64,000 nucleotides of DNA from the IMG/VR virus record IMGVR_UViG_3300021964_007165, positions 1 through 64,000 of that record; one strand, written 5' to 3'. Below the pieces are notes generated by a model that was given only the letters and a program-made list of their open reading frames with translations, searched no databases and was not told the origin of the DNA. Within the stretch, counting starts at the first letter, position 1; the number at the start of each line of letters is the position of its first letter. A program made the position numbers and the translations under genes. This DNA is from a virus. Shown here piece after piece: positions 1 to 64,000 of the stretch.

Positions 1-405
1 TATAAAGCATTGCCAGAAGATCTCAAAGAAGAAATTAAGGATATTCAGATTACACTTGGATATAAGTCGGGTAGTTACAGTCCAAGTAAGTTCTTTATCG
101 AACATCACAGCGAAGATAAACCCTTTAGATTAGTTCATACTAATGATGCAGGTTATACAGGGTTGTATTTTCCTTTCTTGCAAATTTTTGGAATGCCTGG
201 AAAAACAGAAGAACAGTTTAATGATTTAATGGGCAGACTTATTGAACACGTAACACAACCTCAGTTCTGTTATGATCACGAATGGAATGATGGTGATATT
301 GTTATTAGTGAACAATGGCTAAGCATACACAAAAGATGGGCGTTTGATAAAATGGAAGACCGAGTTCTTCATAGGATAGCATTTAATTATGAAAACTTAT
401 TATAA
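1..405 (+). CDS. TauD/TfdA-family 2OG-dependent dioxygenase, C-terminal part (truncated by window edge)
   Basis: HEWNDGDIVI...IHKR...RVLHR matches the TauD C-terminal H-W-x2-GD...H-x-R...R pattern; frame is open to base 1. Confidence 0.7.
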   Translation, partial: YKALPEDLKEEIKDIQITLGYKSGSYSPSKFFIEHHSEDKPFRLVHTNDAGYTGLYFPFLQIFGMPGKTEEQFNDLMGRLIEHVTQPQFCYDHEWNDGDIVISEQWLSIHKRWAFDKMEDRVLHRIAFNYENLL

Positions 406-958
406 ACTTTTAGAATACAGTCCAGACATGGACTTGACAGAGTTTTACAAAGAAGCCGCCGCACAAGGTTATGTAAACAATTCAAATCAAAAAATTATGA
501 TTGATGCGTTTAACAATGAAGAACGTGCTCAGGTATGGATACTATTTAAAGAAGATAAGGCCATAGGTGCAGTTGCCGCACATACATTTCCCGAGATGGG
601 TGAAAACAGTTATCGTATATTAACAAGAACTTGTGCTGTGGGAGGAATGATGCATTCTGCAGGATCAATGGGTAAAATGAAACGCAACGAAGATATTACA
701 TCACGTTTTTATGTACCTAAGATGATTGAATGGTGTGGTAAAGATAGTAATATGTATTGTACCACAAATGATTTAGAAGGTGGTTCACAACGAGCAGTAC
801 ACAGGGTTTGGTTACCAATTATGACTAAGCAAGGACTGTTTACTAAAATTAAAGAAATAGATTATAGGGGTGTAGTACAAACTGTATGGAAATTAAATCC
901 AGATAACTTTTTAGAACACCTTGAAAATAATCCGTGGGAAGATCATGTTTTATTATAA
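389..958 (+). CDS. GNAT-like acyltransferase (putative)
   Basis: VWILFKEDKAIGAVAAH...YRILTRTC resembles the GNAT beta-strand core; overlaps upstream stop. Confidence 0.4.
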   Translation: MKTYYKLLEYSPDMDLTEFYKEAAAQGYVNNSNQKIMIDAFNNEERAQVWILFKEDKAIGAVAAHTFPEMGENSYRILTRTCAVGGMMHSAGSMGKMKRNEDITSRFYVPKMIEWCGKDSNMYCTTNDLEGGSQRAVHRVWLPIMTKQGLFTKIKEIDYRGVVQTVWKLNPDNFLEHLENNPWEDHVLL

Positions 959-1490
959 GCATATTGATATAGATAATAATATTTGTGAAGAAATAAAAAA
1001 ATGGGGTATTGATAATATTCAAGACTGTGATACACCTTTTTTAAAACTTAATTTACAAAAATTTAATGATGAATGTCCTTTATTTTTAGAATGGACTAAA
1101 CAAAACAATATTGAAACAGAATGGGTAGTAGGCATTAAAGTAAATGCTCGGAATGGTCAAGATACAACCAAAGTACCGCACACTGACTTAAGGCCAGAAG
1201 ATAAAAATTTTGCACTTAATTTTCCTGTAGTAAATTGTGAACAAACTTATACTTGTATGTACAAATTACTAAAAGGAAAAGAAATTATAATTAATGATAC
1301 TTCTATTGCAGGCGGAGATGCTGATTATAAAGTTTTTAGTCCGGATAGTACGTTTGAAGAAGTTGCTAAGTTTTATTTGACTCAACCTACATTATTTAAC
1401 ACTAACATACCGCATCAAGTATATAATAAAACTGATGAAGATCGTTTAAGTTTAAGTCTTAGATTTGTAAGTAATCCTAAAGTGGATTAG
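945..1490 (+). CDS. 2OG-Fe(II)/cupin-fold oxygenase-like protein
   Basis: PHTD...IPHQV...RLSLSLRF (HxD...H...RxS); start placed at ATG 945. Confidence 0.6.
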   Translation: MFYYKHIDIDNNICEEIKKWGIDNIQDCDTPFLKLNLQKFNDECPLFLEWTKQNNIETEWVVGIKVNARNGQDTTKVPHTDLRPEDKNFALNFPVVNCEQTYTCMYKLLKGKEIIINDTSIAGGDADYKVFSPDSTFEEVAKFYLTQPTLFNTNIPHQVYNKTDEDRLSLSLRFVSNPKVD

Positions 1491-2794
1491 ACCATAGATA
1501 CCCAAGCACTACCATCGTAGAATACTGGATAAGGTACAGAACCTGCTGAACTTGCAGGATCCCAATCAACTTTGTTAGCAACAGCAATCATACCAATAAT
1601 TGGAGTAGTTGGAGCCGCTGTTTGTGGTTCTAATGTAAGAACACCATTAATGTCTACAGTTGATCTTGCATCACCTCTGTTGACACCAAGTTGACCTGCA
1701 CTATCAAAGATCATTCCTTTGACATCTGGTGCACTGTTAGTTCCTGCGTTTGTATAGAATTCAATCTGACCTGGTGCTTGGTCGTCGGCAATAGTTCCGT
1801 TTGGATCTAATCTAAATGATATACCTGATGAAAATACCTTAGTACCACCACCAAAGTCTGGATCAAAAGCAGTAGCAGTTATATTTGAGATATAATAACC
1901 TGCTGTACCTTTAACTTCGTTGCCTGACAACGAACCATCAATATTTGTAAATCCGCCATAGTATCCATTAAACACCATACCAGATACCTGTGTATCAGTT
2001 GCACCATTTAAGCCGTTAATTCTAATAGCAGTGTTGTAATCTCGATTCCATGCTTGTAAAATTGTACTTGTCGGCTCACTTGGATTACTGATGTTAAATA
2101 ATGCAGTTGTTGATTCAACTGAATCGTTTACAATATTTACAACACCGTTATTCAATAATACTTTTGAATTTACACCATCAACAAGAAGTGTTGAATCATC
2201 GCCAAATACCGAACCTGTTAGATCGGCAGTAATTGATTGAATAGCGCCACCATCGAAATTAATGTCTCCTGGTTTCCAATAACCATTAGCATCATCCCAT
2301 AGCAAGTACTGTCCGTCGGTTGGTGCTTGGAGTCCTGTCATTGCAACGTCGCCAAACAGTCCAACACTCTTACTACCAAGTTGGGCATCTAAATCAAAAG
2401 AATCAAAATTTTCATCGCCTACTACCCAACCACCTTGACTACCGTCCGGATTGTTTAGGGTTGCGTCATACTTAAGAATTTTGCCTGTTACTTTACCTGT
2501 AGTATCAACGTTATTAAGATCGCTTAAATTCTGCACAACCTCTAAAGTTTGTGCGTCCCATTGTGTACCAGTCCATGTAAGTAATTGATTTGTTGCAGGG
2601 TTAATAGAAGGATTTACATCGGTTAAGTTACCAATACTTAGATCTGGATTGATTTGAATACCGCCGGTTGTAACACCGTCACCTACCCATAATTTACCTG
2701 TATCTGTTACAAATATCGGCTCACCTGCCGCTGGGTTAGAGCCTGTTAAAGCCGCTCTTTCCGCCTCTAATCCTCTTCTAATTTTAAGTGCCAT
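1487..2794 (-). CDS. tail fibre / virion structural protein
   Basis: N-terminal KIRRG...AGEPIFVTDTGKLWVGDG (Mtd-N-like), L-x-W-D-G-x-x-W fibre repeats, G/T/D/N-rich; late promoter upstream. Confidence 0.75.
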   Translation of the reverse strand: MALKIRRGLEAERAALTGSNPAAGEPIFVTDTGKLWVGDGVTTGGIQINPDLSIGNLTDVNPSINPATNQLLTWTGTQWDAQTLEVVQNLSDLNNVDTTGKVTGKILKYDATLNNPDGSQGGWVVGDENFDSFDLDAQLGSKSVGLFGDVAMTGLQAPTDGQYLLWDDANGYWKPGDINFDGGAIQSITADLTGSVFGDDSTLLVDGVNSKVLLNNGVVNIVNDSVESTTALFNISNPSEPTSTILQAWNRDYNTAIRINGLNGATDTQVSGMVFNGYYGGFTNIDGSLSGNEVKGTAGYYISNITATAFDPDFGGGTKVFSSGISFRLDPNGTIADDQAPGQIEFYTNAGTNSAPDVKGMIFDSAGQLGVNRGDARSTVDINGVLTLEPQTAAPTTPIIGMIAVANKVDWDPASSAGSVPYPVFYDGSAWVSMV

Positions 2795-2827
2795 ACTTAT
2801 TAACTCCTGAAGTCTTTATGCTATATG

Positions 2828-2834
2828 TATTTAT
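2828..2834 (-). promoter_or_regulatory. T4-late-like promoter core ATAAATA
   Basis: ATAAATA in the intergenic gap about 35 nt upstream of the fibre gene; same motif recurs before many structural genes. Confidence 0.55.
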
Positions 2835-2862
2835 TCTTTTTGACTTCTTTTAATAATATACA

Positions 2863-3180
2863 TTATTTACGTATTTTAGCGTTTTTAAACACTTTTTGCG
2901 TACCTTGTTGTATATCTTTCTTTAAACGTTGACTATCAATAGCAAAGTCAACACTACGTATTTCAGGGCCGTACTGCTCGAAAAGATTCCTAATATCGTT
3001 CTCAAATCTTTTCTGAGAGACAGTTGGACTACAGTCAATAATCCATTTTTTCCTGTTCTTGAATGTTACATTAATAGACTGAAGGTATTCAAGAGGTATA
3101 GTTTTTACTTCTATATTCTTGAATACTTCAGGCCAATGTCTGATAACATCTTCAGGAAGTTTTAGGTTCCTGTGCCCCAT
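2863..3180 (-). CDS. hypothetical protein
   Basis: 105-aa ORF, tightly packed in operon. Confidence 0.6.
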   Translation of the reverse strand: MGHRNLKLPEDVIRHWPEVFKNIEVKTIPLEYLQSINVTFKNRKKWIIDCSPTVSQKRFENDIRNLFEQYGPEIRSVDFAIDSQRLKKDIQQGTQKVFKNAKIRK

Positions 3181-3185
3181 CTAAG

Positions 3186-3791
3186 TTAAGCCTTGGCTTT
3201 TTTCTTAGTAGGTACAAGGTCTTCTGCTTGACGTCTTAATTGTGCCGCTTCTTTGCTTAATCTATCTGCTTGAGAGCGATATGATTTAGCAAGATCTTCA
3301 TCACTAAGGACATCTTGCTGTGTCGCCGCTACAGGTTCATTTGATGGTGTAGTATCACCAGTTTGAACTTTTACTTCATTAGTAGCAGTTGCAACATTTT
3401 GTGTATCTTCTTTAATCGCAAGATCTTCAATTGATACACCTTTTTGTTCAGCAATGATCTTATTAAGTTCGTCTAACTGAATAGAGGTTGTTGTGTCTGG
3501 AGTCATTATGATATCCGACGTAGGAACTTTTTGTAGTTTACCTTGTGCATGAAAACGTGATAACATCACACTACCATCTGATAAACGTGTTCGTGCCATT
3601 GCTTCAGCAAGTTCATATGCACTTTGTCCTGCAGGAGATTCAACCATCTGCATTAGAACATCATGATCTGAATCTGTTAAGTTTTCAGTTGATACTACCA
3701 ATGCACTTGAAGCATCTCCAGGAAGAGTTCTGTATGCTACAGCAACTTTTCTTTTATTTGTTTTTAATCTTCCGATATGTTTAATCGCCAT
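3186..3791 (-). CDS. hypothetical protein (C-terminal coiled coil)
   Basis: 201-aa ORF, start/stop overlap with upstream gene. Confidence 0.7.
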   Translation of the reverse strand: MAIKHIGRLKTNKRKVAVAYRTLPGDASSALVVSTENLTDSDHDVLMQMVESPAGQSAYELAEAMARTRLSDGSVMLSRFHAQGKLQKVPTSDIIMTPDTTTSIQLDELNKIIAEQKGVSIEDLAIKEDTQNVATATNEVKVQTGDTTPSNEPVAATQQDVLSDEDLAKSYRSQADRLSKEAAQLRRQAEDLVPTKKKAKA

Positions 3792-4114
3792 TATTTCGTC
3801 TCCGGTGTAGGCTCACCTGATAAAGCCGCCGATGCGTCAGCGCCACTTACAGGAGCCGCTGATGTTGCTGGTGCATCACCTTGTTTTGCTTTTGCGGCAT
3901 CCGCCTGTTGTTTTTGTACTTGCTGTAAAAAAGAATCTAACTTATTATAAGTTGTACCTACAGCCGCCAATTCGTTTGCTTTAAATGCGCCACGTTGTGT
4001 AGCAACATCAATAACTGTTCTAAGAGTGTTTAGATCTTGAATAGTTAATTCAACATTACCGCCTTCAGCAGGTGCTTGACCCGGAGCCGGTTGTTGTGTT
4101 TTTGTATCAGACAT
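3791..4114 (-). CDS. hypothetical protein
   Basis: 107-aa ORF with AAGGAG RBS. Confidence 0.7.
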   Translation of the reverse strand: MSDTKTQQPAPGQAPAEGGNVELTIQDLNTLRTVIDVATQRGAFKANELAAVGTTYNKLDSFLQQVQKQQADAAKAKQGDAPATSAAPVSGADASAALSGEPTPETK

Positions 4115-4158
4115 ATGTCATTCTCCTTGTTAATTTAGTAATATGCATACTTAATTAC

Positions 4159-4434
4159 TTATTTGTATTTTAAAAGTGGACACGCCAAAGCGAAATATGA
4201 AAGTTCTTTTGGATTTTCAAAACCAATTTTCACTTTGCTCTGGATAGTATTGTGGTCGTCTACATTAACAGATCTTCCAATATAATAACGACTTTTACAA
4301 TTTTTTTCAATCCATGTTACCAAGGATTTGTCCAAATTATATCCTTGATTAAATTCCATATACTCCAGGTGCGGGCCTGGGTATTCTAAACGTCTAATTC
4401 CAAAAAAGTTAAGCGGATTTGGTTTCATCTTCAT
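4159..4434 (-). CDS. hypothetical protein
   Basis: 91-aa ORF overlapping upstream gene end. Confidence 0.6.
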   Translation of the reverse strand: MKMKPNPLNFFGIRRLEYPGPHLEYMEFNQGYNLDKSLVTWIEKNCKSRYYIGRSVNVDDHNTIQSKVKIGFENPKELSYFALACPLLKYK

Positions 4435-5671
4435 AGTGTGTAGTTACTCCAAATGGTGCTTCTAATGTTTTATTATGATGTGAGTGAATAACAAAAATTG
4501 TATCACAATAATCTGCATCACCCCAACTGTCCCAAGTATAACCATCTGTAAACATAATAAATTTCTTAGGAACAATATCATTGTCCTTCATATATCTCCA
4601 ATTAGCATCAAAGTCTGTGCCACCACCGCCAGTTACTTCATATGATAAAATATCATCATTAGCGGCATCAAAATCTTGTTCGTTGTACACTTCTGTATCA
4701 AAACACCATATTTTAATTTTGTAATCTTGATACTGTGCCATAATACCTTGTACTTCGCTTAAAAATATTTGTGCTTGTTTGTTACTAATTGAACCACTCA
4801 TATCAATAGCAATACACAAATCAATAGTATCTTGAAAGTTTAAGCCAGGAAGAATTGCACCAGTATGCCAACCTTTACGTGACGGACGGCTAAATGTAAA
4901 ATCGTTTTTAATTGTTGACTGAATCTGTTGTTGGAGTAGTTCTCTCCAATTCATTTTAGGTTCAGTTAACTCCTTAATCATTCGTTCAATTTCTTTTGGA
5001 AGATTTCCAGCACCTGAACTTTGTGCAGATGAAATCATAGACTCTTTAATCTCATCTCTAATTTTTCGCAATTCGTCCTTAGAGTACGAAGGTGCTCCTT
5101 TGTTTTTGCCTTTTTCTTTTTGGTCACTACCAGATCCTTGACCATCTTTATCCCAGTCAATATGTTCATCAAGAAGTTTACCCAGTTGTTTTAATTCTTC
5201 TTCGTCATACTTCGAATAAATTTCATCATATACTTCTTCAGAAGTCCATCCATCATATTTAAAATCTTGGTAAATCGGAATGTCTTTAGGTTTGTCGCCA
5301 ATTTTATCTCGAACAAGAATATTGTTTACAATATAGTCAGCGGCAATATTATGTACTTGTGGATCACGTTTTTCTCTACGTGTCATATGATCGTATACAC
5401 AATGCAATATTTCGTGTGCAATGACAAACTCAACTTCTTTATTTGTCATTTTAGCAAAAAACGGAACACTATAAAACAAGTGTCTACCATCGGTAGCCGC
5501 AGTAGGACACCAATCACTTGCTTCTTGTACTTTTAGGCGTGTTGCCATATTACCAAAGAACGGATGTCTCATCAACAAACCAACACGAGCAACAATAATT
5601 TTATCTAATACTTCTGCACGAAGTTCGTCTGTTACTTCAATTTCTGGTGTTTCTAATACTTCTGTTGTCAT
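4409..5671 (-). CDS. HExxH metallopeptidase + VWA domain protein (DUF2201-like)
   Basis: TAATDG, HEILH zinc motif, C-terminal MIDAS DMSGS, GGGGTDF, FTDG. Confidence 0.85.
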   Translation of the reverse strand: MTTEVLETPEIEVTDELRAEVLDKIIVARVGLLMRHPFFGNMATRLKVQEASDWCPTAATDGRHLFYSVPFFAKMTNKEVEFVIAHEILHCVYDHMTRREKRDPQVHNIAADYIVNNILVRDKIGDKPKDIPIYQDFKYDGWTSEEVYDEIYSKYDEEELKQLGKLLDEHIDWDKDGQGSGSDQKEKGKNKGAPSYSKDELRKIRDEIKESMISSAQSSGAGNLPKEIERMIKELTEPKMNWRELLQQQIQSTIKNDFTFSRPSRKGWHTGAILPGLNFQDTIDLCIAIDMSGSISNKQAQIFLSEVQGIMAQYQDYKIKIWCFDTEVYNEQDFDAANDDILSYEVTGGGGTDFDANWRYMKDNDIVPKKFIMFTDGYTWDSWGDADYCDTIFVIHSHHNKTLEAPFGVTTHYEDETKSA

Positions 5672-5700
5672 AGTGCCTATTCCTTATTGTTTATACTTAC

Positions 5701-5729
5701 AGTATACAGTATTTAATTAGATTTGTCAA
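5701..5729 (-). promoter_or_regulatory. sigma70-type promoter TTGACA-N17-TATACT
   Basis: near-consensus hexamers with 17-nt spacer upstream of the VWA gene. Confidence 0.75.
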
Positions 5730-5731
5730 CC

Positions 5732-5768
5732 AAAAAAGAATGGGTAGGACACCAAAATGCCCTACCCA
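5732..5768 (-). terminator. rho-independent terminator
   Basis: TGGGTAGGGCA-TTTTGG-TGTCCTACCCA stem followed by TTCTTTTTT just after the AAA gene stop. Confidence 0.8.
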
Positions 5769-5773
5769 AAATG

Positions 5774-6859
5774 TTAAGACGCTTGAGCGGCAGTAACATA
5801 TTTCCCGTAACGTTCATGAAATTCATCAAAACACTTAACTTCATCTGGATCGATTGGAAGTTCGTATTGTGTAAGAGCAAGTTTAATACCCATCACAACA
5901 AGTTCAGTGTCAAAATTATCCATTGCAAACTTTAAAAAGTTATTGACTTTATCATCAAACTTTTTATCGTTTTTATCACAGGCTTCTTTAAGTTCATAGC
6001 AGAGTGAGACAGTTAAGGAATACATGGCACTGATTTCTTTTGTCTTCAACTCTTTTACCTTACCATCTAAAATTTCCGAAGGGTTCGGAAGTTTTGATGC
6101 CATCTTACGATGAGCCATAAACTTTACAGCAAGGCCTTCGCCTACTGCACCACTTACCAAATCGGTAGTGGTATTCTCGTCATCGTCATCCTCAAGTAAT
6201 TCGGATACAAATGACCAAGAACGAGGTGTTGCAAATGAACGACTTGGAGACTTAGGATCAAAGTCATACAAATCTTTCTTTGCAAATGTCAAGTAACCTA
6301 CAACATCAGTGTGGATCTTGTTTTCGGTTGCCCAAGCAAACCAATCATCAAAATCAACTTTAAGTTCTAAGTGTACGAAACGATTAGCCAATGGTGCTGG
6401 CATTCTATAAGTAACGCCTTTGTCTGCGTCACGGTTACCTGCCGCAACAATAAGCACATTGTCAGGCAATACATATTGTCCAACCTTACGGTTAAGAATC
6501 AATTGATAAGCGGCCGCCTGTACTGCTGGCGCCGCAGAATTCATTTCATCAAGAAACAAAATAATTGTTTTATGTTTTTTTGCCATTTCTTGAGTTGGCA
6601 ATTCTTGTGGTGGTGCCCACTTCATTGTATTGTCGTTAGCGGCATAGTATGGAATACCTTTAATATCTGTAGGTTCCCAAAGCGACAAACGAACATCAAT
6701 GACGTGTGCGTCTAATTGTTTACCAATTTGGTGAATGATATCAGATTTACCAATACCCGGTGCACCCCAGATAAAAATTGGACGTTGTTTGTTAAATGCA
6801 CGAAGAATACTTTTCTTCGCATTGTTTGGACTAATTGTCCGAGTTGCTATATTTTCCAT
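5774..6859 (-). CDS. MoxR-like AAA+ ATPase
   Basis: Walker A GAPGIGKS, Walker B LFLDE, AAGN sensor, LANRF arginine finger, TPRSW. Confidence 0.9.
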   Translation of the reverse strand: MENIATRTISPNNAKKSILRAFNKQRPIFIWGAPGIGKSDIIHQIGKQLDAHVIDVRLSLWEPTDIKGIPYYAANDNTMKWAPPQELPTQEMAKKHKTIILFLDEMNSAAPAVQAAAYQLILNRKVGQYVLPDNVLIVAAGNRDADKGVTYRMPAPLANRFVHLELKVDFDDWFAWATENKIHTDVVGYLTFAKKDLYDFDPKSPSRSFATPRSWSFVSELLEDDDDENTTTDLVSGAVGEGLAVKFMAHRKMASKLPNPSEILDGKVKELKTKEISAMYSLTVSLCYELKEACDKNDKKFDDKVNNFLKFAMDNFDTELVVMGIKLALTQYELPIDPDEVKCFDEFHERYGKYVTAAQAS

Positions 6860-6916
6860 ATTGTACTCCTTGTGTTACTATTTTCAGTGCCATACCTAAT
6901 TTCTAAGTATGTATAT

Positions 6917-6945
6917 ATAATACAGTCACAGTACCAAAAGGTCAA
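6917..6945 (-). promoter_or_regulatory. sigma70-type promoter TTGACC-N17-TATTAT with A-rich UP element
   Basis: hexamers, 17-nt spacer and poly-A tracts upstream. Confidence 0.6.
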
Positions 6946-6997
6946 GTGTTTTTTTAATTTTTTTTTGGATTAGGCTTACCAAAATAAGCCAATAAAA

Positions 6998-7393
6998 TCA
7001 AGGAGTTAGTTCTTCGTCAGATCTTTTCAATGCTTTAGTAAGGCCATATTTTTTAACATCACCGCTAAAAAGATGTAATTCAAGTGCTTTCTTTTCATCA
7101 AATACAATAATCATAGACTTAGTTAAGTAGTAAGGACAGGTAATAAAACGATCTAACCAAATTACTGTATTAGTTGTAAGTTCAAAATCTTGTGGAAATG
7201 GTACTTCGTAACTTTGTATATCTAATTTTTCAGTTAAAAATAAGTAACCTGCATCAGTTAATCTCAACCCGCCTGTTTCTTTGGCTCGTGTATTTTGCCA
7301 CCATGCTGACAAATACTGTGTCACAGTTGCTTCTGTTATACTAATGCCTGCTTGTTTTAAAAAGACCTTTGTATATGTCTCTTTCCAGTTCAC
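6998..7393 (-). CDS. hypothetical protein
   Basis: 131-aa ORF in operon. Confidence 0.65.
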   Translation of the reverse strand: MNWKETYTKVFLKQAGISITEATVTQYLSAWWQNTRAKETGGLRLTDAGYLFLTEKLDIQSYEVPFPQDFELTTNTVIWLDRFITCPYYLTKSMIIVFDEKKALELHLFSGDVKKYGLTKALKRSDEELTP

Positions 7394-7863
7394 TATTTGT
7401 TTTCCATCAATGCTACTGCGGCATTGTGATCTTTTTTAGTTACAATACCTTCTCTAAGCAGTTTTTCTCTGTTGGCCATATGCTTCATCTGAATCTCATC
7501 TTTGCTACCGCCAAAGTATGCTACAGCATGACCGTCTTCTATCATCATGTCAGTTAATCTTTTATCACCCAAGATAAAGTCGCCTAAGATACGTCCGAAC
7601 TTTCCTTTTTTATCTTCACCACTTCTATCAATCTCTGTTTTTAATACCTGCATACTTCCTATAGGCATATTATCTTTGACATACTTTTTAGCAGTCAATC
7701 CAAAAAGTTTTTCTACTTTGTCTCTTGTTCTTGATTCTGGGGTGTCGATCCCCATCATTCTAACTCTTTCTTTTCTAAGCCATACTCCAAAACCTAAATC
7801 TATATCAACATCTACTGTGTCGCCATCTACAACACGTAAAATTTTACACTTATACTCGTACAT
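7393..7863 (-). CDS. thermonuclease (SNase-like)
   Basis: RVVDGDT, RVRMMGIDTPE, KFGRILG motifs. Confidence 0.85.
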   Translation of the reverse strand: MYEYKCKILRVVDGDTVDVDIDLGFGVWLRKERVRMMGIDTPESRTRDKVEKLFGLTAKKYVKDNMPIGSMQVLKTEIDRSGEDKKGKFGRILGDFILGDKRLTDMMIEDGHAVAYFGGSKDEIQMKHMANREKLLREGIVTKKDHNAAVALMENK

Positions 7864-7867
7864 TGCT

Positions 7868-8158
7868 TTATCCCTCTTTTACTATTTCGCCCTTGTCTAA
7901 TTTAACAACTACAAACTCTTCTGTGTTGAATAATGTGTTTAATTTTTTAGCAAGATTGTGTGCATGTCCTGGATTAGAAAATGAAACTTTCTTATATTTA
8001 GGTCCAGGAAAACTTGATAGAGAATTTTGAGTTTTTAAGTTAAAAGGCTTTCCTTGATAAAATACTGCCCAGATAGCCTCAGCCGCCAGAATTTGATCTG
8101 ACTTATAAGTCTTTTTGTCAATATACTCTAACAGTATTTTAGGTTTAGGTCTGCTCAT
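7868..8158 (-). CDS. hypothetical protein
   Basis: 96-aa ORF with GAGG RBS; ATAAATA at 8190-8196. Confidence 0.7.
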   Translation of the reverse strand: MSRPKPKILLEYIDKKTYKSDQILAAEAIWAVFYQGKPFNLKTQNSLSSFPGPKYKKVSFSNPGHAHNLAKKLNTLFNTEEFVVVKLDKGEIVKEG

Positions 8159-8264
8159 ATATACGTGTCCTCATAATAAACTACGTATATATTTATCTTT
8201 ATTTCTCAGTAATTGTGATATTAAATGCTGTAATGATCCGCGACCTGCGGCATCTACATTTGCA

Positions 8265-8516
8265 TTATTCTTTGAAACCGCCACCGTCCATTTCGACGTT
8301 GACTACTTCCTGTTCTGCTCTGACAGCATTTTCCTTAACGTACTTTTCTAAATCGCCATAAAGTCTTGCACTTATTTGCCCTAAAGTTAATGCAAGATTT
8401 TTCGCTTGTTGCATAGTAAGTTTAACTTCTTTTGCATTAGAGGACTCAGCAGTTTTTACTTGCTGGATAAAAGTCTCAATTGGTGATGTATTAATTGGAT
8501 CTTTTGTCATCTGCAT
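8265..8516 (-). CDS. hypothetical protein
   Basis: 83-aa ORF in operon. Confidence 0.6.
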   Translation of the reverse strand: MQMTKDPINTSPIETFIQQVKTAESSNAKEVKLTMQQAKNLALTLGQISARLYGDLEKYVKENAVRAEQEVVNVEMDGGGFKE

Positions 8517-8979
8517 TTGCTTTAGATAGTTCTTGACGCATTGTCAGTTCGTCTTTAAATGGACCTTTAGAAACATAGTTTTCAACAGTAACAAGTTTAG
8601 GACAAAAACTTCTTACCCAGCCCTTATCAAATTTGATAATATAGTAACCTGCACAGTACAAACTTTTGCTTTTTTTACTTTTTGTAAATAAAGGTAATTT
8701 ACGTTTTACATCGTACATTGCATTATACGGAACACAAGAAGTTGTAAAACCGTGTACTTCTTTTTCAGGTGTAGTAACAGTTTCAGCATCTTTAATGCCC
8801 CATTCGATGTCAATATCTTTGACTAATAGTTTCTCAGTTTCGTAAAGTTTTGTTTGAGTATTACAGCAATACATATAAGATTTATCTTCTTGCTTTGATA
8901 AAGTTCCTATACGTTCGCCGTCTTCCTCAACAATCCAAAACTTTCCTGCTACGATAGGGTTGGCTTTAATTCTTGTCAT
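8491..8979 (-). CDS. hypothetical protein
   Basis: ORF with GGAGG RBS before ATG 8979. Confidence 0.65.
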   Translation of the reverse strand: MTRIKANPIVAGKFWIVEEDGERIGTLSKQEDKSYMYCCNTQTKLYETEKLLVKDIDIEWGIKDAETVTTPEKEVHGFTTSCVPYNAMYDVKRKLPLFTKSKKSKSLYCAGYYIIKFDKGWVRSFCPKLVTVENYVSKGPFKDELTMRQELSKANADDKRSN

Positions 8980-9505
8980 ATAATCCTCCAAAGGTTTCTG
9001 GTGTTGCAACAGTGGCATTTAAACTTTTATTAGCCGCCAGCGCCGCATATATTCTTGTCCTGCCGTCAATGACGTATTTTTCATTGTCTAATTCTAAAAT
9101 CAATGGTGGGCGACAAGTTCCTAATTCAACTGCTTCAAGTATTGGTTCTAAAGGAAATTCTCGATCCCTGTAATCACGTTTATCACGTTTTTCCATCTCT
9201 TCTATATAAACTTCTTTATACCCTTCTTTGCCACTTATTCTCTTTATGTTTTGTAAAGTATACATATCTTCAGGCATATTATCTAAATTATTTAACTTCA
9301 AAATATCATCTATAGATAGATTTTGGACAGGTACTTTATCTAATAATTTACCAATTTTTGTTACTACATATTCACGTAAATAATCATCTATTGGAACCGG
9401 ACGTCCTAAGTTAACTGGTAGAGATTGTACAAATTCTTTTACTTTTGGCTCTGGACAACCGATTAACTCATAAGCATCTAAAAAATTTTCATCTATTTTT
9501 TCCAT
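8966..9505 (-). CDS. ParB/Srx-like domain protein
   Basis: RPPLILE...YVIDGRTRIYAA resembles the ParB-N (I)DGxxR motif. Confidence 0.55.
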   Translation of the reverse strand: MEKIDENFLDAYELIGCPEPKVKEFVQSLPVNLGRPVPIDDYLREYVVTKIGKLLDKVPVQNLSIDDILKLNNLDNMPEDMYTLQNIKRISGKEGYKEVYIEEMEKRDKRDYRDREFPLEPILEAVELGTCRPPLILELDNEKYVIDGRTRIYAALAANKSLNATVATPETFGGLYDKN

Positions 9506-10485
9506 TAAATATACCTTGCATTCAATGGTTCACTATAACTTTGTACTTGTTCCGATATTCTATTAAGTTCGTGTTTAGCACAAAATTTCATAAGTTTGAC
9601 ACCGACTTGTGATACTTCTTTTGGCTTGCTGTTGTCTGCTATTACCTGTGCTAAAATTTGTTTAATCTCATCAGGTTGTGCAGATAAGTCACAAAGTGTT
9701 ACGTTACGTTGATAGTCTTCAAGCACACGATGTTCTACACCTTCGTGATCTAACCAACGTTGTAGCATAAGGTTATTCCAGTTGTAACCCTTAGATTGTT
9801 TATCTTCAAATGCTTCTTGTAAGCCTACTTTGTTCTTAGTACCTTTTACTCTTACACCCGGATATGCAGAGAATACATTGTCACTTGTATCACCACGCAT
9901 ACATTTTTCAAACAACAACCATTCAGGATTGGGTGCAGGCTTCGGTTCTTTGGTTTTCTTATCGATCACCGGCTTGCCCTTGTCGTCAAAATAACCTTCG
10001 TGTGTAATAGTTACATTTTGTACACCATTGTATTGTTTTACGTTAGGCGCAATAAGTTGTGCAAAGTCACCATCTGTACTAATAATAACATGATTATCAT
10101 CAGGGTGCGATTGTACCCAACCTGCAATCAAATCATCTGCTTCAAGTTGCGGATGTTGCATCACAGTACAATTAGTTTTTGTAGTTACAAAGTCTTTAAA
10201 CTCATCAAACATTTCCCAGAATACTTCTTCTTCCTCTTGCTGACTTGCAGTAAGAGCCGCACGAGCATCACTTCTATTTCGCTTGTAAGGTTCGTAATAG
10301 TCTTTACGCCAACTGCGTCCTTCAAGACAAAAGATAACATGACTACCATCAAAATCTTGCCATGCTTTTCTAATTCCATTTAATGTAATATGAAAAGCCA
10401 TACCAACTTTGTCTGTAAGATTGCCTCTCACAACATGTCTTGCACGAAAGAATGTGTTAGCAGTATCTACAAGAATATAAGTCAT
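9505..10485 (-). CDS. rnh: RNase H / 5'-3' exonuclease (T4 Rnh-like)
   Basis: ILVD, WRK...YK.NR, EADD, STDGDFAQL, GDTSDNV motifs. Confidence 0.9.
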   Translation of the reverse strand: MTYILVDTANTFFRARHVVRGNLTDKVGMAFHITLNGIRKAWQDFDGSHVIFCLEGRSWRKDYYEPYKRNRSDARAALTASQQEEEEVFWEMFDEFKDFVTTKTNCTVMQHPQLEADDLIAGWVQSHPDDNHVIISTDGDFAQLIAPNVKQYNGVQNVTITHEGYFDDKGKPVIDKKTKEPKPAPNPEWLLFEKCMRGDTSDNVFSAYPGVRVKGTKNKVGLQEAFEDKQSKGYNWNNLMLQRWLDHEGVEHRVLEDYQRNVTLCDLSAQPDEIKQILAQVIADNSKPKEVSQVGVKLMKFCAKHELNRISEQVQSYSEPLNARYI

Positions 10486-10524
10486 TTTTTGTCCTTAAAA
10501 TATTTTTCACTGTGTCTATAGTTT

Positions 10525-10553
10525 ATTATACTATTTTTCAGGAGTGTTGTCAA
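10525..10553 (-). promoter_or_regulatory. sigma70-type promoter TTGACA-N17-TATAAT
   Basis: perfect consensus upstream of rnh. Confidence 0.85.
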
Positions 10554-11241
10554 CCTGTTGTTTTGATTTTTCTTGTATTTCTTTTAAGACTTCTTGATTC
10601 ATAAAAGGAATAGCATTCATTTCTTTGTGATCAAAACTGTTTGTTAATCGTAAATCAAAAGCAACACTAATACGTAGATCGTCTCTCGTGTGTGGTTCTA
10701 CATAGTGCGGAGTACAACTTGGAAATATTACACAACCTCCTTTTTTGTTTGGCAGTGCAATTTTTGATTCTGGATCAAACTGCGAATGATACACAGTGTT
10801 TGTATGATAATCACCAAAATGCATATTACCACTTAGATATGAATCTGGTTGTGCACCGTGGGCATGTGAATCCATTCCCTCATCTTTTCGTAAAATGTTT
10901 GCCCAACAAACAATTTGTAAATCTTTAAGTTCTAATTGTTGCTTTTGTACATATTCAAGATATGAATATCTTAAAAAAGTAAGCAACTCTTTAAAAGAAG
11001 GATTATCTTGTTCCAGTAAATTATAACGACCAAATCTTGTAGTAATGTGATTTTGATCTAAACCGGTACCACCTGTGTTTGTATAATCGTAGTCAAGAAT
11101 AGTTTTTTCGTTGTTTTCAATCCATGTATGAATATTATCAACATGTTGGAGATCAGTCCAATTGGTTAACCAAAGAGGAATATTCCAACTTGGTGAAAAC
11201 TCTGTTTGCGGGTGATAACTTTTAATTCTAATTAACGACAC
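10531..11241 (-). CDS. putative 2OG-Fe(II) oxygenase
   Basis: WAN...HAH...LSG...IFPS..PHYV...RISVAFD. Confidence 0.75.
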   Translation of the reverse strand: MSLIRIKSYHPQTEFSPSWNIPLWLTNWTDLQHVDNIHTWIENNEKTILDYDYTNTGGTGLDQNHITTRFGRYNLLEQDNPSFKELLTFLRYSYLEYVQKQQLELKDLQIVCWANILRKDEGMDSHAHGAQPDSYLSGNMHFGDYHTNTVYHSQFDPESKIALPNKKGGCVIFPSCTPHYVEPHTRDDLRISVAFDLRLTNSFDHKEMNAIPFMNQEVLKEIQEKSKQQVDNTPEK

Positions 11242-11609
11242 TATTTGACCTCCGATTTACCGTCACCTAAGTTTTTCGTATTAATATATCCTGCTCCTCT
11301 ATCCGGATTGTGACCTTCTTCGGATAAAACATTTCTTGCAAGATCTTTAAACCACATATCAACTATTTCTTCATTTGATTCGCCTTGGTATCCAGCATCT
11401 ATTAGTTGCTCGATAAACTCGTTATTCCAATCAAGTTCAAAAAAGCCGTTTCGAATGTTGTCTTTGTTTATTTGTGTATCAAGTACTCCTACCCAAGGCT
11501 TCTTGGCCTTAGTTGCCTCTTCTTTTTCTTTCATCATTAAATCTTTGTGAGAAAGTTCTTTTGTTTCAGTTTGTTTCTTTTTAAACATATTTTTTAGTTT
11601 ATCCATCAT
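11241..11609 (-). CDS. hypothetical protein
   Basis: 122-aa ORF in operon. Confidence 0.65.
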   Translation of the reverse strand: MMDKLKNMFKKKQTETKELSHKDLMMKEKEEATKAKKPWVGVLDTQINKDNIRNGFFELDWNNEFIEQLIDAGYQGESNEEIVDMWFKDLARNVLSEEGHNPDRGAGYINTKNLGDGKSEVK

Positions 11610-11645
11610 AATCCAGCCTTTCTTGCTTTGACGTCCAGCGTCTCA

Positions 11646-12542
11646 TTAAGTTCCCCAAGCGTTTCCGAAGATGTCGACGTGTAGTCTGGGGGTATAGCGC
11701 CAGCCTCGCTCCATTGCCAATTCTGCGACTCCTCTTGTATTGAGTTTGTATTCTTCCGATCTCCCACCCAAGGGCATAACATATACAGGGACATCAATGC
11801 CTTCTTTGCGATATTCATCAACCGCTTTAGCCACTTCGTCCACATCATATTCATCAGCCACAACAAACTTGAAATACATATCACTATTAGGTACATCAAA
11901 GTAACTACGAGCAATGTCAGGCTTGATAGCAGTATCCCAAGGCTCTCCGCTAACGGAAAGTTTAGGACTGCACGACCAAGTGATTCGGAATCTGTTTTGA
12001 TTCTTAAGATACTCGACGAAATCTGGTCTAAGAGGTTGTGTTGTATTTGTTTCAAATGTAACATTTTTCAAATCCTCCATTCTTGGGTGTTCGAATAATT
12101 CAGTGTAAAATCTTTGCCACCCTAACAAAGGTTCGCCACCTGTTAAAATAAAATGAACATCCTGTCCATTATCCATTGTCCACTTACCTTGTGGAGTAAG
12201 ACTTAAAACATAATCAACCACTTCATCAACAGTGTGGTCTTTCATAAATTTTTTAAATTCTGGATAGATACTTGCATAAGTATCACACCCTGTGTGTACA
12301 ATTGGTAAGTCTTCAAACTTGTCAACTTTGTTAGTTATATCGTCATCGAGTAATGCTTTTACTTCACTGTTGTGTTTAATACCATTTGCAAGTTTGTTAT
12401 CACGCATAGGTTCGCCTCTGGCTAACCCAAAATTCATACAACGAAAATTACAGCCAAATGTTCTTAAAAAGACTGAAGGAACACCGACAAAACGTCCTTC
12501 ACCTTGTACAGAATAAAATGCTTCAGAGTATCTTAGTTTCAT
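11646..12542 (-). CDS. queE: 7-carboxy-7-deazaguanine synthase (radical SAM)
   Basis: FYSVQGEG..G.PSVFLRTFGCNFRC...GCDT, TGGEP, ETN, SPKL, RLH. Confidence 0.9.
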   Translation of the reverse strand: MKLRYSEAFYSVQGEGRFVGVPSVFLRTFGCNFRCMNFGLARGEPMRDNKLANGIKHNSEVKALLDDDITNKVDKFEDLPIVHTGCDTYASIYPEFKKFMKDHTVDEVVDYVLSLTPQGKWTMDNGQDVHFILTGGEPLLGWQRFYTELFEHPRMEDLKNVTFETNTTQPLRPDFVEYLKNQNRFRITWSCSPKLSVSGEPWDTAIKPDIARSYFDVPNSDMYFKFVVADEYDVDEVAKAVDEYRKEGIDVPVYVMPLGGRSEEYKLNTRGVAELAMERGWRYTPRLHVDIFGNAWGT

Positions 12543-12727
12543 TTGCTCACCTGTACAAGTGGTTCGTTAATATAAGAATCATTGTAATCACCATTCTTTT
12601 GATACTGACGAACCGAAGTGTCTTTTACAAGAACTCCGTCCTTTACAGTATAGGTAGTGTATTCTGCTTTGATTACACCTTCCTTAGATCTTTCAATATG
12701 TTGTTTCATAGGGCCTTCCTTAATCAT
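12539..12727 (-). CDS. hypothetical protein
   Basis: small ORF coupled between folE and queE. Confidence 0.5.
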   Translation of the reverse strand: MIKEGPMKQHIERSKEGVIKAEYTTYTVKDGVLVKDTSVRQYQKNGDYNDSYINEPLVQVSK

Positions 12728-13412
12728 GTGCAAACTCCTGCTGTAATTTAATATTGTCCATAAACTCTTTCTTAGTTCCCGGATCTTCAGCAAATGCACC
12801 TTTTAGCACAGTTGTCTGTGTAAGACTGCTCTTTGCCATAATGCCTCGATTCTCACAACAACCATGTGTTGCTTGAATGTAAACACCTACATTAGGACTT
12901 CCTGTTGCTTTCATAATTTCATGTGCAATATCGTTATTAAGTTCTTCTTGCAATGTACCTCGTCTTGCACACCATTGTGCTATACGTGTGTATTTGCTAA
13001 GGCCGATTAATGTTTCTGCGGCAATAATACCAATATATGCAACACCAGTAACAGGCTGATGATGATGTGAACAAACACTTCTAAGTTCACTACGTACAAC
13101 AAGCATACCTTTATAACCATCTTCAATATGATTAGGAAATGCAGTTGCATTAGGCATAGGATTATACCTACCACTCATTAATTCATTATAATACATTTTT
13201 GCAAGACGTCTTGCAGTATCTTGTGAATTTGGATCATTATCACGATCAATAATCAATCGATCAAGCACTGATTCAAATGCTTCTGTTGCTTCATCAATTA
13301 ATTTTTCTTTGTCGCCGGCATAGATAAATTCTGAGATATTATCACCTGCCCAATAACGCTTGTTAGCATCTTTTATTCTGCGTGTTACTTCTTCGTATTT
13401 TTTCAATTTCAT
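12720..13412 (-). CDS. folE: GTP cyclohydrolase I
   Basis: T..R.AKMY, SVCSHH, GLSKYTR, LQE, HGCCENRG. Confidence 0.92.
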   Translation of the reverse strand: MKLKKYEEVTRRIKDANKRYWAGDNISEFIYAGDKEKLIDEATEAFESVLDRLIIDRDNDPNSQDTARRLAKMYYNELMSGRYNPMPNATAFPNHIEDGYKGMLVVRSELRSVCSHHHQPVTGVAYIGIIAAETLIGLSKYTRIAQWCARRGTLQEELNNDIAHEIMKATGSPNVGVYIQATHGCCENRGIMAKSSLTQTTVLKGAFAEDPGTKKEFMDNIKLQQEFAHD

Positions 13413-13450
13413 TCTCCGAGTTATAGACGTGGATGTCTATTTTGTTTTAC

Positions 13451-13479
13451 ATTATATACTTTATTTAGGTTTTTGTCAA
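13451..13479 (-). promoter_or_regulatory. sigma70-type promoter TTGACA-N17-TATAAT (TAAATA within spacer)
   Basis: perfect consensus upstream of folE. Confidence 0.85.
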
Positions 13480-13491
13480 GTATATTATACA

Positions 13492-13701
13492 TCAAAAGTA
13501 CTTTTCGAGTACTTCTAATTGATCGTGATATTCTGCAATGATTTTCAACTCTTTTTCGACGGCTTCCAAAATGTCTGGATGCTCGCCCACTCCTGCTGAG
13601 TTTTTCAAATACACTTCAACATTCATTGCGTGTTTTGCAATATGTCCTTTTGCATGATCTTTGATTGCTTGAATCATGTTTTCTCTATTATATTCTGTCA
13701 T
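13492..13701 (-). CDS. hypothetical protein
   Basis: 69-aa helical ORF with RBS. Confidence 0.65.
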   Translation of the reverse strand: MTEYNRENMIQAIKDHAKGHIAKHAMNVEVYLKNSAGVGEHPDILEAVEKELKIIAEYHDQLEVLEKYF

Positions 13702-13702
13702 T

Positions 13703-14515
13703 TTAATTTTCCTTTCCAATTTGTGTTACAAATTCCTTTGCAATAAGAGTGTGTGCTTCTTTATTGAAGTGTTCGTCATCTATTGTAAAAGAATCTATAG
13801 GGTTCTTACTTTCCAAAAACTGTATTACGTTTTGGTTAGCAACTTTACCATAAGAACAGTCTCCAAGCATATTTAGATCTTTCGGGAGCCAGGTGTTCTC
13901 GTTAATGGCAAAGATTTTTAGTTCTGCATTATTTTCTTTACAGATTAAATTCCAAAGGTAAACTTCTTTGAAAAAACTTCTTTGTGCAACAACAGTCATT
14001 AGTTCATACCAAGCCTTAATACGTTGGTACCCATCTGTTTGTAAATTAGGATCTTGAATATCAAAAGGATCAAACTGCAAAGCGATTGTAGGACTGATTA
14101 CATAGTCTCCAGCAACAGTTATTCTGCCTCCATCAAAGCATTTAGCGTTATTGTTCCATTGACCGATATTATAACAATCGATCCGTCCTTTTGTTTCTTC
14201 TAAATTCATATGTGTATCAAGCGGTGTGATATTTTCGTAATGACAGGGATTACTAAATCCAACTCTATATCTGTCCCAATATGTTTGTTGTATAATAACT
14301 TCATCAATGTCGTCATATTTTTTAAATAAAAAAGCAAGGCGTTCACTGTAATCATACCAGCCTCTACCAGGACAAGCAAATATAACACCGTCTTTGTCTT
14401 GCTCATTTATATAGATTTCTGCCCAGTTGTTATCATTCCAACGATCACGTGTACCTTTGGTTTGAGAGTAACTATACCCTGCACTATGACTACAACCTAT
14501 AACGGCAGTTCTCAT
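13703..14515 (-). CDS. SGNH/GDSL-like hypothetical protein
   Basis: N-terminal IGCSHSAG and C-terminal DDEH (DxxH). Confidence 0.5.
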   Translation of the reverse strand: MRTAVIGCSHSAGYSYSQTKGTRDRWNDNNWAEIYINEQDKDGVIFACPGRGWYDYSERLAFLFKKYDDIDEVIIQQTYWDRYRVGFSNPCHYENITPLDTHMNLEETKGRIDCYNIGQWNNNAKCFDGGRITVAGDYVISPTIALQFDPFDIQDPNLQTDGYQRIKAWYELMTVVAQRSFFKEVYLWNLICKENNAELKIFAINENTWLPKDLNMLGDCSYGKVANQNVIQFLESKNPIDSFTIDDEHFNKEAHTLIAKEFVTQIGKEN

Positions 14516-14904
14516 TATACACAATCTCCTTGAAATAAACTTGATTGTCTTGGATTTCTTATCGTATATTTTTGTTTTTCAGGAATAACACCTCTAACAC
14601 CACCTTTAGGATCTGCCATATCACCTTTGCGTCTTGGAATTAAATGTACGTGTGGCCACATAACAGTTTGTCCTGCTTCTTTGCCTACATTCTGTCCAAT
14701 GTTATATGAATCACAGTAACCTTTCTGGACCCAATCGTAACCCCAAGCATATGCGGCCTTATAACATTTTTCTAATTTTTCCCAAGTTTCTTCTTTAGGT
14801 ACAAAAAGGATATGTCCTTCTGTAACTGGAAAGCCGTCACGAAACACAGTATAATCTCTTGTATCAATTAATACATCTTTCCATGGTACATCTTTAAATT
14901 CCAT
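14515..14904 (-). CDS. HIT family nucleotide hydrolase
   Basis: FPVTEGHILFVP, AGQTVMWPHVHLIPRRKGD. Confidence 0.85.
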   Translation of the reverse strand: MEFKDVPWKDVLIDTRDYTVFRDGFPVTEGHILFVPKEETWEKLEKCYKAAYAWGYDWVQKGYCDSYNIGQNVGKEAGQTVMWPHVHLIPRRKGDMADPKGGVRGVIPEKQKYTIRNPRQSSLFQGDCV

Positions 14905-14905
14905 A

Positions 14906-15640
14906 TTAAAACTCCTGTTTCCAAACTGCGGCACTAAAACCTTTTCCGTTTGTATCACCGCCATTATTATCTACTTCAACGCCGTCATATGTAATACTAC
15001 GCACAACGTCTTCCCCGTTTGTTGTTTCACTGTACTGTATTTTTAGTTTTTTAGGATCAAATGCTCCAACTGTTTCTACAATACCATCAAAGAATGTACC
15101 CTTTTCTAACGAAAGCATTTGTACAACGTATGTGCCTTTGTCTGGATAGGTATCCTCAACACTGTCAAGAATTTCGGTTTCGTAATCTGTTTCTTCACTA
15201 ATCTTGTTTGCCCATTCATTAACATTTGTATTTTCAATTATTGTTTCGATATGCTTACTACTATATTCTAAACCGTCTACTTCGTTTACTTCTATTTGAG
15301 CATTATCAATTGTAACCGCATGAATGTGTTCAAATTCGTTTGGCATTTCGTACCATTGACTACAAGCACCTACGCCTTCTTCATCATCGCTTAGAAAGTT
15401 TGCTTCAGGTGGAACACTATCAATATCTTCAAAATCAAATGTACCTTCTTCTGCGTTTAGCAAATAGTTGCATAGATCATTATCTCCATGCTCATCTACA
15501 ACAGGTTTCCAAAAATCGTATGCTTCTTTTGAAATACTTGCGTATGCGTGTTCGGCTCCATATCCCCATAGTTGAATATGATAGTAACGAGGACCTTTGA
15601 TTGTATCAACAAGTTCTTGTTTTTCTTCTGTAGTTGCCAT
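14906..15640 (-). CDS. hypothetical acidic protein
   Basis: 244-aa ORF with AGGAG RBS. Confidence 0.65.
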   Translation of the reverse strand: MATTEEKQELVDTIKGPRYYHIQLWGYGAEHAYASISKEAYDFWKPVVDEHGDNDLCNYLLNAEEGTFDFEDIDSVPPEANFLSDDEEGVGACSQWYEMPNEFEHIHAVTIDNAQIEVNEVDGLEYSSKHIETIIENTNVNEWANKISEETDYETEILDSVEDTYPDKGTYVVQMLSLEKGTFFDGIVETVGAFDPKKLKIQYSETTNGEDVVRSITYDGVEVDNNGGDTNGKGFSAAVWKQEF

Positions 15641-16203
15641 TAGTATTCTCCTACATTTTCCCAAGGATACACTAACCATACGTCTTCCTCAGCCTTATTA
15701 ACTTCATCGCAAGAGTATGACACACCGTCAAACCCACTTGATAAATTTTCTGTTAATACAGCAAATCGAACAGTATTTCCCCACACTGCTTTCCAGGCAA
15801 CAGTTTCATTAGGCAAACAACTGCTCTGCCAGTCCTGTTTAATCCAGTTAAAGGTAGAACCTGTATCGTTGATATCGTCTACAATTAAAATATTTTTGCG
15901 TAAGTTAGGTGCCCAACGAGCACCAGTTGTTCCTGTTTCTTTTTCGTCATAGTTGTATCCAAACGCATCTTCACTCATCCAAGCATTTGTTTCACTACCG
16001 TGTCCGCTATCATCACGCAAACTTACTTTAAGTGCTTCACAACTAATACCAGTCATATTGCTAATAATAGTTGCAGGCACATTGCCGCCTCGTGTAATAC
16101 CTACAATGTAGTCAGGACGCCATTTGTCCTTGTACATTTGATTAACAATACTGACGCACATTTTTTCTACGTCTTGCCAACTGTAAAACTTTTTCTTAAT
16201 CAT
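15640..16203 (-). CDS. type I phosphoribosyltransferase (purine PRTase-like)
   Basis: IVGITRGG, PRPP loop ILIVDDINDTGST, WLVYPWE. Confidence 0.85.
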   Translation of the reverse strand: MIKKKFYSWQDVEKMCVSIVNQMYKDKWRPDYIVGITRGGNVPATIISNMTGISCEALKVSLRDDSGHGSETNAWMSEDAFGYNYDEKETGTTGARWAPNLRKNILIVDDINDTGSTFNWIKQDWQSSCLPNETVAWKAVWGNTVRFAVLTENLSSGFDGVSYSCDEVNKAEEDVWLVYPWENVGEY

Positions 16204-16834
16204 GACCTTTCCTTACCTCTATTAAGTTTGAGTTACCTTTTTCTACAATAATACCAGTTCCATTATTAAATCCAGCATTAACAAATTTAAGTGCGGGAAC
16301 AAATCTTGCATTAGATCTAAATCCTGTTGCACTGTGATTTATATTACTCTTAAAAAAACAAAAACGTCCTGGTACAGGAGCAACACTAATAATTAACGGA
16401 TCAGTATTTCCTTGTACATCTTTAAGTTCATATCCTTCTAAGTCTTCAGTAGTAATAAAAAATTTAGTTTCACCTTTCTCGTCTGGACTCCAAGTACTAT
16501 TACAATAATAAAGAAGTGTCCAATCGCAGTCGTCTTTATGGTAGTATGCATCTTCTCCAGTGGCAAAAAAGTTAAGATTGCTTCTACGATATTCTAACCC
16601 TTCGAGGTCATCTAATTTTTCATTAATAACGTTCCATATGGTTGACCAAGTATGTGTATGTTCAAATTCAAAACATTGTAATCCTGTGGGAGGTTGCTCT
16701 GGGTTGTCTCTTGTCCCCCATTTGAAACTTAAATTTTGTATTTCATTTTCGAGAACTTTTATTACTTTAGGATTAAAAACGTTATCGTACGTTTTGATTA
16801 AACCTCCAAAGTATGTAGTGCGTTTAATCTCCAC
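16196..16834 (-). CDS. 2OG-Fe(II) oxygenase
   Basis: HKD...TLLYY.N..W....GET, H..., R. Confidence 0.75.
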   Translation of the reverse strand: MEIKRTTYFGGLIKTYDNVFNPKVIKVLENEIQNLSFKWGTRDNPEQPPTGLQCFEFEHTHTWSTIWNVINEKLDDLEGLEYRRSNLNFFATGEDAYYHKDDCDWTLLYYCNSTWSPDEKGETKFFITTEDLEGYELKDVQGNTDPLIISVAPVPGRFCFFKSNINHSATGFRSNARFVPALKFVNAGFNNGTGIIVEKGNSNLIEVRKGHD

Positions 16835-17339
16835 CTTTTGCTCCTATCCCTAAATATTCTTCATTGTGTATCCATTTGTAACCACGTTCCTCAATTTGAC
16901 CTTTGTTAGTAAAAGGAAGGAATCCCCATTCTTTAACTTTACGTCCCATAAAGAATAAACTCCAACAAGGAATCTCGTTACCGTTTGCATCTTTCTCAAG
17001 TTCGAGCCAATGCAGATCGTCTGCTTTTCTATAACGGAAATGTCCAGGACCTCTCCACACTTTTGTACTACCCACAACTCCGCCTGTTGTTACATTTTTA
17101 AGCGGAATATGTTCCCAGTAACCACCTTTAAGAATAAGTGTTGCATAATTCCACGGATGGTCATGCAGTGTGGGCTCATCTCCTACAAGAACTTTGTGTA
17201 GTGTAATATTGAATGGAAAACGCTTTCTATTTTTTAGAAATACATAGTAACGGATAAGATAAGGTATCTTTCCGTCTCTATCGTAAATAACTCTTTTACG
17301 TCCTAATAGTTCCATTAATTTAGAAAGGAATGTCATCAT
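16824..17339 (-). CDS. cupin-like protein
   Basis: LHDHPW...ILKGGYWEH...H. Confidence 0.55.
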   Translation of the reverse strand: MMTFLSKLMELLGRKRVIYDRDGKIPYLIRYYVFLKNRKRFPFNITLHKVLVGDEPTLHDHPWNYATLILKGGYWEHIPLKNVTTGGVVGSTKVWRGPGHFRYRKADDLHWLELEKDANGNEIPCWSLFFMGRKVKEWGFLPFTNKGQIEERGYKWIHNEEYLGIGAKGGD

Positions 17340-17658
17340 TTGCTCTACTCTTATAATCGTCTTTTACTAAATTATACACTTCAATAAATTTTAGATATTG
17401 AATTTTAAGTGCTGGATATATTTCAATCATTTTTTCAAGATCGTATTCACTTGGCCATTTTGCCGGACCAGTATCGAAATCTTCAAAAGTATATGTTGGT
17501 GCAAAAGCAGGAGATTCATATGATGATGTGTACTCATCGTTATTAAGTGAAATAGTAAAAGTACCATCTGTTTCGCATAAATCATCTTTGGCTATAGTAA
17601 TACCATCAATACTTCCGTCTGAAGAGTAATTAACAGTATAAGAGTTATCATCATCCAT
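17320..17658 (-). CDS. hypothetical protein
   Basis: acidic ORF coupled to neighbours. Confidence 0.55.
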   Translation of the reverse strand: MDDDNSYTVNYSSDGSIDGITIAKDDLCETDGTFTISLNNDEYTSSYESPAFAPTYTFEDFDTGPAKWPSEYDLEKMIEIYPALKIQYLKFIEVYNLVKDDYKSRANDDIPF

Positions 17659-18703
17659 TTGCAATTTTCTCGTATAGTTTTTTTCCACTAAAATATTCCT
17701 GTGCTAATTTCAATGTTTGCTTCTGCATGGGAATCAAGTAATCTTTATAATTTTCCATATAATTAATAATCCTATTACAAACTTGTTCTTTGTGCTTTTT
17801 ATAAGTTTCAAAATCTTTTGTCCATATACTTGGATACTTGAATTCTTCAAGTGCCATCTCACTATAACTAAGTCTATCAGGAACCATAGGAATAGCATCT
17901 ACAAGTGCGCCTTCATACCAACTAATACCAAGTGTTTCTTGTAGGTTAGCAGAGAATATAAGTTTTGCTTTTCCTAATAAATTATGATACTCATTTTTAG
18001 TCAACTGTTTTTCTTGGCAAACTACAAATTCATATTGTGGTAATTTCTCTTTTAGATCTCTAAAGATATCAATCTGTTTCTCTGGTGCAATTCTGTGTGG
18101 GAAAAGAATTAAATTTTCTTTATCCATATTTTTATACATATTAAAACTATTAGCCAAATACTCCATAGGCCAACCAACACGTACTGGTTCATGCTCTACA
18201 GTAATTTCTCTAAACGATTCTTCAAACAAATCAATATGGAAGTCTGTAGCAAAGAAGTTATCGTCATAACATTCATACATTGACCGCTCTGCATTTCTTA
18301 CCCAAGGCTTATCGCCAATTAGTCTGCCCAAGAAATCCTGTGGGTCATAACTACCAGCATGCCACAAGCCACCAATGCGAATGTTAACACCCAATAGTTC
18401 TGCCATGTAGCGTAGTTGTATAACTGTAGGGTTCCAGGCATCGGTATAGAGAAAATAATCGCCGTCCTTAATAGTTCCTGCACAGAACATTTCTCCTATT
18501 TGTTCTAATTGTTTACTTTTATAAACATTAGTACCGCCGAAATTAAGGAAAGCCCCAGGCGTAGTTGCCTGAGGCGTTTCCCCACCACTAATGACTTTTA
18601 TATCTTCATTTGTAGCACGTTGAAGTTGCTTTGGCAGATGTTCTTTCCATTGCTTAGTATAGCGTGTGTCTACTGCTTCAATGTCTACAATATAAACTGC
18701 CAT
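17651..18703 (-). CDS. GT-B fold glycosyltransferase (GT4-like)
   Basis: FPHRIAPEK, QETLGISWYEG (E-x7-E), P..LSYSEM. Confidence 0.75.
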   Translation of the reverse strand: MAVYIVDIEAVDTRYTKQWKEHLPKQLQRATNEDIKVISGGETPQATTPGAFLNFGGTNVYKSKQLEQIGEMFCAGTIKDGDYFLYTDAWNPTVIQLRYMAELLGVNIRIGGLWHAGSYDPQDFLGRLIGDKPWVRNAERSMYECYDDNFFATDFHIDLFEESFREITVEHEPVRVGWPMEYLANSFNMYKNMDKENLILFPHRIAPEKQIDIFRDLKEKLPQYEFVVCQEKQLTKNEYHNLLGKAKLIFSANLQETLGISWYEGALVDAIPMVPDRLSYSEMALEEFKYPSIWTKDFETYKKHKEQVCNRIINYMENYKDYLIPMQKQTLKLAQEYFSGKKLYEKIANG

Positions 18704-18936
18704 TAGTGCCTCCTGTTGTTAAACTTCTTATTTTTATTAAAAGGGCGTGGTTTCTTGCCCTTTTTAAAATTACAAAAGTTACGCCACGCTTCACTTTTGT
18801 TATTATACAAGTCTCTCTCATCAAACTTGTATGCACGATGGTAACCTAACACCCAAGAACTCGCACAAAATTCTTTAAATGCTTCAAGGTCATTAAAAAC
18901 CTTGTTGTAAACTTCACGATCAAACTTAATCGCCAT
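18703..18936 (-). CDS. hypothetical basic protein
   Basis: 77-aa ORF with GAGG RBS. Confidence 0.6.
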   Translation of the reverse strand: MAIKFDREVYNKVFNDLEAFKEFCASSWVLGYHRAYKFDERDLYNNKSEAWRNFCNFKKGKKPRPFNKNKKFNNRRH

Positions 18937-18949
18937 TTGATTATACCTC

Positions 18950-19393
18950 TCAGTATTTTGCGTACTCAATATGGGCACCATTCTCTCCATCTTCACTGAT
19001 ATCGATATGAACTTCACGCCCGGGGAATTTTTCAGAGATCTTTTCGTAAAGATCATCTGCCATCATTTCACATGATTTATAATCTAAGTTTAAAGTTCCT
19101 TCGCTATATAATTTCTCCATCCACCGTTTAAATTGAATAAATTCAATATCTCTGTCGTTGTGTGTAACAGTGATACCTACTTTAAAATGGAATATGTGTC
19201 TATGGGGATATCCCAAGAACGAAACATCATATTCATCACCTGTTGCCAGTGCTGGATCTTCCAGTGCCGCAGGATACTTGTGGATACCTTCTTTACGGAA
19301 AGTTACCCAAATCATTCTCTTTGCTGTATTCATAATTTTTTCATGTGTTTCTTTTGACATTGCTTCTTTAATCATTGTATCAGTTATACTCAT
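18950..19393 (-). CDS. T-fold QueD-like protein, DpdL-like (putative CDG decarboxylase)
   Basis: LGYPHRHIF (LxxxHRHxF), RDIEF, SCEMMA, ISEDGENGA; located between dpdA-like and folE/queE genes. Confidence 0.65.
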   Translation of the reverse strand: MSITDTMIKEAMSKETHEKIMNTAKRMIWVTFRKEGIHKYPAALEDPALATGDEYDVSFLGYPHRHIFHFKVGITVTHNDRDIEFIQFKRWMEKLYSEGTLNLDYKSCEMMADDLYEKISEKFPGREVHIDISEDGENGAHIEYAKY

Positions 19394-19422
19394 ACTATAC
19401 TACCTTTCTTTGTTGTTGTCAA
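19394..19422 (-). promoter_or_regulatory. sigma70-type promoter TTGACA-N17-TATAGT
   Basis: near-consensus; abuts ATG 19393, so a downstream Met may be the true start. Confidence 0.6.
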
Positions 19423-19948
19423 CCGGATTATCGTTCTCATATTTGGACCAATCTGTAAAAGTTGAACGTTTTTGCAAATCATGTACTTGATGAATCCAAA
19501 CACCAGCATTTGATGCTTTAAAGTCTTTGTCATCAATTTTGATACAAGCATTATAATTAAGTTGATCAATATAAGGCAGTTTAACACTAATCTGACTAAT
19601 AAATTTACTTTCTTCATTGTAACCAGATTCAATTACATATTCGTGATATTTTACATCATAATCAAGTGTTACAGTATACCCTTCTTTAAGCAAACCATAT
19701 ACAAGTGAATCCCATGCTTTGTTAGTAGCATCATCTCCGTATGGTAATGTAACTGCAAAACTTTGATTAGCACCAAGATAGATATGATCAACGTGTGTCT
19801 TTTTTGCTTGTTCCAGAACTTCTTCTAATGGTCGGCATCCTACTACAAATAGTGTATCCATGTCATATGCCGGTGTATGTTCTACTTCATAACCAGTGAA
19901 GTATACTACATTGTCTTTTACTTGTCCGTCGCTATAATCACGCTTCAC
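19400..19948 (-). CDS. hypothetical protein
   Basis: 182-aa ORF in the dpd region. Confidence 0.7.
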   Translation of the reverse strand: MKRDYSDGQVKDNVVYFTGYEVEHTPAYDMDTLFVVGCRPLEEVLEQAKKTHVDHIYLGANQSFAVTLPYGDDATNKAWDSLVYGLLKEGYTVTLDYDVKYHEYVIESGYNEESKFISQISVKLPYIDQLNYNACIKIDDKDFKASNAGVWIHQVHDLQKRSTFTDWSKYENDNPVDNNKER

Positions 19949-20138
19949 TTTTAAATGCCTTCATTAATTCTTTAATTTGATCCTTAATCGCTAACTTAGT
20001 TTTCTTTAATTTAAGTAGAAGACTCTTGTGTACAAAAGATCTATCGTAGGTTCTTTCGTCTTCAAGTTCTTTTACTTTAGCATCATACCAAGCATGATGT
20101 TCTTTTAGTTTTTCTATTTTTTTACTTGCTTTTGCCAT
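19938..20138 (-). CDS. small coiled-coil protein (DUF465-like)
   Basis: LKEHH..YD.KV.ELE...LKKTKLAIKDQI; GAGGAG RBS. Confidence 0.55.
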   Translation of the reverse strand: MAKASKKIEKLKEHHAWYDAKVKELEDERTYDRSFVHKSLLLKLKKTKLAIKDQIKELMKAFKSEA

Positions 20139-20139
20139 T

Positions 20140-21597
20140 TTATAACTCCTCAAAGAGATTGCCGAATTGTGTTTGGGCATTTACTGTTTTCTTTCCTGTT
20201 GCTCCTCTGGTTCCAATAATTGACATCCAGAATTTGTTAAATTCTTCTATGACTGCATTTGCTTCATCTCTGCTTGACGTTGCGAATATTGCTTCCACAA
20301 CATCTCTAAAAAATAACCTGTCGAACCGTTCTTCCACAAGCATCGCTGGAAGTACTCCGTTGTCGTATTGTCTATTCGCTTCTTGTACTGCATTAATATG
20401 ACTCCATACATTATGACCCATCTGGATTGCATATGAAAAACTATCCCAAGATGTTTTTCCTTCTTTACCTATTTTATTTAGGTCGCCTGGAGCATAAATG
20501 CACACGTCTTTGGCTTGTAAATTTTGGGTAATAGGTGAATTTAAGAAACTTCTATGTTTCCCTTCACGAACAAACGCATCGCTAAAAGGTGATGTATCAG
20601 TTGCCAATGCCTTATCATCAATGCCAGGTACCATTCTGTATACCCATTTCTTTCTATCTTGTGTTTCAAGTTCGCAGTAAATCTGTCCATTTGCAGTTGC
20701 AAGGAATGGTGAAGCACAATCAAATGTAATAGTAAAGTTTTCATTGTGGTACTTACGTACGGCTCTTTGTACATCAGTTAGTAGTGTCGCCCATTCTAAT
20801 TTGCTTGTGCCTAAGAAGTGCATAAAGTCGTGTTTGCCCTTTTCAAGCAATCCATCGAAACGCAGTGCTACAAGTCTTTTTAGTACCAAGTGTACATCAC
20901 ACATATTCTGACCACCCATTGACCAACCATTAAAGTGTGTACTTGGATATACTTTAGGATCACAGTAGTCTTTCATCTGTTGATACCAGTCTTCAGCATC
21001 AGCATGATTTTCACCTTGCAATACGTTTAAAAACTTACAAGAACCCGAACGGTTTTTCATAAAGTAGTCGTTATTGATACGTGTAGCATTTACAGCATCT
21101 TGATAGTTGTCAATACCTGTTGCTTTTGCTCCTTCTGGAGAACGTGCTACCCAGGCAGGAATATCAAGAATCATACCATAGTCCATATAAGCATCCATCC
21201 ACGCAAGAACTTGCTCACGTTTCTTTTTTGCTTTAGGACAGTTAGGATCTTTCCAATCACCTTCCCAGACTCCTTTACCAATTTGGAAACCACCTGAGTC
21301 GCCTAACAACCAACTGTTGTTACGATCTCTATTCCTAATCATATCTTCTTTAGGCGAATCCTTATTGATATCTAACTCTGCATGACCTGCTGAATACAAA
21401 CTCCAATGATAGTTGAATAGACCGTCTTTAGTATTAAACCAATTAAGACTTTCCATCTCATTGTTAGGAAAAGGAATACGACTTTTGTCTACATATTCTT
21501 CCTTACGTTGTTTGCCTATAAAAGTTGCATAAAAGCCACTAATAGCCGGAAGAAAGATTGCGTAGTCTTTCTGTTCTTTAGTTAAGTCCGTATTCAA
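20140..21597 (-). CDS. dpdA: DNA 7-deazaguanine transglycosylase (DpdA/TGT-like)
   Basis: GDSGGFQ, MILDIP, NVLQG, HFLG, TFDCASP; no TGT C-terminal Zn cysteine motif seen; clustered with folE/queE. Confidence 0.75.
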   Translation of the reverse strand: MNTDLTKEQKDYAIFLPAISGFYATFIGKQRKEEYVDKSRIPFPNNEMESLNWFNTKDGLFNYHWSLYSAGHAELDINKDSPKEDMIRNRDRNNSWLLGDSGGFQIGKGVWEGDWKDPNCPKAKKKREQVLAWMDAYMDYGMILDIPAWVARSPEGAKATGIDNYQDAVNATRINNDYFMKNRSGSCKFLNVLQGENHADAEDWYQQMKDYCDPKVYPSTHFNGWSMGGQNMCDVHLVLKRLVALRFDGLLEKGKHDFMHFLGTSKLEWATLLTDVQRAVRKYHNENFTITFDCASPFLATANGQIYCELETQDRKKWVYRMVPGIDDKALATDTSPFSDAFVREGKHRSFLNSPITQNLQAKDVCIYAPGDLNKIGKEGKTSWDSFSYAIQMGHNVWSHINAVQEANRQYDNGVLPAMLVEERFDRLFFRDVVEAIFATSSRDEANAVIEEFNKFWMSIIGTRGATGKKTVNAQTQFGNLFEEL

Positions 21598-21607
21598 AAT
21601 ATTCTCC

Positions 21608-22336
21608 TTATTTAGTTTGTGCTGGAAGAATATAATTATATTCTGCTAATCCAGAGTCTACAGTAAGTTGCATTGCACCTTGATCTGAAATACTCATTGT
21701 AACTTTACCATCTAAGTTTAAGATTGCTTGTACTTGTGCTACAGGCCAACTCCAAGAATGTTTTAAAGATCCTGTAATATCTGTATGGAATACAAATGAA
21801 CCTGCATGTTGTGAAGCATCACCGAAACTAAACACTAAGTTAGTACCGTCGGTTTTTACACTAAACACAGTTTCTTCAGAATGTGCAAGACTTTGAAACT
21901 TCATTCTTTGAATAGCCGCCATTGTTGGTTCAACTTCAACATCCCATGAAGCACCTTTAAACTTAACTGTCTTAAGTTTTTCTTCAATAATTTGTTTATT
22001 CATAAAACGATAATCGTTTTCAAAGTCACCTGTTTCGTTTTCAAAGTGGATATGTGTTGGAATAGTTTCGCCATTACGCTCTGCCTGTTCTACAGTAATT
22101 TTAGAATTCTTTTGATATTCCGGACACTTCAAATGCAAACTTAATTTATCTAAGTTAGGCATTCCAAATGTACCTGTGAATTCTGCTACAGGATTTTTAG
22201 TTTTAGAACTAAGAATCACTGAACGATCTTCTGCCATCGATTCGATAGTAGTATCAGTTTCGTTCGTTACCTTTACAATGTTAAGAAATCCTAACGAGTG
22301 TGTATGGGCAACAATGTCTTGTAAAATGTCTTTCAT
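21608..22336 (-). CDS. putative sliding clamp (gp45/PCNA-like)
   Basis: 242 aa, beta-rich two-domain pattern ending GLAEYNYILPA; PolB and clamp loader also in window. Confidence 0.5.
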   Translation of the reverse strand: MKDILQDIVAHTHSLGFLNIVKVTNETDTTIESMAEDRSVILSSKTKNPVAEFTGTFGMPNLDKLSLHLKCPEYQKNSKITVEQAERNGETIPTHIHFENETGDFENDYRFMNKQIIEEKLKTVKFKGASWDVEVEPTMAAIQRMKFQSLAHSEETVFSVKTDGTNLVFSFGDASQHAGSFVFHTDITGSLKHSWSWPVAQVQAILNLDGKVTMSISDQGAMQLTVDSGLAEYNYILPAQTK

Positions 22337-23103
22337 GTTTGTTCTCCTATTGTTACATTATATTTAGAAAATGCTTCTTTGTCAAGTGTTTTTTCCTGGC
22401 ACAAGAAGTCAATTACATCAATTTGTGGCCGCCAGCCAATACTTGTTAATTGAGTAATATCGGCAGTATTATCTATGCGTTCATGCTTACTGCCATTACG
22501 CATTGGTATGTTTTTTATACCCTTTGCATCTAACAGTTTTGATAAGTGATAACTGTTTCCAGTACCAATATCAATAACGCCTTTTAAATCACTATTCATT
22601 ATCATAGTAATTGCTCTACACACATCTGCCATATGTATAAAATCTCTTGTATGATTGTTAATATATTCAACATCATTTCTTAGCAACTTTGGTATAAACA
22701 TATTAGGTCTTGCATCAGAACCGTACATTGTAGTAAAACGTAATCCAATACAGTGTTCTAAAGCATATCTTTCCATAATAAACTTTGAGTAAGCATATGG
22801 ATTCTTATCCGGTTCTTTTGCTGTACTTGAACTTGCATAATATATTGGGCAAGTATAATAATCAAATAATCTTTTTGATGCTAATACATTATTTTCCCAA
22901 TAGTCTGTTGGATTATCAATACTTTCTCTTACTCCGCTTTTGCCTGCTAAATGAATTACAGCATCTATATCATTAGGTAGTTCACAAGTATTTAGGTCTG
23001 TTCCTAATTTTAAGTCAATAAAAGTCATTTGGTGTATACCGCGCCAAAACATTTTTAGAACTGAACCAAGCATTCCTTCACTTCCTGTAATTAATAATTT
23101 CAT
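22333..23103 (-). CDS. NAD-dependent epimerase/dehydratase
   Basis: ITGSEGMLG, HLAG, ASSS, YAYSK (YxxxK), RDFIH. Confidence 0.88.
   Translation of the reverse strand: MKLLITGSEGMLGSVLKMFWRGIHQMTFIDLKLGTDLNTCELPNDIDAVIHLAGKSGVRESIDNPTDYWENNVLASKRLFDYYTCPIYYASSSTAKEPDKNPYAYSKFIMERYALEHCIGLRFTTMYGSDARPNMFIPKLLRNDVEYINNHTRDFIHMADVCRAITMIMNSDLKGVIDIGTGNSYHLSKLLDAKGIKNIPMRNGSKHERIDNTADITQLTSIGWRPQIDVIDFLCQEKTLDKEAFSKYNVTIGEQT
22357..22385 (-). promoter_or_regulatory. sigma70-type promoter TTGACA-N17-TATAAT
   Basis: perfect consensus upstream of the clamp-like gene and dpdA. Confidence 0.85.
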
Positions 23104-23348
23104 ATTCCTATCCAATTATAAACGCCTCTAACTGCTAAAAGCAAATACATTAATTCCATTAATGCTCGAGGTATGTCTTTATCTTTTACACCCATCCATA
23201 TCCATATACTACAAGATGCTAATGCTACTGACCATCCTAACCATTGTAATTCGGGATCTCCTCCACTTAAGGTAAAAGCACTCACCATAGCAAGTATAAA
23301 TCCTAACCATCTCCAACCGTCAATCTTATGATAGTAGCGTATTTTCAA
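23100..23348 (-). CDS. small 3-TM membrane protein
   Basis: three hydrophobic segments, 82 aa. Confidence 0.65.
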   Translation of the reverse strand: MKIRYYHKIDGWRWLGFILAMVSAFTLSGGDPELQWLGWSVALASCSIWIWMGVKDKDIPRALMELMYLLLAVRGVYNWIGI

Positions 23349-23730
23349 ATTCTTCCTTTACATAACGTTTAAGTTCATGATCGCCTATATTGTTAGGCAC
23401 TCTTTTTTTATAAAATAGTTCATAACTGTCACTGCCATATTTTCCGATACCGTATAGTTGTGTAGCATCTTCTCCGTCCCAGTCCTTAAACTGTTCACTC
23501 ATTCGATACAGTCTTTCTGCTCTAACGTGTCGCATACCAAGTGGAGCAATTATGTCTTCAATTTGTTTACGTGTTGCATGGAGTAGACTTGTGTGTGTAG
23601 GCCACTTAGCAAAAAACTTTGGCAGTACACGTTTTACTTGTTTACGATTTGTCAAGTTCAAACAAATAACACCAACCATGTGTTGCCACGCATTATCCAC
23701 TTGTTGTTGTACCATTAAATCATCTCTCAT
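23326..23730 (-). CDS. HhH DNA glycosylase, MBD4-like catalytic domain
   Basis: W..MV.VICLN.T, PLGM..VRA, LYGIGKYGSDSY.LF, DHEL..Y. Confidence 0.8.
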   Translation of the reverse strand: MRDDLMVQQQVDNAWQHMVGVICLNLTNRKQVKRVLPKFFAKWPTHTSLLHATRKQIEDIIAPLGMRHVRAERLYRMSEQFKDWDGEDATQLYGIGKYGSDSYELFYKKRVPNNIGDHELKRYVKEEFENTLLS

Positions 23731-24269
23731 TTCTTAACTCCGAAATGTTTAAAAGTTGATTGTACACATTTTGCCTGATAGTAACAATCTGCTAATGCAT
23801 TGTGTAGACTTTCTTGTATTGCTTTACGAGGATCTATAGGCATCATACTAAACAAAGTTCTACTATCTCTAATCTGCCAAAAGTTCCAAGGACAAGGTTT
23901 ACCAATATTTTTATATAAATTTTGTAATATCGCATAATCAAACAGCGGACCTTGACACCATAGTTGATCAACACCTACACAAAATTTGTTGATTGCTTTT
24001 GTTAGTGTGTCCATGTTCACACGATCTTCATGATCACCAAATGCTTCGTCTTGTATTTTTTGATCTTGTTTTGTCCACCAAGCAAGGGTATTGTCATCAA
24101 TACTTCTACCATATTTTTCACTTTGTTCTTCTATATCGCAACGCATATACAATCCAGAATGTGGTTCAGAATCGGAATAAGGATCAAACTTTATAGCACC
24201 AAGTGTAATAATTACACTGTCTGGTTCAACACCAAGTGTCTCTAAGTCAATCATTCCGTGTACTGCCAT
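23727..24269 (-). CDS. DEDDh 3'-5' exonuclease
   Basis: MIDLETL, FD, RDSRT, HNALAD. Confidence 0.85.
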   Translation of the reverse strand: MAVHGMIDLETLGVEPDSVIITLGAIKFDPYSDSEPHSGLYMRCDIEEQSEKYGRSIDDNTLAWWTKQDQKIQDEAFGDHEDRVNMDTLTKAINKFCVGVDQLWCQGPLFDYAILQNLYKNIGKPCPWNFWQIRDSRTLFSMMPIDPRKAIQESLHNALADCYYQAKCVQSTFKHFGVKK

Positions 24270-26944
24270 TATTCGTCACCTCCGAAATCAAACAAATTAT
24301 TAAAAGTATTTTTAGTTTTTGTACTTTCTAAATCATAATTAAGAACACCAATCAAGTTATCAAGTTTGTTGTCGATAATCGTTCCCTCCATAGCATCTCC
24401 ATCAAATGGTAACTCCTTAAACCATTGTGGTAAATGCATTTCGTCTACAGGATATGCTACACTGGTGTAACCCATTGGATTCTGTTTTAGTTTACAAACA
24501 ATAACTTTCATACCGTCTACAATCTCTTGCGAGTACTTGTCACCGTTCATACGCTTGAGTGTGTTCCAATTAATACTTGCTCTTACATGCCCTGGCATGT
24601 TTGCTTTACCTTGCTTCTTTTCAAGTCGTTCATAATGTCCAATTTTATTTGCACGTTTAGGTGAACCTTTTTCATGTCCGGGACGTGATTTAAACTCTGT
24701 ACGGAATTCTGTAATACGATTTAAGATACTTTCTTCGCTTTCGAACTGCAATACTTTAAGTAGTAATTCACTTAAAAACTCTTGCATAAACACAGGAGTA
24801 TCACTACGCTTTAGATCAAGACCCATGGCTTTTACTTTACCTGGCTTGCCGTCAACGTCTGTACGTTCGCCTTCGTTATCATAAATTAAAGCCGCATACC
24901 GCTTCTTAGTAATAAACAATCCTGATTCTGCAACAATCTCACGGCCTGCCGCAATAACATCTGTACGACTCTTTGGACAATGAAATGCATCAAGCATAAA
25001 TTTAGGAAATGACTTGTTTGCTTCTGTACATACTTGGTCATACAGTGCAATCACATTGTCTTTACTCCACGGAATATTACCTGCATCAATATCTTTCTTT
25101 AATATCGGATATGCACTAAAATAGCAAGAGTCAGTGTCACCATATATTATTGCTTTACCTACATGATTGTATTCACCTGTAACAACTTTGTTTACTTCTG
25201 CACTCATGTGTTTTACGATCTGTCTACCTGTAAGTGTAGTTGATTGACCAATTCGACCATCAAAGAATCTACAACCTGGATTAAGAATAGCACCATACAA
25301 ACTGTTCAAATTAATTTTTTTAACAAGTTGACGTTTATCCCAAAACTCAATTTCCGCTTTATTTCCTGCATCAATGGCTTTCTTTTTCATTGCCTGCATA
25401 TCCTTACGTTCGCTGTACCAACGTTTAAGTAGTCCAGGGATAACTCCCTCAAACTCGTATGTAAAGATAGTTCCATTAGCACTCATCATCCAAGGATTGT
25501 TACTATCATAGATAATTTTATACACTTGAGCACCACTCATTACATCGCTTTGTCCGTTCTCCCAATCTACAGTTATGCTTACATCTCTACGTTGTTCCAT
25601 AACAGCATCATACTCCATAGTACCAAATCGGCCTTCCCATGCCGCCGCAAATGATTTCTTTTTCAAGTTCATTTGTTCGCCTACATATTTGTTTGTAAGT
25701 TCAGGACGTAGTTGACCTATCACAGTTTCCGGAGCCATGTTTAATGCTCTAATAACAGAAGGATACAGTGAATTTAAGTCCATTGAACCAATCCAACTGT
25801 GTACACCTACTTTTGGAAATGCAACATATGCTCCAGCCGCTGGATCACTACCAGGTTCACGTTGTACTCTATTAGGCACTTGCATACCTCTATGATGTGC
25901 TTCGTTGATAATTGCTTGTTCTGTAACTGCAACAGCACCCATTGTGGTCTGTAGCAAAACAGTATTTGCGTGTGCAAGTTCATTACTAAGATCGATAAAT
26001 CTTAGTTTTTTGTCCAGTTTGTCCAGTAGAGCAACGTCTTGTCGGTTGTACTCAATGAACGTTCTGAAGTCATTGTTATAAAGTTGATCGAGCGTACCTT
26101 CGTACACAGTTTTTCTTTCACCAACTTCCATTTCACCAATGGCATCAAGTCTGTAAGTATGTCTTTCTTCATATGTGTATTTACGATATAATTCCAAACT
26201 ATCTAAATGCACTCTGCCTATTAGGTCATAGGTTTCTTGTTGCCTTCCAAATTTTTCATACTCACGCTTCTTAGGAAACTGATCAAACAAACAAAAACGT
26301 CTGGTATCATCCTTGCTTAATACTTTTGCTACACGGTTAACAGTATAAGGAATATCATAACCTTCACTGTTCCAACCAGTAATAATATCACTATCTTGGA
26401 TTAGATCTAAAAATGTTTTAAGCATATCTGCTTCATCACTAAACAGATGGGTATTTGGAAAATCTTTACATTGTTCTTCTGCTTGTTCCATTGTCAATCC
26501 CTTAGGCGGAACAGCAAGTGTTACAAGAGTATCTAACCATTGCAAATGAACTGAAATAGCAGTAATAGGCATAAACGGATCACTTGGATCAGCAAAGCCA
26601 CGTTCTGGATCAAAATCTGTTTCAATGTCAAAAAATGCAACGTTCAACTTAGGAGCATCGTGATTAAGATAATTTTCACTTAAACACTGGAAGATTGGAT
26701 TTACATCACTTTCGAATAATTCTTTATTCTTGTTAATTGCAAGTTCTTTGCGAAAGTCTTTTGTATTTTTACATACAATTCTATTTAGAGGATCTCCATA
26801 GATACTTTTATATTTTCCTCTTGGGTCAGCATAATAAAAAGTATATTTTACAGGATATTCGGTAAAGTGTCTTTTACCGTCTTTACGTTCTACAACGCGA
26901 ATAATATCAGCATTGCGATCAAAGTGTGCGTCTACATAACTCAT
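24269..26944 (-). CDS. family B DNA polymerase
   Basis: Exo DIET, GWNS..YD; polymerase DLNSLYPS, KINLNSLYG, YGDTDS, KKRY. Confidence 0.95.
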   Translation of the reverse strand: MSYVDAHFDRNADIIRVVERKDGKRHFTEYPVKYTFYYADPRGKYKSIYGDPLNRIVCKNTKDFRKELAINKNKELFESDVNPIFQCLSENYLNHDAPKLNVAFFDIETDFDPERGFADPSDPFMPITAISVHLQWLDTLVTLAVPPKGLTMEQAEEQCKDFPNTHLFSDEADMLKTFLDLIQDSDIITGWNSEGYDIPYTVNRVAKVLSKDDTRRFCLFDQFPKKREYEKFGRQQETYDLIGRVHLDSLELYRKYTYEERHTYRLDAIGEMEVGERKTVYEGTLDQLYNNDFRTFIEYNRQDVALLDKLDKKLRFIDLSNELAHANTVLLQTTMGAVAVTEQAIINEAHHRGMQVPNRVQREPGSDPAAGAYVAFPKVGVHSWIGSMDLNSLYPSVIRALNMAPETVIGQLRPELTNKYVGEQMNLKKKSFAAAWEGRFGTMEYDAVMEQRRDVSITVDWENGQSDVMSGAQVYKIIYDSNNPWMMSANGTIFTYEFEGVIPGLLKRWYSERKDMQAMKKKAIDAGNKAEIEFWDKRQLVKKINLNSLYGAILNPGCRFFDGRIGQSTTLTGRQIVKHMSAEVNKVVTGEYNHVGKAIIYGDTDSCYFSAYPILKKDIDAGNIPWSKDNVIALYDQVCTEANKSFPKFMLDAFHCPKSRTDVIAAGREIVAESGLFITKKRYAALIYDNEGERTDVDGKPGKVKAMGLDLKRSDTPVFMQEFLSELLLKVLQFESEESILNRITEFRTEFKSRPGHEKGSPKRANKIGHYERLEKKQGKANMPGHVRASINWNTLKRMNGDKYSQEIVDGMKVIVCKLKQNPMGYTSVAYPVDEMHLPQWFKELPFDGDAMEGTIIDNKLDNLIGVLNYDLESTKTKNTFNNLFDFGGDE

Positions 26945-26991
26945 TTTTTCTCCTATACCATTTTAGGCTGGCAAATACCCAAGTTATTCGT

Positions 26992-27258
26992 TTATTGGCC
27001 GAAAATACCATCTTGTACAAGTCCAGCAATATATATTATTGTAAGTCCTGCGTTTAAAATAATCAACGATTTTTCTTTCCAAAGCACTCCTACTGCTACC
27101 CAAATACCATTAGCAATAGTAAAAGCATAACTGTAGTAAGGATACATATTAAATGCGGCCATTGTAGCGGCAATCAATAATACCGTTGTTCCTGTCCAAG
27201 CCAACCATTGGTATGGCTTAGGTTGCGTCTTTAATGTTTTTAAAGTATTGTTTGTCAT
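26992..27258 (-). CDS. small 3-TM membrane protein
   Basis: three hydrophobic segments. Confidence 0.65.
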   Translation of the reverse strand: MTNNTLKTLKTQPKPYQWLAWTGTTVLLIAATMAAFNMYPYYSYAFTIANGIWVAVGVLWKEKSLIILNAGLTIIYIAGLVQDGIFGQ

Positions 27259-27529
27259 TTTGTGCCTTATCGTCTATCCAAATGTCGTAATGTGGTTTGT
27301 GAAATAAAATAGAACTGTATTTTACTTCCCATTCCTCTAATTGCCTTTGTGTGAATTGTTTCCAATCCAAATGTGATTTTGCGCCTCTTGCTGTCCAATA
27401 ATTAATTTCATGGCCTTCGTCATACAATTGATTAAAGTGTTCAATTCTTTCTTTAATAGGCTTACTATTTTCATAATCACTGTTAGTAGTATAGCATATT
27501 GTATTATCAATGTCAACCATATAAATCAT
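27218..27529 (-). CDS. small HAD-superfamily phosphatase-like protein
   Basis: VDIDNTI, WTARG, KP.YD.WIDDKA. Confidence 0.75.
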   Translation of the reverse strand: MIYMVDIDNTICYTTNSDYENSKPIKERIEHFNQLYDEGHEINYWTARGAKSHLDWKQFTQRQLEEWEVKYSSILFHKPHYDIWIDDKAQNDKQYFKNIKDAT

Positions 27530-27975
27530 GTATTTTGACCTCTTATTTGTCTAAATTGTTTGTTGTCTGGATACTCACTATAGTATCCTTTTTCTAATAA
27601 TTTATTACTTGCTTGTTTGGTTTCATCTAATCGTTGTAAAACAAAGAATTTAATAGTTGGGTCGTTTAAGTCATTTTCATAATCCATGTATTTGTATTCA
27701 ATAAACAACACATTTCTATCTAAAAAGTATTGGGTTCGACATAGTCCGAATAGTTCTTTACCTTCGTTTGGATCTTGAACATTGTGTAAAATTACAAGAA
27801 CAGCATGACTGTCATAACTGTCAAACTCAAACATCACTTTCAGTATATCTAAGTATTGATCTGTATGTACTCTTTTTACGTCTTTACTGTTTGCCCAAGG
27901 GCACTTACCCTTTGCCAATTCGTTTAAATGTAGATCTAACCAAGTATCTATTCTTTGTACATTCATCACCACCAA
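27526..27975 (-). CDS. hypothetical protein
   Basis: ORF in operon; contains CPWA. Confidence 0.55.
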   Translation of the reverse strand: MVVMNVQRIDTWLDLHLNELAKGKCPWANSKDVKRVHTDQYLDILKVMFEFDSYDSHAVLVILHNVQDPNEGKELFGLCRTQYFLDRNVLFIEYKYMDYENDLNDPTIKFFVLQRLDETKQASNKLLEKGYYSEYPDNKQFRQIRGQNT

Positions 27976-28247
27976 CCTATAGCAATTCCATACCCAAATA
28001 TGTTGACCAAACTAAAATAAAATGTCAGTAGCATTACCCAAGCCGCCCCTCGTCTATAAGCGGCATAACACTGTGTAATACTGCCAACAAAAAATCCTGG
28101 ATACACAATTAACATATTAGGATCTCTTGCATTTACAGCAAGTGTTAAACTGGCGCCTACTGTAAAGATAAAACTGATTAGTTCAAAACAAAACGCTGTT
28201 TTATCAGAGTGATAACTGTTTATCCAAAAATCTTTTATCTTTTGCAA
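27966..28247 (-). CDS. small 3-TM membrane protein
   Basis: three hydrophobic segments; TTG start directly after the upstream stop. Confidence 0.6.
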   Translation of the reverse strand: MQKIKDFWINSYHSDKTAFCFELISFIFTVGASLTLAVNARDPNMLIVYPGFFVGSITQCYAAYRRGAAWVMLLTFYFSLVNIFGYGIAIGWW

Positions 28248-28508
28248 TTACTTGTCCTTGCCGACAGTAACTACAAGTGTTTCAAGATCATCAAATTCGT
28301 CAGCAACTTTGTGCCAATCTGCTTTGTGTGCAATCTTAATTGCTTTATTGATCAAACTTGACTTTATATCAAGTTCTTGAGAAACTGCTTTCACGGTTTC
28401 TCTAAGTCCTTCTTGGAGATCTTCAATCTCTCTCATTACGTTTGCGCCTTCGTTAACCAATCTTTCGAGTTTGGCTTTTTCGTCTGGGCCGTATGTTCTA
28501 CTTGACAT
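28248..28508 (-). CDS. dsDNA-binding protein (T4 DsbA/GapR-like)
   Basis: 86-aa helical protein, EIEDLQE.L.E.VK....ELDIK...INKAIKI. Confidence 0.5.
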   Translation of the reverse strand: MSSRTYGPDEKAKLERLVNEGANVMREIEDLQEGLRETVKAVSQELDIKSSLINKAIKIAHKADWHKVADEFDDLETLVVTVGKDK

Positions 28509-28509
28509 C

Positions 28510-28932
28510 TTATTCTCCTTTGTAAGCGTCTAAAGTTTTTTGAAACTTACCTGCGTGTGATTTCTCTGCTTTTGCAAGTGTTTCAAACCAATCAGCAATT
28601 TCTTCAAAACCTTCTTCTCTGGCTGTTCTTGCCATACCTGGGTACATATCTGTGTACTCATGGATTTCACCTTTGATAGCAGAAGAAAGATTTTGCTCTG
28701 TATTACCCATAGGTTCGCCAGTTGCTGGATCACCTACTTCTTCTAAGTATTCTAAGTGACCGTGTGCATGACCCGTTTCACCTTCTGCTGTGCTTCTAAA
28801 TACCTGTGCTACTTCATTAGCACCTTCGATATCTGCTTTTTGAGCAAAGTATAAGTATCTTCTATTTGCTTCTGATTCGCCTTGAAATGCGGCTCTTAAA
28901 TTATCTTTTGTTTTGCTGTCTTTTAAGTCCAT
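28510..28932 (-). CDS. rubrerythrin (short form, no rubredoxin domain)
   Basis: [33 protein letters not shown] di-iron ExxH motifs. Confidence 0.9.
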
Positions 28933-28972
28933 AAATTACCTATAAGTTAATATATTTTTGTTAATGTATAGT

Positions 28973-29001
28973 ATTATATATTCGCTTAAGGTAGAAGTCA
29001 A
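28973..29001 (-). promoter_or_regulatory. sigma70-type promoter TTGACT-N17-TATAAT
   Basis: upstream of the rubrerythrin-to-polB run. Confidence 0.75.
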
Positions 29002-29006
29002 GTGTT

Positions 29007-29603
29007 TTATTGAGACATTGCAAATAAATCAAAATATTTTTTAGTCCACCATTTTTCATTTTCACGACTATCAAATACGATATTTTTGGTAGCAAAATGA
29101 TTTGGCCTTTCGCGATATCTCACTTTAACAGGTCCAGCATCGTGCCAAACATCTGCCTGTCGGTTTAATATAAATCCTCTTGGTGCAGTTGCTCCAAATC
29201 GTTTTTGAAAAGGTAATTGAGCAAAGTCTAAAATCCACTCTGGTGTGACTACTACTTGATGCGTAGCAACCATGCCTCCTTGTTCGTGGTCATTATGACC
29301 AACTTTTGCATTCCAACCTTTTGTAGGATGTTTAATATCTACTTCGTACTGTTTTACGTGTGCTTCAATTCCATGAAGCCTTAATATTCTTCGTAGTGTT
29401 TGTGACAGTAAGATACATTGGTTGCCAATTTCATACAGCATATCCATTTGATACATTCTGCAATACACTGTTACAAGTCTATAATCTAAATTGACAACAT
29501 CTTTACCAACGGCTAAACTATAATCCTCTGGAGCAAGATCCCAGTCTGGATCAAACTTCATAAGCGAGTTAAAGAGTACTCGACCTTGTTCGTCAACGTT
29601 CAT
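29007..29603 (-). CDS. transglutaminase-like (Cys-His-Asp) protein
   Basis: GNQCILLSQTLRRILRLHGIEA...THQVVV...WILDF; GGAGG RBS. Confidence 0.55.
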   Translation of the reverse strand: MNVDEQGRVLFNSLMKFDPDWDLAPEDYSLAVGKDVVNLDYRLVTVYCRMYQMDMLYEIGNQCILLSQTLRRILRLHGIEAHVKQYEVDIKHPTKGWNAKVGHNDHEQGGMVATHQVVVTPEWILDFAQLPFQKRFGATAPRGFILNRQADVWHDAGPVKVRYRERPNHFATKNIVFDSRENEKWWTKKYFDLFAMSQ

Positions 29604-29661
29604 TGTGTTCCTCCACAGTTAAACTTTTCGTTAACAATGAATGAACTGAACAAACTGTAAC

Positions 29662-29753
29662 GTCACCTTATGTAAAATAGTAACCTCTGTTTTGTCACCA
29701 GCCGTGTCGTACGCGAGCACTGTCACCAAAAGTAGGCGTTCCTATAAGTCACC
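29662..29753 (-). repeat. four GGTGAC direct repeats separated by short hairpin-forming spacers (candidate structured RNA leader)
   Basis: GTCACC on + strand at 29662, 29694, 29722, 29748, plus variant GTAACC at 29680. Confidence 0.6.
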
Positions 29754-29776
29754 GTCAATCAGTATTAACGTATAGA

Positions 29777-29783
29777 TATTTAT
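29777..29783 (-). promoter_or_regulatory. T4-late-like promoter core ATAAATA
   Basis: directly upstream of the GGTGAC repeats. Confidence 0.5.
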
Positions 29784-29793
29784 GATATTACAA

Positions 29794-30348
29794 TCAACTT
29801 GATAGTCGTTGTGATACTTTACTAACCAAGTACTCTAAAGATACGTCAGACCAAATATTATGTTCTTGTGCCTTATAATCGTATATAGGCATAATGCTTT
29901 TCATTTCAGGAATAAATTCTTTAGTAATTAAGTTTCCGATATATAAAGATTCATTAAACTTAGTTTCGTCACTTAGCGTAACGTCAAACAAAGTTGGACC
30001 ATTAAACATTAGGTGTTCGAATTCTACTGTATCTTTTGCTTGTATTTTTATTGGAAAAGGTCTTTGGATTAGTTCTTTTCCATTCCAAGTGAACAATGGA
30101 ATTTTAATAGGTTGATCAAATGTTACTTTGCCTTTCTTACCATTGATAATTGCAGGGTAATCTACTAAACATTTTTCTAAAGTAAGTGTACCTTCGATAA
30201 CTTCGATACGTACACTGTAACTGTCGTGTACAGTTGTTTCTGTTTCAAACTCGTAAATTAAATTTGCAGTGCATGATTCTTCTAATTTGTTGTTTATGAA
30301 AACTCTATATACAGCATCATCAGAGCCGTAAACTTTTAACTTCCGCAT
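29794..30348 (-). CDS. hypothetical protein
   Basis: 184-aa ORF with RBS. Confidence 0.6.
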   Translation of the reverse strand: MRKLKVYGSDDAVYRVFINNKLEESCTANLIYEFETETTVHDSYSVRIEVIEGTLTLEKCLVDYPAIINGKKGKVTFDQPIKIPLFTWNGKELIQRPFPIKIQAKDTVEFEHLMFNGPTLFDVTLSDETKFNESLYIGNLITKEFIPEMKSIMPIYDYKAQEHNIWSDVSLEYLVSKVSQRLSS

Positions 30349-30383
30349 AGTGTCCCTTTCAGTGTGTAAAAATACTTATGCGT

Positions 30384-31034
30384 TTATGTGTCGAGAGTCT
30401 CGTCTTTTGACTTGTATGCCCATTCGTCTGTGTGTCCTACACTCCACTTAGGTGTATTTTCAACTGTATAGTTTTGAGTGCATACTTTAAAGTCTGGAGT
30501 AAGTCTATCTGGATTTACAAGACTTTGATCTGTGAATACTACTCTATTGTTTGGTTGTGCGGCAAATTGTCCATTGTCTAATTTAATGATATTAAAAGTT
30601 TTGTGTTCAGGATCATGCTCGCTAAAATTAATATCAAGTGTTGAGTGTTGTGCGTGACAAGTATCAAGTGTAAACATATATTCACCCTTGTGCATCTTTC
30701 GGTCCTTGCCAAAGAACTCGCAGTCGCTGAGCATTGGCTTTTTGATCACTGTGATGTCATAGTCAAAGCAGTCCCATATCTGTAGAGTGTCAAGAGGAAG
30801 TTGATTGTCCTTATCATAATCTTCTTTCCACACAAATGCTGAGATGGGTAACTTGTCATATAGTGCGCCATACTCTAATAATAATGTTTCAAAGTACAAT
30901 GCTTTTGATTGTATACTTCTAATGCTTATCCAAGTGCCAGGTGTGAGTTCACCGTGTCCTTTTTGATGATCGTAGAGATATTCTTTTTTTACATATACTT
31001 CAACAGGTGGTAGATTATGCACTAAGAAAGCCAT
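30384..31034 (-). CDS. hypothetical phage protein
   Basis: 216-aa ORF, GAGGA RBS, ATAAATA at 31064-31070. Confidence 0.75.
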   Translation of the reverse strand: MAFLVHNLPPVEVYVKKEYLYDHQKGHGELTPGTWISIRSIQSKALYFETLLLEYGALYDKLPISAFVWKEDYDKDNQLPLDTLQIWDCFDYDITVIKKPMLSDCEFFGKDRKMHKGEYMFTLDTCHAQHSTLDINFSEHDPEHKTFNIIKLDNGQFAAQPNNRVVFTDQSLVNPDRLTPDFKVCTQNYTVENTPKWSVGHTDEWAYKSKDETLDT

Positions 31035-31104
31035 AAAGAGTCCTCTTTAAATTTGTTACAATGTATTTATGTGAAAGTGTTTAAGATATGAGTAGTTAAC
31101 TAAA

Positions 31105-31659
31105 CTACATCTTAACGCAGTTGTCTACAGTCTTGCCACCTTTTTTCTTGGTGCCCATACGCTTGTAGCCTTTCCAGCATACTTTGCCGTCAACGCCTTT
31201 TTGTTTTTCTTCTGGGAGTGTAGTGTAACTTGGATTGCCACATTCAGAGCAAATACCTAATTTGCTTTCTAACATAGATGCTAAAGATGATTTATAAGAT
31301 TCGTCTTTCTTTTCTTTTTTGTCTTTGATAGCCTTCTTCATTGGCTCTTTTTTATCGCCGTCTTTGTCAACGTCAAGAAAGTCTGGTTTAGATTTCTTTG
31401 CTTCTTGAACTTCATCAAATTTCTGTTCATAATCCATGTGATGATAAACTGAACTCATATAGTCAGCGGCCTTAGTAATTTTAGATTGAACCCATCCTTC
31501 AAGACCTTCTTTTTCAGTTACGCCTTTAAGCATTTCATGAAGTTTAATTGCATACTTTGCAACCTTGTATAATTCAGCACGAGCCATTTGTACTTCGTGA
31601 TCTGACTCAACTTTATATGCTAAATCTGCTAAACCTTCTTTTAGATCTTTTTGTCTCAT
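31105..31659 (-). CDS. modular hypothetical protein (putative internal head protein)
   Basis: short modules DHEVQMAR, PDFLDVDKDGDKKE, CSEC, CWKGY...NCVK. Confidence 0.65.
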   Translation of the reverse strand: MRQKDLKEGLADLAYKVESDHEVQMARAELYKVAKYAIKLHEMLKGVTEKEGLEGWVQSKITKAADYMSSVYHHMDYEQKFDEVQEAKKSKPDFLDVDKDGDKKEPMKKAIKDKKEKKDESYKSSLASMLESKLGICSECGNPSYTTLPEEKQKGVDGKVCWKGYKRMGTKKKGGKTVDNCVKM

Positions 31660-31660
31660 G

Positions 31661-32629
31661 TTAGTTCCTCTTTACGGTTTTACCGCCCATTAAATTATTT
31701 GACATATCTAAAGCATTAATTGTTGTACCATCTGCTTTTTTCTTTTGGGGTGCTTTAGGCATTCCCTTTGAATCTTTTGGTCTTTGTCCGTAAGCCATGC
31801 TTGGGTTAGCAACACTTGCAATATTACCTGCGGAAGTTGCTCCTGCTGTTGCAGTTTCTGTTTTAATACCAGCAAGTGCTTTCATTTCATTAGCAAAGTC
31901 CGATGCTTGATTTTGTTGCTGTGTAGAAGCACCTGATACTAATTTGGCTAATTGCATAATACTATCTGCTTCGTCAACTGGCTTGTCTTTTTCTAATGAT
32001 GCTTTACGCTTCATTAGTTCTTTTTTAAGTTCTGGATCTTTTGTTGTGTTTGGATCCGCTTGTAAATCTTGGATTGCTTTCTGTTTGGCATCGTAATCAT
32101 CTTTGTCTTTGGTAGGTGTATAGTTAGAAGATTCTGCGGGTCCTGCTTGAGCACCTTTTTCTGCTTGTTTCACTAACATCATAAACTTTTGACGCATTGC
32201 TTGATTACCAAGAATAGTTGTTAACTGCTTTGCAAAAGGAGCAATCTGTTTAGCAAGATTACCTTGTAATGCACCGCCTGATGCAAGTTTATCTAAACCT
32301 TTTGCCATCATAGCGCCTGAGCCGCCTTTTGCACCCATAGCCGCACCAGCCATTTTAGCACCTTGTGCTGTTTTTTGTTGTGCTTTAGGGTCAGCACCTG
32401 AAGCCATTCCTGCTACTTTGCCAGCAATGCCGCCTTGTTGTTGTGCCGCTGATTTAACATCGTCTTTTGAAGCACCTGTAGCATTTGCTACTGCGCCTAC
32501 AGCCGCATTAGCACCTTTTTGTGCTACTGCACCAGCCGCTTTTTTAACAGAGCCAGCCGCTTTTTCTGCACCTGTTTTTAATGCATTTAACGGATTTGCT
32601 TCGGTTGTTGTTAATTCTCTTAGTTTCAT
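31661..32629 (-). CDS. Ala/Gly/Lys-rich modular protein (putative internal head protein)
   Basis: MKLREL start, low-complexity modules. Confidence 0.65.
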   Translation of the reverse strand: MKLRELTTTEANPLNALKTGAEKAAGSVKKAAGAVAQKGANAAVGAVANATGASKDDVKSAAQQQGGIAGKVAGMASGADPKAQQKTAQGAKMAGAAMGAKGGSGAMMAKGLDKLASGGALQGNLAKQIAPFAKQLTTILGNQAMRQKFMMLVKQAEKGAQAGPAESSNYTPTKDKDDYDAKQKAIQDLQADPNTTKDPELKKELMKRKASLEKDKPVDEADSIMQLAKLVSGASTQQQNQASDFANEMKALAGIKTETATAGATSAGNIASVANPSMAYGQRPKDSKGMPKAPQKKKADGTTINALDMSNNLMGGKTVKRN

Positions 32630-32633
32630 ATTA

Positions 32634-34415
32634 CTATTTACCTTTTTTACCGCCCTTCATGTTAGCACACCAGTGGTACATTTTGCCTTTTTCACCACTG
32701 TATTTACGGGCCTTTGCTCTTAAACTACTTACTGATCCTTTGCAACTTGCACCTGCTTTTTTGACTCTTCCTGGTTTACTTTTGCCCTTCTTCTTGCCAT
32801 CCGCAAAGTTTTCAGTTATATTTTGAACATAATCATCAACCATGATAACACGAGCCATGTCTTTACCTTGTGTAGCAAGTGCATCATATCTATGATGCCC
32901 GTTGACTATTCTTCCTCTACGATCAACTACGATTGGTTCGTATGTATCTTCACGTACTCTCTTATATTGTTTTGTAAGTTTGCCAAAGTCTCTATCTTTT
33001 TGAACAGGCTTAATATTTGACAATTTCATTACACCTTGTTTGCCGTCTATATTCTTGCCTTTGATTTGTGGTGGCGGATTACCGTCAGTAGGTTCTGGAT
33101 CATAATTATGATCTTGATATCCACTTACATCACCTAATGAATATCCTAAACGTTTTAAATTTTTAACCATATGCTCGGCTTCTTTTTTGCCTCCAAAAAA
33201 GTTGATGTAAATATCTTGATCACCCATATTAACATTATCTTTGTCAACAGATTGCACATTTGCCATGTTGCGGCCTATTTTCATAAAGTCGTAATCTGTT
33301 GCATCACTATCAACTGCTACACTATTTTTTGGTAGTGGAAGTAGATCGCCTTCGTTGGCTTTGAAGTCTGATGAAAATGCTTTTTTATCACCTTTGGCCG
33401 CCGCGGCTCTTCTTGCTTTTATTTTATCTGCTACACTTTGTTCCTCTGGTGGACGTTTCTTCTTAATAGTTGCACGTTTAGGACTGCGACCAATAGTGAA
33501 TCCCATAATTTCATTTGTATCTTCTTCTGCTGGTTTTGTAAAATAATCTTTTAGATTTGAAGCCGTTCTTTCAAACTTATGATCCTTATGCTTGAATCCT
33601 ACACCACCTGCGCCTTCCCACTTACTAACATTTTGACCAAAGTCGTCAATTAATATGTTAGGAGTGCCATCTGGATTTTTTGCATATGCTTGTTTATCTG
33701 TAGTAATAATAACTTTCTTAGGAGGAAAAGCACTCAAGTTTTTCTTTACCCATTCACGTTTGTGTGGCTCTGCTCTATCATCATTTGCCAACGGAGCAGA
33801 TAGGATATTATATTCTCCTTTAATATTTTTAATTATACCTAACAATTTATCAGCATTTGCTGTCGGTTTTAGTTTAAGCCAAAAGTCATCTGTATCTCTA
33901 ATCTTTTGCAGTGCTTGGTCAACATTCTTAATTTGTTTCCAGTCGCTAACACCCATCATTTTAGTCCAAGCACCAAAGAAGTCTACCAGTACCCCATCCA
34001 TGTCAACGTAAATTTCTGAATCGCTTGAAAGTTCTTTACCTTTTAATTCGTTAACTTGACTTTCTTTTGCCATTTTAGTTGCTGTTGCATACATAACTGC
34101 TTCAGCATCTTTGCCGTAACGGTCTTTAAAATCGCCCTTAGACTTCTTCATACCTTTAACGTATTTTTCTTTTTTCTTTTCTTCGCCTTTAGTTAATGAA
34201 CGTTCTTCAACGCTTTCCGCCATACCTAAATTAAATAATACGTTTGTTTTAGAACCTTTTACCTTTTTGCTTAGTGTAGGCGGACGTCCGTCTTTGTCTA
34301 CAGTGTTTCCAAATTTTGCGGCTTGTTTTTTAATAGCATCAACGCCAACATCGGGTGTAGTATTAACACCCTTTACAACACGACCACCATTTTCTTTTAT
34401 TTCGCTAAACTTCAT
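32634..34415 (-). CDS. multidomain protein: 5'(3')-deoxyribonucleotidase-like HAD + ParB-like domain + small basic modules
   Basis: IYVDMDGVLVDF...ILIDD...W...GG.G; EPIVVD...IVNGHHRY.AL. Confidence 0.75.
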   Translation of the reverse strand: MKFSEIKENGGRVVKGVNTTPDVGVDAIKKQAAKFGNTVDKDGRPPTLSKKVKGSKTNVLFNLGMAESVEERSLTKGEEKKKEKYVKGMKKSKGDFKDRYGKDAEAVMYATATKMAKESQVNELKGKELSSDSEIYVDMDGVLVDFFGAWTKMMGVSDWKQIKNVDQALQKIRDTDDFWLKLKPTANADKLLGIIKNIKGEYNILSAPLANDDRAEPHKREWVKKNLSAFPPKKVIITTDKQAYAKNPDGTPNILIDDFGQNVSKWEGAGGVGFKHKDHKFERTASNLKDYFTKPAEEDTNEIMGFTIGRSPKRATIKKKRPPEEQSVADKIKARRAAAAKGDKKAFSSDFKANEGDLLPLPKNSVAVDSDATDYDFMKIGRNMANVQSVDKDNVNMGDQDIYINFFGGKKEAEHMVKNLKRLGYSLGDVSGYQDHNYDPEPTDGNPPPQIKGKNIDGKQGVMKLSNIKPVQKDRDFGKLTKQYKRVREDTYEPIVVDRRGRIVNGHHRYDALATQGKDMARVIMVDDYVQNITENFADGKKKGKSKPGRVKKAGASCKGSVSSLRAKARKYSGEKGKMYHWCANMKGGKKGK

Positions 34416-34630
34416 TTTTTACGTCCTCTAAATTGAGGCATACCGCCAGTCATGTGTGGCAAACTAAACCATAGTTTAAACCAATCTGGATCTCCAGGTT
34501 TAATTCCTTTTTCTCTTTCAATTTTTCTTTTTTCGGTTCCTGTAATAGATAGATTTTCATCTACAGGCTGTAATCCTTTAAAAGAGTATTCGCCAATACC
34601 TGCTAACTGTTTTAAAGTTTCTAAATCCAT
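34412..34630 (-). CDS. hypothetical protein
   Basis: 72 aa, LKQLAGI, IKPGDPDWFKLWF. Confidence 0.65.
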   Translation of the reverse strand: MDLETLKQLAGIGEYSFKGLQPVDENLSITGTEKRKIEREKGIKPGDPDWFKLWFSLPHMTGGMPQFRGRKK

Positions 34631-35601
34631 TATGCTGACGCCTTAAGTTCTGCTTTTAATTCTTTTTCTAATTCACTAACGTAACTGTTATCAGGTTTAA
34701 AGTTTTTAATTACCTCAGTCATTTCTTTTCTGGACTTGCCTTCTTTTTCTGCACTAACTAATTCATCATATAATTTTTTACCACCATATAATGCTATAGC
34801 AATACCAACTGCTGGCAAACCGTATTTTAATAATCCTTTTACAATAGGATGATCAATAATATCTTGTACAAATTCTATTGCATCTGATATCCAACTTATA
34901 CCTTTCCATGCAACTAATGAAAAACTAATTAGCCATTTGTTGTTCCATAAAAACTTACCAAGTGTTAGTGCATGTTTACCGTATTTTAATGTATTCATTA
35001 TTGCTGGTATAGCAAACTCATCTACTTGTTCTTCTTGTTTACCCCCAAGTATTGTTGATAAGTTATCAAACATTTTTTTAGCATAAGGTTGTGCAGACTT
35101 AGTTACACCTTTGCTAAATGCCTCAAAGTTATTATCCATAACTGCTTGACGCATTTTACTTGCACTCATCCCTGATGCATCATCTGCATCTGGATTACGT
35201 GAAAGTCTTTGAAATTTAATTTCTTCAAAGTCAAAGAACCCGTGATCTTTTTTAATACCGTTGTAATTTTCTAATAGTTTTCCTAACTTATCTTCACCTT
35301 CAAAGAATGTTACACTTCTGTAACCTCTTGCATATAAATCACTTGCGGCAAACATAATATTTTTAGATAATTCTATTTTAATATCTGGAAAACTTTTTCG
35401 TGCCCAATCTAATTTTTCATTTGGATTCAAAGGATCTGTTGGAAGTTTTGCGGCTCTGTCTGTCAAGAACAGTATTGCATCACCCGGACCTTGTTTAAGT
35501 GCTTCAACAAGTAAGCCGTGTCCTGTTGTAGCAGGATTTAATCTTCCTAAAGCAAAACTTACTTCTTTTTTTGGTGCTTCAAATAGTTCTCTCAAAAACA
35601 T
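34630..35601 (-). CDS. cytidyltransferase-like (HIGH-type nucleotidyltransferase) with hydrophobic C-terminal module
   Basis: GRLNPATTGH (HIGH-like), MSASKMR (KMSKS-like). Confidence 0.7.
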   Translation of the reverse strand: MFLRELFEAPKKEVSFALGRLNPATTGHGLLVEALKQGPGDAILFLTDRAAKLPTDPLNPNEKLDWARKSFPDIKIELSKNIMFAASDLYARGYRSVTFFEGEDKLGKLLENYNGIKKDHGFFDFEEIKFQRLSRNPDADDASGMSASKMRQAVMDNNFEAFSKGVTKSAQPYAKKMFDNLSTILGGKQEEQVDEFAIPAIMNTLKYGKHALTLGKFLWNNKWLISFSLVAWKGISWISDAIEFVQDIIDHPIVKGLLKYGLPAVGIAIALYGGKKLYDELVSAEKEGKSRKEMTEVIKNFKPDNSYVSELEKELKAELKASA

Positions 35602-35930
35602 TAGTACTCGCCTTGTTTAAATCCGTCTACTTCTTCTTCGTAAATTTGTTCAGCAAGTCCTTTTCGTTCGTCCATTGTAATTAAATCTTCTGGATTACCT
35701 GCAATATCAAATTTCTTAATATAATCATTAACACCTTGGTTTACCATAGGTAAAATAATTTCTAAGGCTTTATTAGAATCACCATTGTTATAGCAGTCTT
35801 GACATTTTGCCATAGTCGGGTAGTACATCTGTCTATAAAATCTTGTATCGTCTCGCATGTGACAAAGTAAGTCACTTGGAACATCATATGAAGGATTGTC
35901 TTCTCTACCTAAAATATCATCAAATTTCAT
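35601..35930 (-). CDS. hypothetical protein
   Basis: 109-aa ORF from ATG 35930. Confidence 0.6.
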   Translation of the reverse strand: MKFDDILGREDNPSYDVPSDLLCHMRDDTRFYRQMYYPTMAKCQDCYNNGDSNKALEIILPMVNQGVNDYIKKFDIAGNPEDLITMDERKGLAEQIYEEEVDGFKQGEY

Positions 35931-35931
35931 G

Positions 35932-36594
35932 CTACCACTTCCTGCAAGACCAATATCTTGCCTTATGTCTCGGACCTGGATTATCACAGTTGTGTCTTGC
36001 TCTAAAACTTCTGCGTCTTGCCGGGTTAGACTTTTTAATTTTCATATTAGGATCACCAAAGTTAACTTTTACTACATTACCTTTTGGATTCTTAACATAC
36101 ACTTTAAACTTCTTAACATCACCACGCATTGGCTTGCCAAGTTTTACTTTACGTCCTTGATACTCTGCTTCGTCTACAATTTCGTCTTCGTTAAACCATA
36201 GTTCGCCGTATGCATTATAAAAGTCGTCACCGTCATATGTTTCTTCGTCGATGTTAGAAAGTTCTTTGATTCTATCTAATTCGTCTGCTTCACCATATGG
36301 ATCTTCTGCTTCTGTGCCACATTTTACACACTTGTCACCATAATGCATTCCACTGTCTTCACCTTGGTCCATTAACAAATTATCCAATGCACCTTGACCG
36401 GTTTCGCCATCTGCTACAAGATCTTGATTGTCTGCTTCCCAGTCATCGATGTATTCTTGTTTTTCTTGTGGAGTCATTGAGAATTCATTTTCATCGCCAC
36501 ACTTTTTGCAGTTCCAAGTATATGCATAATCATCTTGTTCTTCTGCAACTTCGTTGACAGTTTCAGCAAGATAATCTCTAAATGTTTTAGTCAT
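35932..36594 (-). CDS. modular protein: acidic CxxC region + basic C-terminal domain
   Basis: CKKC...CVKC; AEYQGRKV...RRSFRARHNC...YWSCRKW; ATAAATA at 36623-36629. Confidence 0.7.
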   Translation of the reverse strand: MTKTFRDYLAETVNEVAEEQDDYAYTWNCKKCGDENEFSMTPQEKQEYIDDWEADNQDLVADGETGQGALDNLLMDQGEDSGMHYGDKCVKCGTEAEDPYGEADELDRIKELSNIDEETYDGDDFYNAYGELWFNEDEIVDEAEYQGRKVKLGKPMRGDVKKFKVYVKNPKGNVVKVNFGDPNMKIKKSNPARRRSFRARHNCDNPGPRHKARYWSCRKW

Positions 36595-36650
36595 ATGATA
36601 GTCCCTTTATACGTATATAAAGTATTTATCACAGTTTGTCAACTAAAAGA

Positions 36651-36920
36651 TTATACAGAGATTTCGATATCGAACTTGTCAAATCCTAAATCAAACAGTC
36701 TATTTGCTATTCTTTCTGCAACAGCGTTAGATTCTGCTTCATCTAACTGTTTGTGGGTATCTATTGTAAGTATAGTTTCGCCCTTGTCAGACTCAAATAC
36801 TTCGTATAGTGCTTCAGATTCGGTTAGTGCTTCGTCTGTGCAATTCAGCACTTGTTCGGCAATAATAGCATCAACATCTTCTTGTTTGCCTTGCCACACA
36901 ATATTAATAAAATTACTCAT
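36651..36920 (-). CDS. hypothetical acidic protein
   Basis: 89 aa, AGGAG RBS. Confidence 0.65.
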   Translation of the reverse strand: MSNFINIVWQGKQEDVDAIIAEQVLNCTDEALTESEALYEVFESDKGETILTIDTHKQLDEAESNAVAERIANRLFDLGFDKFDIEISV

Positions 36921-36928
36921 AACTACTC

Positions 36929-37270
36929 CTAATGGTTTAACAAGATACTATTGATAGTACCGTCTGTGTAAACTACTTTTGCTCTAACCCATACAAAGTT
37001 ACCAGTAAAATTAGCATGTTTATTTCCAGTCTCTTGAGCGGCAGTGTACGAATGTACTTCAAACCAGTCTGCTTCTACAGGTACAGTTGCCAGTGTTGCT
37101 TCAACACTAATGGTTCCAGTTAAACCTGAATAGTTATATTGAACTGTATGTACACCGTCTGCTCTGCTGTAATATCCGTCACCTTTAAACTTCTCGCCTG
37201 TGATAGTTTCTGTTGTGCTATCACCTGGATGAGTATTTGCTGGTAAAATTATTTCACTGTTACTTGGCAT
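36929..37270 (-). CDS. hypothetical beta-rich protein (possibly virion)
   Basis: 113 aa; ATAAATA 5 nt before ATG. Confidence 0.65.
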   Translation of the reverse strand: MPSNSEIILPANTHPGDSTTETITGEKFKGDGYYSRADGVHTVQYNYSGLTGTISVEATLATVPVEADWFEVHSYTAAQETGNKHANFTGNFVWVRAKVVYTDGTINSILLNH

Positions 37271-37288
37271 ACAACTATTTATCTAAAT

Positions 37289-39541
37289 CTATGCTGTTAC
37301 AGATTTAGTTTGTGTTTTAGGCACGAGTATAATTTTGCGTTCTTTGATATCAATATGCAAATGTCCGCCATCCTTAAGTTCCCCAAACAGTAGTATTTTA
37401 CTTAAATTACTTTTAATTTCTTTATCAATAGTACGTTGTAATGGTCTTGCACCCATCTTCTTATCAAAGCCTACTTCTACAAGATAATCAATAGTATCAT
37501 CTGTAATGTCAACAGTAACATTCTTCTCTTTAAGCATATCACGCAGTTCAACAAGGAATTTACCTACAATCTTAATCATAGTATTCTTCTCAAGTTTGCC
37601 AAATGCAATTACTCCGTCAAGTCTATTACGGAATTCTGGAGCAAAGAACTTCTTAAGTTCAGTATCTTCATAGTCCATTTCCATATCTTCGTTGAAGCCG
37701 ATAGCATTTTTTTCTGCTTGTTCTGCTCCTAAGTTCGTGGTTAGGATTAACACAGCATTTTTTGCATCGGCTTCTTTACCGTTGCTTCCAGTAACTTTTC
37801 CATTATCCATTAATTGTAATAGGATCTGTGACACATCGGGATGTGCCTTTTCAATTTCGTCTAACAGTAGAACACAGTTAGGATGTTCTTGCAATTTAGT
37901 AATCAATTGTCCTGCATTGTCTTCGAAGCCTACGTAGCCAGGAGGTGAACCAATTAATTTAGCAACTGAATGCTTCTCTTGATATTCACTCATATCAAAA
38001 CGTACAAGTTCCACACTTAGTTCGTTTGCTAACTGTTTTGCAGTTTCGGTTTTACCCACTCCTGTTGGGCCCATAAACACAAAACTACCAACAGGTTTAT
38101 TCTCCGATTTTAATCCTGCTTGTGCTACAAGTATCTTATCAACAATCTCATCAATCGCTTTGTCTTGTCCGTAAACTTGTTTCTTTAAGTTTTCTTCAAG
38201 GTGCGCCAGATTACTTGATTCTTTTTGTGAAATTGTTTCTGGTGGTAATTTAATTGCTTTAGCAAGTTCAAATTCAATTTCTTCTTTGCCTACAATCTTG
38301 TCACCTTCAACTTTTTTCAAATTAAATCTTGAACAAGCAAGATCAATTAAGTCAATTGCTTTGTCTGGTAACTTCTTGTCAGCCATATATTTAACACTTA
38401 ACTTGATTGCGGCATCAATACCACTTTCAGTAATTATGGTCTTATGATAATCTTCGTAGTATTTTTTAATGCCTTGCAAAATAGATTTAGTTGTTTCTTT
38501 GTCTGGCTCGGATACACTAACACGCTGGAAACGTCTCATCAATGCACGATCTTTTTCAAAATACTTGCGGTATTCTTCCCAGGTAGTTGATGCCACTACT
38601 TTAATATCACCTTTACCTAAGGCTGGCTTTAACATGTTTGCAAGATCATTTGAACTATTACTTCCTCCTGCGGCTCCTGCACCGTTCATCATATGTGCTT
38701 CGTCAATAAAAATAATAGTTTTACCTTGTTTTTTAATTGCCTGCATAACAAGTTTAAAACGTTCCTCAAAGTCTCCTCTATACTTAGAACCTGCCAGCAT
38801 AGCACTAATATCTAAGTTATATACAGAATATTCTTGTAAAAATTCTGGTACTGCTTTATTAACAATATTCCATGCAAGGCCTTCAGCAATCGCAGTTTTA
38901 CCTACACCCGGATCACCTACAAGTAGTACATTATTTTTTGAACGTCTGCCTAATGAAAGTGCAATACTTTCTAATTCTTCATGTCTTCCAATTACAGGGT
39001 CTACTTTATTTTTTTCTACTTCTTTGTTTAAGTTTGTTGAAAACTCACGTAGTGCTTTTTGTGCCACTTGATTCATTTCTGAATCTTCATATACTGCTTC
39101 TAATTCGTTGTTGAGATAATCAGCAAAACCTTCTTTTGTTATTCCTGCCTTCTGAATATGATAGTATGACCAAGATTTCTTTTCATTCATAATACTTAAG
39201 AATACATCAGTAATTTCGATATTGTGTCTACCACTAAATAATACCTGTGTAAAAGACCTATTCAAAACACGTTCAACTGTTGATGTTTTCTTAGGTTTAA
39301 ATTTTTTAGAATTTTCAGCAGGTAATACAATATCTGTTAAATCATTTTTTAAGTAGTTTTCTATATTCTTTTTAATAAACTCAGGGTCTGCACCAGAACC
39401 TTCCACAATCTTAGAAAACTTTTCACTACATAACATTGCAAATAATAAATGTTCAAGAGTAACATACTCGTGATTTAACTTTTTAGCATCGTTCATTGCT
39501 TTGTCAAATACTGCTTGTAAGTCGTCGCTTGGTTCAACCAT
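37289..39541 (-). CDS. clpA: ATP-dependent Clp protease ATP-binding subunit ClpA
   Basis: Clp N domain, two AAA modules (GDPGVGKT, GPTGVGKT), IGF ClpP-binding loop, no ClpB middle domain. Confidence 0.92.
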   Translation of the reverse strand: MVEPSDDLQAVFDKAMNDAKKLNHEYVTLEHLLFAMLCSEKFSKIVEGSGADPEFIKKNIENYLKNDLTDIVLPAENSKKFKPKKTSTVERVLNRSFTQVLFSGRHNIEITDVFLSIMNEKKSWSYYHIQKAGITKEGFADYLNNELEAVYEDSEMNQVAQKALREFSTNLNKEVEKNKVDPVIGRHEELESIALSLGRRSKNNVLLVGDPGVGKTAIAEGLAWNIVNKAVPEFLQEYSVYNLDISAMLAGSKYRGDFEERFKLVMQAIKKQGKTIIFIDEAHMMNGAGAAGGSNSSNDLANMLKPALGKGDIKVVASTTWEEYRKYFEKDRALMRRFQRVSVSEPDKETTKSILQGIKKYYEDYHKTIITESGIDAAIKLSVKYMADKKLPDKAIDLIDLACSRFNLKKVEGDKIVGKEEIEFELAKAIKLPPETISQKESSNLAHLEENLKKQVYGQDKAIDEIVDKILVAQAGLKSENKPVGSFVFMGPTGVGKTETAKQLANELSVELVRFDMSEYQEKHSVAKLIGSPPGYVGFEDNAGQLITKLQEHPNCVLLLDEIEKAHPDVSQILLQLMDNGKVTGSNGKEADAKNAVLILTTNLGAEQAEKNAIGFNEDMEMDYEDTELKKFFAPEFRNRLDGVIAFGKLEKNTMIKIVGKFLVELRDMLKEKNVTVDITDDTIDYLVEVGFDKKMGARPLQRTIDKEIKSNLSKILLFGELKDGGHLHIDIKERKIILVPKTQTKSVTA

Positions 39542-40061
39542 ATTGTATCATTCCTTTAATTTTTTTAAAATATTTTTGTTGTTTCTTTTTTGCCATATCT
39601 AATTTCATCTTACTTACGCGATCAATATAATTGATGCCATATAGATGATCAAATTCATGTTGAAAGATTCTTGCATTCCATCCTTTAAACTCTATTTTAC
39701 ATTCTTTTCCGCTACTGTCAAGAAACTTTGCTACCAAAGCCTCTGCACGTTTTACCTTAAAAAATAATCCAGGAAAACTTAAACAACCTTCTTCACCTAA
39801 TACTGTTTGGTCTGATACTGCTTCAATACGTGGATTAATAATTGCAAACGATTCTCCGTCTTTATATCCTTCTAAATCTTTTGGCTCTAAAATAAAAATT
39901 TGTGCATCTAAATCAACTTGGTTAGCACTTAATCCAACGCCATGTTCTTTTCGCATGATGTCAATCATATTTTTTTCAATGTTTTTTGCATCTAATTTAT
40001 CAAAGTCAAACTCTTTTACTTGCTTTAACAAAGCCTGATGCGGATGATATACTAAGTTCAT
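39534..40061 (-). CDS. def: peptide deformylase
   Basis: GVGLSANQ, EGCLS, QHEFDHL. Confidence 0.95.
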   Translation of the reverse strand: MNLVYHPHQALLKQVKEFDFDKLDAKNIEKNMIDIMRKEHGVGLSANQVDLDAQIFILEPKDLEGYKDGESFAIINPRIEAVSDQTVLGEEGCLSFPGLFFKVKRAEALVAKFLDSSGKECKIEFKGWNARIFQHEFDHLYGINYIDRVSKMKLDMAKKKQQKYFKKIKGMIQYG

Positions 40062-40897
40062 TCCTTAATCTCTCTTATTTTTTCGTATTGATCTTGGGTT
40101 AAATTTTTTGGAATAACGCCGTTTACTTTTAAGTAAACATTTCCAGATGTGCCTGAATTATAATCGGGTAAACCTTGCCCGCCTATACTTAAAACTGTGC
40201 CTGGTTGTGTGCCTCTTGGTATATTAATACTTATAGTTTTACCTGAAGGTAATGCAAGATTTGTGGTAGTTCCTAATATCATTTCAAAAATATCAATTGA
40301 TGTTGTTGTGTGTAAATTTAAATGGTCTACTTCAAAATTAGGATGTCTTTTGATCCTTACCTTGACATTTAAGTTACCTCTTGGAACTGTTGGAACGCTA
40401 TCGTCACCAAGTCCTCCATAACGTATGGTATCTCCATGTCTTGCGCCTTTTGGAATATCGATATTGACTGTTTGCTCTTTTCCAGTATTGGTTCTAAATG
40501 TAGCAATTATTCCTTTGCCTGTGTAAACTTCACCAAGTTCGATATCACAAGCGATTGTTATATCTCTATTTTGTTGTGGTCTACGTTGCTGTTGAAATCC
40601 TCTACCAAAAAATGTACTGAACATTTCATTTATGTCACCATTAAATTCAAAATTACCTGGTCCGCCAAAACCTTGTTGTTGGAATCCTGCTTGTTGTGGA
40701 TCAGTAGTTCCAAACTGATCATACATTTGTTTCTTTTGTGGATCGGTAAGTGTTTGGTATGCTTCGTTTAACTGTGTGAATTTTTTATGATCTCCGCCTT
40801 TGTCAGGATGATGCTTTGCCGCAAGTTTACGGAAAGCCGTTTTAATATCCTTTTCAGAGGCATTTCGAGAAACGCCTAATAGTTCATAATAATCCAT
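40058..40897 (-). CDS. dnaJ: DnaJ/CbpA-type co-chaperone (no Zn finger)
   Basis: J domain with HPD, G/F-rich region, C-terminal domain. Confidence 0.9.
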   Translation of the reverse strand: MDYYELLGVSRNASEKDIKTAFRKLAAKHHPDKGGDHKKFTQLNEAYQTLTDPQKKQMYDQFGTTDPQQAGFQQQGFGGPGNFEFNGDINEMFSTFFGRGFQQQRRPQQNRDITIACDIELGEVYTGKGIIATFRTNTGKEQTVNIDIPKGARHGDTIRYGGLGDDSVPTVPRGNLNVKVRIKRHPNFEVDHLNLHTTTSIDIFEMILGTTTNLALPSGKTISINIPRGTQPGTVLSIGGQGLPDYNSGTSGNVYLKVNGVIPKNLTQDQYEKIREIKE

Positions 40898-40903
40898 AAC
40901 AGT

Positions 40904-40932
40904 ATTATATACTTATATTAGACGTTTGTCAA
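40904..40932 (-). promoter_or_regulatory. sigma70-type promoter TTGACA-N17-TATAAT, 6 nt before the dnaJ ATG
   Basis: perfect consensus; implies a leaderless mRNA. Confidence 0.8.
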
Positions 40933-40935
40933 GTT

Positions 40936-41253
40936 TTATTTGTCTGATTTTGCTTTAGAACCTGTGTATAGACCAAACCATGCCGCGCCAGCACCAACTA
41001 CGATACTAACCAACCCCGATTGTTCCATAGTTGGATCTGGTAAATTCATATACCAAATTACAACTCTATACAATAAGATAATATAAACTGTAATAAAGAT
41101 ACGAGGAAAAATTCTCCAACTATCAACTGCTCTTGCTAAGTGTATTAATTTTGCATATGGATTAATACCCAAGTCTTTGACCGAAGTATCAACTTCTAAA
41201 TCAACTTGAATTTTTTGTTTAGGTTCTGCAACCTTTACATCTTTGTCTAACAT
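40936..41253 (-). CDS. 2-TM membrane protein (holin candidate)
   Basis: two hydrophobic helices, downstream of lysis genes. Confidence 0.55.
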   Translation of the reverse strand: MLDKDVKVAEPKQKIQVDLEVDTSVKDLGINPYAKLIHLARAVDSWRIFPRIFITVYIILLYRVVIWYMNLPDPTMEQSGLVSIVVGAGAAWFGLYTGSKAKSDK

Positions 41254-41534
41254 TATTTTTTACCCTCTAATTTTTTAATTCGAGATTCTAACTCGTCTAT
41301 CTTTTGTGTTACATGGGGATACTTTGTACGCCATGCATTTGGATCATTTTGAAACCAAGTCCAGCCCCAACGTATTGCAAGATATTCAAGAAAAGCATCA
41401 AAATTTCTTACTGCCCACATTGCCATTTTTGTATCTTTAAACCAATACAAAAATGCGGCACCAAACAAAGAACCTGCGATTGCTGTGTAAATCCACAAAC
41501 GGTCAGTTGCCAATCTTTCAATAATTTCCCACAT
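41253..41534 (-). CDS. membrane protein
   Basis: N-terminal TM helix, C-terminal coiled coil. Confidence 0.6.
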   Translation of the reverse strand: MWEIIERLATDRLWIYTAIAGSLFGAAFLYWFKDTKMAMWAVRNFDAFLEYLAIRWGWTWFQNDPNAWRTKYPHVTQKIDELESRIKKLEGKK

Positions 41535-41535
41535 A

Positions 41536-42015
41536 CTATTTCTTCTCCGATATTACAAATCGTAAATTTTTATGGTCTGGATAATTCACAACCACGGGTC
41601 CTTCCGGACACAGGTAATCTATGTGTGCCAACAGCGTTGCTTCGCCCTCTGTAATCATATCTTGATGCTCCTCGTCAATAGTAAATGAGAATCCAAACTT
41701 GTCTATCTTGTCGCTGGCAGGTCCTGAAAACTTGGCCACGCTTGGTGTTGCCGTATGGATCATATACTTGCTGTCCTTGACTTCAAGCCTAAATCCTTCA
41801 ACACTACAGTCATCTCTGTGCTTTTCACGGGCAACAATAACATCAAATGATCCATCTCTTGGGCCATCTGACACTTCAAAGTATTCTGGTGCCCAAGTAA
41901 GTATGTCCTTGCTTTCCAACTTGTCCCACAGGGTGTATCCGCCACCTATGAGAGCAAATGATGCTGTTACAACACCAATGCCCTTTGTAATATTTTCTAC
42001 ATCAAAACTAAACAT
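41536..42015 (-). CDS. single-TM protein with extracytoplasmic domain (antiholin-like architecture, speculative)
   Basis: N-terminal TM, two Cys; ATAAATA at 42039-42045; start approximate. Confidence 0.55.
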   Translation of the reverse strand: MFSFDVENITKGIGVVTASFALIGGGYTLWDKLESKDILTWAPEYFEVSDGPRDGSFDVIVAREKHRDDCSVEGFRLEVKDSKYMIHTATPSVAKFSGPASDKIDKFGFSFTIDEEHQDMITEGEATLLAHIDYLCPEGPVVVNYPDHKNLRFVISEKK

Positions 42016-42055
42016 TCGTCCATGTTCTCCTATATGTGTATTTATCGGAATTTGG

Positions 42056-42235
42056 TTAGAAAGAACAGGCAACTTCGCCTTTAGTAACTACATTTTCTCG
42101 TACCTTGCTCATGTCTTGAGGAATATCCTTAACTTCTAAGCCAGGTTTTACGGTGCATTTAGATTGGGTGGAACAACTACTTAGGATCAGTAGTGTTAGG
42201 ATCAGACTCGCCTTCGTAATAATCTTTGTAAGCAT
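42056..42235 (-). CDS. small lipoprotein (59 aa, not in ORF track)
   Basis: MLTKIITKASLILTLLILSS-C lipobox; fills the 42056-42177 gap and overlaps the o-spanin 3' end. Confidence 0.6.
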   Translation of the reverse strand: MLTKIITKASLILTLLILSSCSTQSKCTVKPGLEVKDIPQDMSKVRENVVTKGEVACSF

Positions 42236-42557
42236 CTATAATTTGTCTTTGTTTGATCATATAGGCACGGATCTGTGCAAAGTTCTTTGATAAAAGTTCA
42301 TAGTCGTCATCGCTTAGTCCAAATAATACAGGATCTTTTCCTTGTTCTTTTAACTTAGCAAATACTTCTTCTGCATTTTCTGAAGTAATAATGACCCATT
42401 TAATGTTTTCCATCTTAGCCGCTTCTGGCTGAGATAAATTTAAAGGTTCTCTTTCTACTTCTGTTTTAAAAACGTCCAATTTAGAAACAGTTGAACAACC
42501 TGAAAGAAAGATTGCAAATAAACATACTATTAAAATATTCTTAGTCATAAGGTACAT
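42177..42557 (-). CDS. o-spanin-like lipoprotein
   Basis: LSGC lipobox; overlaps end of i-spanin candidate. Confidence 0.7.
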   Translation of the reverse strand: MYLMTKNILIVCLFAIFLSGCSTVSKLDVFKTEVEREPLNLSQPEAAKMENIKWVIITSENAEEVFAKLKEQGKDPVLFGLSDDDYELLSKNFAQIRAYMIKQRQIIDAYKDYYEGESDPNTTDPK

Positions 42558-43029
42558 AATTAGGATTTGCTATACTTGGACATTCTGAATTAATTTCAGA
42601 CTTTTTAGTAGCATTAATCTCTTTCTCTGTTAATGGAGAACCCATAGCAATTTCGGAACACCTCATTGCTTTGTTACTCGCACTATTAATAACACGTTCA
42701 ACCAATTTTGCTTTTTCTTCAGCAAGTTTGCCAATATCTCTAACTTCGCCCTTGCCGTTGATTTTGTTGAAACGTTCGTCAAGTGCCGCAAACTCTTTGC
42801 GTAATATTGCATTTGTTTCTTCAAGTGCTTTATTGGTGGCAAGTATTGCTTTAAAATCATTTGCCTGTTGAGCAATTACTGCTTTTTGATTAGCAACACT
42901 ATCTAATAATTTTGCATTATTGGCTTCGCTGGTAGCAAGGTCGCTCTTTAGTGTTTTTACATACATAACACCACCGCCGGCACCTGCCAACATAATTAAA
43001 ACCATTGCTATTTTGATTGAACCTAACAT
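42541..43029 (-). CDS. i-spanin-like protein
   Basis: N-terminal TM + long coiled coil + two Cys, downstream of endolysin. Confidence 0.7.
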   Translation of the reverse strand: MLGSIKIAMVLIMLAGAGGGVMYVKTLKSDLATSEANNAKLLDSVANQKAVIAQQANDFKAILATNKALEETNAILRKEFAALDERFNKINGKGEVRDIGKLAEEKAKLVERVINSASNKAMRCSEIAMGSPLTEKEINATKKSEINSECPSIANPNYVPYD

Positions 43030-43191
43030 TTAACGTCCTTGTTTACAAACTTCGATCGTAACTGTTTTGCTATCGCCATCTACCATATCTTTGAAAAGAG
43101 GTCCTTCGTGATATTCGTAGCCACAATTTTTACAAGTTACTCTGCCATCTCCTTGGCTTTGTCTTTTGTAGTGTTTACTCTGCTTGTCCAT
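43030..43191 (-). CDS. small Cys/His protein (53 aa, not in ORF track)
   Basis: MDKQ...CKNCGYEYH...IEVCKQGR; stop abuts the i-spanin ATG. Confidence 0.5.
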   Translation of the reverse strand: MDKQSKHYKRQSQGDGRVTCKNCGYEYHEGPLFKDMVDGDSKTVTIEVCKQGR

Positions 43192-43664
43192 CCATTACCA
43201 AATGTTTTAAATGTTGTTAGTGTTTCATAGTACTCTTGTCTTTTTGCACTATAATCGTCGATTGCTTTGTTAATTCCTACTGCTTCAACATATCCTAATG
43301 TTTTTGCAATAGTGTTTGGACCAATCCAACCATCAATTTTTGTTCCAACTAAAATTTGTAAAATCTTAGTTGCTCTGTGTCTACCTGCATTTACACACAT
43401 ATCAAACACACAAAGATCTAATCCTTTAGGAATATCATTTGCAAGAACTGCATTCCAATAGTTTTTCTTATAAATCGGAGTTACATCTTTTTCTGTTAAA
43501 TTTTGTATTACTTCTTTAGTAACTACTTTACTCATCCAGTCTTCATACGTTTGTCTTGTAATTCCCATATTTGTAGCACCGCCCGGATCGCTTGGATGAT
43601 CAACGTATCCGCCTTCGTGTTCAAGTACTATTGCTAAACAATTCTTAAAATTATCTTTTGCCAT
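43137..43664 (-). CDS. endolysin, glycoside hydrolase family 108 + PG-binding domain
   Basis: HEGGYVDHPSDPGGATNMGIT, DG.IGPNT, FGNGWTSR. Confidence 0.92.
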   Translation of the reverse strand: MAKDNFKNCLAIVLEHEGGYVDHPSDPGGATNMGITRQTYEDWMSKVVTKEVIQNLTEKDVTPIYKKNYWNAVLANDIPKGLDLCVFDMCVNAGRHRATKILQILVGTKIDGWIGPNTIAKTLGYVEAVGINKAIDDYSAKRQEYYETLTTFKTFGNGWTSRVNTTKDKAKEMAE

Positions 43665-43667
43665 TTT

Positions 43668-44378
43668 TTAACCTCTTTTCAATATTAAACTGTAGTTATT
43701 GTTTTCAAGCACAAGTTTCTTACCATATTTTGTAATATTATAATCACCTAAATACTTGCTCAAATATATAACTTCAGCGAAACCATTTATATCTAATGCT
43801 TCAGTGATATTTACCTGATCTGTACGTGCAAAATCAACAACTCTGAATAGAATTGGATCCATGAAAGTGTTTTTTATTCTTAGAGTGTGTTCATTTAGCA
43901 TATCTACTTCTTCGGCATAACTCTTACTAAAGAAGTTTTTATAATTATCCATGTTACTTTCATTTACACGAATATCGTAGGCTTCCTTATCTGTTGGAAT
44001 CATTTCTGCTAAATTAGCATCTGTTGCATCATGACTTTTAAAACTTTTGTAGTATCTAAATTTCATACTATCTAAGCCACTAATTTTTGTAATACCGTCC
44101 ACCATTTCATAGATATGTGCTGGTGAGTCTTTTCCTCTTTCAATTTCTACAAATACCTTATACATACCATCTGATTGTTCACCCGATGTTGCATCAGCGT
44201 CAAGTACAAATGGATATCCTTTTTCAAGGAAGTTCTCAAGATCTTTTGCACTACCTTCATTCTTTGTAGAAAAACTTAACACGACTATGTCACTGTCACT
44301 GCCCATTTTAGATTTAAATGAATCTATTTCAAAAATACTATCTACTAAATCTTTAAGGTCGTCTTTTCTTAAACCCAT
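43668..44378 (-). CDS. hypothetical phage protein
   Basis: 236-aa ORF, coupled. Confidence 0.7.
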   Translation of the reverse strand: MGLRKDDLKDLVDSIFEIDSFKSKMGSDSDIVVLSFSTKNEGSAKDLENFLEKGYPFVLDADATSGEQSDGMYKVFVEIERGKDSPAHIYEMVDGITKISGLDSMKFRYYKSFKSHDATDANLAEMIPTDKEAYDIRVNESNMDNYKNFFSKSYAEEVDMLNEHTLRIKNTFMDPILFRVVDFARTDQVNITEALDINGFAEVIYLSKYLGDYNITKYGKKLVLENNNYSLILKRG

Positions 44379-44935
44379 TAAACTGCTCCTTCAGGTGCCG
44401 GTGCTTCTGCTCCTGCTCCTATGCCTGCTTCAACTCCGCCTTCTGCTGGCTGTGCTTCTGGTGCTGGAGATTGATCTGCTCCTGGTTCAGTAGTTAAATC
44501 TACCATCTCATTGTATCCACTGTATATGTCAATGATTAATTTTTTAGGCATCATAATTTCTACTACCCAGATTTCTTTACGATCCAGTTTTCCTTTTTTA
44601 GTGCCTGGTCTAATATCATCTGGTGTTCTAATTTTCCTTGGAACTAAGATATGGTCTTTTTTATATGTTACTTTACAATCGTAATCAAGTAATCTTTTAC
44701 CGCCCATTGGATCAGGCATTGCATCACGTGGCCACATAAATGAACAAATTATCCAGTGTCTTTTGATATTAGGACCTGAAACAATTTCTCCATCTTCCCA
44801 GTTTTCGTACACATATAAATCAAGTTCGTCAAGTACTCTTTCAAAGTCTTTTAGAACCGTAAATGCAGTATCACTTTCGTATATACCCTGTACGTTTTTG
44901 ATTACTTCTAATACATCTTTCATATGAATATCCAA
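44378..44935 (-). CDS. hypothetical phage protein
   Basis: 185-aa ORF; ATAAATA at 44947-44953. Confidence 0.7.
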   Translation of the reverse strand: MDIHMKDVLEVIKNVQGIYESDTAFTVLKDFERVLDELDLYVYENWEDGEIVSGPNIKRHWIICSFMWPRDAMPDPMGGKRLLDYDCKVTYKKDHILVPRKIRTPDDIRPGTKKGKLDRKEIWVVEIMMPKKLIIDIYSGYNEMVDLTTEPGADQSPAPEAQPAEGGVEAGIGAGAEAPAPEGAV

Positions 44936-45078
44936 TCTTATACAGTTATTTATCCTGTTTCGATTTATAACAGTGTAGTTTTATCACAGGCCAAACTTAC
45001 TAAATATTTGTGTAGGAGGCACAGATAGTGTCAAAACTATGTGTGCAGACTAATTTACAACTCATAAAGGAGGACTGC

Positions 45079-45807
45079 ATGGGTGCAAAAAGAAGTGCTC
45101 GTAAGAGCAAAAACTACAATAGCAATATTGTAGAATTCAACAATTTTCTTCCCCAGAAGAAAAAAGAAGTCAAAATTATTCCAAGGAATGTTAATCAAGA
45201 AACTTATATGCTACAACTGTTAGACCCTAAGAAAGACATAGTTTTTGGCATAGGGCCGGCAGGAACAGGCAAAACGCTGTTAGCAGTACAGGTTGCAATT
45301 AAACAGTTCAAAGACGGAATAGTTGATAAAATCATCGTAACAAGACCTGCTGTAAGTGCAGATGAAGATTTAGGATTTTTACCAGGTACATTAGAACAAA
45401 AAATGGCACCATGGACAAGACCTATATTTGATGTGCTTCAGGAGTATTTTTCAGCAAAAGATATTGAAGGTATGATTGCAGAAGGAGTAATAGAAATTTC
45501 TCCACTTGCATATATGCGTGGTAGAACATTTAAACGTTCTTATATTCTTGCTGACGAAATGCAAAATGCTACACAAAACCAAATGAAAATGTTATTGACA
45601 AGATTAGGCGAAGGATCTAAGATGGCTGTTACAGGTGATCTTGCCCAAGCAGATAGACTTAAAGATAATGGACTAATTGATTTTTGTAGACATTTAGATA
45701 ATAAAGGTCGTGCAGAAAGAATTGATGTCGTAGAGTTTGCCAAAGGAGACATTGAACGACACGATGCAGTCAGAGAAGTTTTAGAAATTTATGGTGATGT
45801 ATGCTAA
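45079..45807 (+). CDS. phoH: PhoH-family ATPase
   Basis: GPAGTGKT, LGFLPG, YMRGRT, DEMQN, GDLAQ; AGGAGG RBS. Confidence 0.95.
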   Translation: MGAKRSARKSKNYNSNIVEFNNFLPQKKKEVKIIPRNVNQETYMLQLLDPKKDIVFGIGPAGTGKTLLAVQVAIKQFKDGIVDKIIVTRPAVSADEDLGFLPGTLEQKMAPWTRPIFDVLQEYFSAKDIEGMIAEGVIEISPLAYMRGRTFKRSYILADEMQNATQNQMKMLLTRLGEGSKMAVTGDLAQADRLKDNGLIDFCRHLDNKGRAERIDVVEFAKGDIERHDAVREVLEIYGDVC

Positions 45808-46568
45808 CCTGGGAGATCAGTATCTCGGGCATCAACAACATATAATTTTTTAGTTTTAACCCATTTTATCCAGCCTGCATACGTCATTTTATGTAGGCTG
45901 GATATTGCCCACTGACGTTTCATAACAGTTTCGTTAAGTTCCATAGTCTTTGCTACTTGCTTTTCACGTTTAAAAGGAATAACTTGAACTAACGGTTCAC
46001 CCATCTTAATTGTTGTGGGTTTAATTTCTTTAAGCATAATATTAATAGGACTTTGCGGAGCACCTAAATCATGATCCATTACACCAGGAACTGCTTCCCA
46101 GTTTTTATCTTCATGATAATACATAGGCAAATATAATGTACTCCAACCGCTTTTATTCCATGTAAACCAAGGATTATCTAATTTAACAGCACCGCGAACA
46201 CTAAACTTCTGTTTCATAAAATTACCCAATTGTTCTTCGGGGTGATATGCATCATTATACATATCGTCACTGTATCTTGTTATAATATGTTTACCGTCGG
46301 GAGTTGGTTCGATTGTGATATCGCACCATGCAGGAATAACATATCCCATACTCATGTAATCTGTAATACCAGGACAGGCTCTTACAGTTTTATGACTATC
46401 AATGTTATATTGTTCTTTTTTAAAATAAGGTGATAATTCTTTAAACTTATCTGGAAAGAATTTACCAGCAGGTTCAATTGGTGCATATTTCCGGACACCC
46501 CAACTTTGACAAGCAAAGTTAATTACTGGCTCTTCTTTTTTGAATAAGTTTTTAATAAAATTTATCAT
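45804..46568 (-). CDS. hypothetical protein (dUTPase-like beta fold possible)
   Basis: TVRACP...GYVIP, PG..D.D, GEPLVQVIPFKRE. Confidence 0.55.
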   Translation of the reverse strand: MINFIKNLFKKEEPVINFACQSWGVRKYAPIEPAGKFFPDKFKELSPYFKKEQYNIDSHKTVRACPGITDYMSMGYVIPAWCDITIEPTPDGKHIITRYSDDMYNDAYHPEEQLGNFMKQKFSVRGAVKLDNPWFTWNKSGWSTLYLPMYYHEDKNWEAVPGVMDHDLGAPQSPINIMLKEIKPTTIKMGEPLVQVIPFKREKQVAKTMELNETVMKRQWAISSLHKMTYAGWIKWVKTKKLYVVDARDTDLPG

Positions 46569-46996
46569 ACTTTAGTAACTGCTACCTTTGATTTTTCTAA
46601 GAATTCAATTCCGTCGTTACTACGATAGTTATCCTTGTAATACACTGTGCTAATACCACTCTGGTATATAAGTTTTGCACATTCTAAGCAAGGACTGTGT
46701 GTAACAAATAATGTAGCATTATTACCACTTTCGTTTGATTTTGCCAATTTAGCAATCGCATTTGATTCTGCATGAAGTACTTCTGGCTTTGATTTGAGTA
46801 CAGAATGTCCCATTTCATCTTGTCTTACAACATCTTCGCAACAGTTATCCCATCCACTGGGCATACCATTGTAGCCAATTGAAATAATACGGTCGTCTTT
46901 AACAACAATAGCACCAACGTTTAGTCTTTTCGCTGTACTGAGGTTAGCAAAAGTTTTGGCTACCTCCATATATGCTTTTACAAACTTATCCTTCAT
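46565..46996 (-). CDS. dCMP deaminase
   Basis: GYNG, HAESNA, SPCLEC. Confidence 0.92.
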   Translation of the reverse strand: MKDKFVKAYMEVAKTFANLSTAKRLNVGAIVVKDDRIISIGYNGMPSGWDNCCEDVVRQDEMGHSVLKSKPEVLHAESNAIAKLAKSNESGNNATLFVTHSPCLECAKLIYQSGISTVYYKDNYRSNDGIEFLEKSKVAVTKV

Positions 46997-47663
46997 TTAC
47001 AAGTTCTTCTGCAAGAGGAAAGATTTGTGCAATTACTTTGGCACAAGCATGAGCAATATCCATGTGTTCTTTTTGGGTACCGTTAGCACCACGTAATTCA
47101 ATATAATGAATCCAACTACGCAGTGTGCCGTTCATATATAGTCTTGTTTTAGTACAACCTTCTGGCAATACAGCACGAGCCTGTTCTTTAGCAATGCCAT
47201 TATTAATTGCCCATTCGTATGCTTCTTTGGCGGCATTGATTACTTTTTGCTGTTGCGATTCCCAATCATTAATTAAATTCATGTCTTGTTGTGTTGTGCT
47301 TAATGCAATTGAGTTTTGTCTATTCTTTGTGTCCTGTAGTCGTGCTTCACGTAACACAAATTGATCTCCAAATTCTGCTGGATTTGCATAACGCTGACTA
47401 AACTCTTGGAAACTAAAACTACGGTGACGTACAATTTGATGTGCAATATCTCTTGTAGTATTAATTTCCAAACAAGCACTAACCATTTCTAAAGGTGACC
47501 AATGAGCATGTTTAATCAGATACTTAATAAGTTTTTCACTGGTTTCTGAATTCATTTGGTTACTTGGATTTGAAACCCTTGCACAATAGGCAATAAGTTC
47601 TTGACAGTCTGTAAGGTCAGAGCCTTCTGGTGCTGTACTGTATGAAATTAATTTTACACTCAT
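46986..47663 (-). CDS. thyX: flavin-dependent thymidylate synthase
   Basis: HWSPLE, RHRSFSFQEFSQRY, ARAVLP, Q.EH. Confidence 0.95.
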   Translation of the reverse strand: MSVKLISYSTAPEGSDLTDCQELIAYCARVSNPSNQMNSETSEKLIKYLIKHAHWSPLEMVSACLEINTTRDIAHQIVRHRSFSFQEFSQRYANPAEFGDQFVLREARLQDTKNRQNSIALSTTQQDMNLINDWESQQQKVINAAKEAYEWAINNGIAKEQARAVLPEGCTKTRLYMNGTLRSWIHYIELRGANGTQKEHMDIAHACAKVIAQIFPLAEELVNEG

Positions 47664-48229
47664 TCTATTTCTCCTGGTTTTTTTACTGTGCAACTAATGT
47701 TACCTGAAATTGCAACTCTATCGTGATTGCAAGTTTGAATTCCTACTTTATGGCTGACATTGCCTGGAAATATCACCATCAAACCACTAAAGGGTTTAAC
47801 ACTATAATTCACTGTTGTGAACTCTAACGGCGCACATTCTTCACAAGCATTTACGTAATAAACATAACTGAAAGTAGCAGGCCAATGAGCATGTTCTATA
47901 GTATGATGATTATTATTACCTTTGTATACCATTCCCCAACAATCTACAACATCAAATCTTAACATTGATGCTCCTCGCTGACTTAGGCCTTCTATACTAC
48001 TAATGCATTGTAAAATTGCAAAGTCACAGATCTTTTTGAAGTCAGGATCTTTATACATTGTAAACTCAGTCATGTCTGCTTTGACATTACTAATATGTCC
48101 TACTTCATCTCCACGGCTTCTAATTTTTTCTTCAAGGATTGGATTTAATATTTCACTACGGTTATATTTGACCATAGTAATATCACAAGGTTCTTTTGAT
48201 GTACCGTTGTGTACTTTGAAGTAATCCAT
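47660..48229 (-). CDS. putative 2OG-Fe(II) oxygenase
   Basis: HAH...FSYVYY...IFPG...H.V...RVAISGN. Confidence 0.75.
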   Translation of the reverse strand: MDYFKVHNGTSKEPCDITMVKYNRSEILNPILEEKIRSRGDEVGHISNVKADMTEFTMYKDPDFKKICDFAILQCISSIEGLSQRGASMLRFDVVDCWGMVYKGNNNHHTIEHAHWPATFSYVYYVNACEECAPLEFTTVNYSVKPFSGLMVIFPGNVSHKVGIQTCNHDRVAISGNISCTVKKPGEIE

Positions 48230-48564
48230 TACCCTGTCCTTAATAAAACGTGATATCCGTATTCTGTTTTGATAGGAAATGTCAACATTTCATCTTTGTT
48301 AATTTGACTAATAGGCTTTGCAATCTCATATTCCATATCACCCGGATAATCAAACCAACCCAAGTCACCACCGTTCTTTGCACTTTTTCTACAAGCACTA
48401 TGTTCTTTGGCGGCTTGCTCAAATGTAAGTAAACCCTCTATAATATCTTGGATAATAAATCCTGCTTCTTGTTCTGCGGCAGGCGCAGGACGATTGCTTG
48501 TTTGTGCAGTAGCACCAAGATGACTGATTAAAATATGACTTGCTCTAAGTTTTTGAATCTTCAT
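48229..48564 (-). CDS. parvulin-type peptidyl-prolyl isomerase
   Basis: RASHIL, F..AAKEHS, GGDLGWF, TEYGYHV. Confidence 0.88.
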
Positions 48565-48907
48565 TAACACTCCCACCTGGCTTTTCGGAAAAGAATCTTT
48601 CAAACTTGTTAGATTCATTTGCAAATGCTTCAGCGTCGGCAGGAACATCTTCAGGTCGTTTTTCTGTAATGTTAGGCCATTTAGCAGAGTACTCTTCGTT
48701 TACATATAACCATTTGTCTGCACCTTCAACGTTGTCTGGAATAATTGCATCTACAGGACATTCGGGTTCACAAACACCGCAATCAATACATTCGTTAGGA
48801 TTGATTACAAGCATATTTTCACCCTCATAGAAACAATCTACGGGACAAACATCTACACAATCCATATGTTTACATTTGATACAGTTATCGTTTACAAGAT
48901 ATGTCAT
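48545..48907 (-). CDS. fdxA: ferredoxin (FdxA-type)
   Basis: [30 protein letters not shown]. Confidence 0.92.
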
Positions 48908-48924
48908 ACTAATAATTATCCGTG

Positions 48925-49833
48925 TTATAAACGTGCTAAACGAATCATGGTTGCCGCTAAATTAATCTCTGGATCTGCAACAAGTGTGTGGTCTACAAGA
49001 CCTTGCTTGATTATTAAGATAGCATCATCTTCTTTTTCTCCAAACAGTGTTACATTATCATACAACCATTTAAAAATATCTTCTACTTCGTCAGGACGTA
49101 CTTGGCTACAAACAAGTTTTCTCGCTTGATTAATTTTACCTGCTTTGAATAGTTCTACCATTTCAAGTTTATAGTCTGCTTCACCTGTATCACCTTCTTG
49201 TGGTTTTTGTAAAGCACCATCTACACTGTTCATTTGTACCATATTGATACACTTACGCAAGTCAGGATATGTTGCTTTTACAAAAGTATCAAGTGTGTCT
49301 AAGTCTGGAGTTACGCCTTCATCGATACAAATTTTTGCAACACGGGCAGTAAATTCTGTTTGATCAATACGTTCAATGTGAAATCCTTGACATCTTGAAT
49401 GCAGTGCTGGAATAATTCTGTTAGGGTAGTTACAGGTTAAAATAAATCTGCTTGTGGTATGGTATTCTTCCATCACGCCACGCAGTGCCGCTTGAGCATT
49501 TGGACTCAAGTAATCAGCCTCATCAAGCAGTACAACTTTAAATTCACCAAATGGAATCATCTGTACAAAATTGATAATCTTATCTCTTACATCATCAACT
49601 GAGTTTGTACGGCTTGCATTGATTTCTAAAATATCTAAATCATTAATTTCTAATTCATTAAACAAGATTTTAGCAAGTGTTGTCTTACCAATACCTGCAT
49701 TACCTGAAAACAACAAATGCGGGATAGTGCGTTCTTTAATCCACTGTTGTACTTGTTTCTTTTGATGTTCATCTCTGAACACATAACCGTCTATTGTTTT
49801 AGGACGATACTTTTCTACCCAAAGTTCTTTCAT
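48925..49833 (-). CDS. clamp loader ATPase (gp44/RFC small subunit-like)
   Basis: [28 protein letters not shown]. Confidence 0.92.
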
Positions 49834-49865
49834 TTACCTGCCTCTACGTTATAATGTTGCCTTTT

Positions 49866-49894
49866 ATTATAATATATTTTTATGCCTTTGTCAA
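49866..49894 (-). promoter_or_regulatory. sigma70-type promoter TTGACA-N17-TATAAT
   Basis: perfect consensus upstream of clamp loader. Confidence 0.85.
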
Positions 49895-49909
49895 CAAAAA
49901 TCTGCTATG

Positions 49910-50323
49910 TTATAAATCGCCGTCTTTTCGATTTTCCGAATAGTGTACATCAAATTCACCATCTGGATATCTTGACTCTAACTTCTTAACATTTTCTTCA
50001 ATTACTTCATTAGGATCGAGACCCAATGCCCGACAAGAAGTAATCCAATACCACATAATATCGCCAAGTTCTCGTTTACAATGAAAGATAGTTTCATCGT
50101 CCATTGGTTTACCTTGGAATATACATTTTTTAACAATTTCACTGAACTCTCCTCCTTCACTTGCAATGCCAATTGCGCCTGTCATCAATGACGCCGCATT
50201 TACTTTCATTTTACTTTCGGTAGTTTCAATATCAATCATACGATTATACATCTGCATAGTTGATAGTGATTCACCGCTTGTGACTTTTTTTACAAAGTCC
50301 ATATATTTGTTTAGATCGATCAA
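49910..50323 (-). CDS. MazG-like nucleotide pyrophosphohydrolase
   Basis: EGGEFSEIVKK, ELGDIMWY, N..KL..RY. Confidence 0.88.
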   Translation of the reverse strand: MIDLNKYMDFVKKVTSGESLSTMQMYNRMIDIETTESKMKVNAASLMTGAIGIASEGGEFSEIVKKCIFQGKPMDDETIFHCKRELGDIMWYWITSCRALGLDPNEVIEENVKKLESRYPDGEFDVHYSENRKDGDL

Positions 50324-50333
50324 TTTAACCTCT

Positions 50334-50738
50334 TTAATTTACAAAGTCTTCAGGACGGTGAGCATCTTGACTCAAATCAATAGCATCACCAAAGTATGCA
50401 AGATCGCTTGGCGGTTCATTGGCAACACCCAATACACCCGAAGCGTCTACTGTTCGGAGAACTTTTTGTTCTCCATCTTCGTTTTCGACTGTGAATCCTC
50501 TTGACCACCTACCATGTTCAATTAAAATCCAATCTCCAACATTATAGTCGTCTGTATTTTCGTGTCCGATAGATACAATCTTTGCCCAGCGTGGTTTAAT
50601 ACCATGCTGTTGTCCGTCATCACTTGGAAGAATAATTCCGCCGTTACTGATAACTTCTCCAAACTCCATGTCGGAAACCATTAATCTATCATGCAAAGGT
50701 TTTACTTCACCCTTAATAACATCTAAACTAATTGCCAT
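50334..50738 (-). CDS. GroES-like co-chaperonin
   Basis: KPLHDR, GGIILP, VGD. Confidence 0.75.
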   Translation of the reverse strand: MAISLDVIKGEVKPLHDRLMVSDMEFGEVISNGGIILPSDDGQQHGIKPRWAKIVSIGHENTDDYNVGDWILIEHGRWSRGFTVENEDGEQKVLRTVDASGVLGVANEPPSDLAYFGDAIDLSQDAHRPEDFVN

Positions 50739-51119
50739 TTATTCACCTTTTTGTACAAAATTACCATCTTCGTCTTCTACCCAATCGTCACCTGTTTCTT
50801 CTGCTACTTCTTTTACTTTTTGTTTTGCAGTCTTTTTAGGTGCTGTAGTTTCTTCTGCTACTACTGCTTCGGGTTGAGAGTTCTTTGCTACAGGTTGTTC
50901 ATCTACAACTTTATTTGGATGATCTCTGTAATAGTCTGCAAGGACATCTTCTCTCTTACGAATAATCTTACCACCCGGACCTAATTCATCGCCACGTGCA
51001 TTTACACGAGCGTTGCCTACTGCCGGAGTAAGTTCGTTCTTTTGACGTAATAGATCCATATCAACTGCTTTACCTTGCATTGTTTTATAAACCTTACGCC
51101 CTGTTTGTTTTACTGCCAT
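50739..51119 (-). CDS. hypothetical phage protein
   Basis: AVGNARVNARGDELGPGG; AGGAG RBS; ATAAATA at 51141-51147. Confidence 0.7.
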   Translation of the reverse strand: MAVKQTGRKVYKTMQGKAVDMDLLRQKNELTPAVGNARVNARGDELGPGGKIIRKREDVLADYYRDHPNKVVDEQPVAKNSQPEAVVAEETTAPKKTAKQKVKEVAEETGDDWVEDEDGNFVQKGE

Positions 51120-51143
51120 TGTTTTCTCCTATTATGTGAGTAT

Positions 51144-51665
51144 TTATCTAAGGAACTCGCGCCAATCCAAGCCAAACTGGATTGGATCAATTCTATGTAC
51201 ACCAATTAAATATAGCACAAAACTCGATACTGAACTTCCTCTGCCCACTCCCCATACAATATTGTTTTCACGCATAAAGTCTACAAGATATTTCATATAC
51301 TGTAGTAACGGTAACATATTTCTATTTTGAAATTCTGTGAATTCTTCGTCAAGTCTTTGAACTTGTTCTGTTGTTTCGCAACGTTGCTCTAACCAACTAT
51401 AGATATCCATATTCTTATATTCATCAGGCATAAACCATTCACTTTGACATACATTGTCAAAAGTCTTTTGATCTACATCTAATGGAATATATTTTTGGAT
51501 TTCTTTGCCACCTACTTCACTTACTTGCAGATTAAATTGGTCTATGTCATCACTTGGATCACATAATACTATATGGCATTTTTCTGCCTGACCAGAATAT
51601 ATCATGTCAATCAAGTTACGAGCAGAGAAGATTGGTATTCCATTAGAATCTGTTTTTATAAGCAT
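51144..51665 (-). CDS. stand-alone fragment of DNA polymerase III alpha (DnaE palm, N-terminal part)
   Basis: WGVGRGSSVSSFVLYLIGVHRIDP..FGL....FL parallels DnaE GxGRGS..GSLV.Y.L.IT.IDP...LLFERFL. Confidence 0.75.
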   Translation of the reverse strand: MLIKTDSNGIPIFSARNLIDMIYSGQAEKCHIVLCDPSDDIDQFNLQVSEVGGKEIQKYIPLDVDQKTFDNVCQSEWFMPDEYKNMDIYSWLEQRCETTEQVQRLDEEFTEFQNRNMLPLLQYMKYLVDFMRENNIVWGVGRGSSVSSFVLYLIGVHRIDPIQFGLDWREFLR

Positions 51666-51671
51666 ACGTAT

Positions 51672-51700
51672 ATATTAACTTACGTTGATTAAATTGTCAA
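51672..51700 (-). promoter_or_regulatory. sigma70-type promoter TTGACA-N17-TAATAT, 6 nt before ATG
   Basis: hexamers and spacing; implies a leaderless mRNA. Confidence 0.6.
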
Positions 51701-51899
51701 GATCTTTATCTTGGTTCTTTGCCATTTCTTTGGCATATCTGGTTCTAAGTTCTAAACGATACATTTCTATCAATGTAGCCATTTGATTTTTGACTTCTGG
51801 GTTTCGAGTCATGTAGAACTTTTTGGAAAGTTCTTGCATTTTATCCTCAATTTGTGGAGTTGTGTATTTGTCTAAGTTATCTTCAATTGGGTGTAACAT
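51675..51899 (-). CDS. hypothetical protein
   Basis: 74-aa ORF, coupled. Confidence 0.6.
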   Translation of the reverse strand: MLHPIEDNLDKYTTPQIEDKMQELSKKFYMTRNPEVKNQMATLIEMYRLELRTRYAKEMAKNQDKDLDNLINVS

Positions 51900-52492
51900 T
51901 AGTAAAATTTACCAATATAGTCTACAAAAATAGATGATCCTTGATTATATGTCATAAAGTCAATAATTACTGGATCCGAAGCACTGTCAATAGTTATATT
52001 GTTTGTAAACACATAGTCTGGTGCACTGCCTGTTTTATTAGGCCAGCGTTCATTAAATTTTAACGAACTACCTGCTTCTGTTCCAATAGTTAAGATTCTA
52101 TCTTCACCGTCGTTAATTAAAATCAATCTAATTTTTCCAACTTTACCTGATTCAGGCCAATCAGTAGTGGTCAAAGTGATGTCCCCTCCTACTGTAAATG
52201 TTTGTACAGCACCGAGTGTAAAGTTAACATCTTGAGAAGAACTTAATGTGCCGCCTGCGTTTAACTCCTCAGAAACATTAATTAAATTTGCATTTGTAAT
52301 GTTGTTTCCTAAAAAGTTATTTGCTTCATTTTTCTTAGCAGTATTATCTTGCAGAGCCTCAATTTCGCCCTTTGATGCTACAAAGTTATTTTTAATAATA
52401 CCAAAATTATCTCTAAATCCTTGCGAATCGTTGTCTTGTCCTGCAACAGGATAGTCTGCGTTAATACTTACTTCATCAATATTACTTGCCAT
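51899..52492 (-). CDS. virion structural protein (tail/baseplate)
   Basis: YPVAGQDNDSQGFRDNF N-terminus; ATAAATA at 52512-52518. Confidence 0.6.
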   Translation of the reverse strand: MASNIDEVSINADYPVAGQDNDSQGFRDNFGIIKNNFVASKGEIEALQDNTAKKNEANNFLGNNITNANLINVSEELNAGGTLSSSQDVNFTLGAVQTFTVGGDITLTTTDWPESGKVGKIRLILINDGEDRILTIGTEAGSSLKFNERWPNKTGSAPDYVFTNNITIDSASDPVIIDFMTYNQGSSIFVDYIGKFY

Positions 52493-52523
52493 TTTGTGTC
52501 CTCTCTACTTTTATTTATCTGCT

Positions 52524-55070
52524 TTATATGTTGTATTCATAGTTTCCGAACAGAATGTATTGTTCGGCACTTTTACCTGTAGTACTATCAATTATGTACC
52601 TGTCAATATCAAAATCTATTGTATTAAAGTCGAAATTTTGATTTTTGATATTCAAAAGTATTTGATCGGCGCTTCCTGCTTGACAATATGCAATAGGTAT
52701 AGCAGTTGTATAACCTAATTCTTGGACAGAATCTTCCTGTGCAGTACGCATCCATAATGGTAAAAAGTCTCTTTCTGTAACGCCTGTTTCACTAATACGA
52801 TCACGCATATTTTTAATATTGGAAATATACTTTTTATTGTGTGTATCTTGACTAATTTTTACAGCATCACTATCTACTTTTAATGTATTACTAATTGGTC
52901 TAAATCTATATGGTTCTGCTTTGCTGATTTCAAAGTTTTGTACAGATACTACACTCTGTCCGTTTCTAAGGACAATTCTAATATTTCCTACAGTTGGAAA
53001 TACCACTCGACCGCTTCGTGTGATAATTTCTAAATCATTACCAATACTGGTTACATCAACTGTTGGAGTCCCTACTCCTCTAACGCCAAGTTCAAATTGA
53101 CTAACGCCACTACCTAACGCTGTATTGTCATCTAAAGATTCAAACTGTATACTATCTACTGTAATTTTTTTACCTAAAGTTGAAGTTGTTATTGTTTTTG
53201 CAACCTCACCTTTTATAGGCATATATGGGTCAATCACTTCTACATATATCACTTCATAAACAATATCATTTGTTCCTGGGTTTTTGGCTATAGCCTTTTT
53301 AATTTCACCAATTTTATATTTTTTTCTTTTATGATTTTTAGCCGCGGCGGCTACATAGTTCCTAATATTTTGAGTAAGTATTCCTGCATACGCCAACATC
53401 TTGACATCTTTTTGTACACCAAATTCTGGATCACCGCTTCTATAAATTAAATCTGGTGGAAAAATATTTGGATTAGAAATAAATGCAGTATACTCATCGC
53501 GTTTTGTTTGAGTCATAAATGGTTTCATAAACAAGTTACTGTATAGATTGTCGTCTGGATCTAAAACGTCAATTGTAAATTCTTGTTCAATTGCACTAAA
53601 ACCAAAACGATCTTCTGCTTTTACTGTAAACTTAAATTCTCTATCAATAATAGTTTTAGCACCATCAAATGTCATAGTACCGTTATCAAAAACTGTAAGT
53701 CCTTTTTTATCAGCAGTACCAAATTGGTTAACTTTTCCAATTATTTCCCCACTAATATCTAATTGTAATCCTGATGGAAGGTTACCACTTACAAGACTAT
53801 ATATTAGTCTCGAGTCTGGTACACTTGTTTGTGCTTTGATCGATAATGTAGATATAAAGTTTGCACTTATGTTTCCTAAATTACTTGGTGTTGTAAACTT
53901 AATAGTTGAATCAACTTCACCTAATATTTTTACTGTGAAAGTTTTTGTTTTACTTGCTAAGATTGTTTCTGGAACACCGCCGAATCTTGTTGCTTTTACT
54001 GTAAATTTATATTGCTTTGTTACAGCCGGTTGATAAGGAACACGACCAGCAATCTCTCCTGTACTGCTATCTATTGACATACCTGGAGGTAACTCACTTG
54101 CTGTATTATCGTCATTAGTTGCTTCTAATGTATATACAAGTCTACCTGCTATAGTTTCTGTATCTAATACATCAAGGAAAAATGTTAGGTAATTATTTGC
54201 TCTCCTAAATCCTAAGTTTGCAGGAGTCAACCATAATGGAGTTCTCAAGTAAGTGTTGTCAGCAGTAAACAATCCATTTGCAATTTGCATCTTGGTATTA
54301 TCTGCTCTTAAAAAATCGTCACCTACAAGATAAATTTGAAATTTACGTTTTGCAATAGTATCACCATCAGTTACACTTACTATAAATTCATAGTACCTAT
54401 TTAACTTACGAGGTTGTTTGGTTGGAATTCTATCGTCATAGATTCTTGTGTCATAAAAGAAACTGTCAAAACCATTAGCACTTCTTTCGCCAAAGTCAAA
54501 CGGAAATGTACCGTATATATTTGCATCATATGCACCACTGCCTGCTCTTGTATCTAATGCAAGTACTGGTTCTACAACACCAACCAGTTTACCATCTGTT
54601 GTTAATCGAACGCCTGGTGGAAGTTCTCCGTCATCGTCACCGATAAAATATTCTAATTCATCACCTGCAGGTAAGTCAGGATCAATCGCTTGTAATTTAA
54701 AATCAAGCAATGTGTTATCAAGTACAAAAAATTTGTTGTTTGGATCTACTTTTAAAAGACCCTCAGAGGTTACCCAAGTTGGTTCATCTGGACCTTCTAT
54801 TATAATCGAAAGTGTTCGATCTTCAATTGCACCTGTATTGTCGGTTGCCCTTAGTACGAAAATAGATTCTGTTGATCTTTGTACCTCAAACGGAGTACCT
54901 ACAAGATACAAACCATCTAAACGTAATCCACCTGGTAAATTTCCAGTAATAAGTTTTACATTAGTAATAGTATTGCTTGTGGTGTTTAACGGTAACGCAG
55001 TTCGTACGGTATCATTTTCAGCAAATACGCCAAGTCTTTGTCCTGTTTTAACTGTCCAGAGTGTAGCCAT
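52524..55070 (-). CDS. baseplate/virion protein with repeated Ig-like domains
   Basis: repeated G.LP.G..L...G.I.G and F.V.A.D motifs; ATAAATA at 55091-55097. Confidence 0.7.
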   Translation of the reverse strand: MATLWTVKTGQRLGVFAENDTVRTALPLNTTSNTITNVKLITGNLPGGLRLDGLYLVGTPFEVQRSTESIFVLRATDNTGAIEDRTLSIIIEGPDEPTWVTSEGLLKVDPNNKFFVLDNTLLDFKLQAIDPDLPAGDELEYFIGDDDGELPPGVRLTTDGKLVGVVEPVLALDTRAGSGAYDANIYGTFPFDFGERSANGFDSFFYDTRIYDDRIPTKQPRKLNRYYEFIVSVTDGDTIAKRKFQIYLVGDDFLRADNTKMQIANGLFTADNTYLRTPLWLTPANLGFRRANNYLTFFLDVLDTETIAGRLVYTLEATNDDNTASELPPGMSIDSSTGEIAGRVPYQPAVTKQYKFTVKATRFGGVPETILASKTKTFTVKILGEVDSTIKFTTPSNLGNISANFISTLSIKAQTSVPDSRLIYSLVSGNLPSGLQLDISGEIIGKVNQFGTADKKGLTVFDNGTMTFDGAKTIIDREFKFTVKAEDRFGFSAIEQEFTIDVLDPDDNLYSNLFMKPFMTQTKRDEYTAFISNPNIFPPDLIYRSGDPEFGVQKDVKMLAYAGILTQNIRNYVAAAAKNHKRKKYKIGEIKKAIAKNPGTNDIVYEVIYVEVIDPYMPIKGEVAKTITTSTLGKKITVDSIQFESLDDNTALGSGVSQFELGVRGVGTPTVDVTSIGNDLEIITRSGRVVFPTVGNIRIVLRNGQSVVSVQNFEISKAEPYRFRPISNTLKVDSDAVKISQDTHNKKYISNIKNMRDRISETGVTERDFLPLWMRTAQEDSVQELGYTTAIPIAYCQAGSADQILLNIKNQNFDFNTIDFDIDRYIIDSTTGKSAEQYILFGNYEYNI

Positions 55071-55115
55071 TTTAATTCCTTATTCAGTAGTATTTATCGG
55101 AATCTTTGACTATGC

Positions 55116-55781
55116 TTAAAGAGGATTTGTAATTGTGCCTACATCAATATTTACTGAAGAAGGTGTTGTTATTGTACCTAAATCAACATCAGCCGATGCA
55201 CTTAAGAATTCAATGATACTTGATGTTGAACCGTCAATAGTACTAAAATTAAATCCGTAAATATCACGCACATCTACATTGTAAACTAAACTTTGTAGAT
55301 TTCGCACATTTAAAATATCATTTCCCTGGCCATCTAATTGTCCGCCAAGTTGTGGAGTTGCATCTGTGGATAATTCTGTAACAGAATTAATAGTTATTCC
55401 GTTTGCACCATTAGTTTGTGTACTTGCATTAGTACCTCCGGAAATAGTAAACGTGTCGCCTTCTGCAAGTGTAATGTTTCCAGAATCAGTTGCTACTGTT
55501 AATTGCTGTAAGCCGCCTACACTTGAAATAATTACACCGTCAGCATTTGAAGATACTGTAACATTGCCGCCAGCAACAATCTTTTTAAATTGTAAATCAA
55601 AGCCTGTTTTTTGTGCAAATACACCTTCACCTACACTTCCAAGATTACTTGCTGTAGTTTGCTCAGGATTACGATTATCAAGTTCTGTAAAGTTATTGTT
55701 AACTTTAACAAACGCTTCTCTTAGATCATCACCTGTTCCGTCATTTGCTACGCCGCCGATATTAACTGTTTGTATGCTCAT
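55116..55781 (-). CDS. baseplate wedge/tail protein (T4 gp9/gp10 N-terminal-like)
   Basis: NIGGVANDGTGDDLREAFVKVNNNFTEL; ATAAATA 5 nt before ATG. Confidence 0.75.
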   Translation of the reverse strand: MSIQTVNIGGVANDGTGDDLREAFVKVNNNFTELDNRNPEQTTASNLGSVGEGVFAQKTGFDLQFKKIVAGGNVTVSSNADGVIISSVGGLQQLTVATDSGNITLAEGDTFTISGGTNASTQTNGANGITINSVTELSTDATPQLGGQLDGQGNDILNVRNLQSLVYNVDVRDIYGFNFSTIDGSTSSIIEFLSASADVDLGTITTPSSVNIDVGTITNPL

Positions 55782-55795
55782 ACTAATATTTATCC

Positions 55796-58720
55796 TTATG
55801 TAACTGTTATGGTATTCCACATACTCAAATGGTTTGTACATTGATAACCATATGATCCTGCACCATCTATTGCAGTTTCCCAAACTTGAGCACCATTTTT
55901 GACTGTAACCCCTGTAACTTGATTTGCATCGCCGATTGATTGTGTTGTTTTGATACGCAATGGATGTAACGCCGCGGTAATTGAATGAGTCCAAAATCTA
56001 ACTATATCTCCATTATTAAATGCTAAAGTAGGTTGACTAACATTTACACCGATATTGCCGTTTCTGTCACTACCGGTCAAATAGTAATTTTCTCCGTTAT
56101 TGTAAAAGTACACATCAAAAATTTTACTATTGGCTACCCTTTCTCTATGTTCAAATACTGTCCTACCATGTAGAGGAAAATATGCTCGTCTATTAGGACC
56201 GCCTATAACACTATCCGTGTCAGTATAATCATCGTCCAATGATGTAATGTGTAAATCTGTTTTAGAATTTTTTATAAACCAATTTTTAACCTGAGCAGGT
56301 GTCCAGTCTGGATGTGCTTGTAACATACAGGCCATCATGCCTACCATCTGTGGTGCCGCCATAGAAGTGCCTGAATATTTGGCTTGACGCCAAGCACTAT
56401 CCGCAAAGTAAGTTGAACCTTGATTGTTGGGCTGGGCACTTATTACCTGTCTACCTACAGTGTATATTTCTACTGCTGGTCCTGTATCACTGAAGTTTGC
56501 TTTGCGGTTAATACGAGCCCCATTGCTTGGTACATCAACTTGATATCCTGATTCTCCTGCTTGACTTGGATCGTCCTGTGCTGGTGTATTGCCATCTTGG
56601 AATATGCTTCTAATTGTTGCAAGTGATGGTTTACTAATAACTGGTGCAATGTACGTGTTGTGGAAAGCATAACCTAATGGGTTATTTGCTTGAATGCCTG
56701 CTTGGGTACGCATACTGTCTGACCACTCTGGAGCAAGACTTCCACCGTCCCATAATTCTGTGTATTCAAACATACAGAAGTTTAGTAGGAACAAGTATTC
56801 TTTTGCGGCTACTTCAAATGCATCTGCGTTTGTCTTCCAATCATCTGGATTTTCTTGATAACCTGATGGATCCCAGAACCCGCCGTCAAATGCTTCTTCC
56901 ATTGCGGCATACAAATCACCTGTCTGCCAGTCAGCGGCTAAGAAACTATATAATTTTATATCATCTGCAGGTAACCCGTGCATGTGTAGTGTGTGGAATA
57001 CGTGTTCAATAACTTCTTGTGCGTCTATATCACCGTCGCCATAGCCATCACCTGTTGAGTTCAAATACCAAACCATATCATTAGCAACGTGAGTGTCAAA
57101 CAAGTTAGTTAGGTTCCAACTAATAACACCTGCGTCAGTTAAGAAGTTTGGAGTATAATCTGCTCCTGCACCTCTTGCTACTCGTTGTAGTGTTGGTAAG
57201 CCTGCGTGATAAGTTCCTGTGTCACCACTTAGTGTTTTTATTAAGTTTCTTTGATATATTTCGTTAATACCTGCGCCATTTGGATCTGTAAACAATTCAA
57301 ACATACGTGCTACTTTTTCTAACCACGCATCTGGAACTGCTGTTTGTCCACCCACTGTGCCAGCACCCATAACTCTTACACCATTAACAGTAACTTCTCG
57401 TTTAAAGAAATCGCTACCATCGCCAGTAACATTAATGATTGCACCATTGTTATATTCATTATCTAATGCACCAGATTTAGTATTGTCAGAAGCATCAATA
57501 GCACCAACTTCAAAACCTGCATTGATATCACCTACTGGATTTGATAGCGTAGGGTTATAAGTATCTCCACCTTCAAAGGTTGAAGGTGATTTTCCTCTAT
57601 GATAATATTGATAATAGTTACTTCCGCTGAGATTAAATGTTATAAAATTGTTATAATCCGGACCTCCTGGATGATCGATTTTCATATAATTGTTTCCTGC
57701 GGCAGTACAAACATGGATTCCAGCGGAAATTAGTTGTTCAACATCTGCATCGATAAATGCGTATTTTCTGCCAAACATATAATATCCAGCACCAAAATCA
57801 GGACGAAAAGTACCAACTACTCCGTATTGTGTTAGATTAGATCGAACAGTGTCTGTATGATCAGTCCCTCTATAATTTCCGCCAGTAACATCATATCCAG
57901 TTGAAGAAAGTACGACTTGATTTGGAGTAACTGAAGTGTTAAGAAACCAACTGTATTGAAAACTCATGTTTACCACAGTAGGTCTACTTCCGTTTTTAGC
58001 ATTGTGCCAACCTATCAAACAATCAATCATATTATTCCAACTTATATTATTATTTGCATTTGAATACAGTGTGATGTTGTAAATTCTTGCGTTCTTGGCC
58101 CAACCAAAGTTTTTACCTGCCATAGTACCTATGCAGTGTGTTCCGTGACCATTTGTGTCTGTGTAGAAGTTTGCAGGTTGTGTGCCTGAGACTCCTGATT
58201 CTGTGAACCAATTAATTTTTTGCAGTCTTGAAACACCATCAGCATCTTCCCATTCAGGATGCCCGTCTTGTATGCCCGTATCAACTATAACTACATCTAC
58301 ACCGGTGCCATCAAGGGCGTAGTTGTAATCGCCCATGCCCGGGTCACTGTTAAGACCTTGATATGGATTGTATTCAGAAGTATGTAATTTAAGTCCCCAA
58401 TTAGCCTGTGCCCCTGTTGCAGTAGATGTCCTGTTAAAATCTCCTACAAAATTTGCAGTAGGTGTAGGTTCAGGAACATCGTTAATATCCTGCACATCTA
58501 TAATCCTTGGATCATTTCTCAATTGATTTGCTTCAGCATCTGTGAGATGATAGTGAGTGTTCCTTTTGTTGAGTGGGCGTTCGTTACAACATTCACAGGC
58601 TCTGTCTGGTATGATGTTGGAATCTACAGCATCATCAGTGCTGGTATCGTTGATTATGTCTGCGTGTACTTCACGCCAATCAACATCTTTTCTAACTGTT
58701 ACAACGTATTCTTTTTCCAT
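55796..58720 (-). CDS. S8 (subtilisin-like) serine protease with large inserted domain and C-terminal cupredoxin-like domain
   Basis: VDTG, HGTH, AAGN, GTSMAAP; C-terminal HP...YQCTNH.SM. Confidence 0.85.
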   Translation of the reverse strand: MEKEYVVTVRKDVDWREVHADIINDTSTDDAVDSNIIPDRACECCNERPLNKRNTHYHLTDAEANQLRNDPRIIDVQDINDVPEPTPTANFVGDFNRTSTATGAQANWGLKLHTSEYNPYQGLNSDPGMGDYNYALDGTGVDVVIVDTGIQDGHPEWEDADGVSRLQKINWFTESGVSGTQPANFYTDTNGHGTHCIGTMAGKNFGWAKNARIYNITLYSNANNNISWNNMIDCLIGWHNAKNGSRPTVVNMSFQYSWFLNTSVTPNQVVLSSTGYDVTGGNYRGTDHTDTVRSNLTQYGVVGTFRPDFGAGYYMFGRKYAFIDADVEQLISAGIHVCTAAGNNYMKIDHPGGPDYNNFITFNLSGSNYYQYYHRGKSPSTFEGGDTYNPTLSNPVGDINAGFEVGAIDASDNTKSGALDNEYNNGAIINVTGDGSDFFKREVTVNGVRVMGAGTVGGQTAVPDAWLEKVARMFELFTDPNGAGINEIYQRNLIKTLSGDTGTYHAGLPTLQRVARGAGADYTPNFLTDAGVISWNLTNLFDTHVANDMVWYLNSTGDGYGDGDIDAQEVIEHVFHTLHMHGLPADDIKLYSFLAADWQTGDLYAAMEEAFDGGFWDPSGYQENPDDWKTNADAFEVAAKEYLFLLNFCMFEYTELWDGGSLAPEWSDSMRTQAGIQANNPLGYAFHNTYIAPVISKPSLATIRSIFQDGNTPAQDDPSQAGESGYQVDVPSNGARINRKANFSDTGPAVEIYTVGRQVISAQPNNQGSTYFADSAWRQAKYSGTSMAAPQMVGMMACMLQAHPDWTPAQVKNWFIKNSKTDLHITSLDDDYTDTDSVIGGPNRRAYFPLHGRTVFEHRERVANSKIFDVYFYNNGENYYLTGSDRNGNIGVNVSQPTLAFNNGDIVRFWTHSITAALHPLRIKTTQSIGDANQVTGVTVKNGAQVWETAIDGAGSYGYQCTNHLSMWNTITVT

Positions 58721-58727
58721 TTATATA

Positions 58728-60596
58728 CTACGAGACAATGGCTCTGTCACTGACTCTTCTCCAATTTGTTCCATCGTAAAAAGCAGGTATAGCGCCGCCC
58801 GATTCATCTGTACAAAATACCATTGCACCCACTGACGATACCAATGAACCTAATTGTGTAACTGTTTTGTTAACCAACTTCATAGGAGCATCGTTAATAA
58901 TTTCGTTAGTAGGATCAAGTGTGATAGTTGTTGGTGATGAAATAGTATATGTGCCTGTTAGAGTAGAAGGTGCTTGAATTGTTTCTACTTCAATATTAGT
59001 TACTGTAAGTGTATCTGTGGTTTTATTATATGTAAATCCAGCATCGCCGCCAAATGCACCACCGTCATTAAATTGAACCTGTGTATCTGTTCCGCCGGGC
59101 GTGCCAGTGCCGCCACCGCCTGATGAAGCAAAAGTTATTGTTCTATTTGTTGCCGATGTTGTAATCGTCATACCAGTGCCAGCAATAAGTTCTATACTGT
59201 CTAATGTGCTTTCAGCGCCAATTGTACTTTGTCCTGCTACAGTAAACTCTGCAAAAATATTTTGATCTTCGTTTGGTGATGTGTTTGTAATTGTTAGTGT
59301 ATCACCGACAATGGTTGTACTCACACCACTACCTACAATATTAAAAGTATCAGTTGCTGTATCTGCTGTTGTAGTACCAGTCTCAGCACTCATTGTTGCA
59401 AATAAATTCTGCGGAGTCACTGCTGAATCTACATATGCTTTAATAGCACTTTGAGTTGCAAGTCTTGTTCCACTGTTTGCTGTGAATGTACTGTCATTGT
59501 CAATATTGTTTACTGTAACCGCACTACTGTCAAAATTCAAACTTGTTATTGATGTAAGTACTGCATCAGTAAGTGTGTTTGTAAATGTAAACGATCCTGA
59601 GCCATCTGTCTTTAAAAATTGATTTGCAGTTCCATCTGTCACGCCTACGTCAGTAAGTGTGGTAGGAGAATCAGTAATTCCATATCCTGCAAGTGTAGTT
59701 GGTTTATTTTGAATATCTGAAAAGTTAGGTTGATTAGTTGAGTTAATCCAACTTAATCCATCATAATATAATATTTGTCCACTTGTTGGTGATGATATAC
59801 TAACATCATTTAAATTTGTTATAGCATATGTAGGTTTATTTGTAGCATTGTTGAAATCTAAAAAGTATGCACTATCAAATCCATCAAGCGTGTCGGCGTC
59901 CAACCCCGAACCACCGGATGTAATATCATCTGCAGGAGCCCATTTAATTCCGTCCCATTTCAAAACTTGTCCTGTTCGTGGAGGTGTTGACTGTGTATCA
60001 ACATCTACCATGTCGCTAATATCGTTTGGAATAATCGGTTTGTTGCTTAAATCATTATAACTACCTGTGGTTGCTACTGTTGCAAGACTTGGTCTACCAG
60101 TTAGTTCTGTATAGGCTACTGCACTGTTTACCCAAGCAGTGCCATTGTATTTTAAAACTTGTGTGTTGGCTGGAGCAACAAGTGTTACATCTGTGAGTCC
60201 GTCAAGTGCAGTAGCACCTCCTCCACCTCCTCCAGATCCTACGCCAGTTGCTTCAATAGTAAGAGTATTTGCTCCGTCATTGTACACTAAATTAATACCT
60301 GTACCGGCTACAAGCAGATTAGCAATACGATCGTCAACACGTTCATTGCTAAAATATAATTTTGTGCCTTCTACAATGTCGTCTGTGTTTACTGGAATAG
60401 TTGGAGTACCTATTAGATCAGCATACTGACCACTGAAAGGATTATATAGTACTCCTGCGATTGTTAAACTTGTTGCAGAAATATTACCAGCACCAACGAT
60501 ACCAGATCCTGTTAAATTTAAATTATCACCGATGGGTAATTCTTTTAACTTATTACCGTCATCTATGTCTACTATTAGTGGTATTCTATCTGCCAT
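58728..60596 (-). CDS. tail fibre protein
   Basis: L.DV...GQVLKWDG..W repeats, VQFNDGG.FGG, G/T/S-rich; TATAAATA at 60614-60621. Confidence 0.75.
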   Translation of the reverse strand: MADRIPLIVDIDDGNKLKELPIGDNLNLTGSGIVGAGNISATSLTIAGVLYNPFSGQYADLIGTPTIPVNTDDIVEGTKLYFSNERVDDRIANLLVAGTGINLVYNDGANTLTIEATGVGSGGGGGGATALDGLTDVTLVAPANTQVLKYNGTAWVNSAVAYTELTGRPSLATVATTGSYNDLSNKPIIPNDISDMVDVDTQSTPPRTGQVLKWDGIKWAPADDITSGGSGLDADTLDGFDSAYFLDFNNATNKPTYAITNLNDVSISSPTSGQILYYDGLSWINSTNQPNFSDIQNKPTTLAGYGITDSPTTLTDVGVTDGTANQFLKTDGSGSFTFTNTLTDAVLTSITSLNFDSSAVTVNNIDNDSTFTANSGTRLATQSAIKAYVDSAVTPQNLFATMSAETGTTTADTATDTFNIVGSGVSTTIVGDTLTITNTSPNEDQNIFAEFTVAGQSTIGAESTLDSIELIAGTGMTITTSATNRTITFASSGGGGTGTPGGTDTQVQFNDGGAFGGDAGFTYNKTTDTLTVTNIEVETIQAPSTLTGTYTISSPTTITLDPTNEIINDAPMKLVNKTVTQLGSLVSSVGAMVFCTDESGGAIPAFYDGTNWRRVSDRAIVS

Positions 60597-60616
60597 TTTG
60601 TTTTCCTATACTATAT

Positions 60617-61057
60617 TTATAGCGCCGCTATCCTTGTTTGGAAGTCAGCAAAGTCTATACTTGCCGCTACCTCTGTTTTTAATGTTGCTAAACTAACATA
60701 TCCTGGTATTGTGCTATTCACACCATCTACTAATAGTGTGCTGTCATCACCGAATACACTGCCAGTGATATCACCATCAACTGTACCTGTATGTGTTCCT
60801 ACTGTATTGTTGTTAAGTGTTCCGCTGATTACTGCCGCTGGAATGATAGCATTAACAGCATCAACTAAGAGCGTTGAATCATCTGCAAAAATGCTTCCTT
60901 GCGTATCCTGTACTTGTGCAATTTGTCCATTTTCAAGAACAGTAACTTTACCATAAAGTTCTGTAAAATTATCATTGACTTTGCCAAACGCTGTGCGGAT
61001 TGGATCACCGTCTCCTTTGTTAGCACTTGATCCAATGTTTATAGTTCTTTGTGCCAT
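60617..61057 (-). CDS. baseplate/tail protein (gp9/gp10 N-terminal-like) with GS(I/V)F.DDSTLLVD repeats
   Basis: NIGSSANKGDGDPIRTAFGKVNDNFTELY. Confidence 0.7.
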   Translation of the reverse strand: MAQRTINIGSSANKGDGDPIRTAFGKVNDNFTELYGKVTVLENGQIAQVQDTQGSIFADDSTLLVDAVNAIIPAAVISGTLNNNTVGTHTGTVDGDITGSVFGDDSTLLVDGVNSTIPGYVSLATLKTEVAASIDFADFQTRIAAL

Positions 61058-63999
61058 TATACTCTCCCTACCACTGCTTCAATTGTGCCGTATCCGGGAT
61101 CGTCTTTGGCTTGTAATGCTTTACCAATTACTGTTCCAACTTTTGCATTGTTGTCTACTATTGCATATCCTGGAATACTTGCTGAAACTAACAAGTCTCC
61201 TTTCTTAGCAATACCTACAACATTTACAGGAACTCTACCCTGTAATGCAATCGCTGTAACAAAATCGCCCTCTGCACCTGCGTTCATTAAGTAACCAGGT
61301 TTTTCTGAAACAACACCTGCTACTCTTGTATCGCCTTTTAATTTAGTTACTGTTACTTCTTGCTCCCCACCAAATATTAAAACACTACCTACTTCATATG
61401 TAGCATCTGCAAGATAGTTCTCAGCCAAGTCAGCGTATAATGCTGTGTTTGCTTGAGCACTTGTTGAAATAGCATATATATTTTGGAAACGTTTTGTCGC
61501 ACTACCTAAATCATAAACATCTGTTTCTCCTGGAAGAGTTGCTGTGTTTGTTACAGTAAGTCTATTTGTACCACCAGTAATGAATCCAATTTGATCTGCA
61601 CTTGTGAAACCTGTATTTGCACCAATTCCAATACCAGTTGAATTATTATCATTTTCATCTGGTGCTTCAATAAATGATGTATAAGTCCAATCAGCCGCCA
61701 AGTAGTTTTCGCCTGCCAACGCACTGTTAGACTGGAATGTACTTTCTGCAGATTTAGCATTACCAATATTCAAATTACCTGACATATTATTGTTGGTAAC
61801 TCCACCACCTGTTGTCTGTGAACTCAAGAACAGTGTTGCACTTGGGTTAGTAAAGTTAACCGTTGTGCCTGAAGTATCAATAATTCTTGCACTGTCAACT
61901 TCCAACGCCTGTACATTAATAGATCCATCTGTATGTGTCTTAACAATAGCACTTGGTGCACCAATAGTAGTAAATGTACCTCCACTGTTTACAATAGTTG
62001 AGAAAGGAATAGCACTTACATCACCTGTGGCGCTATCACCTTGTGCTCTACCAATTACACTATCGTCTGGAATGTTTGCTAATTTTTCAATTGGTAGTTG
62101 ACCATCATCAATACTAATAAAACCGTTCGTGCTACTAAACACAACACTATCAAATACTGCAAGACCCAAGTTACCTTGAACAATTCCTGCGGCAGTTGCT
62201 CTTACACCAGCGGCTTGCATATTAAGTTTACTTTGTGCAATCTGTGCCGCGGCATTTACATCTGCATTTACAATACTTCCATCTGCAATTCCTGTTGCTA
62301 CAGTTTTGTCAACAGCATTGTAAGTAAATTCAAAATATCCTGTTGGTGTAGCAGTATCCCAATTTGTTCCAGTCCATACTAAGATATCATTTGTATCTCT
62401 TGTGCCATTAGCACCTGTACCATACATTAATGATTCACCAAAAGGCGTTCTACCATCTACATAACGCTTGTTAGTTGCATCAAATGGATCACCTGGATCT
62501 CCTAATGCTGTAAGATTATTATTTGCAAAACTAATATTTTGACTCGGTGATGTTGATCCGTCTCGTGCTAAGAAACCAGCACCAATTGGATTAGAAACTG
62601 CAAGTGATGTTTCGTCAACACCTAAGCGTCTATTGATGTAACCACGCACTGCTGATTCAGTTGGTACTGAGTCAACTGCGTTATCAGTCATTCCGTCATC
62701 ACTTGAGAATTCAGTAATAACAACACCACGTTTAAATCCAATACCGTCCAAGTTACTCAAAGCAATACTTGCCGCAAATGTTACTCGTCCAGTACCTTGG
62801 TCAACTGTGAAGAATCTACCAACACGGAAGAAACCATCTTGGTCAGTACTTACGTAGAACACTCTACCTTTGTCTCGTTCTTGTACTTCGTTAGCCTGTT
62901 GTGGTTCTTGCGGAGCACCAAAAATTTTACTTGGATAGTTGGAAGTATTAAATCCTCCTGATCCAATATCATTAAAGTCATGTCCTGTTGCTCTTGCTAC
63001 AGAAATATTAACTGTTAGTCCTGCGTTTTCATTTCCATCAAGACCAACACGTAGCGTGATTGCATCTGCACTTGCTACTGGACTATTCAATCCGGAGGCC
63101 ACAACTGTGTCACCTAAAGCCGCATCGTTAATGTCGTTCACATCTTCAATAGTGATAAGTCCGTGATCTGTTTGGTCTGAGTAACTTAAAATTCTGTGTA
63201 CTTTACCATCCCATCCAAACAACATATCGCCATTGTTAAGTCTGTTAATTTCTGATTGCTCAGTCAATCTTGTTACAGCAACAACAGTATCGCCTTGTGT
63301 GCCTCCCTGTGTGCCGCCGCCGCCATTAACATCAGATACCTTTGTTTGATCTACAATCAATCTAATATAATCATAATTAGAATCAAATGTAACCAACTGT
63401 TGGTTAGCACCTGGAAGAGCATTACCTACTGCATCAGTACTGTTAAATGCGATAGTTCTATATGTAAAGTCGTCTTGCTCATCAAACACAATAGCAGTTG
63501 ATGGTCTAATAACTGCTACATCATCTAAATTATCAAATACAAAATTTTGTAATTGTCTAATAGTTACTTTTTGGTTATTTGTTAATGCTGTTGCTAAACC
63601 TTCATTACCTGTAATGTTAAGTTTATAAATTGTGCCATCTCGAGAAGCACCAGCAATATCTGCAAATGATGTAGTCTGAATACTTGCTACTTCGTATCTT
63701 ATAATGCCTGTAGTTCCGCCATGATCAATTTCAAGTTCTGATACGTTGGTTGGAATATAATCAACATCGTAAACGTAAACAATATTTTTTCCTGCTTCGT
63801 TTAGAGCGTCAACTCCGTTGTCGTAAACACGAGCATTCTGTACCATTTTCTCAACAAGAGTAATTTGATCAATGACTTCGTTTGGATCCGAACCTGCCGC
63901 AACCAAACCATAGTTACCATTTGAGTTAGAACCGTTTAGTGATCTAATTTGTGAACCGTTGTTGGCCATATATGCCGCATGACAGTAGTACGTAAATGT
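61057..63999 (-). CDS. large tail/virion protein, C-terminal part with intramolecular-chaperone-like end (truncated by window edge)
   Basis: frame open to window end; STDQDG.FRVG; C-terminal YADLAENY...GVVS..P...ALQGRVP.....KGD.LV...IGKAL. Confidence 0.75.
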   Translation of the reverse strand, partial: TFTYYCHAAYMANNGSQIRSLNGSNSNGNYGLVAAGSDPNEVIDQITLVEKMVQNARVYDNGVDALNEAGKNIVYVYDVDYIPTNVSELEIDHGGTTGIIRYEVASIQTTSFADIAGASRDGTIYKLNITGNEGLATALTNNQKVTIRQLQNFVFDNLDDVAVIRPSTAIVFDEQDDFTYRTIAFNSTDAVGNALPGANQQLVTFDSNYDYIRLIVDQTKVSDVNGGGGTQGGTQGDTVVAVTRLTEQSEINRLNNGDMLFGWDGKVHRILSYSDQTDHGLITIEDVNDINDAALGDTVVASGLNSPVASADAITLRVGLDGNENAGLTVNISVARATGHDFNDIGSGGFNTSNYPSKIFGAPQEPQQANEVQERDKGRVFYVSTDQDGFFRVGRFFTVDQGTGRVTFAASIALSNLDGIGFKRGVVITEFSSDDGMTDNAVDSVPTESAVRGYINRRLGVDETSLAVSNPIGAGFLARDGSTSPSQNISFANNNLTALGDPGDPFDATNKRYVDGRTPFGESLMYGTGANGTRDTNDILVWTGTNWDTATPTGYFEFTYNAVDKTVATGIADGSIVNADVNAAAQIAQSKLNMQAAGVRATAAGIVQGNLGLAVFDSVVFSSTNGFISIDDGQLPIEKLANIPDDSVIGRAQGDSATGDVSAIPFSTIVNSGGTFTTIGAPSAIVKTHTDGSINVQALEVDSARIIDTSGTTVNFTNPSATLFLSSQTTGGGVTNNNMSGNLNIGNAKSAESTFQSNSALAGENYLAADWTYTSFIEAPDENDNNSTGIGIGANTGFTSADQIGFITGGTNRLTVTNTATLPGETDVYDLGSATKRFQNIYAISTSAQANTALYADLAENYLADATYEVGSVLIFGGEQEVTVTKLKGDTRVAGVVSEKPGYLMNAGAEGDFVTAIALQGRVPVNVVGIAKKGDLLVSASIPGYAIVDNNAKVGTVIGKALQAKDDPGYGTIEAVVGRV

Positions 64000-64000
64000 T

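Follow-up and report, generated by a model that had tools for sequence, protein, structure and literature searches.

A conserved, strand-specific structured RNA module before unrelated genes and within tRNA clusters of marine and estuarine phage contigs

What does a phage with closely packed genes keep in a 190-nt gap that seems to encode nothing? The question is raised by positions 29604–29793 of the window, a stretch of 64,000 nt (positions 1 to 64,000 of IMG/VR virus record IMGVR_UViG_3300021964_007165) whose genes lie on the minus strand. The record is 79.9 kb long with a CheckV completeness of 23 %, implying a very large genome. A first-pass annotation had described the gap as a promoter followed by four GGTGAC repeats and several hairpins, in a genome with almost no intergenic space. 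The last description holds only roughly: by crude calling, ORFs account for 90 % of the window, and 16 gaps exceed 100 nt. The features at the outset are the following.

29604–29793: the gap, between the ORF at 29794–30348 (phrog_23688) and the 198-aa ORF at 29007–29603
29777–29783, minus strand: ATAAATA core of a late-type (T4-like) promoter, assigned from the strand and position bias of the motif
29007–29603, minus strand: 198-aa papain/transglutaminase-like Cys-His-Asp protein, assigned from invariant residues and AlphaFold/Foldseek results

The gap, its promoter signal and its repeats

ATAAATA occurs 13 times on the coding strand of the window and not once on the other strand, and 11 of the 12 remaining copies sit 12–40 nt before a start codon, giving the proposed promoter the profile of a genuine promoter-type signal. 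The copy at 29783 is the outlier, as it lies 180 nt before its start codon, and the leader would therefore be ~150 nt longer than is the norm for this phage. In relatives whose upstream gene differs, homology sets in precisely at CATAAATA, i.e. at the promoter. By analogy with T4 late promoters, we place the predicted transcript start near 29771. The gap is spanned by contigs of three RNA libraries, among them an oligo-dT library (29578 to 29819), while a fourth library yielded contigs only over the adjacent upstream gene; such contigs do not establish transcription, strand or transcript ends, and DNA carry-over is possible in RNA libraries. We found no terminator or defined 3′ end after the repeat-bearing segment and, as a weak negative, no terminator-like minus-strand sites downstream, between 20 and 36 kb. 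Minus-strand (G)ATAAATA sites were recorded at 60620, 55097, 52518, 51147, 44953, 42045, 37282, 36629, 31070, 29783, 8196 and 2834; the one at 37282 begins 12 nt before an ATG, from which a leaderless or nearly leaderless mRNA would result.

The four GGTGAC repeats are on the minus strand exactly where they had been reported (29753–29748, 29727–29722, 29699–29694 and 29667–29662; spacing 26, 28 and 32 nt). Both strands of the window together hold 25 copies of the hexamer against a shuffle mean of 15.5. In 92 nt, ~0.02 copies are expected, and by our own estimate the Poisson probability of four on one strand is ~1e-5 or less after correction for all windows of this size. Since the remaining minus-strand copies all fall inside ORFs (19/19), the cluster in the gap is not a chance occurrence. 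No ORF in the gap is conserved, with 1-nt indels separating relatives, in agreement with the annotation, which had seen no credible one. A 32-codon ORF with a TTG start (29631–29729) and a possible 17-codon uORF after the last repeat were both rejected, since 1-nt indels break their frames in relatives. A possible role of GGUGA as a Shine–Dalgarno (SD) mimic was also unsupported, as GGTGA lies upstream of the start in 3 of 80 genes and no usable start follows the repeats.

Several observations indicate that the 198-aa product is a papain/transglutaminase-like enzyme. It belongs to a small family (16 clusters at 90 % identity), and a comparison of 16 homologs showed no variation at residues C63, H115 and D126. 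Its AlphaFold model (pLDDT 85) finds its best Foldseek match in 2hly, an uncharacterised structure, with weaker matches (E 0.1–0.5) to the SseI and PMT deamidase domains (the latter being the C3 deamidase domain of the Pasteurella toxin), arylamine N-acyltransferase and cathepsin B. The protein returned no Pfam or PHROG match. The invariant Cys-His-Asp residues and the papain-like predicted fold are consistent with the original call of a transglutaminase-like gene.

Structure of the repeat-bearing RNA

We collected and aligned 15 distinct variants of the element from marine and estuarine phage contigs. The alignment points to one irregular hairpin, the rod, with the following parts.

29658–29757, minus strand: rod, an irregular hairpin of ~100 nt (covariance model R1, alignment A5)
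29748–29753, minus strand: repeat R1, GGUGAC, facing R4; variants GGUAAC, GGUGAAC and UUACC
29722–29727, minus strand: repeat R2, GGUGAC, facing R3; variants GGUAAC and GUGAC
29694–29699, minus strand: repeat R3, GGUGAC, invariant in 15/15 variants
29662–29667, minus strand: repeat R4, GGUGAC, invariant in 15/15 variants, within the block AAGGUGACGUU and retained in loci L009 and L010
29707–29716, minus strand: apical stem-loop UCG-CGUA-CGA, its stem invariant save for one broken pair (A.A) in locus L162

From base to tip, the predicted rod comprises the helix P_out (UGACG/CGUUA), the R1×R4 loop, CUUAU/AUAAG, GCCU/AGGU, UUUUG/CAAAA, the R2×R3 loop, CAGU/GCUG and UCG-CGUA-CGA. When applied to the unfitted alignment, RNAalifold forms a covarying helix (U-A, U.G, C-G, A-U) from the U-run that precedes R2 and the A-run that follows R3, and it also joins R2 and R3 at both ends, the first G of each to the last C of the other. 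These end pairs bring R2 and R3 face to face, leaving a symmetric 4×4 loop, 5′-GUGA/5′-GUGA, that could potentially stack as G.A, U.G, G.U and A.G. Around R1 and R4, UGAC pairs with GUUA on the outer side and UUAU with AUAA on the inner side. In the L162 lineage, the inner helix (P_in) changes in compensatory fashion from UUAU/AUAA to UUUG/CAAA, UUUUG/CGAAA or UUUG/CGAA, and helix P1 likewise from UUUU/AAAA to AUCU/AGAU; the P1 series runs through U-A, U.G and C-G. In the apical region, all substitutions other than the broken pair are confined to the loop or the adjoining internal loop. These comparisons show that, in the predicted RNA, the repeats appose pairwise (R1 with R4, R2 with R3) as symmetric GUGA/GUGA loops, with G-C pairs closing them and covarying helices on either side; credit for the loops as such comes from geometry and from the covariation on their flanks.

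In locus L129, R1 is replaced by UUACC, the Watson–Crick/wobble complement of the GGUGA in R4, and a G to A change in R2 turns a G.U pair with R3 into A-U. Judged from the aligned variants, R1 and R2 drift only toward kept or better pairing, whereas R3 and R4 are fixed; the 3′ copies thus have the look of the functional sequence and the 5′ copies that of their partners. The segments between the repeats are as conserved as the repeats, and the unpaired nucleotides are almost fully conserved. Three conserved G.U pairs in the rod make the structure specific to the gene strand.

In 0.84 Mb of loci, a covariance model built from the proposed rod structure (model R1) picked up every copy and gave no other hit. 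In an alignment fitted to that model, 97.2 % of the rod cells are paired against 24–54 % in slid controls, and five pairs against none have changed on both sides, with the covariation drawn from about five lineages. RNAalifold on its own recovered only the apical half, while the basal part was present in the minimum free energy (MFE) fold of 7/7 variants folded. Folding energy did not go beyond that of shuffles, either for the gap (z = −0.27) or for the rod (z = 0 to +1). Rfam 15 returned no match on the element in the window at E values up to 10, nor in five other variants at E values up to 1, and the flanking tRNAs were detected in the same run.

This architecture revises the hairpins proposed at first pass, in which the repeats separated individual stem-loops; instead, the repeats oppose one another in pairs on the two arms of a single long hairpin. 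The TAGG-AACG-CCTA hairpin and the pairing of the third repeat with GTTACT both exist in the sequence but are not kept in relatives. The GTG-c-TCG-CGTA-CGA-CAC hairpin also exists, and its UCG-CGUA-CGA part is kept, but its GUG-c-UCG fold reaches −5.3 kcal/mol, against −8.1 kcal/mol for the rod fold of the apical domain in the same frame and −8.7 kcal/mol for the MFE of that domain. The covariation check that had been suggested for homolog leaders was run with RNAalifold and the covariance model, and the helices covary. The idea of a leader RNA is upheld in so far as the gap appears to be non-coding, strand-specific and structured and lies behind a promoter signal, and a protein-binding or processed RNA is still the leading idea. 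A k-turn, a bulge-helix-bulge, a T-box and a CsrA site were considered and dropped, as the loop geometry or the motif did not fit.

Occurrence of the element

In 11 IMG/VR loci, homologs of the 198-aa gene at 91–96 % aa identity have the same leader. Protein homologs were also found at 77–80 % and 54–57 % identity; the leader is retained, nearly unchanged, at 57 % and is missing at ≤39 %. The leader is thus conserved upstream of homologs, which the annotation had made the test of its proposal, and under a constraint above that of the gene. Between the window and locus L129, the element has 87 % nt identity and the gene 65 % nt and 56 % aa identity; between loci L149 and L155, the element has 94 % and the gene there 69 % nt and 64 % aa identity. 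The leaderless distant homologs mark the long leader as a clade-specific acquisition. In the homologs of loci L133–L137 (~39 % identity; e.g. L135:2067-2504), the ATG overlaps the upstream stop (TTAATG) and there is no leader, and the distant homologs in L136, L139 and L140 abut or overlap the upstream ORF.

Loci L009 and L010 carry a shortened leader (L009:2406-2449; the same sequence as in L145 and L147) with a clean 69-nt deletion that includes R2 and R3. Exactly the apical two thirds of the rod are gone, leaving a clean basal hairpin, while R1, R4, the long-range strands described below and the gene (91 % aa identity) are kept.

Scans with conserved blocks of the element revealed further contexts.

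Before a 136-aa ORF: loci L149, L153 and L155
Before a 212-aa ORF: loci L177, L187 and L190
Between same-strand tRNA genes: loci L162, L210 and L214
Between a late-type promoter and tRNAs: loci L180 and L198

Homology between genomes extends from the promoter to just after R4, with differing flanks: six distinct left flanks and five distinct right flanks were counted, including same-strand tRNAs. No protein flanking the element returned a Pfam family. Three records of 47–80 kb (13–23 % complete) each hold a single copy. On this comparative evidence, the rod is an autonomous RNA module rather than a leader specific to the papain-like 198-aa gene, as it is better conserved than its neighbours, precedes three unrelated gene families, lies inside tRNA clusters and occurs once per record. 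The tie to a transglutaminase-like gene that the first-pass annotation had drawn does not survive these contexts, nor the absence of the leader from homologs at ≤39 % identity. Taken with the structural comparison, the distribution shows a conserved, strand-specific, predicted structured RNA module that is mobile between contexts and absent from Rfam.

Wider searches returned no further members. A BLASTn search of the element against 50,697 phage records gave no match, and model R1 found nothing significant in Sinorhizobium phage Phosso, Agrobacterium phage Atu_ph07, Pelagibacter phage Mosig, the tRNA region of T4 (68–75 kb) or a related 146-kb record. Collection scans for three spaced GGTGAC motifs and for a ‘mini-rod’ each yielded almost only Gly-Asp coding repeats and no new members. 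A metagenome scan gave 45 hits, of which about 30 were chance matches in high-GC coding DNA, with no new context, and a scan of prokaryote genomes gave 10 hits, none significant by the model (E ≥1.5), which we took as chance. DNA runs holding the gap region are labelled as estuary, seawater, marine and soil metagenomes. The carriers of the element are a clade of uncultured marine or estuarine T4-type phages, probably jumbo phages.

Predicted coupling to translation and competing explanations

Three further features bear on how the rod might be connected to the gene that follows it.

29753–29770, minus strand: hairpin H0, CGUUAAU-ACUG-AUUGACG, present in MFE folds, at the 5′ end of the predicted transcript
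29628–29645, minus strand: post-rod stretch UUCAUUCAUUGUUAACGA, holding the anti-SD strand and complementary to the transcript 5′ end (29754–29771)
29607–29646, minus strand: predicted SD-sequestering hairpin, with the SD GGAGGA at 29609–29614 and a GUUAAC...GUUUAAC stem

The GTTAA...TTAAC hairpin reported before the ribosome-binding site thus reappears as part of the SD-sequestering hairpin. H0 recurs, with a different loop on the same stem, in L162-type and L177-type copies and is absent from L149 and L155. Its 3′ strand, UGACG, has an alternative partner in the CGUUA after R4, and its 5′ strand has one in the post-rod stretch; in H0-containing leaders, the UGACG held in H0 is predicted to compete with the basal helix of the rod.

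RNAduplex assigns −13.2 kcal/mol to the pairing of the 5′ end with the post-rod stretch, a value equalled by 0/500 shuffles. Such complementarity is present in 7/7 leaders from three unrelated gene contexts (−8.5 to −13.3 kcal/mol, shuffle p ≤0.026), and in all seven its target overlaps the anti-SD strand. The tRNA contexts have neither this complementarity (p about 0.6) nor an SD-sequestering hairpin. Across seven leaders of the 198-aa gene, 98 % of the cells of the long-range helix are paired against 16–58 % in slid controls, and one pair is compensated (A-U to G-C, in three sequences). The post-rod hairpin is predicted to bury the SD in every mRNA context, and in two contexts the AUG as well, while the anti-SD strands have no sequence relation to each other across contexts. 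The probability that the SD is paired is 0.77–1.0 in six of seven leaders (0.54 in that of L007), with 0.77 for the leader in the window and 0.97–1.0 for four others, as compared with a mean of 0.40 for 37 other genes of the window, only one of which reaches 0.8. Freeing the SD would cost a predicted 3.5–12.5 kcal/mol, suggesting that the default state is mostly closed, and the transcript 5′ end is always helical in the predicted folds. As in a riboregulator, the SD is sequestered by a local helix in these models, and mutually exclusive pairings are predicted to link the flank of the rod to the expression platform.

Our tentative reading, to which we give slightly less than an even chance, is that the gap is the 5′ leader of a late transcript in which the portable rod acts as sensor or clamp of a bistable translational leader. 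The model is built on thermodynamic predictions and on the presumed transcript start. In the closed state, the 5′ end would fold locally into H0 and the hairpin after the rod would sequester the SD. In the open state, the rod would be fully formed and the 5′ end would pair with the anti-SD strand, extending the base of the rod and freeing the SD and AUG of the 198-aa gene. Stabilisation of the rod by some agent, most likely a protein with affinity for both of the equivalent GUGA/GUGA loops, would thus turn translation on. Loci L009 and L010 count against this mechanism, as their rod lacks the apical two thirds. The copies in tRNA clusters have no translation to act on, which requires of the rod some further function outside the switch; these copies point to a free small-RNA form as well. 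A more general and rather unlikely possibility is a plug-and-play switch, in which one sensor rod is free in tRNA operons and is inserted before arbitrary genes, where custom flanks convert it into a translational activator. The rod would then present two equivalent GUGA/GUGA sites to one (probably dimeric) phage or host protein, the 5′ strand, anti-SD strand and SD would have evolved anew for each gene, and folding or binding of the rod would bring about activation.

The proposed switch has partial counterparts in known systems. In classic mimic operators (thrS and tRNA-Thr; ribosomal-protein leaders and rRNA), binding of the regulator represses translation. By analogy, the element may present one RNA shape both free, in the tRNA-cluster copies, and in mRNA leaders that control access to the SD, although the geometry here suggests activation rather than repression. 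In the T4 genes e, soc, 49 and I-TevI, inhibitory hairpins hide the SD and/or AUG at initiation regions, and the late promoter lies inside the hairpin, so that late transcripts lack the 5′ strand and the SD is relieved (PMC3014915). The likeness to these genes lies in a late-gene SD held in a local hairpin, with translation set by RNA conformation or by the transcript. Here, however, the late promoter is ~170 nt upstream, and the transcript would carry both strands, a competing 5′ strand and a 100-nt rod.

One conserved RNA that is present in tRNA clusters and forms the core of leaders with SD-sequestering platforms makes a compact candidate for further work. Three of its features are unusual, namely the apposition of a hexamer with itself into symmetric non-canonical loops, the contrast between invariant 3′ and drifting 5′ copies and the apparent re-evolution of the flanks in each context. 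If confirmed, it would be a new RNA family, possibly with a new RNA–protein recognition motif, and a modular, transferable regulatory domain. Should the plug-and-play switch prove true, it would be the first riboregulator family for T4-type phages, with a sensor domain mobile between genes; if the rod is merely a structural or stability element, it would still be of use in marking where cassettes join in these genomes.

The evidence can be read in other ways. A stand-alone, trans-acting small non-coding RNA, unlikely in our estimation, would have the rod, with or without H0, as its product, made from its own late promoter or excised from tRNA precursors, to bind or titrate a protein or RNA, and its position before genes would reflect incidental read-through. 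The gene-like, single-copy character of the unit and its conservation above its neighbours fit such an RNA, as do the copies between same-strand tRNAs or between promoter and tRNAs, a position held in T4 by RNAC and RNAD, small stable RNAs of ~100–140 nt encoded in the phage tRNA cluster on the tRNA strand (PMC3014915). The likeness is one of a small structured RNA placed in a tRNA cluster on the tRNA strand; model R1 has no match in T4, rnaC folds differently and includes a tRNA-like T-arm, and the element is also an mRNA leader. The missing terminator or defined 3′ end behind the rod speaks against this explanation, which also gives no reason why both flanks show context-specific complementarity to the anti-SD strand wherever the element lies in an mRNA. 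This reading and the switch are compatible. Improbable, but deserving mention, is a portable RNase III-type site for processing or stability, where the rod would be cut or would cap the 5′ end, separating tRNA precursors and maturing or stabilising late mRNAs. The rod would suit this role as a lengthy, irregular duplex interrupted by internal loops and placed between cistrons or in tRNA operons, and so would the helical 5′ end of the predicted transcript. Against it, the near-total conservation of unpaired nucleotides exceeds what a duplex-specific nuclease would need, each record holds one copy rather than many, and, as a weak negative, a search of four fragmentary phage records, covering 13–40 % of their genomes, revealed no RNase III domain.

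We consider very improbable an antitermination RNA resembling the put RNAs, which would modify RNA polymerase in cis from a promoter-proximal position and act on whatever follows. In HK022, put RNAs are ~70 nt long, lie just downstream of promoters, need no protein factors and consist of two stem-loops that bind the β′ zinc-binding domain of RNA polymerase (PMC9378689). The element resembles them as a promoter-proximal, highly conserved structured nascent RNA with highly conserved unpaired bases that is independent of downstream genes and also found in tRNA operons. It has one rod instead of two stem-loops, however, and no similarity of sequence or architecture to put was found; in addition, no terminator-like minus-strand site was seen downstream between 20 and 36 kb, the L162 element is not beside a promoter and late T4-type transcription runs on a modified polymerase. 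A feature acting as DNA, with no RNA function, seems if anything slightly less probable still; it would be a homology patch for cassette shuffling or, as the first-pass annotation had proposed as its alternative, a set of protein-binding iterons or operators. Against it, the conserved G.U pairs and compensatory changes have meaning only in RNA of this strand, intervals of 26, 28 and 32 nt show no helical phasing, conservation is as strong in the spacers as in the repeats, and each record has one copy. PeSLs, to which the patch would correspond, are short composites of terminator and early promoter with many copies per genome. The element, by contrast, has a late-type promoter, a length of ~100 nt, one copy per record (in records 13–23 % complete), no terminator-like site and RNA covariation. 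What the two share is their position where gene cassettes have been exchanged among related T4-type genomes: PeSL cassettes are conserved intergenic promoter and stem-loop units at gene-swap junctions of T4-like phages (PMC2839356, PMC4122927), and inter-genome homology here likewise begins and ends at the element with both flanks swapped. Recombination at such a patch may be a side effect. Finally, a type III antitoxin RNA neutralising the downstream enzyme, a likeness that had been drawn loosely, from repeats that precede an enzyme gene, is so improbable as to be negligible. ToxI is a tandem array of 36-nt units cut by its own toxin, an RNase. The element shares with ToxI/ToxN a repeat-containing RNA upstream of an enzyme gene but is not tied to that enzyme, since element without gene and gene without element both occur. 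Its 6-nt motif lies within a single hairpin, with no tandem unit, no repeat units of ≥30 nt and mutually unrelated intervening segments, and the downstream protein has a papain-like rather than a ToxN-type predicted fold.

Genomic neighbourhood of the gap

The family-B DNA polymerase of the window (24269–26944) has ≤50 % aa identity to that of any cultured phage, with the jumbo T4-related phages Phosso and Atu_ph07 among those compared. The rubrerythrin gene (28510–28932, minus strand) has 86 % nt identity to a gene of Pelagibacter phage Mosig and is preceded by a near-consensus sigma-70-type promoter (28973–29001, minus strand; TTGACT-17-TATAAT, 11/12 matches). A Mosig-like rubrerythrin beside so distant a DNA polymerase may reflect a shared host or gene exchange. 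Upstream of the gap, a 593-aa ORF (32634–34415, minus strand) combines a 5′-deoxyribonucleotidase (NT5C) domain with a C-terminal stretch matching ParB-like PHROG families. A 216-aa ORF (30384–31034, minus strand) has ~70 % nt identity to a cyanophage gene whose public labels conflict, being given as a purM fragment, a ferredoxin or a hypothetical protein (phrog_3704).
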